A stretch of 64,000 nt of DNA, taken from contig NC_086097.1 in NCBI RefSeq assembly GCF_963921235.1, positions 141,796,001 through 141,860,000 on the forward strand, given 5' to 3'. This DNA comes from Mobula hypostoma. Taxonomy: Eukaryota. Each line of letters starts with the position of its first letter. The stretch's first letter is position 1. The translations under genes and the position numbers were made by a program. The notes below the pieces were generated by a model. That model saw only the letters and a program-made list of their open reading frames with translations, ran no database searches and was not told the origin of the DNA. Positions 1-64,000 of the stretch are shown one piece after another.

Positions 1-840
1 ATAATATTTCTTTAACAACTTGGGTCCTCCAGACCTGGCAACATCCTTGTAAATTTCTCTGCACTCTTTTAAACTTATTTACATCTTTCCTGTAGGTAGT
101 TGACTAAAACTGCACACAATACTTCAAATTAGGCCTCACCAATGTCTTATACAACTTCAACATCACATCCCATCTCCTGTACTCAAAACTGTGATTTATG
201 AGTGCCAATGTGTCAAAGCTTTAACAACCCTATCAGCCTATGAAGCCACTTTCAATGAATTATGGGCTTGTATTACCAGATCCCTTAGTTCTAAAGTACT
301 CCTTAGTGCCCTACCGTACACTGTGTAAGACCTACTCTGGTTGGTCTTACTGAAGTGCAACTCCTCACACTTACCTGCATTAAATTTCATCTACCATCTT
401 CAGCCCATTTTTCCAGCTGGTCCAGATCCCACTGCAAGCCCTGATAGCCTCCCTCGCAGTCCACTGCACCTCCAATCTTGGTGTCTTCCGCAGATTTGCT
501 GATCCAGTTAACCACATTATCATGCAGATCGTTGATATAGATGACAAACAACAACAGACTCAGCATTGATCCCTGCGACACTTCACTAATCCCAGGCCTC
601 CTGTCAGAGAGGCAACCATCTACTATCACTCTCTGGCTTCTCTCACAAAGCTAATGTCTAATCCAGTATATTACCTCATCTTAAAAGCTGAATGACTGAA
701 CCTCTGGACCAGCTTTCCATGCAAGACCATGTCAAATACCTTGCTAAAGTCTGTGTAGGCAACATCCACGACCTTGTCCTCATCACCTTTCCTGGTAACT
801 TCCTTGAAAAACTCTGTAAGAGTAGTTAGACATGACCTTT
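1..840 (-). mobile_element. CR1-clade LINE fragment (RT C-terminal region), decayed
   Basis: Minus-strand frames give VDVAYTDFSKVFDMVLHGKL and VIYINDL..NWISKSAEDTKIGG, degenerate CR1 RT motifs (DFxKAFD, FADDTK). Confidence 0.85.
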
Positions 841-1230
841 GAATAAAGAGCATCCTGATGTATGTAACTTCACTGTCCAGATCTTCTAGAGTTGAGTGAA
901 GAGCCAATGTAATGGTCTCTGCTGTTGATCTTGTGACAGTAGGCAAATTGGAGAAGATCCCAGTCACTTCTCAAGCAGAAGATGATATGTTTCATAACCA
1001 ACCTCTCAAAGCACTTCATCACATAGCTTCTTAGGCACAGGTATAATTGAAGCCTGCTTGAAGCAGGTGGGTACCTCAGACTGCTGAAGTAAGAGGTTAA
1101 ATATATCGGTGAATACTCCAGCCAGTTGATCAGCGCAGATCTTTAGTAACTCGGCCAGGTACCTGTCTTTCTAATAGTTCACCCTCCTGAAGAATGCTCT
1201 TCCGTTGGCCTTGGAGACTGATCAGAGTCA
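841..1230 (-). mobile_element. Rex1/Babar LINE RT fragment
   Basis: ITLALHSTLEDLDSEVTYIRMLFI matches the cleaner Rex1 copy at 43.4 kb ([28 protein letters not shown]). Confidence 0.75.
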
Positions 1231-1235
1231 GAGAC

Positions 1236-1593
1236 TGACCATTCTCTGACCTCTTTTAATAAGGCATTTTTACCCACAGAACTGCTCACCAGATAGTGCT
1301 TGTTTTTCACACCGTCCTCTGTAAATTCCAGAGGCTCTTGTGAGTGAAAACCCAAGGAGATCAGCTTCTGAGATGCTCAAACCATCCCCTCTGGCACCAA
1401 TAATCATTCCACAGTCGAAGTTACAAATATCACATTTCTTCCCCATTCTGATATTTGATCTAAACAACAATTGAACCTCTTGACCATGTCTGCGTGCTTT
1501 TATGCATTGAGTTGCTGCCACAGGATTGGCTGATTAGATATTTGCATTAATAAGCAGGTGTACTGGTGTACCTAATGAAGTTGCCACTAAATG
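1236..1593 (-). mobile_element. Tc1-like DNA transposon 5' fragment
   Basis: MGKKCDICNFDCGMIIGARGDGLSISEADLLGFS is a Tc1 paired-like N-terminus; terminus ends at a TA (1594-1595). Confidence 0.75.
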
Positions 1594-1769
1594 TAATTCT
1601 GAAATGGTGTTCCAGTTGGAAGGGAATATGCAACTGGTAATGTTTCTCTGCACCCACTGCCCTTGACCTCCTTTACACTAATTGTCAATTATTTTGATAG
1701 GAAGACAGACAATTCCAAAGTAGTTGAGACACTGTAAAAAATGGTGTAATGAAAGGGACAGTGCACTGT

Positions 1770-2200
1770 TAGTAGCTAGACAGTGTCTGTGTACAGAGGG
1801 ATCTTGGGGTCCAAGCTCCCTGAGAGTCCCTGCACAGGTTGATAGGGTAGTGAAAAAGGCATATGGCTTGCTTGCCTTTCTTAGTTGAGGCATTGAGTTC
1901 AAGATCCAGGAAGATAGGTTGCAGGTTGATTAAACTCTGGTTAGACTGTATCTGGAGTATTCCTGTCAGTTCTGAATGCCCCATTACAGAAAGAATGTGG
2001 AGGCTATGGAGAAGGTGCTGCATGGAATAAAGTACATGTGTCTAAGGAGAGGTTGGACAAACTTGGGTTGTTTTCTGTGGGTCATTGGAGGTTGATGGGA
2101 GATCTGAGGTTTATAAGATCATCAAAGGGATGATCTTAAATGTCATTTTCTCACATGCCTAATACTACAGGGCGTGTATTTAAGGTGAGAAGGAGCAGGT
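1770..2200 (+). mobile_element. CR1 LINE 3' ORF2 fragment
   Basis: Degenerate LYKTLVRxxLEY..QFW and GDLIEVYK-type sequence, homologous to 41840-42280. Confidence 0.7.
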
Positions 2201-2201
2201 T

Positions 2202-2530
2202 CATAGAACATAGAATAGCACAGTACAGGTCTTTTAGCCCATGATGTTGTACCGACTTTTTAACCTACTCCAAGTTCAATCTAGTGCCACATAGCACTTC
2301 ATTTTTCTTTCATCCATGTGCCTTATCTAGGTAGTCTCTTAAGTGTCCCTAATGTGTCTGCCTCTGCCTCTACCACTACCTGGGCTGTGTTTTCCACACA
2401 TCCATCACTCTCTGTGTAAAACCTACCTCTGACATCCCTCCCTGTATTTTCCTCCATTCAGCTTAAAATATGCCCTCTTGTATTTTAGCCATTTCCACCC
2501 TAGGAAAAGGGTGCTGGTTGTCCACTCTAA
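2202..2530 (-). mobile_element. CR1 LINE 3' end with short tandem tail
   Basis: Starts catagaacatagaa (reverse of a TTCTATG-type tail), followed by CR1 3' UTR-like sequence. Confidence 0.65.
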
Positions 2531-2832
2531 AGGCTGATTTATAGTTCTGCGTAAAATCGACGGCGTAGGTACGGTGTAGCTGCGAACCCTACGCAGTCCC
2601 TATGCAAATCCCTACACCGTAGGGTGACGTGCACCTCTCCCAAAATGTAACTACACGTCGCGGCAGTACAGACCGCAACAACTGTGATCGGTCCACTTGG
2701 CAGCATCGCATTTCCTCCTACGCTGCAATAGCTTCCCATTGAACGACTGAAGGGCAGGGAAGGAACTCTGGCTGCAATGCTTTCCATAAAGCTTTACAGA
2801 CCTCCGAAATTATGGAGGACACGTTTCGCTTT
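2531..2832 (-). mobile_element. PIF/Harbinger non-autonomous element, truncated
   Basis: TAA then aggctgatttatagttctgcgt, the same TIR as 6464-7183; collinear with that copy for about 290 bp. Confidence 0.8.
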
Positions 2833-2834
2833 TG

Positions 2835-3920
2835 GGGTCAGCGGTGGAAAGGGTGAACAGCTTGAAGTTCCTGGGTATCAACACAGGATCTATCCTGAGA
2901 CCAACACATTTGTGCAGTCATAAAGAAAGTACAACAGTGGCTTGTTGAGAGTTTGAAGTGATTTGATGTGTTTTGTTTGCAAATTTCTAAAGATGCATGG
3001 AGGTATTTCTGATTGCATCCCAGACTGGTATGGAGACTCTAATGCACAGTATTACCGGATACTGCAGAGGGTTATGGACTCAGTCATCTCCATCTTGGAC
3101 ACAACCCTCCCTACCATCAAATAAATCTTCAACACTTCAAGAGGGAGTTTCTCAAGGTGAAGGACCCTTGCCATCTATGGTGTGACCTCTTGTTGCTACA
3201 ATCAAGGAAGGAGGCAAAGAAACAGGAGAAAATCTGCAGATGCTGGAAATCCAAGCAACACACACAATCTCCAACCTGATGGCATGAACATAGATCTCTC
3301 AAACTTCAGTAATGCCTCCTCTACCCCCTCCCCCTTACGATTTCCCACCCACATACAATGCTGGAGGAACTCAGTAGGTCAGACAGCATTTATAGAAAAG
3401 AGTACAGTTGACATTTCGGGCCAAGACCCTTCAGCGGGATTGGAGAAAAAAAATACCAAACGACCAAAAATAATATCTTTTAAAAAAAGTGACTATAACA
3501 AACAAACCTGTATTTCACACCTATAACAATTAAGACCTTCATTACTTATTGCAGATAATTCCCATAACTGAACCAAGGATTTTGTTTGATGTGTCAGGTA
3601 CCAAATGCCACTATCATCCAAGACATCAAGGCTGCAAAAAAATTTTTTTCTTTCGTCCTGCTGAAAGGTCTTGGCCTGGAAAGAGTGCAGTTTTCATTTC
3701 CATAGATGCTGCCTGGCCCGCTAAGTTCCTCCAGCATTTTGTGTTGAAGGAGGCACAGAAGCCTGTAAAGCCATTCTTTTGCTCTGTCATCAGATATCTG
3801 AACCATCCATGAACACTATCTTGTTATTCCATATATTTGTGCTATTTATTTATTTTGTACTTTATAGTAGTTTTGTCTTTCCAATGTACTGCTGCCACAA
3901 AATGACAAATTTCATCGTCT
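2835..3920 (+). mobile_element. Rex1/Babar LINE 3' fragment interrupted by a Penelope composite
   Basis: Degenerate VERVxxFKFLG region and Rex1-like 3' UTR; reads continuously across 3217-3745 once the gaaggaggca duplication is removed. Confidence 0.7.
3217..3745. mobile_element. Composite Penelope-like insertion: inverted terminal fragments enclosing a copy of flanking DNA
   Basis: 10-bp TSD gaaggaggca at 3207-3216 and 3746-3755; Penelope terminal pieces at 3217-3445 (mostly -) and 3650-3745 (+). Confidence 0.75.
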
Positions 3921-5208
3921 GATATCTCACTGTTGACATGATAAAGATGGTATTTTATGTGGGGAAAAATGGTGCGGTCAAGTAATTTTTATTGTGACGA
4001 TGCTTGAAGAATATTGATGTGAAGGTTGTTTAAGGCCTCAAGTTGCTGTGTAAGCTTTTGTTTTGTCAGTTCTAACAATGGTAAAGTTGACTCTAATGAA
4101 AGGTTTTTAATGACAGTAGCACTTGGTAGCTGATGCATCAAAGAAAATCCTTGGTTCAGTTATTGAAGTGATCTTAAATAGGTATTGAAAATCTCAATTG
4201 TTAAAGGTGTGAAGTACAGATTTTTGTTATGGTCACTTTTTTAAAATAAGATTTTACCTTTGGTCGTTAGAAGACAAATTTTAATCTGTTCAGAAATTGG
4301 TGAATGAATCAGTGTTCTGCTAATTTGGAGGTCAATTCAATCACAGTTTCAGGAGAATTGAAGAGTGCTGTAGAAGGAAGGAAGCAAAAAGCAGTAGTGC
4401 AGCATAGGATACATCATGCCATGAGATATTTGGTTTACTGAAGTGGATATAACTGTCATTTGTAATCTTTGATTCTCTTACCTGTTCTCAGTCAACCAGA
4501 TATTTCCTTGACCTTGCTCTGTCAAGCAAAATTATCCTAGGGTTAACATAAAATCTAGCAAGTGTATATAATCCTCTCTGATGTCAGTTAGTCCTAATAC
4601 AGTATATGCTAGATTCGGCAGTGAATTTAGACTCGCTTGTTTAAAGCTCGCCTGTGGAATCATGTACACGATGGTTGCATGTATGTGATGTTTGTATACT
4701 TGGCTTCTAAGTTCTAGATCCAGAATAGGTCAGCTATTCAATGGAATGGAGGATGTTGGATTGAAAAGATAAATAATTTAAGGTAAGTCAGCATTTTCTC
4801 TTAATTTTGAGCAGTGTGGTATATAATAGTTAAGTGCATTTCTCCCAAAATTCTGGAGTTTCCAATTCTGTCAGCGTGTGATGAGCAGAGAGATTCAATT
4901 CTGTTCAAGCAGACCAGAGGAAGAACCTGACAGGCTATTTTTGATAAAGTCCTGCATGTGAGATATTGATCTTAGGGTTGGAAAGGAGCGAGGGTATTAT
5001 GGAAATACCTTGAAAGGAATATTGGAAACGATTATTAAAAATATTAGTGGGATACTAGGACAAAATTCAAGGTGATCAGGAAGTTGATATTTTTATTTTA
5101 ACCATCATGGAATCATGGTTAGAAAATGGAATAGCTTACATAAAACCAAGATGAAGCGCAAGTATTTTTCTTTGGTTAGTAAGATGAAAGATATGATAGA
5201 TTAATGCT

Positions 5209-5710
5209 ACAACATACATCAAAGTTGCTGGTGAACGCAGCAGGCCAGGCAGCATCTATAGGAAGAAGCGCAGTCGACGTTTCAGGCCGAGACCCTTCGT
5301 CAGGACTAACTGAAGGAAGAGTGAGTAAGGGATTTGAAAGCTGGAGGGGGAGGGGGAGATGCAAAATGATAGGAGAAGACAGGAGGGGGAGGGATGGAGC
5401 CGAGAGCTGGACAGGTGATAGGCAGAAGGGGGTACGAGAGGATCATGGGACAGGAGGTCCGGGAAGAAAGACGGGGGGGGGTGACCCAGAGGATGGGCAA
5501 GAGGTATATTCAGAGGGACAGAGGGAGAAAAAGGAGAGTGAGAGAAAGAATGTGTGCATTAAAAAGAGTAACAGATGGGGTACGAGGGGGAGGTGGGGCC
5601 TAGCGGAAGTTAGAGAAGGCAATGTTCATGCCATCAGGTTGGAGGCTACCCAGACGGAATATAAGGTGTTGTTCCTCCAACCTGAGTGTGGCTTCATCTT
5701 TACAGTAGAG
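5209..5710 (-). mobile_element. Penelope-like element, 5'-truncated 3' end
   Basis: Near-identical to 12043-12540; 13-bp TSD atagattaatgct at 5196-5208 and 5715-5727. Confidence 0.9.
5271..5312 (-). ncRNA. Minimal type I hammerhead ribozyme
   Basis: Minus strand reads cagttAGUC-CUGACGA-a-GGG ucucgg CCU-GAAAC-GUC-GACUg: complete core, stems I and II, GUC cleavage triplet. Confidence 0.8.
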
Positions 5711-6004
5711 ATTAATAGATTAATGCTGTTGTCTCTCTAAATGGCTCGGATGAATGCACTGAAGATTTGCTGTTGATGTAAAGATTGATTGGAAAGTAAT
5801 TTTGAGAAGATACCATAAGGAAACTACGGAGCTATGCATATTGGCTAAGGTATGGGCAAAGTTCTGGCAAGTAGATATTTTAATGTGAAGATTTTGGCAG
5901 TAAAGCTCAATGAACCTGTTCAGGTAGCAAATCTCCAGGTGAGTGACTGCAACTTTAGCTGGGAGACAGTGATCACAGTTCCTGATCTCTGACAGAGATA
6001 GGAG

Positions 6005-6320
6005 CAGACAGTATGGGAAAGTATTTAATTGGCAGGGGAGAATTATGATGCTATTAGGCAGGAACTTGTAAGTGCAAAGAAATGTAGAGGTTGTTTAGGG
6101 AGTATTTGCATGGTGTTCTGGATGGGTTTGTCCTATTGAAGCAGGGACAGGGTCGGATGAAGGAACTATGGTTGACAGAATAGTATAACATCTCGTCAAG
6201 AAAGCATACTTAAGGTTCAGGAAGCAAGGTTCAAATAAGGCTCTGGAGAGTTGTACAGTACCTCAGAAGGAGCTTAGAAAGGGACTTGGGAGAGCTAGAA
6301 GAGGACATGAGAAGGTCATA
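6005..6320 (+). mobile_element. CR1 ORF2 internal fragment
   Basis: Similar to the post-endonuclease region of other CR1 copies (aattggcagggg..aattatgatgctattaggcaggaact; gaactatggttgaca). Confidence 0.55.
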
Positions 6321-6324
6321 ATTA

Positions 6325-7828
6325 GTACTATGTGGCTATGTATAGCTCAAATGTCATCTGTAGATTTGCTGATATACCGGCTGGTTCAGTGGTGTTGTAG
6401 CAACAACCTTGCACTCAACGTCAGTAAGATGAAAGAGTTGATTGTGGACTTCAGGAAGAGAAAAGGCTAATTTATACTTCTGCGTCAAAGCTACGCTGTA
6501 GGTACGGTGTAGCCGCATACCCTACGTCGTGGCCGGACGCACACCTCCACCAAAATTGTAACCACACATTGCGCCGACTCAGACCGCAACAACTGTGATT
6601 GGTCCGCTTGGTAGCATTACATTTCCTCCTATGCTGCAATAGCTTCCCATTGGGCGACTGAAGGGCAGGGAAGGAACTCTGACTGCAATGCTTTCCATAA
6701 AGCTTTACAGACCTCCGAAACTATGGAGGACCCTGTGCTTGACGCCAGTTTGTAGCTAGTTGCTACAACCTGTTGACTTTCACCTGAAGCTAAGACTCAA
6801 ATGGTGATTGCCAGTCTCTGAGTATACTGTGCGTACACTGATGTGAAGTAAATGGTTGGAGACGATGAACCAAATCGTCAAATCTACCTGCCGACATCCG
6901 AAAATATTAGCAATGCATTTCCTCGTCCATGTCTCTCAGTGGCTGGACAAGCACAGAAAGTTCACCCTGCTTCAGTTTCAGTCGCCGGTGTTTGAAGTTT
7001 GAGTTTCTTCGTGTTAAATTTCAACACGAAGAAACTCAACACAGTGGCATAGAAACCCCAGCGCCAACTAGCGTTTTGGCGGTGAATTGCAGAGCGATGC
7101 AGACACAGCAAGGCACAAGTATAAATGCCTACAACAGCGTAGGCCACTTGCATAGGCTACTACGCAGAAGTATAAATCAGCCTTAAGATGTGGGAAGACG
7201 AACCAATCTTCATAGATCAGAAGTGGAGAGAGTGAGCATTTTCAAGTTCCTGGGTGTCAAGATCTCTGAGGATTTAACCTGGTTCCAACCTAATGATGCA
7301 GCTATAAAGAAGGAAAGACTGTGGCTGTATTTCCTTAGGAGTTTGAAGAGATTTGGTTTGTCACCTAAAGCACTCAAACTTCTGTAGATGTACTGTGGAG
7401 AGCATTCTGCTACTGCACGGGACCGAAATAAGCTACAGAAAGTTGTAAAGTTAGTCAGCTCCAGCTTGGGTACTGGCCTCTGTAGTATCCAGAATAGCGG
7501 CGTCCATTATTAAGGAGCCTCATCACCCAGGACATGCTCTCTTCGCATTGTTACTGCCAGGAAGGAGGTACAGAAGCCTGAAGGAACACATTCAGTGATT
7601 CAGGAATAGCTCCTTCCCCTCTGCCATCTTCTTTCTATATGGACATTGAACCCATGAAAACTACCTCACTTTTATTATGTTTTTGCACTATTTTTAATTT
7701 AACTGTTTAATACCCATATATTTACTGTAATATATTTACTTTTAACCTTATGTTATCATGTACTGTATTAAGTTGCTACTAAGTTCACAGATTTCACAGC
7801 CTATGGTGATATTAAACCTGATTCTGAT
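6325..7828 (+). mobile_element. Rex1/Babar LINE 3' part, split by Harbinger
   Basis: NNLALNVSKMKELIVDFRK before the insert, SEVERVSIFKFLGVKISEDLTW after it; ends aaacctgattctgat; homologous to 44451-45300. Confidence 0.85.
6464..7183 (-). mobile_element. PIF/Harbinger internally deleted element
   Basis: TIRs aggctaatttatacttctgcgt / acgcagaagtataaatcagcct; flanks AAA and TAA (3-bp TSD, one mismatch). Minus strand encodes YFRMSAGRFDDLV and [40 protein letters not shown], a Harbinger transposase N-terminal region. Confidence 0.88.
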
Positions 7829-7859
7829 GTCAAAATATTTGCTGTCTTGGGTTGAAAAA

Positions 7860-8140
7860 TTGCCATACCAAGCTGTGGTGTATCAGCTTAGGTTGCCTTT
7901 TATGGTGTGTCTATAAAAAAAATTAATGAAGTTCATCAGGGTCATGTCAAATTTCATTGGCCTTCTGAGAAGGTAGAAGTGTGGTGTGCTTTCTTGGCCA
8001 TTATTACCTTCATCGTTGGACCAGGACAAGCTATTGGTGATGTTTACACAGAGGAACTTGAAGCATTCACTCATCCACCTCAATGCCATTCGTCATACAG
8101 GATTGTGTACACGCCCCTAACCACCATTACTTTATCATTT
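7860..8140 (-). mobile_element. Rex1/Babar fragment
   Basis: FKFLCVNITNSLSWS motif on the minus strand. Confidence 0.65.
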
Positions 8141-8184
8141 CCTGTCAGTAACCCTGTGTACAAACATTCCTCTGCCTAGTATCT

Positions 8185-9046
8185 TGGGTAATGATGAGTT
8201 TGAGTACAGAGAGGAAATTAAGAACCTGGTGGCATGATGTGAAGACAATAACCTATCCCTCAACGTCAGCAAGACGAAGGAATTGGTTATTGACTTCAGA
8301 AGGAGTAGCGGACCGCACGACCCCATTTACATCAGTGGTGCGCAAGTGGAACAGGTCAAAAGCTTTAAGTTCCTTGGGGTCAGTATCACAAATGACCTGA
8401 CTTGGTCCAAACAAGCAGAGTCCACTGCCAAGAAGGCCCACCAGTGCCTTTACTTCCTGAGAAAGAGAAATTTGGCCTGTCCCCTAAAACCCTCACTAAT
8501 TTTTATAGATGCATCGAAGAAAGCATTCTTCTAGGGTGTATCACAACCTGGTATGGAAGTTGTCCTGTCCAAGACCGGAAGAAGTTGCAGAAGATCATAA
8601 ACACAGCCCAGCACATCACACAAACCAATCTTCCATCCTTGGACTCACTTTACACTGCAGGCTATTGGAGCAGTACTGCTAGGATAATCAAGGACATGAC
8701 CCACCCAGCCAACACACTTTTCGTCCCCCTTCGCTCTGGGAGAAGGCTCAGGAGCTTGAAGACCCTAATGGCCAGATTTGGGAACAGCTTCTTTCCAACT
8801 GTGATGAGACTGCTGAACAGATCCCGACCCGGATCTAGGCTGTGCCCTCCAAATATCCGGACCTACCTCTTGGCTTTTTTGCACTACCTTACTTTCCATT
8901 TTCTGTTTTCTATTTATGATTTATAATTTAAAATTTTAATATTTACTATCGATTTGTGCTCCAGGGAGTGGGAAGTGCAGAATCAAATATCGCTGTGATG
9001 ATTGTACATTCTAGTATCAATTGTTTGGCGACAATAAAGTATAAAG
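8185..9046 (+). mobile_element. Rex1/Babar LINE, 5'-truncated, relatively young second family
   Basis: VIDFRR..VEQVKSFKFLGVSITNDLTWS..LTNFYRCIEESIL..WYGSC..FGNSFFPTVMRLLN with few lesions; tail ataaagtataaag. Confidence 0.88.
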
Positions 9047-9674
9047 CACCACTTCATAAATATACAATCAGTCGTGTATACAAGCCATTTTATGTTTGTG
9101 TTTATTTTTTTATTGGTATTATTGTGTTCTTGCATTGGATCTGGAGTAACAATTATTTCGTATTCCTTTATACTTGTATGCAGGAAATCACTAAAAAATC
9201 TTGAATTCTGCCCCAATTCCTAAAGTCATTGATCAGCACTGTAGTTTTGCTGAATTTGCGAGGAGAAGTTATTGCCTTGTCACCATGCCCCCAGTTTTCT
9301 TATCTCCTTCCTCTGCTCTAAATTGTCATTTATTTGAGATTCTACTTACTGTGGTAGTGACTTTTACAAGCTTGTAGATGGAGTTCGAGCAGGTCTAGCA
9401 GTTTGGAATTAATGTATTCTAGGAGCTATAGTCAATTAATACAAGCTTGTGGGTGTCTGTTGTAAGGTGAAGGAAGTCACTGGGGAGACACAGCTGGTAG
9501 ATATAAATTAGTCTATATATTCGATGCACATATTCACAAATAAGCTTGACAGCCTTTTGGAGTCATGCGGGGGGGGGGGGTAGGTGGGGTGGAGAGAAGA
9601 GAGGCAGAGACTCCCCAACCCAACATTACAGCACATCTTAATATGCTAAAGAACAAAGGTAACAGGGCATTTTC

Positions 9675-9792
9675 AAGCAAGAGAAAATCTGCAGATGCTG
9701 GAAATCTGAGCAACACATACAAAATGCTGGAGGAACGCAGCATCTAGGAAAACAGTACATTTGATGTTTCAGGCTGAAACCTTCAGGGACAG
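9675..9792 (-). mobile_element. Penelope-like terminal fragment
   Basis: gagaaaatctgcagatgctggaaat..aaaatgctggaggaac terminus with a decayed hammerhead. Confidence 0.7.
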
Positions 9793-11302
9793 GTTAAAAA
9801 TGTCTGGAAATACACCCACCAACTGATCCCAGTCATATACTCAGATTGTGGGTGGGACTGCATCTGATCCAGGCACTTTCCACAAATTCACTCTCAGGAA
9901 GACTGATCAGATGTCTACAATGATGACTGGGTGTAAAGGTGTTGGTGGCTATCAGGGTGGGTGGTGTAATTTTATTGCCCATTGCGCTAGGACTGATAAG
10001 CGCCTTGGCCTGAACTGATGAAGCGCCTTGGCCTCTGTGTTGATGCCACCTGATCTGCATTTTGTGGGTTTTACTAAACACGTTGAGCTCGTTGTCGGAT
10101 GTGTGTTGTCAGCGATGCTGTGCAACTTTGTTTTTCAGCCCTTTGTAGCATGCATTCCTTGCCACAACTGAAGGCTGATCCGGAGTTGGTATTGTCTCTT
10201 GGCATCCTTGATAGCTTAATTTCCTATGTAATATAATGTTAAGTTAGCATCTCGCAGGTCTCTTGTGACCCTGGCTATTTTGTAAGGGTCATAGCGGCTA
10301 AGACTTTGACAAAAAGCATAGAAGCACAAGCGTTTCTCACAAGATAAGCTGAGTGGGTAATATTATTCTTCGTATGCGACCCGTGTAACTTCAGTCCTTG
10401 CTTAAGAACAACTTGTACTATTGTTTGATTAACTGCTGTAAGAAACATAGCGTTTGCTAGATAAGCATTATAAGGAATGCCTGGTTCAAGGGTGGGAAGC
10501 TCTGAGGGGTAAGCTTATGTCTGGCTGTTCACAGACATAGGGTAGTTAAGCTGTTAAGCGAATAATTTATGGCTGATAAGTTAAACAATACTCATCTGTA
10601 CAGAAACTAAGGGGGTGAATCCACCTGTATCTATGTGCGTGACTGCTTATGTATAAAAAGCACTGTATTTGCTTCAGAAACCAGAGACCCCCGGAGCAGC
10701 CCAAGAGATTGCTTAAGGAGGGTTCTGTCTGGTAACTTGCTAATACAGGTTTCCCCCGCCATCCGAAGGTAGAGCGTTCCTGTGAGATGGTTTTTTAAGC
10801 CGAAATGTCGTAAAGTGAAGAAGCAATTACCATTTATTTATATGGGAAAATTTTGTGAGCATTCACAGACCCAGAAATAACCTACCAAATCATGTCAAAT
10901 AACACATAAAACCTAAAATAACAGTAACATATAGTAAAAGCAGGAATGATATGATAAATACCCAGCCTGTATAAAGTAGAAATACTTTTCCACAATCATT
11001 ACTGAACTGTTCTCCGTAGCGAAAATCTCATGCAAGCGCTGTTGGCAAAAACACGGCGCAAACCCTCTCCAGTAACCTTTGAGCTATGAAGCTGCCAAAT
11101 CATACCAAATAACACATAAAAATACACAGCCTATATAAAGTAGAAATAATGTATGTACAGTGTAGTATCACTTACTGGAATTGGGAAGACAGCGCAGAGC
11201 ACACTGATGATGGTGTGTTAGACTGAGTCGGACTTTGGGCGGTGCAGTGGCCCCCACCCTCCAGGCACTGACTGATACCGATCCACGAAGCACCCAGGGG
11301 TC

Positions 11303-11534
11303 CAGTGGTAGCCGGGAGGCACACAGCATATCTTTAAGAAAAAAGCCGAAATAAACATACTAATTAATTAGGTGCTGCCCGACACATAATTGTCGGCCCA
11401 GATCAGTGCCGATTTCCGATTGCGTCGTCTGTGATCTGGGCCGACAATTATGTGTCGGGCGGCACCTAATTAATTAGCATGTTTATTTCGGCTTTTTTCT
11501 TGAAGATGTGCTGTGTGCCTCCCGGCTACTGCTG
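11303..11534. repeat. Long inverted repeat (about 100-bp arms, 26-nt spacer)
   Basis: 11303-11405 is the near-perfect reverse complement of 11432-11534. Confidence 0.92.
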
Positions 11535-12102
11535 CATTCTCCGCGAATCGGTACAGTGTCTGTCCGTGGCCTGGGTGTTGGGGTGGTGGGACACTGGGGT
11601 GTCATCTCATCGTCTGTTTCCATTAGAGCAGTCAGCTCATCTTCTCCTATGACTGGCCACCTCGATGTCGAAGGTAGAGGTTCGTCGTCTGCTGTGGCTG
11701 ATGTAGAAGGCTTGCTTGACTGCTGAGCCTCGCGCATTTTTCTATCATACAGTTCTTTGTAAGGACTCAACCCATCTTGCAAATATCCCCTAAACCTACG
11801 TACCCTTTCAAAATTAAAGTCGTACTTTATCATTGCGAAGATCTCACACAGTTGCTTCACGTTCATTTCGCTAATGAATTTGGTTTCAATTGTTATCCTT
11901 TCTTCCAATTGCATCAGCTCTTCATCTGTCAGTTCTTGGTTATGGGATGCCAAAACCTCTTCAACATCATCTTTGTCAACTTCCACAAGCCAACTTACTT
12001 TGTCCTTGCTTCGTCCACCACAATCGAAATGCTTAACTATGTAACACACATCAAAGTTGCTGGTGAGCGCAGCAGGCCAGGCAGCATCTCTAGGAAGAGG
12101 TG

Positions 12103-12144
12103 CAGTTGACCTTTCAGGCCGAGACCCTTCGTCAGGACTAACTG
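12103..12144 (-). ncRNA. Hammerhead ribozyme, mutated stem III
   Basis: CUGACGA..GAAA core present, but GAAAG-GUC-AACU disrupts the ACGU palindrome and the first stem I pair. Confidence 0.6.
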
Positions 12145-12431
12145 AAGGAAGAGTGAGTAAGAGATTTGAAAGTTGGAGGGGGAGGGGGAGATCCAAAATG
12201 ATAGGAGAAGACAGGAGGGGGAGGGATGGAGCCAAGAGCTGGACAGGTGATTGGCAAAAGGGATACGAGAGGATCATGGGACGGGAGGTCCGGGAAGAAA
12301 GACAAGGGGTGGGGGAACCCAGAGGATGGGCAAGGGGTATATTCAGAGGGACAGAGGGAGAAAAAGGAGAGTGAGAGAAAGAATGCGTATAAAAATAAGT
12401 AACAGATGGGATACGAGGGGGAGGTGGGGCA

Positions 12432-13550
12432 TTAGCGGAAGTTAGAGAAGTCGATGTTCATGCCATCAGGTTGGAGGCTACCCAGATGGAATATAAGGTG
12501 TTCCTCCAACCTGAGTGTGGCTTCATCTTTACAGTAGAGGAGGCCTTGGATAGACATATCAGAATGGGAATGGGACGTGGAATTAAAATGTGTGGCCACT
12601 GGGAGATCCTGCTTTCTCTGGCGGACAGAGCGTAGGTGTTCAGCAAAGCGGTCTCCCAGTCTGCGTCGGGTCTCGCCAATATATAAAAGGCCACATCGGG
12701 AGCGTCGGATGCAGTATATCACCCCAGCCGACTCACAGGTGAAGTGTTGCCTCACCTGGAAGGACTGTTTGGGGCCCTGAATGGTGGTAAGGGAGGAAGT
12801 GTAAGGGCATGTGTAGCACTTGTTCCGCTTACACGGATAAGTGCCAGGAGGGAGATCAGTGGGGAGGGATGGGGGGGGACGAATGGACAAGGGAGTCGCG
12901 TAGGGAGCGATCCCTGCGGAAAGCAGAGAGAGTGGGGGAGGGAAAGATGTGCTTAGTGGTGGGATCCCGTTGGAGGTGGCGGAAGCTACGGAGAATAATA
13001 TGTTGGACCCGGAGGCTGGTGGGGTGGTAGGTGAGGACCAGGGGAACCATTACTAGTGGGGTGGCGGGAGGATGGAGTGAGAACAGATGTATGTGAAATG
13101 GGGGAGATGTGTTTAAGAGCAGAGTTGATAGTGGAGGAAGGGAAGCCCCTTTCTTTAAAAAAAGAACATCTCCCTCGTCCTGGAATGAAAAACCTCATCC
13201 TGAGAGCAGATGCGGCGGAGACGGAGGGATTGTGAGAAGGGGATGGTGTTTTTGCAAGAGACAGGGTGAGAAGAGGAATAGTCCAGATAGCTGTGAGAGT
13301 CAGTAGGCTTATAGTAGACATCAGTGGATAAGCTGTCTCCAGAGACAGAGACAGAAAGATCTAGAAAGGGGAGGGAGGTGTCGGAAATGGACCAGGTAAA
13401 CTTGAGGGCAGGGTGAAAATTGGAGGCAAAGTTAATAAAGTCAACGAGCTCTGAATGCATGCAGGAAGCAGCGCCAATGCAGTCGTCAAGGTAGCGAAGG
13501 AAAAGTGGGGGACAGATACCAGAATAGGCACGGAACATAGATTGTTCCAC
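12432..13550 (-). pseudogene. Penelope RT C-terminus, Cys linker and GIY-YIG endonuclease (frameshifted)
   Basis: FLRYLDDCIG, LPFLDLSV, VYYKPTDSHSYLDYSSSHP (RT/thumb); CKRNKCYTC linker; GVIYCIR..LLYIGETRRRLGDRFAEH (GIY-YIG); split over three frames. Confidence 0.9.
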
Positions 13551-14382
13551 TATGCTTAACTATGTCTAGGTTTACGCTAAGTGTAACACCCTTATAAGCT
13601 CTTTTAGGCTTTTCCGACACTACGACTGCTCACAGGCATGTGTTTAAGCAATGCCGTTCTGAATCTGGGGGAGGAGCGGCTGCTTGGGGCGCATGCTGCT
13701 TTTTATCGCGTGCTGATTTTTTTTCGTAACAGTGAAAACACCTGAAAGTGAAAACAGGGTACTAATGTAGGTCTTTCATAACAGTGAGGTTTCGTAAAGT
13801 GAACATTGGAAAAGCAGGGGACACCTGTAAAGAGTTAAAGTTGCATTCACTGTAGTACGTGGTGTCTTTGCATCGGGTAGATCGAAAGAAGTTTACGACA
13901 CCTGGAAAAGTTAGGGTAACACAGTTTGAACATTGTAGGCCTGAACTTCAGTAGGGCATGGGTTTCTTGTTTCGTTTGTGGTTTCCTGTTGGGGAATACC
14001 TGGATTGACCTATTTACAGTCCTCTACACCCTTACTGAACTGTGATACCTCATTATGTTTGAATGTCGAATACTTTCTGTACTGGTTCCTTGTGTTTTAT
14101 TTATTTTTCTGTTTGTATGGAGGACAAAGCAGTACAACCTGATGATCTGATCTAACAAAGTGAGGGCAGGGATGGATCAGGGGGCATCTTTAGTTGTGTA
14201 ACAACGGTCAGTGCTTTTTGGATCTCTGGTGGGATGGGAAATGTGGAGCACACTTCTGAAGTTGGTTGGCTATGATGAATAGTGCCACAGGATGTATTAT
14301 TTAAAGCTGTGGATCACAGAGTATAGCTCACTCAGTGCAGCCTTCATGTACACTTGTGGTGGGATGTAGGCAACTGATAGCT

Positions 14383-14558
14383 TGTAGCGATGTGCTACAA
14401 GCTGAGCTAGAAATAACGACATGCAGTCTGTAAGTTGCACCCGAGAATAGTTTATTCAAACTCCGCAGCACTGGCTTTTACGCGGTTCCATTACAAAAGT
14501 CTCTTCCCACGCGTTATTTTGTGAGCCTGTTCGCCTGCATAGAAAGTGAGTCGCCACA
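14383..14558 (-). mobile_element. Short solo LTR (Gypsy-like)
   Basis: TGTAGCGA...TCGCCACA inverted termini, perfect 4-bp TSD AGCT (14379-14382, 14559-14562), AATAAA on the minus strand. Confidence 0.85.
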
Positions 14559-15164
14559 AGCTAGTGAATTCCTGTGGCATGTGGTATCAGTGACACTTCA
14601 CTGTTAGATAATCCAAGTCTGGTGAGCAGGAACTCATCAGGACTGTTGTATGTGAGCACTACCAGGATTTGATCCACCGCTCACTTTTCTGGAGGACACC
14701 ATACAGTCCCTCCAGTGAATTGAGAAAAGTATATGGCACAAGCAGTGAATTTTTTTCAAATTTGAAGTTTTCATTCCCCCCCTCCTCCCAATTTCTGTTT
14801 ACTGAATACCACTTTTCATTGTTAACGTTGTTTTATAAGGTTTAGTGTGGTCTGGTACTGTTAGATTTATCTGGATTGTAAGGTCTGCTCAGTGGACAAG
14901 TAAGATTGTTCTTTAATTACCAGAAAACTTGTCTGCAAGTACCTTAGACAAGAGCGTGCCTGTTGGGTTCCTCACAATTATGAAAATTACTTCACTGTAA
15001 ATTGCACACTGAAGCCAGGTTTGCAACATTGCAGTGTCATTAAATGCACATGAATCAGAATTGGGTTTATTATCACTGGCACATGTAAAGTTTGTTGTTT
15101 TGTGACAGCAATACATTGTAGTACATGGTAATAAACAACTATAAATTACATTAAGTGTATGTTT

Positions 15165-15166
<2 letters not shown>

Positions 15167-15195
<29 letters not shown>
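15167..15195. repeat. (CA)n microsatellite
   Basis: Read directly. Confidence 0.9.
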
Positions 15196-15196
<1 letters not shown>

Positions 15197-16753
15197 TCTC
15201 TCTTGTGAACCCTTTAGAATTTTCTCTTTCTGCATAAATATGACCTAAAATATGATCAGATTTCATTTGTCTTAAAACGAGATAAAGAACCTAATTAAAT
15301 AAATAACACAAACATTATACTTTTTCATTTATTTATTGAGAAAAGTGATAGAATATTGTCGTTGTCGGAAAAAGTATTTGAACCTTTGCTTTCAGTAACT
15401 GGTGTTATCCCCTTGTACAGCAATAACTTTAACCAAATGTTTCTGGTAACTGTTGATCAGACCTGCGCATTGGCTTGGAGGAATTTTAGGCCATTCCTCC
15501 CTACAAAACTGCTTCAACTTGGGATGTTCGTGGGCTTCCTTGCATGAACTGCTTGCTTCAGGTCTTTGTATGACATTTCTAGACTCACGCGTTCCAAGAT
15601 GTGAAATTTCTTCTGCTTTAACCATTCTTTGCTAAACTGACTTGTGTGTTTAGGGTTGTTGGCTTGCTGTATGACCCACTTTCTCTCGAGCTTCAGTTCA
15701 GGGACGAATACCCTGAAATTTTCCTGTAGAATTTGCTGGTATTCAGAATTCATAGTTCAATCAATGATGACGAACTGCTTTGGTCCCAGGGCAGCAAAGC
15801 AGGCTCAAACCGTGACACTGCCTCCACCATGTTTCACAGATGGGATGAGGTGCTTGTGCTGGAATGCAGTGTTTGCTTTACACCAAACATACTGCTTCTC
15901 ATTTAAGCTAATGTTCTTTAGAGGGACTCGTCTGTCGACAGAATATTGTTCCAATATTCTTCTGGCTTATCCATGTGGTCCTTAAGCAAACTTCAGATGG
16001 GCAGCAATGTTCTTCTTGCAGTGTAGTGGCTTTCTCCTTGCATTCCTGCCATGCATACCATTGTTCAGTGTTTGCCTGATGGTAGACTCAAGAACACTGA
16101 CATTAGCCAATGCAAGGGAGGCCTATAGCTCCTTAGATGTTACCCTGGGGTTCTTTGTGACCTCCTGGAATATTACACACCATGTTTTTGGAGTGATTTT
16201 TTTTTTGTTGGCCAACCACTTCTGGAGAGAGTAACAGTGGTGTTGAATTTCCTCTATTTGACACTATATGCCTGACTGTGGACTGGTGGAACCGAAACTC
16301 TTTAGAAATGGTTTTGTGTCTTTTTCCAGCCTGGTAAGTATCAACAACTTTTATATCTGCGTCCTCAGAAATCTCCTTTGATTGAGGCATGGCACACTTC
16401 CAAAATCGTGAAGATCAGACTTTGATAGTGAAGACTCAGATTTATGTTCTTCAAATACGGCAGGGTCTCCCACATTCACACCTGATTGTCATCCCATCAA
16501 TTGAAACACTTGACTCTAATTTCCCCTTTAAATGAACTGATAATCCCAGAGGTTCACATACTTTTTCCAGCAAATACTTGTAATATTGGGTCATTTTTCT
16601 CAATAAATGAAGAACAAGTATAATGTTTTATTGTGATATTTAATTGGGTTCTCTTTATCTAGTTTTAGGACTTGCATGAAGATCTGATCACCTTTTGAGC
16701 CATATTTATGCAGAAATAGAGAAAATTCTAAAGGGGACTTTCTAGCACCACTG
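15196..16753 (-). mobile_element. Tc1 IR/DR-type transposon, decayed
   Basis: About 200-bp TIRs; MPQSKEISED..KVVDTYQAGKRHKTISKEF, MNSEYQQILQEN..QQANNPKHTS, LKQFCREEWPKIP; right end cactg-TA; left tip eroded by the microsatellite. Confidence 0.9.
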
Positions 16754-16759
16754 TATACA

Positions 16760-17320
16760 TACATGCTCCTGTACCGCCACCTTGATGGTAGCAGTGAAAA
16801 GAAGGCATTGTGTTGGATGATGGGGGCCCTTAATGATGGATGCTGTCTTTTTTTTTTGAGGCTTTGCCATTTTAAGGTGTCTTTGATGCTGCTGGAGGCT
16901 AGTGCCCATGATGAAGATGGCTGAGTTTACAACTTTCTGCAGCTTTTTCCAATCCTTTGCAGTGACCCTTCTATACCAGATGGTGACACACAAATTAGAC
17001 GCAAAATGCTGGAGGAACTCAGTAGGTCAGGCAGCATCTATGGAAGAGTATAGTCGACATTTTGGGCCTAGACCCTTTAGGATGGAGCTGCTGAAGTTCC
17101 CAGCTTGAAACGTCGACTGTTTACTCTTTTGCATGGAAGCTGCCCACCCTGATGAGTTCCTCCAGCATTTTGTGTGTGAGTTGCTTGAATTTCCAGCATC
17201 TGCAGATTTTCTCTTGTTTGTGATTTGATGCAACTGGTTAGAATGTTCTCCATTGTACCTCTGTAGAAATTGTGAGTTTTTAATGCCATAGCAAATCTTC
17301 TCAAACTCCTAATGAATTAT
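16760..17320 (-). mobile_element. Rex1/Babar fragment carrying an inverted pair of Penelope termini (16987-17220)
   Basis: NFYRGTMENILTSCI and WYRRVTAKDWKKLQKVVNSA flank two oppositely oriented Penelope terminal fragments. Confidence 0.75.
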
Positions 17321-17743
17321 TTTGTGCACAAGAAAGTCAGTAATGCTGTAAGCTATAGGTTAATTTATTTTTTGAGGAAATCACAGTTGGTCAGGTAGGC
17401 TTTGGGCCCTTCATGCAATTGAAGAGCCTTCAACAGTCTTGTTTGCCTACAGAACATTAGGTATTTGCTTTAAAACACCAAATTATAACACTACCTCTGT
17501 AACTCAGTTTTAAATGAATCTTCCCTTGTGTCCGTCTCCCATTAGTTGAAATATTTTAATATCTATACTCTCACGTGCCCTTATGATTTTGTGTTTTATT
17601 AAGATCACCCCTCATTTTTCCAAACTCAAACTTGTTCATCTGTTCGTGTTCATGGCCGGACAGCTATACCTTTCCAGCAGTTAAATTATTAAACCTTATG
17701 GATAGCTTCCTACGCTACTTAATCTTGAAGAGGACCAAAACTA

Positions 17744-19309
17744 CAGCTGCAAGAAAAAGTTTGTGAACCCTTTGCAGTTATGTAGTTTTCTGCATTAATT
17801 ACTCATAAAATGTGGTCTGATCTTCATCTAAGGCACAATAATAGAAAAACGTAATCTGCCTAAACTAATAACGTAAAGACTTTTCATGTCTTTTTGAACA
17901 CATTGTTTGATCATTCACAGTCCAGGCTGGAAAAAGTATGTGAAACCTTGTATTTAATAACTTGTAGAACCTCCTTTAGCAGCAATAACCTCCATCAAAT
18001 GTTTCCTGTGGCTGCTGATCAGACTTGCACAGTAGCAAGGAGGAACTTTAGACCATTCCACCATATAAAGCTATTTCAGTTCATCAATATTTCTGGGATT
18101 CCTTGCATGACCACTCCTCTTCAGGTTATGCCACAACATCTCAATTGGGTTAAGGTCAGGACTCTGACTTGGCCATTCCAAAACACAAATTTTCTTCTTT
18201 TTAAACTATTCTGTTGTTGGTTTACTCTTGTTTCAGATTATTGTCTTGTTGCATCATCCAACTTCTATTAAGCTTCAGATGATTGTCTTGTAAAATGTCT
18301 TGATACAATTTGGAATTCATTGTTCCCTCAATGGTTGCAAGCTGTCAAGGCACTGAGGCAGCAAAGCAGCCCTAAGCCATGATGTTCCTTTCACCATGTT
18401 TCACAGGTGGAATGAGGTTTTGGTGTTGGTGTGCAGTGCCCTTTTTCCTCCAAACAAAGCAGCGTGCATTTCTGCCAGAAAGTTCTTTCTTTTGTCTCAT
18501 CTGTCCACATAACATTGTCCCAGAAGCATTGTGGAGCATCCAGGTGGTCTTTTGCAAATTTGAGATGTGCAGCAATGTGTTTTTTTTTGAATAGTATCCT
18601 CTGTGGTGTCCTTCCATGAACACCATTTTTGTTCAATGTTTTCTTTATAATGGACGCATGAACAGAGACTTCAGCAATTTTGAGAGATTTCTGCAGGTCT
18701 TTTGCTGTTTCCCTTTGGTTCTTTTTCATCTCCTTCAGCATTGTGCTTTCGGTGTGATCTTTGCAGGACACCCACTGCTAGAGAGTGTAGCAACAGTACT
18801 GAATTTCCTCCATCTGTCGACAGTTTTTCTTGCTGTGGATTGATGAACGTTCAGGTCTTTAAAATGCTTTTGAAGCTTTTTGCAGCTTCATGCATCTCTA
18901 CAATTCTAAGGTCCTCTGAATGTTGTTTTGATCAAGGCATGGCACACATGAACAGATCTTGAGAAGAGCAGGCTCTGTCAGTAACCTAAACTGTGTGTCT
19001 TTTTCGTAGATAGGGTAGGGCATTTCTGCAACCCACACCTCCAATCTCATTTCATTGATTGGGGCACCTGATTCCAAATAGCTTTTGTAGAAGGCATTAC
19101 CCCAGAAGTTAACGTACTTTTTTGAACCTAAACTGTGATTGTTTAAATGGTGTACTCTGTATTAATGAGAAGTACAATTATTTGTGTTATTAGTTTAGGC
19201 AGATTGTATTTGTCCGTTGTGACTTAGATGAAGATCGGACCACACTTTGAGTAATTAATGCAGAAAACCAGTTAATTGTAAAGAGTTCACAAACTCCTTT
19301 TTGCAACTG
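17744..19309 (-). mobile_element. Tc1 IR/DR-type transposon (second family), in a CR1 remnant
   Basis: TA-cagctgcaagaaaaagtttgtgaac ... gttcacaaactcctttttgcaactg-TA; HLKFAKDHLDAPQCFWDNVMWTDETK, PVKHGERNIM. Confidence 0.92.
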
Positions 19310-19474
19310 TATACAGTTACTCCAGGTACAGCCTCACCAACATCCTCTAGAATTGTTTTATAATTTCCTTAATTGTAAACAAAATTACTTGTAAGAAAAG
19401 CCAATGTCCCATGTATCTTCCTAAATATTTGCTGCATCTGCATGGTAATTTGTGTGTCTTATATAGAAACATTG

Positions 19475-19769
19475 ATGTTATGAACAGAGCAAACACAAAA
19501 AAGAGAAATAATTTATGGGATCATGAAAAGGCAACGTAACTTTATTGGACATGTGATTAGGAAAGAGGAGTTAGAATGCATGGTAATTATGGGAAAGATT
19601 GAAGGGAAGAAAGCAAGAGGAAGACAGAGACAAATGATGATGGAGACAGCAGCCAGAGAATTGGAAATGAATATCAATGAATTGATCCACTTGACCCGAA
19701 ACAGGAGTGTGTGGGCCATAGCAGTCAAAGCTCAAACTGGGCATGGCACCTGATGATGATGATGATGAT
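19475..19769 (+). mobile_element. RTE-clade LINE 3' end with (TGA)n tail
   Basis: MKRQRNFIGHVIRKEELECMVIMGKIEGKKARGRQRQ is a typical RTE/RTEX C-terminus; a second shorter copy lies at 19841-19965. Confidence 0.8.
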
Positions 19770-21001
19770 TCCTTTTCACCTGCATCATGTCATTGTGACC
19801 CAGCCAATGACCAAGGCTTTTACTAAATACAGAGGTGTTGAGACATGGAGACAGCAGCCAGAGAACTGGAAATGAATACCAATGAATTGCTCCACTTGAC
19901 CTGAAACAGGAGTGTGTGGGCCATGGCAGTCAAAGCTCAAACTGGGCATGGCACATGATGATGATATAGAAACACCATCCAGATACATCTGCACTTAATT
20001 GTAATCTTCCTTTTAGATAATAGACTGCCCTTTGTTTCCTCCTGAGGTGCATGGCTTTAGACTTCCATGAGCTGCATGCTATTTGTGTCAATGTGCATTT
20101 GGCTGTGGCCTCAACTAAGCATCTGAAGCTGGTTCTTGATTCATGAGGTACAATGGAGCAAAGAACCTTTCTACCAAAAATTCAACAACTCCTTTCAAAT
20201 TTAATTTGATAGTATGTAAAGCGTACAGAGTTGAATACTGTCAAATTTGATATATATAGACATTAAGTGAAATTTATCCAGATGATTATAAAATATATTC
20301 CCATGTATTGAAGTTAAGATGCATTTTAACTAGGTTTGGAAAAAAATTGCAGTGAATGGAATCGAAGCTGCTGCAGGCTGGTTAAAATTGATGTGGGTCC
20401 GGCGCTGAAATTTCGCAGCGGTCCAGATGACAATGGCTTTGGGTTCTGGAGTGCAGTGTTTGTACAAATGACCCTCAGTTGATTGATTTGATGTATCCCA
20501 CAAAAAGGTGTGCATTCCTTGCCTGTGGTGTTCAATAAATTTATAATTATTACATATTTTCTATTCTCTGCGTTGTCTGCCCCAGCCTTCACAGATGAAG
20601 GTTTAACATGTGCAGTTTGACTATAGATACTTATGAAAAATTTGCATGCTTTCCCTTTTACTATTATTTTGGCCAAATTTGAGAAATTCTCATCAGAAAC
20701 ATTGACTGGTTTTCAACTAATTTAGTTTTGACACAAGCATTGTTTCTTTACCACATTTGAAGCAGAACAAGGAAGGGAAATGTGTCCAATATGTTCAAAC
20801 TTTCACATTTTAAACAGTAAGAAGTAGTAGAAGTTAATTTACAAAGTTATTAAATGCATTTGTTTTGAAACAGTTGTACTACTTGACCTTAATAAAGAGA
20901 TGCACTGAACAATGCTTGCTTGCAAATAGGCAGTACAGTGGTTTTTTTGGCAAAAAGTTGTTTATTTTGATTACTTTTGTCATCAGACTGTTTAAAAATT
21001 C

Positions 21002-21343
21002 TTTCTTTTTAAATCTTTTTATTGAATAAGTATGCAAAGGGTAAACCATAAAGGCACTAATACACTGTTAGAAATTACAGAAGATATTAATACAGAAGAA
21101 AAAATTGATACAAACAGTGCAATTTAAACATAAAATAATATGGTAAAATAATAGTATACTAATTTTTATTTTTATATATTATATATGTATATATGTGTGT
21201 ATATGTATGTGTATATATGTATATGATTTTGAGTTCTTTAACTCTACCTGTTTCCAAGTTAGCCCATTGCTTTGCTTTTAGTTTAGTTGCACGGTGGATC
21301 TTTTTGGGTTTTTTTTTCCTTTTCTCTATTGATATATACATAC

Positions 21344-21389
<46 letters not shown>

Positions 21390-22612
21390 ATATATGTGTA
21401 TATATATATGTGTGTGTATATGTGTGTGTGTATACTATATATCAATAGAGAAAAGGAAAACCCCCCCAAAAAAAGACCCCCCAAAAAAATCCACCGTGCA
21501 ACTAAACTAAAAGCAAAGCAAAACAATGGGCTAACCTGGAAACAGGTAGAGTTAAAGAACTTAAAATCACGTCCTCAAACCCGACCTCCATTAAAAACAG
21601 TTTAAAAAAAAAGGCAAGAAGGGAATATAAATATGGAACAAAAGAGAAAAAAAATTACATTAAATGAAAATATTGAATAAAAAATCTCCAGGTCTGTTCA
21701 AATTTAAGTGAGGAATCATAAAGATTACTCCTAATTTTCTCCAAATTTAAGCATAATATCGTCTGGCAAAACCAAAAAAAGGTAGTTGGAGCATTAGGCT
21801 CTTTCCAATGTTGTAAGATACATCTTTTCGCCATTAAAGTAAGAAATGCAATCATTCTACGGGCTGAAGGGGAAAGATTACTGGAAATTTTAGGTAATCC
21901 AAAGATAGCAGTAATAGGATGAGGAGAGATATCTATATTCAATACCTTTGAGATAATATTAAAAATGTCTCTCCAAAAAGTTTCCAGAGTAGGACAAGAC
22001 CAAAACATATGAGTTAAAGAGGCTATCTGCCCCGGACATCTATCACAAAAAGGATTAATATGAGAATAAAAGCGAGCTAATTTATCTTTGGACATATGAG
22101 CTCTATGAACAAATTTAAATTGAATTAGGGAATGTTTAGCACAGATAGAGGAAGTATTGACTAATTGTAAAATCTGCCCCCAGTCATCCACGGAAATAAT
22201 AGAACCCAATTCTTGTTCCCAATCTGACCTAATCTTATCAAATGGAGCTTTCCTAAGTTTCATAATAATATTATAAATAATAGCCGTTGCACCTTTCTGA
22301 TATGGATTAAGGTTAATTATAATATCTAAAATATATGTAGGAGGGAGCATTGGAAAGGAAGAAAGTATAGTACTTCGGAAATTTCTAACTTGAAGATATC
22401 TAAAGAAGTGTATTCTTGGTAAACTATATTTATTAGATAATTGTTCAAAAGAAATAAGGGAACCATCTAAAAATAAATCCAAAAACAGTGAAATACCCTT
22501 AGTCTTCCAAATTTGAAACGCACGATCCGTGAAAGAGGGAGGAAAAAATGTTACCTAAAATAGGGATCACTAGCCCAAATTGGTTGAGATCAAAACATTT
22601 TCTGAATTGAAA
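21002..22612 (-). mobile_element. L1-clade LINE, 5'-truncated
   Basis: 18-bp TSD cagactgtttaaaaattc (20984-21001, 22613-22630); ORF2 C-terminus CDRCPGQIASLTHMFWSC; AATAAA and A-rich tail. Confidence 0.93.
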
Positions 22613-24130
22613 CAGACTGTTTAAAAATTCCATAGTTTCTGGAGTGGGGAGTATTCTGAACTGTTGTTGAACAGGACAAAGGAAGTGGTTATGCGTTTAA
22701 TAAAGTAGTTGGAGCTCCCTGTATTTAAGACTAAAATGCAGCACCTGCACATGAAATTATTTGAGAAATTTATAATTATTTTCAGAAACTAGTATTGAAT
22801 AAAGAAATTGTCTTCTAATTTACAGTAAATAAACATTTTTTTCCCATTTGACAGTCCTATGAGCAAGTTATCTGTTGGTCTTGGTGGCAGCAATTAGCTG
22901 TTCAGACTGACTTTGGGCAGCTGTTTTCTGCTTCTATTGAAGTTCAAATATTGGTGACATTCAGTGATCGTATTAAGCCTGCTTGTATTTCATCGGCTGT
23001 TTTGAAAGTTTTTCTTTTCAGTTGAAGATTTTTCTTACGGTTTTCATTTTTTTTTCAGTGTGAAGATATCTAAGCTATAACTTGTTTTTCATTGAGAACC
23101 TACTTCATTTTAGAACATTGTCTTCTGTTATAGGCAGCTTTTAATCAAGTTTTCTTTGTCAGATAGTTGCTGTGCCTTCAGTCCCATTTGTTTAGTTGAA
23201 GCAATTGAAAGAATAAAAGGAAGCAGGGATGTGTTCAACGCTGACTAGAAACAAGTCTTTAAATGGTTTTAGCAGATAATGTAATATTACTTTAGTCTTT
23301 GATTAATAACAAACTAAGTGTATAAAGTGCCTGCAACTGAAGCAGGGTTTGGTTGCAAATGCCCTCCAAAAAAAAATTGCATTGTTAGTAAGCTTATTGG
23401 CTGTCAGTAGTCTTTTTGAATGTCAGTAAAAGTCTCATCTACAAACACTGAAAAAGTATTCCAAAACAAACTGTAATGCTGTTATTTTTTATAAAGTACT
23501 ATTTCATTTATAACAGCATAATGCAGATTGCATTAATTCATAACTTGGTCTGCTTCCTACCATTGAAATCTGTTGCTGAACTTTTTCCATGTCCAAGTAA
23601 AGAAATAAGTCCAAGTAAGAAATGAATGCCAAGAGAAGCAATATTTAACTGTGATCAAAAACTTAGCCAGAATGATGGGGTTTAAAAAGATATACATTTG
23701 GAGCTGAGTGAGCAAGCTTCAGAAATAAATTGAATTGTGGTACATGTGGTAGAGGTATAGATATATGCCCATGGTTTCACACAACTATTAAAAAGAATAT
23801 ATATGTAATAAAGAGGTTGCTAGTGTTGCATTGTTCCATGTGTAGACATGCTGGTGGGCAGTTACATTACTTTGATTGAAAATGGCTAACTGTACATGTG
23901 CTAGTGATGTATGCTATAATTTGATAGCCCCATAGTTTATGATTTCTGCTTCAGTTTTGTACCTTCTGAGGGGACTGCTGAGATGATTGTTGGCTTGCAA
24001 GCTGCACCACATGGGTTGAAATTCATCAGTGACAATCTAAATAAACGTTCTTTTCTCCATTTTGATAGGTAGTATGTTAGATTCCTAGTAGTCTTGGGAT
24101 GTTGTACTTTATCAAGGGGGTTTTGACAAG

Positions 24131-24360
24131 GTGGCCGGCTGGTGGCGTAGTAGCATCAGCACTGGACTTTGGAGCAAAGGCTCCGGAGTTCGAATCCAGC
24201 TGGCTCCCTTGCACGCTTTCCATCCGTGCTGGGTTGAGCGTTGCGCTAGCAACTCGACCTCATAAAAATAAGAAAGCCTGCTTTTTAAAAAAAAAAAAAG
24301 TCGTCACGACAGCGTCCCGATGACTCCACTCGGAGTTAAGGTTCTTCGTCCTCCTCCTTG
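24131..24360 (+). mobile_element. tRNA-derived SINE
   Basis: Pol III A box tggcgtagtag and B box gttcgaatcc; a diverged second copy at 59874-60040. Confidence 0.75.
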
Positions 24361-24934
24361 TCCTCCTCTCATCCTCCTCTTTTCCTCTGTTCACTTGGTA
24401 AGGTGATAAGACAAGCTAATATGTTCCCTTGATAGTTGGAATAATGTGTATGTTGTGTGTAAGTTGCCAAGTTTCAGATTAGTACAGGATGGCAGGTATC
24501 TTACGATCACACATAATAGGAGAGACTAAAAGAAGCCTGACTGGTTTGCAAAGTTTTCATTAAATTTTCAAACACGACCCTGAGCTTCTATGTTCCATAC
24601 CCACTCTGAATTTGTTCTGTTGTTTCATGCATTGCTCCAGTGAAATCAATGTAAATTTGAGGAACTGCAACACCTCATCATCCAGTTAAGTCATTGTAAT
24701 CATCTCAATGGTCGTTGGGCATTTTGGACTGATAATGATGCCCTGTGATGGAAGACTGGCACCCTGACTCCTCCTTTGACATGGACCCTTAAGCTTGCCT
24801 GCCTGGATTAAACATACTATGCCTTTAACTGTTTCTGGAGCTGTTAAGGCCCTTTGTTCACAATTGGTAAAATATAACCACTCATTTGCATGATGACGTT
24901 CCTTTTGGAGGGGCTCACTTCTTTTGGAGAGGCT

Positions 24935-25143
24935 TGTAGATTCCACAAATAATCCAAAATGAGGTGTTTTATGTTTAACAAAACCTGTAACACATTTTGT
25001 TGAACTCCAAAACCTACACAACAAAAGCGAGCTTAAAACTTTTTATGTAATAACGTCCTCATGTCAGACCAACCCCTTAAAGCAAAACCTATGTCGGTGG
25101 TTGTGAAATATGTTCATTTCTCCCAATTACGCTACCATGCACA
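24935..25143 (-). repeat. 3' LTR of the Gypsy provirus
   Basis: Aligns with 37989-38201; adjacent C-run is the minus-strand polypurine tract. Confidence 0.85.
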
Positions 25144-25374
25144 GTCCCCCCGCCCCCAGAATTCATTAACTGGCATCGTGAGCCTGTCTGGAGCTCGAAT
25201 GAGCCTCCTGGCTCAGGTCCTGTGTTCCATGGATGGAGGAACTGTAGGTGTTTCTGGCTTGTCCAGAGGTGCCTTGATATGCTCATGGTCATGTTGTGAC
25301 GCCAGGGGCATGACAGCTTAATACTCCAAGTCTTGGTAGGCTGGTTTAAGGTAGTCTACCAAAATATGTTCATG

Positions 25375-26280
25375 CAACACACATCAAAGTTGCTGGTGAA
25401 CGCAGCAGGCCAGGCAGCATCTCTAGGAAGAGGTACAGTCGACGTTTCGGGCCGAGACCCTTCATCAGGACTAACTGAAGTACGAGCTAATAAGAGATTT
25501 GAGAGGGGGAGGGGGAGATCCAAAATGATAGGAGAAGACAGGAGGGGGAGGGATGGAGCCAACAGCTGGACAGGTGATATGAGAGGATCGTGGGACAGGA
25601 TGCCCAGAGAGAAGGGAAAGGGGGAGGAGGGGAAAACCCCAGAGGATAGGCAAGGGGTATAGTGAGAGGGACAGAGGGAGAAAAAGGAGAGAGGGAGAGA
25701 AAGGATGTGTGTGTATAAATAAATAACGGATGGGGTACGAGGGGGAAGTGGGGCATTAGCGGAAGTTAGCGAAGTCAGTGTTCATGCCGTCAGGTTGGAG
25801 GCTACCCAGATGGAATATAAGGTGTTGTTCCTCCAACCTGAGTGTGGCTTCATCTTTACAGTAGAGGAGGCCGTGGATAGACATATCAGATTGGAATGGG
25901 ATGTGGAATTAAAATGTGTGGCCACTAGGAGATCCTGCTTTCTCTGGCGGACAGAGCGTAAGTGTTCAGCGAAATGATCTCCCAGTCTGCGTCGGGTCTC
26001 GCCAATATATAGAAGGCCACATCGGGAGCACCGGACGCAATATATCACCCCAGTCGACTCACAGGTGAAGTGTCGCCTCACCTGGAAGGACTGTCTGGGG
26101 CACTGAATGGTGGTAAGGGAGGAAGTGTAAGGGCATGTGTAGCACTTGTTCCGCTTACAAGGATAAGTGCCAGGAGGGAGATCAGTGGGGAGGGATGGGG
26201 GGGATGAATGGACAAGGGAGTCGCGTAGGGAGCGATCCCTGTGTAAAGCAGAGAGGGGGAGGGAAAGATGTGCTTAGTGG
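25375..26280 (-). mobile_element. Penelope-like element, 5'-truncated (GIY-YIG plus 3' terminus)
   Basis: GVIYCVRCSRCGLLYIGETRRRLGDHFAEH; highly similar to 12043-12960; short tcatg duplication at the junctions. Confidence 0.9.
25436..25477 (-). ncRNA. Minimal type I hammerhead ribozyme, best preserved copy
   Basis: AGUC-CUGAUGA-a-GGG ucucgg CCC-GAAAC-GUC/GACU; predicted cleavage between 25441 and 25440. Confidence 0.85.
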
Positions 26281-26419
26281 TCATGTTTGCCTCTTTTATC
26301 TATGATTAAAGTTTTTACTCCCCTTTCCAAAATGTGGAACGGACCATCGTAAGGGGCCTGAGTGGATGTTGGCGTACATCATGGCAGATGAAAACAGACG
26401 AGGTGGAATGTAGATCAGT

Positions 26420-28626
26420 GGCCTCGGTATTTACTAACAACCAAAGATCCCCCTTTTTTCATTTATTCCGTGGTACTAGGCAGGGTTGCCCTCTTAGTCT
26501 ATTACTATTTGATATTGCCTTGGAACCGTTAGCTATTGCCATTCGTGACTCCCCTAATATATTTGGTATTACCCGTGGAAATGAGACTCATAAATTATCA
26601 CTATATGCAGATGATCTACTATTATATATTTCTAACCCAGGAAAATCTATTCTGGCAGTATTATCTTTGCTTGCTCAGTTTAGTAGCTTTTCTGGTTATA
26701 AACTGAACCTAAGTAAGAGTGAACTCTTTCCATTAAATATGCAGGTTCCTATTTATAGAAACTCTCCATTTAGACTGATTACTGATTATTTTACTTGGGA
26801 GTTAAAATTACTAAGAGATATAAGGATCTCTTCAATTTCAACCTTTTACTATTAGTTAATCAGGTTAAAACAACTGATTACTGAATGGTCCCCTTTGTCT
26901 CTATCATTGATTGGCTGTATTAATGCTTTTAAAATGATTAATTTACCCAAATTTTTATATTTATTTCAACCGATACTGATTTTTATTCCTAAATCTTTTT
27001 TTGGTACTATTGACTCTAAAATTTCCTCTTATATATGGCAAAATAGAAATCCCGGATTAAGTAAAAAAATACTTACAGAAATCTAAGAAAGAGGGTGGTT
27101 TGGCATTGCCTGTCCTAAGATTTTACTACTGGGCAATTAATATCCGATACTTAATATTTTGGACACAAGATTGGAATATAACTCCAAGCCCACATTGGGT
27201 AAACCTTGAAGGCCATTCTGTACAAGGGTTTTCTTTAGCCTCCATTTTAGGAACTTCACTGCCTTTTCCACTATCTAAATTGAATAAACAAATTTTCAAC
27301 CCTATAGTTAAACATACATTGTGAATATGGTTTCAATTTCGTAAATTTTTTGGCCTGAATGAATTCATGTTATCAAGTCCTATTATATCTGATTTCTTTT
27401 TCCACCCCTCAGTAATGGACCAAGCCTTTTTGATATGGAAAATGAAAGGCATAATATGCTTTCATGATCTATTTCTGGATAACTGCTTTGTCTTTTGAGC
27501 AGTTATCTGAGAAATTTGATTTGCCTAAATCCCATTTTTTTAGATACTTACAAATAAGAAATTTTTAAAATACTACGTTGCCTACCTTTCCAACTTCAAA
27601 TCCTTCTGGCATTTTTGATAAATTTTAGGTGTTAATCCTTTGCAGAAGGGATTAATAGCAATAATTTATGATATAATTATGAAATTACAGCCAGATATAT
27701 CTGATAAAATTAAAAATGAATGGGAAAGGGAACTTCAACTTTCCCTACCCACAGAGAAATGGGATAAAATTTTTCAATTAGTTAGTACTACTTCCATATG
27801 TGCTAAACATACTTTAATACAATTTAAAGTAGTACACAGAGCTCATATGTCCAAAGATAAACTAGCTCGTTTTTATTCCCATATAAACTCTACTTGTGAT
27901 AGATGTCACTCTGAAGTGGCTTCTTTAACTCATATGTTTTGGTCCTGTCCTCTTTTGGAAAAATATTGGAAAGACATTTTTGATATTATTTCAACAGTTC
28001 TATGCTTTGATTTAAAACCCCATCCTATTACGGCAATCTTTGGATTGCCAATGGTAGAACATAGATCTTTATCTTCTTCAGCCTCTCGAATGATAGCTTT
28101 TGTTACTTTAATGGCGAGAAGATCTATTTTGTTGAACTGGAAGGAAATTAATCCTCCAACTACATTCCAATGGTTTTCTCAAACCATATTAAGTTTAAAA
28201 TTAGAAAAAATTAGAGGTGATATTTTTGACCCTTCGATTAAATTTGAAGATACCTGGAAACCTTTTATGCAACATTTTCATATGATGTAATCTGACCTTT
28301 CCAAATCTTTTTTCTAAAATTATATGATGAGAGGAACGGAGTTAGCGACATTATGGATCATGTCTGATACAAGTTGTTGGTCCAGCCCTGTTTTGCCTTT
28401 TTTTGTTTTTTTTTCTCTTTTTTCTTTTGGGTTTTTTTTTGTTTATATATTATTTTTCTTTTTATTTTGTTAATGTTTAATCTCATTGAGTTTGGAAGTC
28501 TTTTATTTCTATGTTACTTAAAATTCATTTTATATATGCTGATGAACATTTTTCCAATCTCTTTGTACCAACTTTGTTACTGAGTTTATAATTTTGAAAA
28601 ATTAATAAAAAGATTTTAAAAAAAAA
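26420..28626 (+). mobile_element. L1-clade LINE, 5'-truncated, inside Gypsy
   Basis: 15-bp TSD ggaatgtagatcagt (26405-26419, 28627-28641); RGTRQGCPLS, LYADDLLLY, CDRCHSEVASLTHMFWSC; AATAAA and poly(A). Confidence 0.94.
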
Positions 28627-30240
28627 GGAATGTAGATCAGTAGGTACCCAAGAGTTCTGTGTGCCATAACGAAAGGTACGAATAGATGACAAGGAATTGA
28701 ATTTACTGAGGAGGGTGGAACGCTGTTGAGAGGCCGACCAGGCGGCTGCGGTGTTAGGTATGCAATGACCTGGCACTTGTACCAACTCAACTGTAGACAC
28801 CTGGTCCTCCTTTGAAGCAGTTTGGAGCCCCAGCAGGACCCATGGGCGCCAATCACACCACCACGCATCGGTCCGGGAAGTCCTCAGAGCACCTTTTAAT
28901 GAAACTGCTCGCATAGGCCATTGGACTGTGGGTGATATGCCGTGATGTATCCTAACATTGAGGTTCTGAGCCATTGTAGCCCAGAGGTCTGAAATGAATT
29001 GGGGCTGGGATCAGAGGAGATGTCAGATGGGGTGCCAAACCGAGCAACCCAGATGCATACGAACGCCGGAGTCACGTCGGCGGCCATTGTTGATGCTGGA
29101 GGGATGACCTCTGCCCACCTAGTGGTACAGTCCACCATGGTAAGAAAATGAGTGAAACCACAGAATGGGGGGAGGAGGAGGAAGGGGACCAACGATATCC
29201 ACATTACCATGGTCAAACAGTCACACAGGGACCTCAAAAGGTGCCAATGATGTCTGAACATGACAGTTAATTTCTGCCCACTGACACTCCACCAAAGCTG
29301 TAGTTCAATCCTTTCTGAGGCCATGCCAAACAAACTTCAGTGCAACCAGTTTTGTGAGGCCTTCTGGCATGATTAGAGATTGGTCGATATGACATTGTGG
29401 GCATCACTGAGCCGTGGCTGAAAGAAGGCCATAGTTGAAAGCTTAATATCAAAGGATTGTATTGAAAGGACAGGCAGGGAGGCATAGGCAGTGGTGTGGC
29501 TCTATTGGTAAGAGATGGAATTACAGCTTTAGAAAAGAGGTGACATAGGGTCAGAGAAGGTTGAATCTTTGTGGGTGGAGTTAAGCTGCAAGGGTAAAAA
29601 GACCATTATGGGAATTGTATATAAGCCTCCATATAGTAAATAAGCTATGGGGTTGAAATTGCAAAGGGAGCTGGAAAAGGCATGTAATAAGGGTAATGGT
29701 GCAATTGTATTGGGGGGGGCACTATTGTAGATTGGGTGTTGTGTAATAACCCAGATCATATTTGGGAGCTTAATGTAAAGGAACCCTTAGGAGGCAGTGA
29801 TCATAATATGATTGAATTCGTACAGTAATTTGACTGGGAGAAGCATGTCACATATATCAGTATCACAATGGAATGAACGAAATTACAGAGGCATGAGAGA
29901 GGAGCTTGCCCAGGTGGATCGGAGGAGGATACTGGCAGGGATGATGGCAGAGCAGAGATGGCTGAAGTTTCTGGGAACACTTCATAAGGTGCAGGATAAA
30001 TATGTCCCACAGAGGAAGAAGTTCACCAGTGGTGGGGGTAGGCAACCATGGCTGATAAAGGAAGTTAAGGACTGCATAGAAGCCAAGGAAACGGCATATA
30101 AGGAAGCAAAAGTGAGTGAAAAGCTTTTAAAACCCAACAAAAGGCAACTACAAAAGCTGTAAGAAGGGAAAAGATGAAATATGAGGATAGACTAGCCAAT
30201 AATATAAATCAAGATACCAAAAGTTGTTTTCAGTTATATA

Positions 30241-32460
30241 AAGACTATAAGATATGGGAGCAGAATTAGGCCATCTGGCCCATCGAGTCTGCACTGCTGT
30301 TCAACAACGGCTGATCCTTTTCTTCCTCCTCCCAGCCACAGTTTCTGGCCTTCTCCCTGTAACCTTTCATGCTATGTCCAATCAAGAACCTCTCAATCTC
30401 TGCCTTACACCCAACAACCTGGCCTCCACAGCTGCATGTGGCAACAAATTACACAAATTCACCACTAAAGAAATTTCTCCGCATCTCTGTTTTGAACGGG
30501 CGCCCTTCTATCCTGAGGCTGTGCCCTCTTGTCTTAGACTCTCCTACCATGGGAAACATCCTTTCCCCATCTACTCTGTCTAGGACTTTCAACATTTGAA
30601 AGGTTTCAATGAGATTGCACCCCCCCCCCCATGCTTCTGAATTCCAGCAAGTACAGACACAGTGCCATCAAACGTTCCTCATATGATAACCCTTCCATAC
30701 CTGGAATCATCCTTGTGAACCCCCTCTGGACCCTCTCCAATGCCAGCACATCTTTTCACAACACTCAAGGTGAGACCTCATCAGTGCCTTAAAGCCTCAG
30801 CATCACATCTTTGCTCTTGTGTTCTAGACCTCTTGAAATGAATGGTATCATGGTATTTGCTTTCATCACCACTGACTCAACCTGCAAGTTTAGGGTGTTC
30901 TGCAAAAGGACTTCCAAGTCCCTTTGCATCTCAGATTTTCTCCCCGTTTAGAAAATAGCCCGCACATTTATTTCTACCGAAGTGCATGATCATGCATTTT
31001 CCAACATTGTATTTCATTTGCCATTTGCCCATTCTCCTAATCTGTCTAAGTCCTTCTGCACCCTACCTCTTTCCTCAACACTACTTGCACTTCCACCAAT
31101 CTTTGTATCATCTGCAAATTTGGCAGCAAAACCAACTACTCCATCATCTAAATCATTTAGATACAGCATAAAAAGAAGTGGTCCCAACACCGATTCCTGC
31201 GGAACCCCACTAGTCACTGGCAGCCAGCCAGAAAAGGATCCTTTTATTCCCACTCGCTGCCTCCTACCAATCAGCCAAAGCTCTAACCATGTTAGTAACT
31301 TTCCTGTAATACCATGGGCTCTTAATTTGGTAAGCAGCCTCATGTGTGGCACCTTGTCAAAGGCCTTCTGAAAGTCCAAGTATACAACATCCACTTCATC
31401 CCCTTATCTATCCTACTTGTAATCTCCTCAGAGAATTCCAACAGGTTCATCAGGAACCTGAAGGAAACCATGCTGACTTTGTACTATCTTGTCCTGTGTC
31501 ACCAAGTACTCCTTCAGCTCAGCTTTAACAATTGACTCTCACATCTTCCCAACCCCCGAGGTCAGGCTAACTTGTCTACAATTTCCTTTCTGCTGTCTTC
31601 CTCCTTTCTTAAAAAGTGGAGTAACATTTGCAATTTTCCAGTCCTCTGGCAGCATGCCAGAGTCCAGTGATTTTTGAAAGATCATTTCTAATACCACCAC
31701 AACCTCTAACGCTATCTCTTTGCAGTAACCTGCATATTAAAATCTCACATGACTACCATAACATTGCTCTTTTAACTCGCCTTTTCTATTTCCTGTTGTA
31801 ATCTGCGGTCTACCTCCTAGCCACTGTTGGGAGGCCTGTATCTAACTACCATCAACATCCTTTTACCCTTGCAGTTTCGTAACTGAACCAACAAGGATTC
31901 AACATCTTCGGAACCTTTGTCACTTCTACTGATTCGATGCCGTTCTTTACCAGAAGAGTCACACCACCCCCTGTGCTTACATTCCTATCCCTCTGATATA
32001 ACATGTAAGCTTGGACATTCAGCTCCCAACTACAACTGTCCTTCAGCTACAATTCAGTGATGGCCACAACATCATACCTGCCAATCTGTAATATTGCAAC
32101 AGAATCATCCACCTTTTTTCTTATACTGTACACCTTGAGTACCGTATTTGTTATCCTTTCTGATTCGGTATCCTTAATGATTTGATACTCAGCCTGCTGG
32201 CTGCAACTAAGTCCCATCACCTGCCTGCCCTTCCTGACAATCTGACTGCATGCTATCTTTATTTTTTTTTAAATCATCTGCCCTATCCTGAGTCCCTTCA
32301 CTCTGGTTCCCACCCCCCGTCAAGTTAGTTTAAACCCTCCTCAACATCTCTAACAAACGTGCCTGCAAGCATACTGGTCCCTCTCAGGTTCAGGTGCAAC
32401 CCATCACTTTTGAACAGGTCATACCTCCCCCAGCAAAGATCCCAATTATCCCGAGAATGG
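30241..32460 (-). mobile_element. CR1 LINE, internally deleted, nested antisense in CR1
   Basis: DVVYLDFQKAFDKVPH..VTSGVPQESVLGP..FADDTKIGG; same family as 39050-42327. Confidence 0.88.
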
Positions 32461-33555
32461 CTGCTCCACTTATCCCATCTGTACTTTTATTTAGTTCGTA
32501 GAGCTCTGTTGATGCCGCTGATAGGCCATGTACAATGGACAAACGCCCTCGAAGCTCCCTTTTTAAATAACCACTGCCGACCTGCAAGAAATACCTCTTG
32601 GTAGAGCTCTGTTGATGCTGCCGATAGGCCACGTACAGTGGATGCATTGGTCGTGATCTTTCAAGAATCACTTGATTCTGGCATGGAGGACTGGAAGACT
32701 TCAAATGTCACTCCGTTCTTTAAGAAGGGAGGAAGGCAAAAGAAAGGAAATATAGGCTAGCTGACTTAACCTCAGTGGTTGGGAAGGTGTTGGAGTCCAA
32801 TATTAAGGATGAGGTTTCGAGGTATTTGGAGACTAATGATAAAGTAAGTCAAAGTCATGGTTTCTGTGAAGTGAAATCTTGCCTGACAAATCTTTTAAGA
32901 GTTCGAGGAAGTAACAAGCAGGGTGGGTAAAAGAGAGGCAGTTGATGTAATTTGCTTTGATTTTCAGAAGGCTTTTTGATAAGGTGCCACACATGAGGCT
33001 GCTTAACAAGATAAAATCCTATGGCATCACAGGAACTTAATGGGTACTTTGCATCTGTCTACACTGTGGAAGACACCAGCAGCGTGCCAGAGATCCATGA
33101 GTGTCAGGGAGCAGGAGTGAGTGCCATTGCTATTACAAAGGAAAAACTGCTAGGCAAACTCAAAAGGTCTTCAGGTGGATAAGTCACTTGGACCAGATGG
33201 ACTACATTCCAGAGTCCTGAGAGAGGTTGCTGAATGGATAATGGATGCATTGGTCATGATCTTTCAAGAATCGCTCGATTCTGGCATGATCCTGAAGGAC
33301 TGGAAGATTGCAAATGTCACTCCACTCTTTAAGAAGGGAGGAAGGCAAAAGAAAGAAATTGTAGGCCAGAGTAGTTGGGAAAATGTTGGAGTCTATCATT
33401 AAGGATGAGGTTTCAAGGTATTTGGAGACTAATGATATAATAAGTCAAGTCACCTTTGTTTCTGTAAAGGGAGATCTTGCCTGACAAATCTGTTAGAGTT
33501 CTTCGAGAAAGGTAACAGGCAGGGTGAACAAAGGAGAGGCAGTGGATGTCATTTA

Positions 33556-34888
33556 CAGGTGTCCCCTGCTTTTTGAATGTTAGCTTTATGACACCTCGCT
33601 GTTACGAAAGACCTACGTTAGTTACCTGTTTTCGCTAACAAAGTGTTTTCACTGTTACGAGAAAAGGCAGTGTGCGCCCCGAGCAGCCAAGCTCCTCCCC
33701 CGGAACTGCATTCTAGCCAGCATTGCTTAAACACGTGCCTGTGAGCATCTGTGCTTTATGTCGATTTATTTTGAGCATCCGTTAGCAAGATGAGTTCTAA
33801 GGTATCAGAAAAGCCTAAAAGAACTCATAGGGGTGTTACACTTAGCATAAAACTAGACATAACTAAGGGTTTTGATCATGGTGAACGAAGTAAGAACAAA
33901 ATGACTTTGGCTTGTGGAAGTTGACGAAGATGATGTTGAAGAGGTTTTGGCATCCCATGGCCAAGAACTGATAGATGAAGAGCTGATGCAATTGGAAGAG
34001 GAAAGGATAACAATTGAAACCTAATGAAGTAGTGAACGGACCAAAAGTGAAGTTGTCCAAGAACTGAACGTGAAGCAACTGCGTGAGATTTTCACTGCAA
34101 TTGACAACAATGCTGAAAAGTATGACTTAAATTATGAAAGAGTACGTAGGTTTAAGGCATATTTGCAGGATGGTTTGTGTGCTTACAAAGAACTGTATGG
34201 TAGAAAAATGCGCGAGGCCAAGCAGTCAAGCATACTGTCGTTTTTCAAGCCTTTCACATCAACCACAGCAGATGACGAACCTTGACCTTCGACATCGAGG
34301 CAGGCAGACATAGAGGAAGATGACCTGCCTGTCCTGATGGAAACAGACGATGATGAGATGACACCCCAGTGTCCCACCATCCCAACCTCCGACGACTCAG
34401 CCTAACACACTATCATCAGTGTGCTCGCTGTCTTCCCGATTCCAGTAAGTGATACTACACTGTACATACATTATTTCTACTTTATATAGGCTGTGTATTT
34501 TTGTGTTATTTGGTATGATTTGGCAGCTTCATAGCTTAAAGGTTACTGGAGAGAGCATTTCTGCGGAGAGTGCTTGCGCCATGTGTTTCTGCCGAGAGTG
34601 CTTGCATGAGATTTTCGCTACAGTGGACAGTGCAATGATTGCAGAAAAGAATTTCTACTTTATACACGCTGTGTATTTATCATATCATTCCTGCTTTTAT
34701 TATATGTTACTGTTATTTTAGGTTTTATATGTTATTTGGCTTGATTTGGTAGGTTATTTTTTGGGTCTGCGAATGCTCACAAATTTTTCACATATAAGTA
34801 AATGGTAATTGCTTCTTCACTTTACAACATTCCGGCTTATGAACTGTTTCATAGGAACGCTCTACCTTCGGATGGCGGGGGAAGCCTG
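33556..34888 (+). mobile_element. Tigger/pogo-like element, internally deleted
   Basis: TA-caggtgtcccctgc ... gcgggggaagcctg-CA; N-terminal MSSKVSEKPKR..VTLSIKLDI joined to C-terminal ..AKQSSILSFFKP; splits the CR1 VIY/LEFQKAFD motif. Confidence 0.88.
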
Positions 34889-37800
34889 CACTTGGAATTT
34901 CAGAAGGCCTTTGATAAGGTGCCACACATGAGACTGCTTAACACGATAAAATCCTATGGCGTCGCAGGAGAGATACTGGCATGGATAGAGGAATGGCTGA
35001 TGGGCAGGAGGCAGCGAGTGGGAATGAAAGAGGCCTTTGGCTGCTGGTGACTAGTGGTGTTCCTCAGAAGTCAGTATTGGACTGTTGGTTTTCACATTGT
35101 CAGTGATTTGGATAATAGGTAATGGAATTGATAGCTTCGTGCCAAAGTTTGCAGATGATACAAAGATAGGTGGAGGGGTAGCTAGTGCTGAGGAAGCAAT
35201 GCGATTGCAACAGGACTTAAACAAATTGTAAGAATGGGCAAAAAAAGTGGCAGATGGAGTACAGTGTTGGGAAATGTAAGATGATGCATTTTGGTGAAAG
35301 AACAACAGCGCAGACTTATCTAAATGGGGAGAAGGTCAAACATCAGATGTCCTCGTGCAAGATTCTCAAGGTTAATTTACAGATTGAGTCTGGTAAAGAA
35401 GGCAAATGGAATGTTGGCTTTAAAGCAAGGAGATAATGAGCTTTTAGAAGACACTAGTCAGACTGCACTTGGAGTATTGTCGACAGTTTTGGATCTTGTA
35501 TCTCAGAAAGGATGTGTTGTCATTAGAGTGAGTCCAGAGGAGGCTCATGAGGATGATTCCAGAAGTGAAGGGGTTAACATCAGTGTACAGCAGTTTTGGG
35601 CCTGTACTGTCTGGAATTTAGAAGAATGAGTGGGGACCTCATTGAAACCTACTGAATGTTGAAAGGACTTGATAAGCTGGATGTGGAGAGGATGTTTCCT
35701 ATGGTGAGGATATCCAGAACTAGAGAGGACAGCCTCAAAATTGACGGGCGACCCTTCGGAACAGAGGTAAGGAGGAAATGTTTTAGAGTACATCTGTGGA
35801 ATGCTCTGCTACAGACTGTGGTGGAGGCCAAATCAGTCTGTATAGTTGATTGTTGATTTTTTTCCCGATCGGTCAGGGCATCAAAACATGTGGCGAAAAG
35901 GCAGGTGTATGGGGTTGAGTGGGATTCGGGAACAGCCGTGATGAAATGGCGGTGCAGACTCGATTGGCTGAATAGCCTAATTCTGCTCCTATGTCTTATG
36001 GTATTATGAATGCAAGAGGCCACATATGGAGTTGAGAACAACCCAGCTCCGGTTTGTGGGCATGGCGGGGCGAAGGAGACCACTTAAGACATTGCACAGG
36101 AGAGAAATGACCGCTTCCCCGAACTTTGTCAGCCAACTGCATGCCCATTAATGCTGTTCGGTAAGCCTGGACCTCTAGGTCAGTGAATTGGTTAACTGCT
36201 ATGCTGATGTAAACAACCCTGATGTGTATGGTCTCAGTGTCTGGCTGTTAGAGGCAATTGGCCACAGTGTTATTTTTCCCCTTGATATGTTGTATATCCA
36301 TTGTGAACTCGGATATGTAGGCCCAATGGGGTTGCTGCTGTACAGACCAAGGGTCTGATATTTTGGCCATCTTGTGCACGAGGGGTTTGTGGTCACTGAA
36401 CGCTGTGAAATGGCAACCCACGAGAAGAAAATGAAAATGGCGGACAGCGAGATAACAGACTGAGAAGCCCACGATCAAATGTGCTGTACTTCCTTTCGGG
36501 GGGGGGGGGGAGAGATGGAGCTGCGGACAGAAGAACGCAAGCGGTTAGCACATGCCTTTGACCAGCTTTTAGTGCACGACACCTACAGTATAGTCTGAGG
36601 CATCGGTTGTAATGGTAATAGGCACATTGAAGAACAGTTGCGCCAGTAGGGTCGCATTAGAAAGAGCTCATCTGGGATTATCAAATGCCCTGGTCTTGTC
36701 CGTTGACTAGTCATGCACTTGATTAGGGTTATTGCCTTTTAGTGCACTATCCAGGGGAGCATAAGTTCAGCAGCTTGTGGAATGAGGTGGTGATAGAAAC
36801 TTTGCTGGCTTTTCTATGTCCAGTCTACATGCATGGGCGTGGACGAGCAGGCCAGTTGTGGGAATGCAGAGATTGACCCCATGTTTTGTGACTGTAGTGG
36901 ATAATGAGGGCTTGGAGAGGCCTGGGAATTTGCCTAGCAGTTGAGTAAACTCACATGTGGTGCATGCCCTTGAGAGTTGTTGTGGGGAAGTTACTGAGGG
37001 AGCTGAGTAATGACCCAAAGTCCTTGGCATCCATAAGCTGGCAGTTCTTGAGATCGACTAAAAGTCCTTGGGCACACAGGAAAACTGTACTGAGCAGAGG
37101 TCTAGCCGCTTTAGCCAGGACAAAGTCCCATGTGTAACGTCCCCCTCTGAAGCAGAGCGTCATCTGTCATGTCCTGTTAGTGAGGTTTCGTTGCTCTTTG
37201 CCTCCCCATCAATAGGTGATGCCCCAGACACATTTGAACACCCATGTCACACAGGAAACATCACCTTGAAAGGATGCCTATGATGAATGGTAGACGACCT
37301 TGGCAGCTGGAACCCATGGTGTTTTCCGACCTCTGATGTCTCAGTGTGCTGGCAATGTCGAAGCTGCAAGGCGGTTGACACTTCCTAGTGTTCCTACCAA
37401 AGCAAGCACGATAAAAGCACAGGCCCGGTGTCATCTGTTTCGCAGCCATGGGCTTAGTGAGATAGAGAAAGGACAAGGAATGATGAACCATTACTGAGCC
37501 TAGTGTAGACAATCGGCCATTTTAGCACGCACCCTAGAGGTGCTTTAGCAAGGGCTATGCGGACTGGATCAGGCAGTTCCTGCAGGAAGAGTTCTTTACA
37601 AAAATAAAACAAGGATGATGATTTCCTTGGAGAGACAGCATGTAGTCCATTTGCTCCAATTGCTTACTATTGCTCAGACTGGGTAAGGAGAGCAACTGTT
37701 TAGTGCACTCAGACTTAGTGAAAAAGTCTGTAAACGGTGAGTTTGCAGTGATCGGTATTTATCATGTGCAGGTAGGTGTTCAAGCAGACTTGCCTCTCTT

Positions 37801-37973
37801 GCTGCTATGGGATTGCTGAGCAATGCTACCACATAGAAATATTTGATGTTGTCAGTGGAGATTTCTTGCAGGGAAAAACTGGGCCTTCAGTGATGGCAGT
37901 TTGCTCCCAAGACTCTGTCAGTTTCAAAGCGACTGTATTGGCTGACATATTCAATCACTGTGGAATCTTAGAG

Positions 37974-37987
37974 CATCGTGGTCACCA
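37974..37987 (-). promoter_or_regulatory. Primer-binding site, tRNA-Trp type
   Basis: Minus strand TGGTGACCACGATG next to the 5' LTR, versus TGGTGACCCCGACG expected for the vertebrate tRNA-Trp 3' end (2 mismatches). Confidence 0.7.
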
Positions 37988-37988
37988 A

Positions 37989-38201
37989 TGTAGATTTTCG
38001 CAAATAAAATGAAATGAGGCATTTTATATTTAAGGAAATCCCTAATGTTTTCTTGAACTCCAAAACCTACCCAAGAAAAATACACTAAGAACCTTTTACT
38101 TAATAATGACATCACGGCAGACCAACCTCTTAAAGCAAAACCCCAACTCAGTGTCGGTGGTTGTGAATTATGTGCATTTCTCTAAATTAAGTTTCTGTAC
38201 A
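37989..38201 (-). repeat. 5' LTR of the Gypsy provirus
   Basis: Aligns with 24935-25143; followed by the GGCT TSD. Confidence 0.85.
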
Positions 38202-38274
38202 GGCTTGATCCTTTTGGACGAGATAAATTCCCAGGGATGTATTGCAGCTTCAGGATAAGGAGTGCTTTTTGTGT

Positions 38275-38520
38275 GAAATGGTAGCGAAGCAGTTCACCTT
38301 GTGCTATTACAGCTCTGGGTGTTGGAGTTCAGTTCTAGTACTGTCTGTAAGGAGTTTGCATGTTCTGTCTGTCACCATGTGGTTTCCTTCTGGGTGCCCT
38401 GGTTTCCTCTCGCTGTCTAAATTGTCCTGCGATTAGGCAAGTGTTAAATAGGTGGTTTGCTGGGTGGAGTGGCTCTTCAGGGTGAAGGGCCTGTCCTGTG
38501 TTGCATTTCTGAATGAGAAA
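38275..38520 (+). mobile_element. V-SINE-like element, decayed
   Basis: Core ggagtttgcatgttct..ggtttccttctgggtgccctggtttcctc after a degenerate tRNA-like head. Confidence 0.7.
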
Positions 38521-38534
38521 ATGAATACAGCAAA

Positions 38535-38855
38535 AAGCAATGCACAAAATGCTGGAGGAACTCAGCAAGTCGGTCAGCATCTATGGAAATGGATAGATAG
38601 TTGACGTCTTGAGCCGAAAAGGAAGGCAGAACATACCAGAATAAAAAGTTTAGGGAGGGGTAGGAGGCTAGCTGGAAGATGATCAGTGAAGCCAGGTGGG
38701 TGAGAAAGATCAGGGGCTGGAAAAGAATGAATCTGATAGGAGAAGTTGGTAGGCCAGAAGAGAAAGGGAAGGAGGAGAGGATCCAGGGGGAAGTAATAGG
38801 CAGGTGAGAAGAGGTAAAAGGTCAGAGTGGGGAATAGAGGAAGGGGGGGGATAAC
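38535..38855 (-). mobile_element. Penelope-like terminal fragment, older subfamily
   Basis: cacaaaatgctggaggaactcagc terminus plus purine-rich terminal body. Confidence 0.7.
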
Positions 38856-39049
38856 TTTTTTTTAACTTGGGTACTTCATGGGCCTCATGGACACTGTCAT
38901 TTTCAGTGTCTTCCCTGAGGTGTTGAGGGACTTGAACATTTGGATTGACAACCATGGTTCTTGATTCTATTTGTGATACAGACCAGCCCATAGATGATGT
39001 TGTTGATGTGAAGCTTGTGACAAAATTCATTGGTGAAGACTGACTGGAA

Positions 39050-42000
39050 ATTGGGACACCCGGGATGTTGCCTCCTAGGTGCTAGGGTCAGGAATGTCTC
39101 AGATCACGTCCACAACATTTTGGAGAGGGAGGGGGAGTAGCCAGATGTCTTGGTACATATTGGTACCAATGACATAGGAAGGAAAAAAAATGAGGTCCTG
39201 AAAAGAGAATTTAGAGAATTAAATAGAAAGCTGAGAAGCGGGACCTCCTGGGTAGTAATTTCTGGATTGCTGCCTGTGCCATGCGCCAATGAGGGTAGAA
39301 ACAGGATGACTTGGCAGATAAATGTATGGCTGAGAAACTGGTGCAGGGGGCAGGGCTTCAGGTTCTTGGATCTGCTGGAGGAGATGTTACCTGTTCAAAA
39401 GTGACGGGTTGCACCTAAACCCGAAGGGGACCTATATTCTCGCGGGCAAGTTTGTTAGAGCTGTTGGGGAGGGTTTAAACTAATTTGGTGGGGGGGGGGG
39501 GCTGGGAACCAGAGTGAAGGGTCTCAGGATAGGACAGATGGTAAAAAAGTAAAGATATCGTGTAGTCAGATTGTCAGGAAGGGCAGGCAGGTGATGGGAC
39601 TGTGCAGCCGCCCGACTGAGTATCAAATCATTAGGTATGCAGAATTAGAAACGATAGTAAATACGGTACTCAAGGTATGGTATCTAAATGTGTGTAGTAT
39701 AAGAAATAAGGTGGAAGATCTTGTTGCAGTATTACAGATTGACATACAATGTTGTAGCCATCACTGAATCATGGCTGAAGGATGGTTGTAGTTGGGAGCT
39801 GAATGTCCAAGGTTACACGTTATATCGGAAGGATAGGAAGGTAGGCAGAGGGGATGGTGTGGCTCTGCTGATGAAGAATGACATCGAATCAGTAGAAAGA
39901 TGTAACATAGGATTGAAAGATGTTGAATCCTTGTGGGTTGAGTTTAAGAAACTGCAAGGGTAAAAGAAAGTTGATGGCAGTTATATACTGCCAGATCAGA
40001 CTCCCAGCAGTGGCTGGGAGGTGGACTGCAGGTTACAACAGGAAATAGAAAAGGTGAGTCAAAAGGGCAATGTCATGGGAGATTTTAACATGCAGGTCGA
40101 TTTGGTAAGATTAGGTTGGTAATGGATCTCAAGAGAGTGAGTTTGTTAGATGCCTAAGCGATGGCTTTTTAGAGCAGTTTGTCATTGAGCCTACTAGGGG
40201 ATCAGCTATACTGGATTGGGTGTTACGTCATGAACCGCAGGCAATTAGGGAGCTTAAGGTAAAAGAACCCTTGGGAACCAGTGATCACAATATGATTGTG
40301 TTCAACTTGAAATTTCATAAAGAGAAAGTAAAGTCTTATGTAGCAGTATTTCAGTGGAGTAAGGGAAATTACTGTGATATGAGAGAGGAGTTGGAAGTAA
40401 ATTGGAAGGAGCTGCTGGCAGGGATGTCAGCGTTGCAGCAATGGTGTGCGTTTCTGGGAAAATGAGGAAGGTGCAGGACGTGTGTATTCCAAAAATGAAG
40501 AAATACTCAAATGGTAAAATGGTACAACCATGGCTGACAAGCAAAGTCAAATCTATTGTAAAAAGCAAAAGGAAGGGCATACAATAAAGCAAAAATTAGT
40601 GGGAAGATAGAGGATTGGGAATTTCTTAAAAACCTACAGAGAGCAACTAAAAAATCATTAGAAGGGAAAAGATGAAAAATTAAAGCAAGCTAGCAAATAA
40701 TATCAAAGTGGATAGTGAAAGTTTTTTTTCCAAGTATCTTAAAAATAAAAGATAAATGAGAGTGGATATAGGACTGCTGGAAAATAGAGCAGGAGAAATA
40801 ATACCGGGGGACAAGGAGATGGCTGATGAACTAAATGAGTATTTTGCACCAGTCTTCACTGTGAAAGACACTAGCGGTATGCTTAATGTTCTCATGTGTG
40901 AAGGAAGAGAAGTGGGTGCAGTTAACTATTGCAAGAGAGAAAGTGCTCAAAAAGCTAAAAGACCTAAAGGTATCCAAGTCACCCGGACCAGATGAACTGC
41001 ACCCTAGTGTTCGGAAAGAGGTAGTGTTAGAGATTGTGGTGGTATTAGAAATGATCTTTCAAAAATCATTGGACTCTGGCATGGTGCCAGAGGACTGGAA
41101 AATTACAAATGTCAATCCAGTCTTTAACAAAGGAGGAAGGCAGCAGAAAGAAAATTGTAGACCAGTTAGCCTGATCTCAGGGGTTGGGAAGATATGAGAG
41201 TCAATTGTTAAGGATGAGCTGATGGAGTACTTGGTGACACAGGACAAGATAGTACAAAGTCAGCATGGTTTCCTTCAGGGAAAATCCTGTCTGATGAACC
41301 TGTTGAAATTCTTTGAGGAAATTACAAGTAGGATAGATAAAGGGGATGCAGTGGATGTTGTATATTTGGACTTTCAGAGGCCTTTGACAAGGTGCCACAC
41401 ATGAGGCTGCTTACCAAGTTAAGAACCCATGGCATTAAAGGAAAGTTACTAACATGGTTAGAGCTTTGGCTGATTCGTAGGAGGCAGTGAGCGGAAATGA
41501 AAGGATCCTTTTCTGGCTGGCTACCAGTGACTAGTGGTGTTCTGCAGGGATTGGTGTTGGGACCACTTCTTTTTATGCTGTATCTAAATGATTTAGATGA
41601 TGGAATAGATGGCTTTCTCTGCCACGTTTGCAGATGATACAAAGATTGGTGGAGGTGCAAGTAGTGTTGAGGAAACAGGTAGGGTGCAGAAGGACTTAGA
41701 CAGATTAGGAGAATGGGCAAGAAAGCGGCAAATCAAATGCAATGTTGGAAAATGCATGGTCATGCACTTTGGTAGAAATAAATGTGCGGGCTATTTTCTA
41801 AATGGGGAGAAGATCCAAAAATCTGAGATGCAAAGGGACTTGGGAGTTCTTGTGCAGAATAGCCTAAAGGTTAACTTGCAGGTTGAGTCAGTGGTGAGGA
41901 AGGCAAATGCCATGTTAGCATTTATATCAAGAAGTCTAGAATACAAGAATCAAGGATGTGATGCTGAGGCTTTATAAGGCACTGGTGAGGCCTCACCTTG

Positions 42001-42327
42001 AGTACTGTGAACAGTTTTGGTCACCTCTTCTTAGAAAAGATGTGCTGACATTGGAGAGGGTCCAGAGGAGGTTCACAAAGATGATTCCAGGAATGAAAGC
42101 GTTATCATATGAGGAACGTTTGACAGCTGTAGGTCTGTACTCACTGGAATTCAGAAGGATGGGGGGGGGGGGGGAGGATCTCATTGAAACCTTTCGAATG
42201 TTGAAAGGCCTAGACAGAGTAGATGTGGAAAGGATGTTTCCTATGGTGAGAGGGTCTGGGACAAGAGGGCACAGACTTGATGGGCCAGATGGCCTAATTT
42301 GGCTCCTGTGTCTTATGGTCTTATGGT
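39050..42327 (+). mobile_element. CR1 LINE: ORF1 esterase, APE, RT and tail; decayed
   Basis: VHIGTNDIG..VVISGLLPVP (SGNH-like ORF1); VVAITESWL, GDFN (APE); KSPGPDELHP, FADDTKIGG (RT); tail tcttatggtcttatggt. Confidence 0.93.
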
Positions 42328-43329
42328 AAATGTTGCTGCATTGGTTTGGTAATCAGAAACAATAATAAAACAAAATGCTTCTTGTTTTGACATTTAAGTT
42401 CTGGGTTTTAGATAGGATTTAAAAATTTTTTTTTTCTGGCATTTTCACTTTTTCACCATCAAGGGTGCTTTTCTATATCTGTTTCAGGTAAGGCTTCTGC
42501 TTCTCTTACTTTGAACTCTTGAATCCTCTGTACTTTGTGTCCCACTATTACCCATTTTCACTTAGAACCTCTTATTGTAATTAATTTTTATTGCCTTCTA
42601 TCCTTATCTAAACCAGCCCATTTCCTGGTTCAAATCTTCCTTGGTTTTCTCTGCATCTTAAAACCATGGAATCATATGGTATGGAAATAGGCCATCCTGC
42701 TTAATTCACTATGACCAATGAGCACTCTTCCATCTTAACCATTGAGTTTTATCAAGTGCATCCAGGAGGGATTCCTGAAACAATGTGGAACTCTTTCTCC
42801 CCACCCCCACCCCATCTAAAGCCTCCATCTGGCATGAAAGCAGTCTCAGTTAATGCTGGGGAAATTAAAATCACCCCACTGCGAACTGTTTTTACATTTC
42901 TCCTCCTATGATTTGACTGCATATCTGCTGCTTCCAGCTTTAATTGCAGCCATAGGTCCCACAAAAACCTTGCATCCTTTTTGTGGAATGGTAGACTTGT
43001 AGTAGCACATTTGGAGAGTTTTCTCATCTTGAAATGTTTTAATTGTTTTGCTATTTCCTATGCCCCAAGTGCTTTCAGTTTCAACCATTTATACAATTAT
43101 GAAACATTTTGTTACTGTAATGAAGATGGGAATGGGAAGTATTTTTAATTCTCAGTTCACAACCATCAGGGAAACCTTAATTAGAGTGTGAAAGAGCAGC
43201 AGTAAGTTGTGTTTTTCAAAGTGAAGGGAGACAAAGGCAGAAAACCAGAGGTCAGTTAACTGAACATTTGCCAATGGGAAAGAAGTTAAACCATGTCATT
43301 AAAGCAAAATCCAGAGTAATTGGCAATGA

Positions 43330-45300
43330 ATTGGCACTATCGCCCAGTAGCATTCACATCTACAGTGATAAAATGTTTTGAGAGGTTGGTCATGAGTAAA
43401 CTGAACTCCTGCATCAGCAAGGACCTGGAGCCATTGCAATTTGCTTATCACCACAATAGATCAACGGCAGATGCGATCTCAATGGCTCTTCACACGGCTT
43501 TAGACCACCTGGACAACACAAACACCTATGTCAGGATGCTGTTCATCGACTATAGCTCGGCACTTAATACCATCATTCCCACAATCCTGATTGAGAAGTT
43601 ACAGAACCTGGGCCTCTGTACCTCCCTCTGCAATTGGATCCTCGACTTCCTAACAGGAAGACCACAGTTTGGTGATAATATCTCCTCGCTGACTATCAGC
43701 ACTGATGCACCTCGAGGGTGTGTGCTTAGCCCACTGCTCTACTTTCTCTATATCCATGACTGTGTGACTGGATATGGCTCAAAAACCATCTATAAATCTC
43801 CTTATAAATAAGGAGGGAGGAGAAGATGGCGGCGCGACGCAGTGCGTGCGGCCGTTCCGAATGAATATCGATATGTGTAACTAGGGGGCCGTGCACAATC
43901 CAGATTTGATGGGGACAGCTGTGAGAAGCGCAGAGGAACATCTGGAGTAACTTCTGAAATGCCTGCTTCACTGCTGCTGCTACTGTGCGATCGAGAATCT
44001 CCAGAGATGAAGGCCCCAAATCCTCGGCTTTGCGTATCGCCTGTTGCTGGGACCAGGGCCGAAACGCTCCGAAGAGATGGTGCTCGGTGTCGAATGGGTG
44101 GTCGGAGGCTTGGAGTTTTTCGGATGGACTTGGAGTCGGACTGTGGTTGGATGCTTCCGGGATGCTGCATCTGCAAAGTTGGCGGAGCTGGAGGTTCACC
44201 GTCTGCGTGAGATGATGGGACTTTCGAGAGACGCTGAGACTTTTACTGTGCCATGATCTGTTCTTATCAAATTACGGTATTGCTTTGCACTGTTGTAACT
44301 ATGTTATAATTATGTGGTTTTTGTTAGTTTTAAAGTCAGTTTGTCAGGTGTTTTCGTGATAGCATTCTGGAAAAACATTTTTATCATTTCTTGATGCATG
44401 CATTACTAAATGACAATAAAAGGGGACTGCGTGTCCTCATAATCATAATCATAAATTTGCTGATGATACAACCATTGTTGGTAAAATCTCAGATGGTGAC
44501 GAGAGGACATACAGGAGCGAGATATATGTGGTGTTGCAGCAACAACCTGGCACTCAACATCAGTAAGATGAAAGAGCTGATTGTGGACTTCAGGAAAGGT
44601 AAGACAAAGGAGCACATACCAATCCTCATAGAGGGATCAGAAGTGGAGAGAGTGAGCAGTTTCAAGTTCTTGGGTGTTAAGATCTCTGAAGATCTAACCT
44701 GGTCCCAACACACCGATGCAGTTATAAAGAAGGCAAGACAGCAACTATACTTCATTAAAGAGTTTGAAGAGATTTGGTATGTCAACAAATACACTCAAAA
44801 AATTTATACAGATGTACCCTGGAGAGCATTTTGACAGGCTGCATCAGTGTCTGGTATAGGGGCTTACTGCACAGGACCGGAAAAAGCTGCAGAGGGTTGT
44901 AAATTTAGTCAGCTCCATCTTGGGCACTAGCAAAGTACACAGGACATCTTCAAGGAGCAGTGTATCAGAAAGGCGGTGTCCATTATTAAGGACCTCCAGC
45001 ACTAGGTAGGAGGTACAAAAGCCTTGAAGGCACGCACTCAGCAATTCAGGAGCAGCTGCTTCCCCTCTGCCATTCGATTCCTAAGTGGACATTGAACCCT
45101 TGAACACTACCTCACTTTTTAAATATATTATTTGTTTTTTTTGTACTATTTTTAAACTATTCAATATACGTATCTTATAATTGATTTAATTATTATTTTA
45201 TTTTTTTCTTTCTTCTATATTATGTATGCATTGAACTGCTGCTGCTAAGTTAACAAATTTCATGACACATGCCGGTAATAATAAACCTGATTCTGAATCT
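43330..45300 (+). mobile_element. Rex1/Babar LINE RT to 3' tail, interrupted
   Basis: [63 protein letters not shown]; tail cctgattctgaatct. Confidence 0.9.
43798..44450 (+). mobile_element. Non-coding CpG-rich retroposon (LINE-dependent, non-tRNA head)
   Basis: Splits the Rex1 YKFADD motif with an ataaat TSD (43792-43797, 44451-44456); 5' aagatggcggcg; AATAAA and (ataatc)n tail. Confidence 0.7.
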
Positions 45301-45550
45301 TGATTTATGCAAGGGAATTAATTTTAACCCATTTAGCAGTTTTTAGAAGCAGTAAATTGTAGATAAAGGAGAACCAGTCAAAGTACTGCAATTTTCAGAA
45401 GCCATTCAGTAAGGAGCTGCATCAAAAATAATCGTAGGAAATGAACAGGAGATGACGTGTTGCAGTGGACAGACAATCGCCTGACAGTTTGCCATTTTAA
45501 AAAAAGATTCCGCCCCCCCCCTCCCCCAACCGGTTAGAAGGATCTGACAA

Positions 45551-47485
45551 TTCTTGGTCTTTTATTATTCCAAATAAAAGATAAAATAATAAAATCAATC
45601 GGATCAAAAAACTTCCTAGTGAAAAAAAAGGAATATTCTGAAATAAATATCAAAATTTTGGTAAAATCATCATTTTAACTATATGAATATGACCAGCAAG
45701 TGAAAATGTAAGTGGACTCCATCTACTAAATAAATACTTCATAGAGTCTACTAAAGGAACAAAATTGGCTTTATAAAGATCCTTATATTTTTTAGTAATT
45801 ATAATACCCAAATATCTAAAAGAGTCCGTGACTTTAATAGGAGTATTACCATATATAGAGACAGAATCATTTAAAGGAAACAATTCACTTTTACTGAAAT
45901 TCATTTTATATCCTGAAAAGCCTCCAAATTCATTAAATAATTTTGGCAAGGCAGGAATAGATTCGTCAGGATTAGATATATAAACCAATAAATCATCAGC
46001 GTAAAGAGAGATCTTATGCATGGTCTTATTCACAAAAATCCCATGGGTATTTTTAGCCTCGCGAAGAGCAATAACAAGGGGTTCTAATATTAAATTAAAC
46101 AACAAAGGATTTAATGAACAGCCTTTCCTTGTCCCCTGTGAAAGCTGAAAAAAAGGAGACCTACAATTGTTAGTGACAACAGTAGCAATAGGAGCTTTAT
46201 ATATCATTTAAATCCAGTTATTAAAATTAGCACCAAAGCCAAATTTCTCTAAAACATTAAATAAATATTTCCATTCAACTCGATCGAATGCTTTTTCAGC
46301 ATCCAAAGATACAACACATTGTGGAGTTTTAAAAGAGGACGAATATATAATGTTAAATGGTCTCCGAACGTTTGAAAAAGAATAGCAACCCTTTATAAAT
46401 CCTGTTTGATCTTTGAAAATAATTTTACCCAAAATATTCTCCAACCGATTGGCCGTTATCTTTGACAGAATCTTAGCATCGACATTCAGTAATGAAATAT
46501 TTAAGTAATTTTCCTTACATATTGGAGGCTGACCTGTTAGATACTGTTATGAGTACGAATCCTTTGATCAAGGGTTCTATTGGAAGAATTTATAATTTAT
46601 TATTACAATGGGATAAGCGTCCTTTATCTAAGATTAAACAGGATTGGGAAAAGGAACTCAATTTGACTTTTATGACAGAGGATTGGATGCGGATTTTGAA
46701 GTTGGTTAACTCTTCAATTTGTGCTAGCCATTCATTGATTCAATTTAAAATTGTACATCGTCATCATTTGACGAAGGAGAGACTTTCTAAAATCTTTTCT
46801 AATGTTGATAGTCATTGTGATAGATGTAAAACTGAGATAGCTACACTGTCACGTTTTGGTCTTGTTCTATATTGGAACAGTTCTGGAAGTCTGTTTTTTT
46901 CAACAATTTCTAAAGTACTTAAAATTAATCTACAACCTAATAAATTAACTGTGCTTTTTGGAATAATTCCTCAAAATATTCATGGTATTTCTGTGTCTGA
47001 CCAAGATGTTATTGCATTTGTTACATTGATAGCTAGGAGGGCCATTTTGTTGAAGTGGAAGGATACATCAGCTCCCACTTTGTCACAATGGTTCTCTCAA
47101 GTGATGTCTTAGTTTGGAGAAAATTAGAAGTTGAACCTTTATTTGATTTTGAGAAAAGATGGGGCTCATTTGCTCGTTATTATCATTTGAGCTAATTGAT
47201 AGGTTTTTTCCACAATCTAATTGTAAATTTTTTGGTATATTTTCTTTTCTTGCTGGCGGTTTGATGTTTATTTTCAGAAGCTTTTTGTATGACGCATGGC
47301 TCCGGGGTTGTACAATGGTTCTTTTTTTTCTCTCACTTTTTCTGCTTTGTAGGGTTTCTTGTTATCATAAATTTTTTTTCAATCTTTAAGATAATGTCTT
47401 TTTTGAGACATTGTATGTGTTGTTACTTCAATGTACTTGTGTTATTTCTTTTGTATAATATAATAATAAAAAGATTTGATAGGAA
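45551..47485 (+). mobile_element. L1-clade LINE with 5' inversion
   Basis: RT on the minus strand 45551-46500 (SLDAEKAFDRVEW, LYADDLL); C-terminus and tail on + 46495-47485; 15-bp TSD agaaggatct(g/a)acaa at 45536-45550 and 47486-47500. Confidence 0.9.
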
Positions 47486-48559
47486 AGAAGGATCTAACAA
47501 GTGGTTTATCATGGGGATTGTTGAGATTTTCATGTTTTTACACTGAATAAATTTGTGAATTGGTAAGATCAGAGTTCGAGGCTCAGTGTTTGTAGGTCCA
47601 TCATCGGTGAGGCCTAGTGTTTAGTGATCAATGTGTCCTGGGGTTGATGCTGAGGATCGAGGCCCTAGGGATGAATTGGAAGTTGAGGCCCATTGGCTGG
47701 AGCAGAGTCTGCACACCTCTGCAAGACTGCTTAGGAGGTTGAGGGAGGCCTAGGTCAGTGTCCTGGAGGCCTGTCCTGGGGTTAAAGTATTGTTTATGCA
47801 AGGGTGGGAGAGAGGAAAGGTGCTTGTTTTGTTGCTTATTGCACTCTTGTTTTTCAGCTGAGCATTGTGACTCTGCTGTTTTGCTGATGAAATGTGTGAC
47901 ACATTTCACTATGTTCAATGTATGTGTGGCAAATACACCTTATTCATAAATCTCAGAATCACTATAAAGATTCATTAAAATTTGAGCATAGATCATTCAG
48001 CATCTTAGAATTGCTTTAGTCATAGATCGGATAAGATGAGTAATGAACTTATTAAATGGTGAAGTAGGCTCGACAGGCCGGATGGCCTACTCCTGCTCCT
48101 ATCTTTTTTCATGTTCTTATCCTTGGTGGTTAATTTGCTTGTGATCTTTGTGAATTTTTTTACTTTTAATACTTCTGATAGTGTCAATATTGATTGTTTC
48201 TTTCCGTGAATCTGTGCTCCTCAGTGTCTCCCAGGTCTAAACTTCTTGCCATTGTCCATTGGACCACTCCCTCTCCAGCTCTTATATTTGTACTGCTGGT
48301 ATCTCTTACATTTGGTCCCTGCATTCTTGACTGCGGTGCGCACTGATTTTCCCCTTCTGCAGACTTTTTCTCTCTGCCAAGATAGCTCTCTCCAGTAAAC
48401 ACGTTCATGTGCCTTCCTTTGTTCTCTCGACTTGTGAAAGGATCAAGTGGAAGATGGAAGGTAGGGAGAGACAAAGGGATCTTACAGTGGACAGGGCATC
48501 TGTGTCTGAGCCCTAAGCAAACTGGGATCAGTGTTCAGCCTCTTGAGCTTGGTCCACCA

Positions 48560-50245
48560 GTTGTGGCTGATCCTTTATCAAAAAATTGTATTTCTGCTTT
48601 ATCCTCATACTATTGATACACCTTGCATGTAGAAATTAATCTGTTTCCTTGATTAAATTCAGCAACCTTTCCTTCATAGCCTTGTGACAATTCCACAAAT
48701 TTATTTTTAAGGAGTATCAGCTCATCTCTGACCTGAATACATTGCAACGTGTCCTGGAGTTCCCAGCCTGTCCTCTTTGCATCCAGGCTATTGAGCCCTG
48801 ACAGAACTGTGTCTTTTTCATCTACTTGCTTCACGTTTATCAAAACTTACTGAATAGTGGGTGAGTTGATATCTGTTCTAGTAAACCAACTCTCCATGTC
48901 AGAAACTGATTGCTCTCCTTGATGTTTATCATTTTTATTGAGCGAAGGGGCCAAATCTGCACATGATATTCAAGAGGTTGTCTCACGAATGTATAATTGT
49001 GGTGTAGCATTTCTACACATGCTGCGTTCAAAATCTGTGGCGATAAAATACCATTTTGCCTCTTAATTGCTTACGCATACCAGAATGTTTGCTTTGAGAG
49101 ACTGTTGTATAGGACATCCAATTCCCTTGTTATATTAAGATTACAAGTCAGAGAATCACAGAAATATATGGCATGGAGATGGTCATTCTGCTCAATTCAC
49201 ATTGATCAGTGAGCACCCTTCCATATTAACCCCATTATCCAAAACATGGCCCCTAGCTCTCTATGTATGTCTAAGAAATTCAAGTATTCATCCAGACACT
49301 CCTTAAGTATTATTGGCGACCTAGTTTCAACCACTATCTCTTACCATTTTCTGAGCAAAGAAAGTATGTCTCATCTCCTTTTTCCTCTTGCCCTAAAGTA
49401 TTGTTCTCTTGTTTTATCTCCCTCTTAAGGGGAAAGGTTTCCTGCAGTCTAACCTCTCTATACCCTTCATAATTTAATATATTTCAATCATGTCTCCTTT
49501 TTATATCCTCTACTCCAGGGAGCACAGAACTAGCTTCTCAGATCTCTTCTCAGAATTGAGCTGCTTATCCCAGGCAACATCCTGGTGAGCCAACCCTGCA
49601 CTGTCTCTGATGCTATCACATCCTTCCTCTACTTTGGTTGACCAGAATGTGTGCAATATCCAACTGAGATGTGTCTAAAATGTTCTAAGGTTGAAGCATA
49701 ACATCCCTAATTCTGTATTCTATGCTTTGAACAATGAAAGCTAATATCCCATATTACTACCTGCTATGCCACGTCAAGGATCTGTAGACTTGTACTCCAA
49801 GAAACTTCTGTTCCTCACTATTCTAAGACCTTATTATTCATAGTGTTTAACTTTGCCATATTGTTACACCCAAAATGCATCACCTTATATTTGCCTGGAT
49901 TAAGTTGTCTCCCATTTTTCAACCCATTTCACCAAGACATCAGTATTACTTTGTACCTTAAGATGACCCTTCACACTGTCACAGCTCAGCCAACCTTTGT
50001 GTTATCCATGAACTTGCTGATCTTGCCTCCCACATCGACATCATGCATGTATATTGCAAACAACAAGAGTCCCAACAACAATTCCTATGGGGCATCATTA
50101 GTAACAGATGCCTCGTGACAAAACAACCCTTTACCATCACCCTCTGTCTCATTTTGTCAAACCTATTTTGGATCTGTTTTCCCAACTTAACCAGGATCCC
50201 ATGGTCCCAACCTGCCTTGGTGCAGTGTGGCAAGCCTGTCTTAAG
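48560..50245 (-). mobile_element. Old CR1 fragments
   Basis: Degenerate FVRQPLEYHVQIW and RQRVMVKGCF motifs; heavily decayed. Confidence 0.55.
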
Positions 50246-50249
50246 ACAG

Positions 50250-53165
50250 TAAAACATAGGAGTAGAATTAGGCCATTCAGCCCATCAAGTCCACTTTACC
50301 ATTCCATCATGGCTGATCCTGGATCCCTCTCAACCTCATACACCTGTCTTTTCAACATATCCTTTGATGCTCTGACCAATCTGGAGTAATCAACTTCTGC
50401 CTTAAATTTATACAGGAACATGACGTCCACTGCAGTCTGTGCCAGAGTATTCCAAGGATTTGCAGCTCTCTGGCTAAAAAAAAATCCTTCTTTCCTCTAT
50501 TCTAAAGGATTACTCCTCAATTTTGAGGCTGTGCCCTCTAGTCCTTTCAATATTTGGTAGGAGATATGAGATCCCCATGCCGCCTTCTAAATTCCGGTGA
50601 GTACAGGCCCAAAGCAGCCAAGCACTTCTCGTGTTAACCCCTTCATCCTCGTTAACCTCCTCCAGACACTCCAATGATACATCCTTTCTGAGATATGGGG
50701 CCCAAAACTGTTGACAGTACTCCAAGTGCAGTCTGACCAGTGTCTTCTAAAGGCTCAGCATTATCTCCTTGCTTTTATATTCTATTCCCCTTGAAATAAA
50801 TGTCAACATTGCATTTGTCTTTAACACAGACTCAACCTGTAAATTAACCTTCTGGGAGTCTTGCATCTGATGTTTGAACCTTCTCTCCATCTAGATAATA
50901 GTCTGTATTATTGTTCTTTTACCAAAATGTATTACCATACATTTCCCAACACTGTATTTCATCTGCCACTTTTGTGCCCATTCTTCCAATTTGTCTAAGT
51001 CCTGTTGCAATCACATTGTTTGTTCAGCACTACCTACCCCTCCATCCATCTTCATTGCATCTGCAAACTTTATCACAAAGCCATCAATTCCATTATCCAA
51101 ATCATTGACAAATAATGTTAAATATTGCAGTCCCAGTACTGACTTTTGAGGAACGCCACTGGTCACTGTCAGCCAAGCAGTCTAATATTCCCACTTGCTG
51201 CCTCCTGCCTGTTAGCCATTCCTCTATCCATGCCAATATCTCTCCTGTGATACCATAGGATTTTATCTTGTTAAGCAGTCTCATGTGTGGCACCTTATCA
51301 AACGCCTTCTGAAAATCCAAGTAAATGATATCCATTGCCTCTCTTTTTCCCAACTTGCCTGTTACTTCCTTGAAGAACTCTTAACAGATTTGTTAGTCCT
51401 AAGGTGACTTTGACTTATTACATCATTAATCTCCAAATACCTTGAAACCTCATCCTTAATGATAGACTCCAACACTATCCCAATTACTCTGGCCTACAAT
51501 TCCGTTTCTTTTGCTTTCCTCCCTTCTTAAAGAGTAGAGTGACATTTACGATCTTCCAGTCCTCCAGGACCATGCCAGAATCGAGTGATTTTTGAAAGAT
51601 CATGACCACTGCATCCATTATCCGTTCAGCAACCTCTCTCAGGACTCTGGAATGTAGTCCATCTGGTCCAAGTGACTTATCCACCTGAAGACCTTTGAGT
51701 TTGCCTAGCAGTCTTTCCTTTGTAATAGCAATGGCACTCACTCCTGCTCCCTGACACTCATGGATCTCTGGCACGCTGCTGCTGTCTTCCACAGTGTAGA
51801 CAGATGCAAAGCCACCCATAAGTTCATCTGCCATTTTTTGTCCCCCAGTACTACCTCACCAGCATCATTTTCCAATTGTTCAATATCAATTTACCTCCCT
51901 TTTACTCTGTATATAACTGAAAAAAAACTTTTAGTATCCTGCTTTATATTATTGGCTAGTCTGCCCTCCATATTTCATCTTTTCCCTTTGTAGCTTTTTC
52001 AGTTGCCTTTTATTGGATTTTAAATGCTTCCCATTCACTTTTGCTACCTTGTATGTCCTTTCCTTGGCTTTTATGCAGTCCTAAACTTCCCTTGTCAGCC
52101 TTGGTTGCCTACCCCTCCCCCTGCCATTTGAGAACAACGACTTCTGTGGTACATATCTATTCTGCACCTTGTGAACTATCCCCAGAATCTTCAGCCATCT
52201 CTGCTCTGCCATCATCCCCCCCAATATCCTCCTCCGATCCACCTGGGCAAGCTCCTCTCTCATGCCTCTGTAATTCCCTTTGTTCCATTGTGATGCTGAT
52301 ACGTGTCACTTGTGTTTCTCCCTCTCAAATTGTTGTATGAATTCAATCATATTATGATCACTGCCTCCTAAGGATTCTTTTATCTTAAGCTCCCTAATAA
52401 AATCTGGGTTATTACACAATACCCAATCTAAGATGGCCTTCCTCGAGTAGACTCAAGCACCAGCTGCTCTAAAAAGCCATCTCATACGCATTCAACAAAT
52501 TCCCCCTCTTGTGATCCGACGCCAATATGATCTTTCCAATCCTCTTGCATATTGAAGTTCCCCATTACAAATGGGTCATTACCCTAATTATATGCCTTTT
52601 CCAGTTCCCTTTGCAATCTCAAACCCATGTCTTTACAAATATTTGGAGGCCTATATATGATTCCTGTAATTTTTTTTGACCCTTGCAGTTTCTTAACTCC
52701 ATCCACAGATATTCAACATTAGCTGACCCTATGTTGCCTCTTTCTAAAGATGTAATTCCACCACTTATCAAGAGAGCCACACCACTGCCTATGCCTTCCT
52801 GCCTGTCCTTTCGATATAAAGTATGTCTTTTGATGTTAAGCTTCCAACTATGACCGTCTTTCAGCAACGACTGAGATATGCCCACAATGTCATACCGACC
52901 AATTTCTAATTGTGCCACAAGTTTGTCTATCTTCCGAAAGCTACACACATTTAAATACACATCTTCAGTCCTGCATTTCTTTGCCCTTTTAAATTTTGCC
53001 TCTGTGGTACAATTTAACTCTTTGCTCTGGCTACATTTGTACCCGATCATCGATGGTCGTTCCTTACATTCATGTTGCACCCATCATCTACTTGTAAACC
53101 TGCTGGCTCATCCTCAGCTCTATCATACTGGTTTGCATTCCCCTGCCATATCAGTTTAAACCAAC
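50250..53165 (-). mobile_element. CR1 LINE ORF2 (APE-RT) and tail, decayed
   Basis: YLNVCSFRKIDKLVAQLEIGRYDIVGISQS, DKSLGPDGLH, DIIYLDFQKAFDKVPH, EYCQQFWAP. Confidence 0.9.
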
Positions 53166-53479
53166 CCTTAAGAGGGTTGCTGTTGGATAAGCAGGGTTGA
53201 ATGGTATAGTTGCCCACTACCAAGATGTGAAACTTGGACCAGAGGTGCACTGAGCTTTGAAGCATTGCTTGGGATTGGTAATGGCTGCTCTGTGTTGACA
53301 GGTTGTCCAAATTCTGTGGCTTTTATCATTATCTGTTTGATCTGATGGAAGCTTCTGTTAAGTTGCATATCTCTCTTCAGCTCAGTGTCAATGTGCTCAG
53401 CAGTTAAGAACCATTGTGAACTTGCACCAGTTTTCCTGCAGAGTACTTCTGATAGTAATATCTCTTACATATAGCTGGA

Positions 53480-55010
53480 AAGAACCATTGGGAGGTCCTT
53501 AATTTTGAATATCACCTTTTTGAGGCACCACTCCTTGAATATGTCGTGGATACAATGGAGGCTAATGTGCATGATGGAGCTGACTAATTTTACAACACTC
53601 TGCACCTTACTTCAATCCTGTGCAGTGCCTTTGCATACTGGGCGGAGACGCAGCCAGTTAGAATGCTCTCCATGATATGTCTGTAGAAATTTGCAAGTTG
53701 TTTTTGATGATATACAAACTCCTAATGAAATATAGATGCTGTCTTGCCTTTATTACTGCGACAGCATTCAGCTAGCTAGTATATCTTGCTCCTGTGCACG
53801 CTCTCATCACCATCTGAGATTCTGCCAGCAGTGGTTGGATCGTCAGCATTTGAGCTGTGCCTAGCCACACAGTCATGGGTGTAGAAAGAGTAGTGCAGTG
53901 GGCTAAGCACTCATCCCTGAGATATGCTAGTGTAACTAGGTCTTGGTTACACTGGCTGCTGAGGTGTCTAAAATGGCTTCTTTGTATGTTATATAAAATG
54001 GTTTTCCTGTAATAATAACTGCGATGTAAGGAGTTCTCTCTCCCTGCTTGTTTGGGTTATATTATTGATAAGGGAGGGAACGAACCAATGAGTGTCCATG
54101 TTATTCTATCTGTATGTGTGGGAACCTGGGTGAGTGCACGGGTTTTTCGGGAGGAGAACCAAAGAGGAAGGATGTGCTGGACGCGCTCTGGTCGACCACT
54201 GTAGTTGGTCCCAGGCAGCGGGTTGAGGGGGTCGGAGAAGATTGAATGGTGGACAGAAGACCCTGTTAATTGAGCTCCAACAGTTGTGCATGAAGTGGTT
54301 GAACTCTGATAAGTTTGGCACCTTTTACTTTCCTTTTATATTGTATCTCTATTAATAACATAGTTCCAGTAAGATCTATAAAGTGTAATCTGTAAATCGT
54401 ACTTTGTGTGCTGTCTGATATTTGATGTGTGAGTTTGAACCAGGGTGCATTATACAGCAACTACGCAAACGTGAGACACGGTTTGGCAGACGGGTGGGGT
54501 TTCCCCTAGATAAACACGAGCTGATAGTCCTGAGCGTTACACTAGTGTGGATTGTCAGCGAGGTGGAGATGTTATTTCAATCAGCACAGGCTGTGGTCTC
54601 CTAGTTAGGAAGTTAAGGGTCTAGTTGCAGAGGGAGATACAGAGACCCAGGTTCTGGAGCTTTCTGATCAGAACTGCAAGAATGATGGTGTTAAGCACTG
54701 AGTTGTAGTCAATAAAAAGCATCCTGACATAGGTATTTGCATTGTTCAGGTGATCCACGGCTGCGTGGAGAGCCAGTGAGATCATGTGTGCTGTGGACCT
54801 GTTGTGATAGGCAGTGGGTCCAGGTCGTTGCTGAAGCAGGAGTTGGATGATGGTCGTTAAGGCAGTGAATTCTGCTCTTCTTGGGCATTGGTACAATTGT
54901 TGCCCTTTTAAAGCAGGTGGAAACTTCCATCTGTAGCAATGAGAAATAGAAAATATCACCCCCACCAGTTGGTTGGCATAGGTTTTCATTGCCTTGCCAG
55001 GTACTGCATC
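53480..55010 (-). mobile_element. Rex1/Babar LINE fragment split by a solo LTR
   Basis: [38 protein letters not shown]. Confidence 0.8.
53931..54541 (+). mobile_element. Solo LTR, 611 bp
   Basis: TGTAAC...GTTACA perfect inverted termini; perfect CTAG TSD (53927-53930, 54542-54545). Strand tentative. Confidence 0.88.
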
Positions 55011-55559
55011 TCACTGCAGATGGGTGTTCAATTTACTGCATAATTCTAGTAATCTAGTATCACGTGCTGAACCGGCAGATTTTCCAAATTTTTGGATATT
55101 CCTATCAATAACCAATGCAAATTATATTCACTCTTGTTTCTTTAAGGTATTACACAATAGTAAAAATTTCCACCATAAAGAGAATGCAGAAATTGGAGGC
55201 TGCAGAGAATTTGAAGGGAGCTTGGGAAACAGGGCCCTGATCGCAGGCCTCTAATTTGGAAAAACAATCCTTCACTACCATCCTCTGACTCCTTCCACCA
55301 AGCCAATTTTGTATTAGTTGACCGGTTTACTACGGATCTGATGTTTCTCCCCCTCTGGGCCAGCTTACCATGTGGTATCTTCTCAAAGGTCTGCTGCCCT
55401 GCCTTTGCCAATCCTCTTTTTAAAAAACACACATAATAAAATTTATTAAAAGTGATTTGGGTTCCACAAAGCCAAAGTGAATATTCTTATCATTCTTTGC
55501 CATTTTGGATTGATCCTATCTGACAATCTCTCTAATACCTTTCTTCCCACTACTAGACC

Positions 55560-58000
55560 TCCTTCTGGGGAATGAGATAGGACAAGTGGCAAAATTATCT
55601 GTTGGGTTCAGTGACCTTAATTCTATTAATGTTAAAATAGTTATGGAGGATACAGCTGGTTCACAAATTAAAATCCTGAAATGGGGCAGAGCAAATTTTA
55701 GGACCATTAAGTGATATCTGGCAGAAGGTAATGTCCCTGCAAATGGGAGGCATTTAAAAATGTGATGTCAAAAGTTCAGGACCTGCATGTTTTTGTTAGG
55801 GAGAATAGCAAAGCTGGTAGGTTTTGGAAAATACTGAGGCTCACTTAAAGGAGTCATATGCTGTACTTTAAAAGTTGGGAACTAGTGAAACTCTTGATGA
55901 CAAGAAGTTCGGGAGTGGACCTGAGAAAAAAAGTTGTGGGCTGGGTGGGCGGGGTTTAAAGTGAGGAATTGAGAGGATTATGTAAAATTCCAAGAGATTA
56001 TTGAGTGAAAGGGTAGCTAGAGTGTGAGTAGTTCCCATTAAAGATCAGCATGGATGAGTATCTGTTGAACCAGGAAACAGGAGAGATCTTTACAGTATTT
56101 CTTCAGTTTGGGAAAAAAAAATGAAGCTAAGGAAATGTGGGAAATAAGTGGTGATGTCTTGGACCCCATGAATTAACAGGGAGGAAGAATTGGGGGCATT
56201 AAAAGTCCATTAAGGTGGATAAATCTCCAGGGCTTTCTCAGACCTTGTGGGAAGGTTAGAGAAGAAATTGCTGTCCATGGTACACCTGTAGAAATTTGTG
56301 TGTGTTTTTGGTGACATACCAAATATCCTCAAGCTCCTATTGAAATATCGCCACTGTCTTGCCTCTTTTATTGCTACATCGATATGTTGGGTCAAGGTTA
56401 AGCCCTCAGCGATATTGACACTCAGGAACGTGAAATTGCTCACTCTCTCCACACCCATACAGAGAGGCTTGCATCATCTATGGCCACTGGTGAGATTCCG
56501 GAGAGTAGTTCATGTACTGTTTAAAAATAATCAAAAACAAGATGGGTCGCCAGTCAGTCTGACATTGGTGGGTAAATTGCTGGAGAGGATTCTGAAGGGT
56601 ATGATCTGTCAACATTTATAGAGGATCTGATTCAGGACAGTCAGCATGGAGAGTTGTGTCTGACAAACTTGGAATTCTAGGAGGTGACGAAGAGGATAGA
56701 TGAGGGATGTTGTTTGCATGGACTTCAGCAAAGTCTTTGACAAGCTCCTTCATGGCAAAGTAATCTGGATCTTTAGATCACATGGGATCCAGAGGTTTGA
56801 TAGCAGATTGGATTTATAATTGGCTCAGTGATAGGGTAGGAAGCAGAAGGTGATGGTCAATGATTGTTTCTTGGCTGAAGGCCTGCGTTTAAATGGTGTG
56901 CCCCAGGGTTTGGTGCTGCCAACTTTGTTGTTTGTAATTTATATAAATTATTTGGATGGTGAATTTACAAGAGATGGTGGATACTAAAATGGGTGATAAA
57001 TCACAAATGCGAGAAAATCTGCAGATGCTGGAAATCCAAAGTAAAGCACCCAAAATGTTGGAGGAACTCAGCAGGTAACATTTATTGGTGGGGGTGGGGG
57101 GGGAGCAAACAGTTGATGTTTTGGGCCAAGTCCCTTCACCAGAACTGGAAAGGAAGGGGAAAGCAGTGAGAATAAGGTGGTGGGGGGGAGTAGAAGAAGT
57201 AGTACAAGGTGGCAGGTGATAGGTGGTGGTGTCTACAGTGTAAAAGGTTATGAATCTTGATCATTTGGCATTTGGGCTGAGGATTGCTAAATGGCTTTCA
57301 ATTCGCATAAATGTGAGGTATTGCATTTTGGGAGATCGCATCAGGTTAGGATCTATACAGTAAATGGTATGAGCTTGGAGAACATTATGGAACAGAGGAA
57401 CCTGGAATTGCAGGTGTGTAATTTGCTGTAAGCAGCATTACAAATAGATAGGCAGATAATTAGGGTGTCTGGCATACAGGGCTTCACCAGTCAGGGCATT
57501 GAGTGCAGGAATTTGGAAGTTGTGTTGCAGTTATATAAGGTACTGGTGAGAGTATAATGTGCAATTTTGGTCACCTGTTATATAAAATATGTTAGTAAAC
57601 TAGGAAGAGTGCAGAAAATATTTACCAGGATGTTGCATAAAATTGGGGGTAGGGAGTGTGCCTGAGTTACCAGGAGAGGTTGCATAGACTAGTACTTTAT
57701 ACCCTGGATTGTAGGAGATTGAGAGGTGACCTGATAGAAGTATATAAGATACTGGGATCAGAGGTGAGAGATTTAAAAGGGACATCAGGGTTGCTGTTTC
57801 ATTTAAAGAGTGGTGCGTATTTGGAATGTACTGCCAGAGATGGTGGTTGAGGAGGGCACATTGGCAACATTTAGAGCTATTTAGATAGTGCATGGATTGG
57901 ACAGATTTTGGAGAGCTGTGGGCTAAACACAGTCAGATTGGATCAGCTTGTTGGAAAACACATTTGGTATGGATGAATTGGGCTGAAGGGCTTGTTCCCA
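55560..58000 (+). mobile_element. Old CR1 LINE with nested Rex1 (about 56270-56452, -) and Penelope (about 57000-57222, -) fragments
   Basis: PVSLTLVGKLLERIL, MDFSKVFDKLLHG, NGVPQG, RLRGDLIEVYKIL; inserts recognised by similarity to other copies in the window. Confidence 0.75.
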
Positions 58001-58349
58001 TACTGAAGACTGCAGCACTAGTGATGAGGTCTGTGAAGATAATTGTCAACAGAGGCAGAAGAATGTTTACAGGATTCCTTTGAATCAGTGGACGGCATTA
58101 TTCAGGGATTCATTTTCAGATTTGAATGAATATGCCACCATTGTCACCAATTTCATCAGAACCTGCCTGGATGGAATATACGGACATACCCAAATAAGCC
58201 ATGGGTAAACCAGGAGATTTGTAGTCTGCTGAGGGTGAGATCTGTGGCATTCAAGGCTGGCGATCCAGAACCCTACTGGAAGTCAGGGTGTGACCTATAG
58301 AAGGCCACTGTGAGACCAAAAAGGCATGCCAGTGGCAATAGTTCATTAG

Positions 58350-58770
58350 GAGTTTGGACCTGTGCTCGATGGAGTTTAGAAGAATGAAGGGGGATCTCAT
58401 TGAAACTTATCGAATGTTGAAAGGTTTAGATAGAGTGGATATGGAGAGAATGTTTTCTGTAGTGGGTAAGTCTAGGACGAGAGGGCACCGCCTTAGAATA
58501 GGGGGATGTTTCTTTAGAACAGATGAGGAATTTCTTTAGTTAGAGGATGGTGAATTTGTCGAATTTGTTGCAACAGAGGGCTGTGGATGCCAAGCCATTA
58601 GATATATTTAAAGTGGGTGTTGATAGGTTCCTGATTAGTAGTAGAGGCATTAAAAGTTATGGGAAGAATGCAGGATAATAGGGTTAATAAAGTAGCCACA
58701 ATGGAATGGTGGAGCAAACTAGATGGGCCAAATGGCCTAATTGTGCTCTAATGCCTTACAGGCTTGTGAT
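58350..58770 (+). mobile_element. CR1 3' end
   Basis: EFRRMKGDLIETYRMLKGLDRVDMERMF..RTRGH. Confidence 0.8.
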
Positions 58771-59873
58771 ACGGAGGCTTCAATGTGTAGGATCAAAAGA
58801 GGCTAATGCAGGTTGTATTGTCAGCCAGCTTAATCATGAGCAGAACCCCTCACCGTTGACATCTTCAAAAGGTAGTGCCTTAAGAAGACAACCTCTATTA
58901 TTATGGACCCTCGCCATTTCTTGGGATGCCCTCTTCTCAGTGCTACCATTGGGGAAGGAAGTACAGGAGCTTGAAGACACACACTCCACATTTTAGGAAT
59001 AACTTCTTCCCCTCTGCTATCAGATTTCTGAATGGTCCTTGAGTAGATAGATACTTTATTGTTCTCAAAGGAAATTAGTGACACAGTAGCATCACAAGTG
59101 CAGAGATATACAGATATACAAATATTTGAAGATACATATTAGAAGTACTGCATTGCTGTTCTTATTTTACAGTAACTGTTCATGAATCCATCCGTCTGCT
59201 TAGCCATGTGATCTTCATGTCTTGCAATGCGCTGCCTCTATAAAACAAATTTCATGACATGTCAGTGATCATAATTCTGGTTCTGACTCTACCTGTTTCC
59301 ATGACTTTACTGTTGGACTCACCAGCCTGTTGCTTCCTGGCATGTCTTGCGACTTTCCTTAAATAAAGGTACAACTTCAGCTATCTCCAATCTTCTAGTA
59401 CGTCAACTGTGGCTAAAGAAGAACCTCAGCAATTTCATCTAAGACCTTGCCTATCTCCTGTTGTTTCATACATAGATCCATGCATAAGGGGATTCTCTTG
59501 TCTGGGTTGCCTTTTTGCTCTATTATATACTTGTAAAATCTCCTGGGGTTCCCAATCCTCTTTGTCAAGGATATGTCCTGTCTCCTTTTGCTTTCCTTCC
59601 TGATTTCATTCTTACTTGTACTCCTACATCCATTATACTTAGTTTCCTCTACCAGCCATGTTTTTTTGCCTGATCGGAGTCTCAATATCCCTGGAGCCAA
59701 GGTTCCAGGTTCCAGGGTTCCATAACACTTAACAGAAATGTATTTGCCCTGAACTTCTCGCTATCTTATTTTTAAAATTTCTCATACTTGCCAGACATCC
59801 CTTTAACTACTAACTTGAAAGTTTATTTGGGAAGGCTGTTACCAAAATCAGCTTTGATCCTATTTATTATTAA

Positions 59874-60040
59874 GCCAGCCAGTGGTGATGTGGCATCTGC
59901 TCTGGACTTCTAGATGAGTGGTCCCGGGTTTGAATCTTGCCAGCTCCTTGCATGCTTTCCATTCATGCTGGGTTGAGCATTGAGCTAGCATCTCAGCCTT
60001 TTTTTTTAAAAAAGAGAAAAATACTAAAGAAACTGCAGGG
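59874..60040 (+). mobile_element. tRNA-derived SINE, diverged copy of the 24131 family
   Basis: gggtttgaatc B box and tccttgcatgctttccattcatgctgggttgagc body match 24131-24270. Confidence 0.7.
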
Positions 60041-61189
60041 TTACCATCCTTTCAACAAAAAGGAACAACACACAATTTATTATCACTAGGTTCAAAGTGC
60101 TCCACAGGAGTATTCTGTTTTAGGTCCTACCTAATTAATAGTACAACTCTGCCTTCTCTCGTACCTCCACCTCTTACACATATAGAATCTGTATCCCAGA
60201 ATACTGAGCTGCCTATCCTGCTATTGATTCTGTAATAGCTATAATATCACCATCCCATGTACTTATCTATACCTTGAGCTCATCTGTCATATCAGTCTGC
60301 TTCTTGCTCAGATGTGGTTTGCTCTCTGTCCTGCCTCGTGCTTGCTTTAATTTAACAACAACAACTTATTCAATTTTCTCATCTACCATGCTACTGATTT
60401 GGCTCCTATCCTTCTGCCAGACTGGTTTAAACCTTCCTGAGTTGCCCAAGCAAATCTCAGGTTTTAATTCATGAAAAGCCGTTTTTTCCAGTATTCATTA
60501 TTAAAAGCCAGCTTCTCCAATATTCAGCAGCGAGAACCAGTTGCAGATCATGATGCACCAGAAGGAACTCCTGTACTGGCAACCTGATCTGCCTTGTAAT
60601 AATCCTTTATCTTTCTCTCAGCATCAGAACTGTGGGACTTCTGGCACTCATCTAATGCCTTGCCAATTATTTTCATAATTGACCCTATTTTAACATCGCA
60701 GCTTTACTGTATCTCCCTCCCCCCTCAACCAACGAAGTTTTGACCTCTCCTCTGCAACCAACAGCAGACGAAGAAATCCCATTGTTCTCCACTGCAACTA
60801 TACAACTTTAGCTGATGTTCAGTTGGTAGACATAATTTTATCAGAAGATGATAAACTCGAAAATTGAGGCTGACGCTTAAGGACAGTATTGCAGGAAAAT
60901 GAGATGGAGAAAGATGATTTGGTTTTTAAATTTTGTGATTCCACTTAAGAATTTTGGACCCAGACACTTCTAATTTATTACTTTCTTCTGCTTATTTAGT
61001 ATACTGGCAGAGGTTACATGGAAGCTAAATACTTGTGCTCAAGATTCACAGTTCAAAAGAGAAATAAGCTTATGCTCTTTAGCACACTTTGGCCACCGAG
61101 GCTGTCAGTCATCAGTCATTTATTTATGCTAATCCTACGTTAACCTTTTTTTTTGCTCTCTACGTTCTCATCAAATTGCACCACGTTCT

Positions 61190-61355
61190 GCCATTCACCT
61201 GCACACTAGGGGAAACTTGCAGTGGGCAAATCTGAACTGCTTGATAGGAGGAAACCCATGAGGATAGAGGGATAATACATTTAGCACTTGAGGTTAGGAT
61301 TTAATCTGGCTCTGGCACTCTGAGACTGGTGTATTACCAGCTGTGTTACTATACT
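61190..61355 (-). mobile_element. V-SINE-like remnant
   Basis: Reverse-strand degenerate tRNA head and gggtttcctcc core. Confidence 0.45.
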
Positions 61356-61576
61356 TCCCTGCCAGCAAAGTTTGAGTTGAAGGAATTGACAATGTTACAG
61401 ATCTGAAAATAAATAGTTTTAGGGAAGATAAGAACATATCTGAAACACATTGGCAAGGACTTAAATCATTGCCTGTTTCAAGTTGTCCAGTTAATTTTCA
61501 GATTCAAGCGTGGTAGAGTAATATATTGACAATGAAAGTATTTTTTTGACAGTGAATAGCTTTGGCTAACTATGTA

Positions 61577-63200
61577 CAGTAGCATGCAAAAGTTTGGGCA
61601 CCCCAGTCAAAATTTCTGTTACTGTGAATAGTTAAGTGAGCAGAAGATGAATTGATCTCCAAAGGTCATAAAGTTAAAGGTGAAACATTCTTTTCAACAT
61701 TTTAAGCAAGATTTGTGTATTATTTTTGTTTTGTATAATTTTAGAGTGAAAAAAGGAAAGGAGCACCATGCAAAAGTTTGGGCACCCCAAGAGATTTGAG
61801 CTCTCAGATAACTTTTACAAAGGTCTCAGACCTTAATTAGCTTGTTAGGGCTATGGCTTGTTCACAGATGTTGTTAGGAAAGGCCAGGTGATGCAAATTT
61901 CAAAGCTTTATAAATACCCTGACTCCTCAAACCTTGTGCCAACAATCAGCAGCCATGGGTTCCTCTAAGCAGCTGCCCAGCACTCTGAAAATTAAAATAA
62001 ATGATGCCCACAAGGCAGGAGAAGGCTATAGGAAGATAGCAAAGCGGTTTCAGGTAGCCGTTTCCTCAGTTCGTAATGTAATTCAGAAATGGCAGTTAAC
62101 AGGAACGGTGGAGGTCAAGTTGAGGTCTGGAAGACCAAGAAAACTTTGAGAGAACTGCTCATAGGATTGCTAGAAAGGCAAATCAAAACCCCCATTTGAC
62201 TGCAAAAGACCTTCAGGAAGATTTAGCAGACTTTGGAGTGGTGGTGCACTGTTCTACTGTGCAGTGACACCTGCACAAATATGACCTTCATGGAAGAGTG
62301 ATTAGAAGAAAACCTTTCCTGCTTCCTTACCACAAAATTCAGTGTCAGAAGTTTGCAGAGGAACATCTAAACAAGCCTGATGCATTTTGGAAACAAGTCC
62401 TGTGGACTATGAAGTTAAAATAGAACTTTTTGGCCACAATGAGCAAAGGTACGTTTGGAGAAAAAAAGAGTGCAGAATTTCATGAAAAGAACACCTCTCC
62501 AACTGTTAAGCACAGGGGTGGATCGATCATGCTTTAAGCTTGTGTTGCAGCCAGTGGCACGGGGAACATTTCACTGGTAGAGGAAAGAATGAATTCAATT
62601 AAATACCAGCAAATTCTGGAAGCAAACATCACACCGTCTGTAAAAAAAAATGCTGAAGATGAAAAGAGGATGGCTTCTACAACAGGATAATGATCCTACA
62701 CACACCTCAAAATCCACAATGGACTACCTCAAGAGGCGCAAGCTGAAGGTTTTGCCATGGCCCTCACAGTCTCCCAACCCAAACATCATCAAAAATCTGT
62801 GGGTAGACCTCAGAAGATCAGTGTATGCAAGACGGCCCAAGAATCTCACAGAACTAGAAGCCTTTTGCCAGGAAGAATGGGTGAAAACCCCCCCAAACAA
62901 GAATTGAAAGACTCTTAGCTGGCTACAGAAAGTGTTTACAAGCTGTGATACTTGCCAAAGGGGGTGTTACTAAGTACTGCCATGCAGGGTGCCCAAACTT
63001 TTGCTTTGGGCTCTTTTCCTTTTTTGTTATTTTGAAACTGTAAAAGATGGAAATAAAAAAAGTAATCTTGCTTAAAATATTAAAGAAATGTGTCATCTTT
63101 AACATTATGCCTTTTGGAAATCAGTTCATCTTTTACTCACTTAACTATTCACAGTAACAGAAATTTTGACCAGGGGTGCCCAAACTTTTGCATGCCACTG
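61577..63200 (+). mobile_element. Tc1 IR/DR-type transposon, full length (third family)
   Basis: TA-cagtagcatgcaaaagtttgggcaccc ... gggtgcccaaacttttgcatgccactg-TA; about 210-bp TIRs with the direct repeat atgcaaaagtttgggcaccc. Confidence 0.95.
61955..62980 (+). pseudogene. Tc1 DD34E transposase, inactivated
   Basis: MGSSKQL..RSGRPRKL, VKHRGGSIML*, QQDNDPTHTS, WPSQSPNPNIIKNLW (catalytic E read as K); several stops and frameshifts. Confidence 0.9.
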
Positions 63201-63212
63201 TATGCTTGTAAG

Positions 63213-63910
63213 AGATTCTGAAGATGCTGGAAATCCAGAATAACATACAAAATGCTGGAGGAAATCATCAGGTTAGGCAGCATCTATGGAAAGGAATAAG
63301 CATTTGAGATTTTGGGCTGAGATCCTTTATCGGGACAGGAAAGGAAGGAGAGAAGCCAGAATAAGAAAATGGTGAGGGCGGGGTGGTGTTGGTGGAAGGA
63401 GTACAAGCTTCCTGTACCAGCCAAGCTTGGGCGGTACAGTAGCATAGTGGTTAGCACAATGCTTTACAGTACCAGTGACCCAGATTCAATCTCCACAGCT
63501 GCCAGTAAGGAGTTTGTGTGTTTTCTGTGTGGATTTCCTCCGGGTTCTCCAGTTTTCTCCCACATCCCAAAGACATAATGGGTGGTAGATTAATTGCTCA
63601 TTGTAAATTGTCCCATGGTTAGGCTTGGATTAAATTGGGGAATTGCTGGGCAGTGCAGCTCAAAGGGCCTACTCTGTGCTGTATCTCATTAAATAAGTGA
63701 AAGGTGACAGGTGAGTGGGAGAGAGAGGATGAAGTGAGAAGCTGGGAAGTGATGGGTGGAAAAGATAAAGGGCTGAAAAAGAATCTAATAGAAGAGGAAA
63801 GTGGACCATGGGAAAAAGGGAAGGAGGAGGGCCCCCCACGGGGAGGTGATAGGCAGGTATGGAGAAGAGGTAAGGGGGAGTCAAGTTGCGGAATGGAAGA
63901 ACAGGGAGGG
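63213..63910 (-). mobile_element. Penelope-like terminal fragment, older subfamily, split by a V-SINE
   Basis: gattctgaagatgctggaaatcc..aaaatgctggagga terminus; body resumes at 63696 and matches 38640-38850. Confidence 0.75.
63429..63695 (+). mobile_element. V-SINE (HE1-like)
   Basis: tRNA head (tagcatagtgg A box, gattcaatc B-box remnant), core ggagtttg..tttcctccgggttctccagttttctcccacatcccaaagac, CR1-like tail ctgtgctgtatctc. Confidence 0.8.
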
Positions 63911-64000
63911 GGACCTACATCTTTGTTCTCTACCCACTTGCTCTCTTATCAGATTCCTCCTCCTTTAGCCCTTTTCCTTTTCCAGCTGGCATCTTCTAGT

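Follow-up and report, generated by a model that had tools for sequence, protein, structure and literature searches.

A head-to-head Penelope-like insertion in Mobula hypostoma whose filler is an inverted copy of nearby single-copy DNA

The insertions of Penelope-like elements (PLEs) have been described in rotifers, where, according to the accessible text of PMC3846280, inverted pLTRs are enclosed by a target-site duplication (TSD), one arm may carry a tail, palindromes occur at the junctions, and non-coding sequences have been captured between solo pLTRs. The inverted-pLTR layout is presented as general among PLEs in the available part of PMC8557442. The PLE protein of an anole cuts and extends both strands in vitro and uses two start sites that bound the tail (PMC11167929, accessible sections). 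Copying of nearby DNA is described for other retroelements and for broken chromosomes. The available portion of bioRxiv 10.1101/2024.08.27.596794 reports templated copies of nearby DNA in 22 cases among 3,598 L1 insertions, typically shorter than 250 bp and with the donor within 15 bp. Excerpts of further papers describe L1 chimeras with cellular RNAs, formed by template switching or twin priming (PMC13174262), 'snap-back' 5′ junctions of R2, at which priming by the cDNA ends takes place on neighbouring rDNA (PMC11371274), fold-back inverted insertions at yeast breaks, mostly 5–34 bp long (PMC11724301), and templated insertions derived from break-flanking DNA (PMC7407515); general background is given in the accessible part of PMC10760644.

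It is an open question in PLE biology how integration finishes and how host DNA, including introns, is captured. In the published cases of PLE cargo the donor is not beside the target, whereas at the locus described here it is identifiable, local and inverted. The locus lies in a stretch of 64,000 nucleotides from Mobula hypostoma (the window), and all positions refer to that stretch. A literature search that extended to few subscription papers found no PLE that carries a templated filler of local origin, and no work on the PLEs of rays.

Anatomy of the insertion and its target

The insertion contains two PLE arms in opposite orientation, with both 3′ ends directed outward (Table 1). From left to right it consists of the tail, an inverted 81-bp piece of PLE ORF, the left arm with its A8 run, five unassigned letters, the filler, a linker, and the right arm. 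The two arms, complementary at 76 of 102 positions, both end at one A/T run; they diverge from other PLE copies by 12–29%. The inverted Penelope termini and the filler between them had been recognized in the initial annotation, and both hold; the nested 81-bp piece, the 25-nt linker and the restriction of the tail to the left arm had been overlooked.

Table 1. Features of the insertion, its target and the donor of the filler
Feature	Position	Strand	Evidence
Older LINE 3′ part, left half (insertion target)	2830–3221	+	Flanks align across the insertion point
TSD, left copy	3207–3221	+	First 10 bp exact, 14/15 overall; the two final letters are shared with the PLE tail
PLE 3′ extension (tail)	3220–3268	-	Matches four other PLE tails in the window
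PLE ORF end and 3′ UTR start, 81 bp, inverted relative to the arm	3269–3349	+	Matches other PLE ORF ends
Left PLE terminal arm (pLTR end), ends in A8	3350–3453	-	Matches to PLE ends; contig depth
Filler, inverted copy of the donor	3459–3617 (weak extension possible to 3624)	-	blastn, local alignment, organism B contig
Linker, 25 nt, ends in A7	3618–3642	.	Sequence
Right PLE terminal arm, tail-less, starts with T7	3643–3745	+	PLE-end alignment
TSD, right copy	3746–3760	+	14/15 against the left copy
Older LINE 3′ part, right half	3746–3920	+	Same LINE alignment
Donor of the filler, single-copy DNA	4110–4268	+	Continuous with flanks in contigs of three relatives

The tail is identical to those at 17170–17222 and 9672–9725 at 45 of 49 and 43 of 48 positions, respectively, and two further tails match it at 42 of 50 and 35 of 42. 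The 81-bp piece resembles the ORF ends of the PLE copies at 5584–5644, 12415–12476 and 25739–25800 (79–84%). It lacks a PLE 3′ end, sits at the boundary between tail and arm, and is framed there by direct repeats alike at nine of ten positions (3259–3268 and 3350–3359). It is either the product of a separate, second insertion or the trace of a template jump made while the first was in progress. The end of the linker and the start of the right arm form a perfect A7/T7 palindrome (3636–3649). No source of the linker was found nearby at up to four mismatches in 19 letters, and its resemblance to the end of a PLE arm does not reach significance (P 0.06–0.11 for the three best of nine targets).

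The arms resemble the ends of the PLE copy at 12044–13550 (75–77%) and belong to a related, more decayed subfamily. The ORF of that copy contains a GIY-YIG domain above the Pfam cut-off (25.1 versus 22.6 bits). Judged by this match, the family of the arms carries a C-terminal GIY-YIG nuclease and belongs to the endonuclease-bearing PLEs, and the locus displays the inverted pLTRs, the TSD and the one-armed tail of that group. A YLDD motif upstream of the nuclease presumably represents the motif of a PLE-type reverse transcriptase; a search with a 123-residue putative reverse transcriptase piece returned no relevant Pfam or PDB match. Inspection by eye revealed motifs in young PLE copies that we take to resemble the hammerhead core. 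In the left arm the presumed hammerhead-like motif is decayed, and the same applies to the right arm. Rfam yielded no match at gathering score in the 64-kb window, hammerhead included.

Both flanks of the insertion belong to one continuous LINE copy, which aligns to 7200–7800, 44620–45260, 58780–59050 and 8340–8960, and therefore the insertion is clean. The Pfam match of this LINE is sub-threshold. The initial annotation had placed the insertion within a single 10-bp TSD. The exact 10-bp repeat exists (3207–3216 and 3746–3755), and an exact 10-mer occurred in two of 3000 trials with random boundary pairs. However, the duplication is probably 13–15 bp long, with 14 of 15 letters alike, because matches to PLE-family contigs begin at 3220 and two younger, 5′-truncated PLE copies (5194–5727 and 12028–13566) have TSDs of 13–15 bp. 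A match of 14 in 15 is plausible for an insertion of such age; at 18% divergence, at most one mismatch in 15 letters has a P of 0.22. When TSDs were sought at eight other PLE copies in the window, with boundaries that were guessed, repeats of 13–15 bp emerged at two. At the 5′ junction of the copy at 5194–5727, a few additional letters repeat the target.

Other head-to-head PLE forms were observed. A shorter pair at 16990–17222 lies in a LINE-like target and has a tail on one arm only; a filler of comparable size and a TSD of at least 6 bp were looked for there and not found. In contigs from other parts of the sampled genomes, antisense and sense PLE ends are linked over short distances, so that tiny head-to-head forms recur.

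The filler, its donor and their age

The filler is the reverse complement of the donor, as the initial annotation had proposed, and the alignment leaves it far above shuffled sequence. The two are identical at 131 of 157 aligned letters, a divergence of 16.6% (95% CI 11–23%); blastn aligns them at 81% over 161 columns (E 4e-39), and their local score of 199 compares with a maximum of 52.5 among 300 dinucleotide shuffles of 3459–3624. No further copy of the filler was detected by blastn in the 64-kb window, where the next-best match was no better than E 0.12. The donor lies outside the insertion, but begins about 350 bp beyond it instead of the approximately 400 bp previously given, and it spans distances of 350–510 bp from the target. 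With more than 2 billion contig letters per DNA run, the probability that chance alone would place a donor within 0.5 kb of the target is below 1e-6. Because the donor is so close to the target, copying took place at the target locus itself.

The window contains 27 self-matches no more than 5 kb apart, of which twelve are inverted and four are single-copy on both sides, the filler and donor among them. The other three of these four pairs resemble, as we assume, terminal repeats of the Tc1 type. The possibility that filler and donor are themselves terminal repeats of a DNA transposon was rejected, since both are single-copy and the pair crosses the TSD boundary. Three elements with terminal inverted repeats of 130–220 bp, which we take to be Tc1/mariner-like, are located at 15210–16735, 17742–19311 and 61575–63202. 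At 19640–19965 a LINE-like tail that ends in a trinucleotide run is directly duplicated over 121 bp, with 95% identity.

The copy number of the segments was assessed by matching contigs of four public runs, among 23 listed, at 80% likeness. Summed contig depth is not equal to copy number, but a family as alike as filler and donor would still pile up. In the four runs the depth reached 6e4–2e6 in the arm bins (1e5–8e5 in the left arm), 0–3.6 in the filler core and 2.8–10.6 in the donor, the last resembling the single-copy DNA beyond it. Neither filler nor donor showed a pile-up of contigs in any of the four runs at this likeness. This agrees with the earlier impression that the segment is non-repetitive, and it makes a dispersed repeat family, of which the window would hold one pair, an unlikely source of the filler. 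The term 'MITE-like cassette' from the initial annotation is not retained: the window has a single copy of the filler, the four runs show no pile-up, and the cassette was not itself copied. Its inverted ends are termini of a retroelement and not the TIRs of a DNA transposon. The view that local single-copy DNA was copied into a head-to-head PLE insertion bounded by a TSD is supported. Beyond the donor, the single-copy DNA contains splice donor motifs that appear consensus-like by eye, at 4475–4540 (- strand) and 4715–4780 (+ strand), where no gene is established.

Contigs of related genomes show that the insertion is old. A single contig of organism B, which differs from the window by 27 of about 1,310 letters, spans 3406–3722 and includes the filler and both its junctions. 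Organism C (57 differences over about 1,120 letters) has contigs across both outer junctions, and in organism I (92 over about 1,130) a contig crosses the left junction into the nested 81-bp piece. The filler core bin is without cover in organism C, but a second sample of organism A leaves the same bin bare, so the gap carries no weight. In each of organisms B, C and I the donor runs unbroken into its flanks; the contig records concerned span 3963–5081, 3834–4962 and 3887–5200. Neither an empty site nor an ortholog lacking the filler was seen in the contigs of these three related species, each of which has at least one junction or the filler, and the insertion is older than the three species splits. 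The age of the event corresponds to about twice the divergence of organisms A and I (16.6% versus 8.1%). Among the variants listed, 40 of 200, three are in the donor; those at 4118 and 4135 carry the letter of the filler and that at 4121 differs. The variant at 4135 may reflect parallel CpG decay.

No PLE was found beside the donor, either from 3745 to 5200 or in the contigs of the three relatives. 3′ transduction is therefore ruled out, as it lacks a source PLE next to the donor, and a donor both local and inverted leaves no room here for read-through transduction. Had the filler been older than the arms, two PLE insertions exactly at its edges within one TSD would have been required, and the LINE is continuous outside that TSD. 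We consider it very improbable that a low-copy repeat was inserted twice, that the filler was transduced from a source PLE, or that the duplication preceded the PLE pieces. Such histories are consistent with the lack of an observed empty site, and a repeat with very few copies, or with copies less than 80% alike, would escape contig matching; they are opposed by the missing pile-up in all four runs at 80% likeness, the one pair in the window and the donor without an adjoining PLE. The local, inverted donor with no PLE next to it shows that the insertion acquired its cargo where it landed.

Possible routes of capture

Based on the arrangement of arms, filler and donor, and on published properties of retroelement proteins, a mechanism can be proposed in which the filler was captured in the course of one PLE integration by DNA fold-back of the right-hand cDNA; we hold this to be probable, with modest confidence. 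The GIY-YIG nuclease would cut both strands about 15 bp apart within the old LINE, and from each 3′ end, used as primer, a PLE RNA end would be reverse-transcribed. The cDNA begun at the outer start would carry the tail, the one begun at the inner start would lack it, and both would stop after about 100–230 nt. The right-hand cDNA, an extension of the bottom strand in the right flank, would then fold back, prime on that strand near 4110, and copy about 160 nt heading away from the break before release. The released end would be joined to the left cDNA, and fill-in would produce the TSD. Another way to the same product would be invasion of the downstream duplex by the left cDNA.

Priming on two strands and the two start sites are borrowed from the literature: two-strand extension and two starts, as in the anole PLE, would account for two outward arms with one tail. 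Simultaneity, fold-back in cis, a DNA template and the enzyme responsible are what we infer. Since the right arm, read on the bottom strand, continues into top-strand sequence of 4110–4268, the template would be the bottom strand of its own flank, and the orientation and side of the donor would fit the strand exposed by 5′–3′ resection of the right end. Fold-back would require about 520 nt of single-stranded bottom strand. As an inverted copy of DNA that flanks the break, the filler has the form of a fold-back templated insertion, and the confidence interval of its divergence from the donor overlaps the range of divergence of the arms from other PLE copies. The junctions contain short A/T-run and 7-nt likenesses, which after about 17% decay are not separable from chance. 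The distance of the donor counts against fold-back, since L1 donors typically lie no more than 15 bp away, and so do the length of yeast fold-backs, mostly 5–34 bp, and the 25-nt linker, for which the mechanism does not account. None of eight further PLE 5′ ends or centres examined in the window had a comparable local copy.

Both arms end at one A/T run, as expected if a palindrome had formed first, and this also speaks against fold-back at integration. The filler could accordingly have arisen in two steps: a head-to-head PLE pair would have come first, and a later break at its palindromic centre would have been repaired with an inverted patch of the SD-MMEJ/MMBIR type, with no PLE enzyme involved. 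We regard this as a serious alternative, yet on the unlikely side. The pair at 16990–17222 has no filler, and such joints are found genome-wide; the linker looks, loosely, like a second copy of the left-arm end; and the nested 81-bp piece, if a secondary insertion, would mean that the locus was hit again later. Templated insertions from break-flanking DNA are, moreover, well known, as set out in the accessible parts of PMC11724301 and PMC7407515. However, two rare events would be required at one spot, the ages of filler and arms overlap, the likeness of the linker is not significant, and arms that are alike at 76 of 102 positions were perhaps never a perfect palindrome.

The template may instead have been RNA, as the initial annotation had allowed in naming pre-mRNA as an option. 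The PLE reverse transcriptase would have jumped to a nascent transcript of the locus during integration, a route that we judge quite unlikely. Nascent RNA is inherently local, and L1 chimeras with cellular RNAs, produced by template switching or twin priming, are described in the available excerpt of PMC13174262. A jump to nascent RNA of either strand would give the same filler orientation from one arm or the other, provided that the matching strand was transcribed, so that orientation counts less in favour of DNA fold-back. Nevertheless, an RNA template needs transcription of the locus, whereas the cis-DNA geometry of the fold-back mechanism gives the orientation without RNA. None of the 23 listed runs is recorded as RNA. 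The contigs of run X5, guessed to be RNA, differ from the window over the donor and further on at one letter in 478 and at none in 360, but as contigs drop minority variants, this near-identity carries no information about A-to-I editing.

In a read-through transcript, the filler and donor are predicted to form a long RNA stem, which had been raised as a possibility before. The predicted fold pairs them on either strand (z -12.6 and -11.9 relative to 20 shuffles), and their longest perfect pairing run is 20 bp. Any such inverted repeat would pair in this way, and no function is claimed. Wobble bias indicates no strand (6 versus 10). The product of the event is a dead, decayed, one-off scar.

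Comparison with known systems

Each ingredient of the locus has been published, and what is described here is a PLE insertion of the head-to-head type with cargo from a local donor. On its own, one old and decayed scar of no known function proves little. We speculate that PLE cargo is captured as a rule by DNA-templated synthesis where two PLE cDNAs meet, from donors that are physically near, although we think it unlikely that this generalization will hold. If it were true, host cargo framed by PLEs could keep its introns without antisense or unspliced RNA templates, and the present locus would mark the short-distance extreme of a range of cargoes. The orientation and distance of donors can be counted genome-wide in a PLE-rich genome.

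As far as the accessible text on Pen2a_Av/Pen2 of Adineta vaga goes, the locus shares with these elements the inverted terminal repeats, the single TSD, the tail on one arm and the palindrome at the inverted junction. It differs from them in arms of only about 100 bp, in having no ORF between the arms, and in the host DNA inside. Its tail is about 40–49 bp long, compared with 30–40 bp in the PLEs covered by the available descriptions. The published pLTR-framed cargo, to the extent that the sources detail it, likewise consists of non-PLE DNA between pLTRs within a single TSD; here, by contrast, the donor is 350–510 bp from the target, inverted, and without an adjoining PLE. The proposed route resembles what excerpts on L1 and R2 describe, in that a cDNA end primes a short copy of near-target DNA before joining, but the element is of another class, and the copy lies between two cDNAs and is fixed in the germ line. 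Break fold-backs, in the parts of the reports at hand, similarly yield an inverted copy of the DNA flanking a break; they differ from the filler in being mostly 5–34 bp long in yeast, in lying adjacent to the break, and in involving no retroelement.
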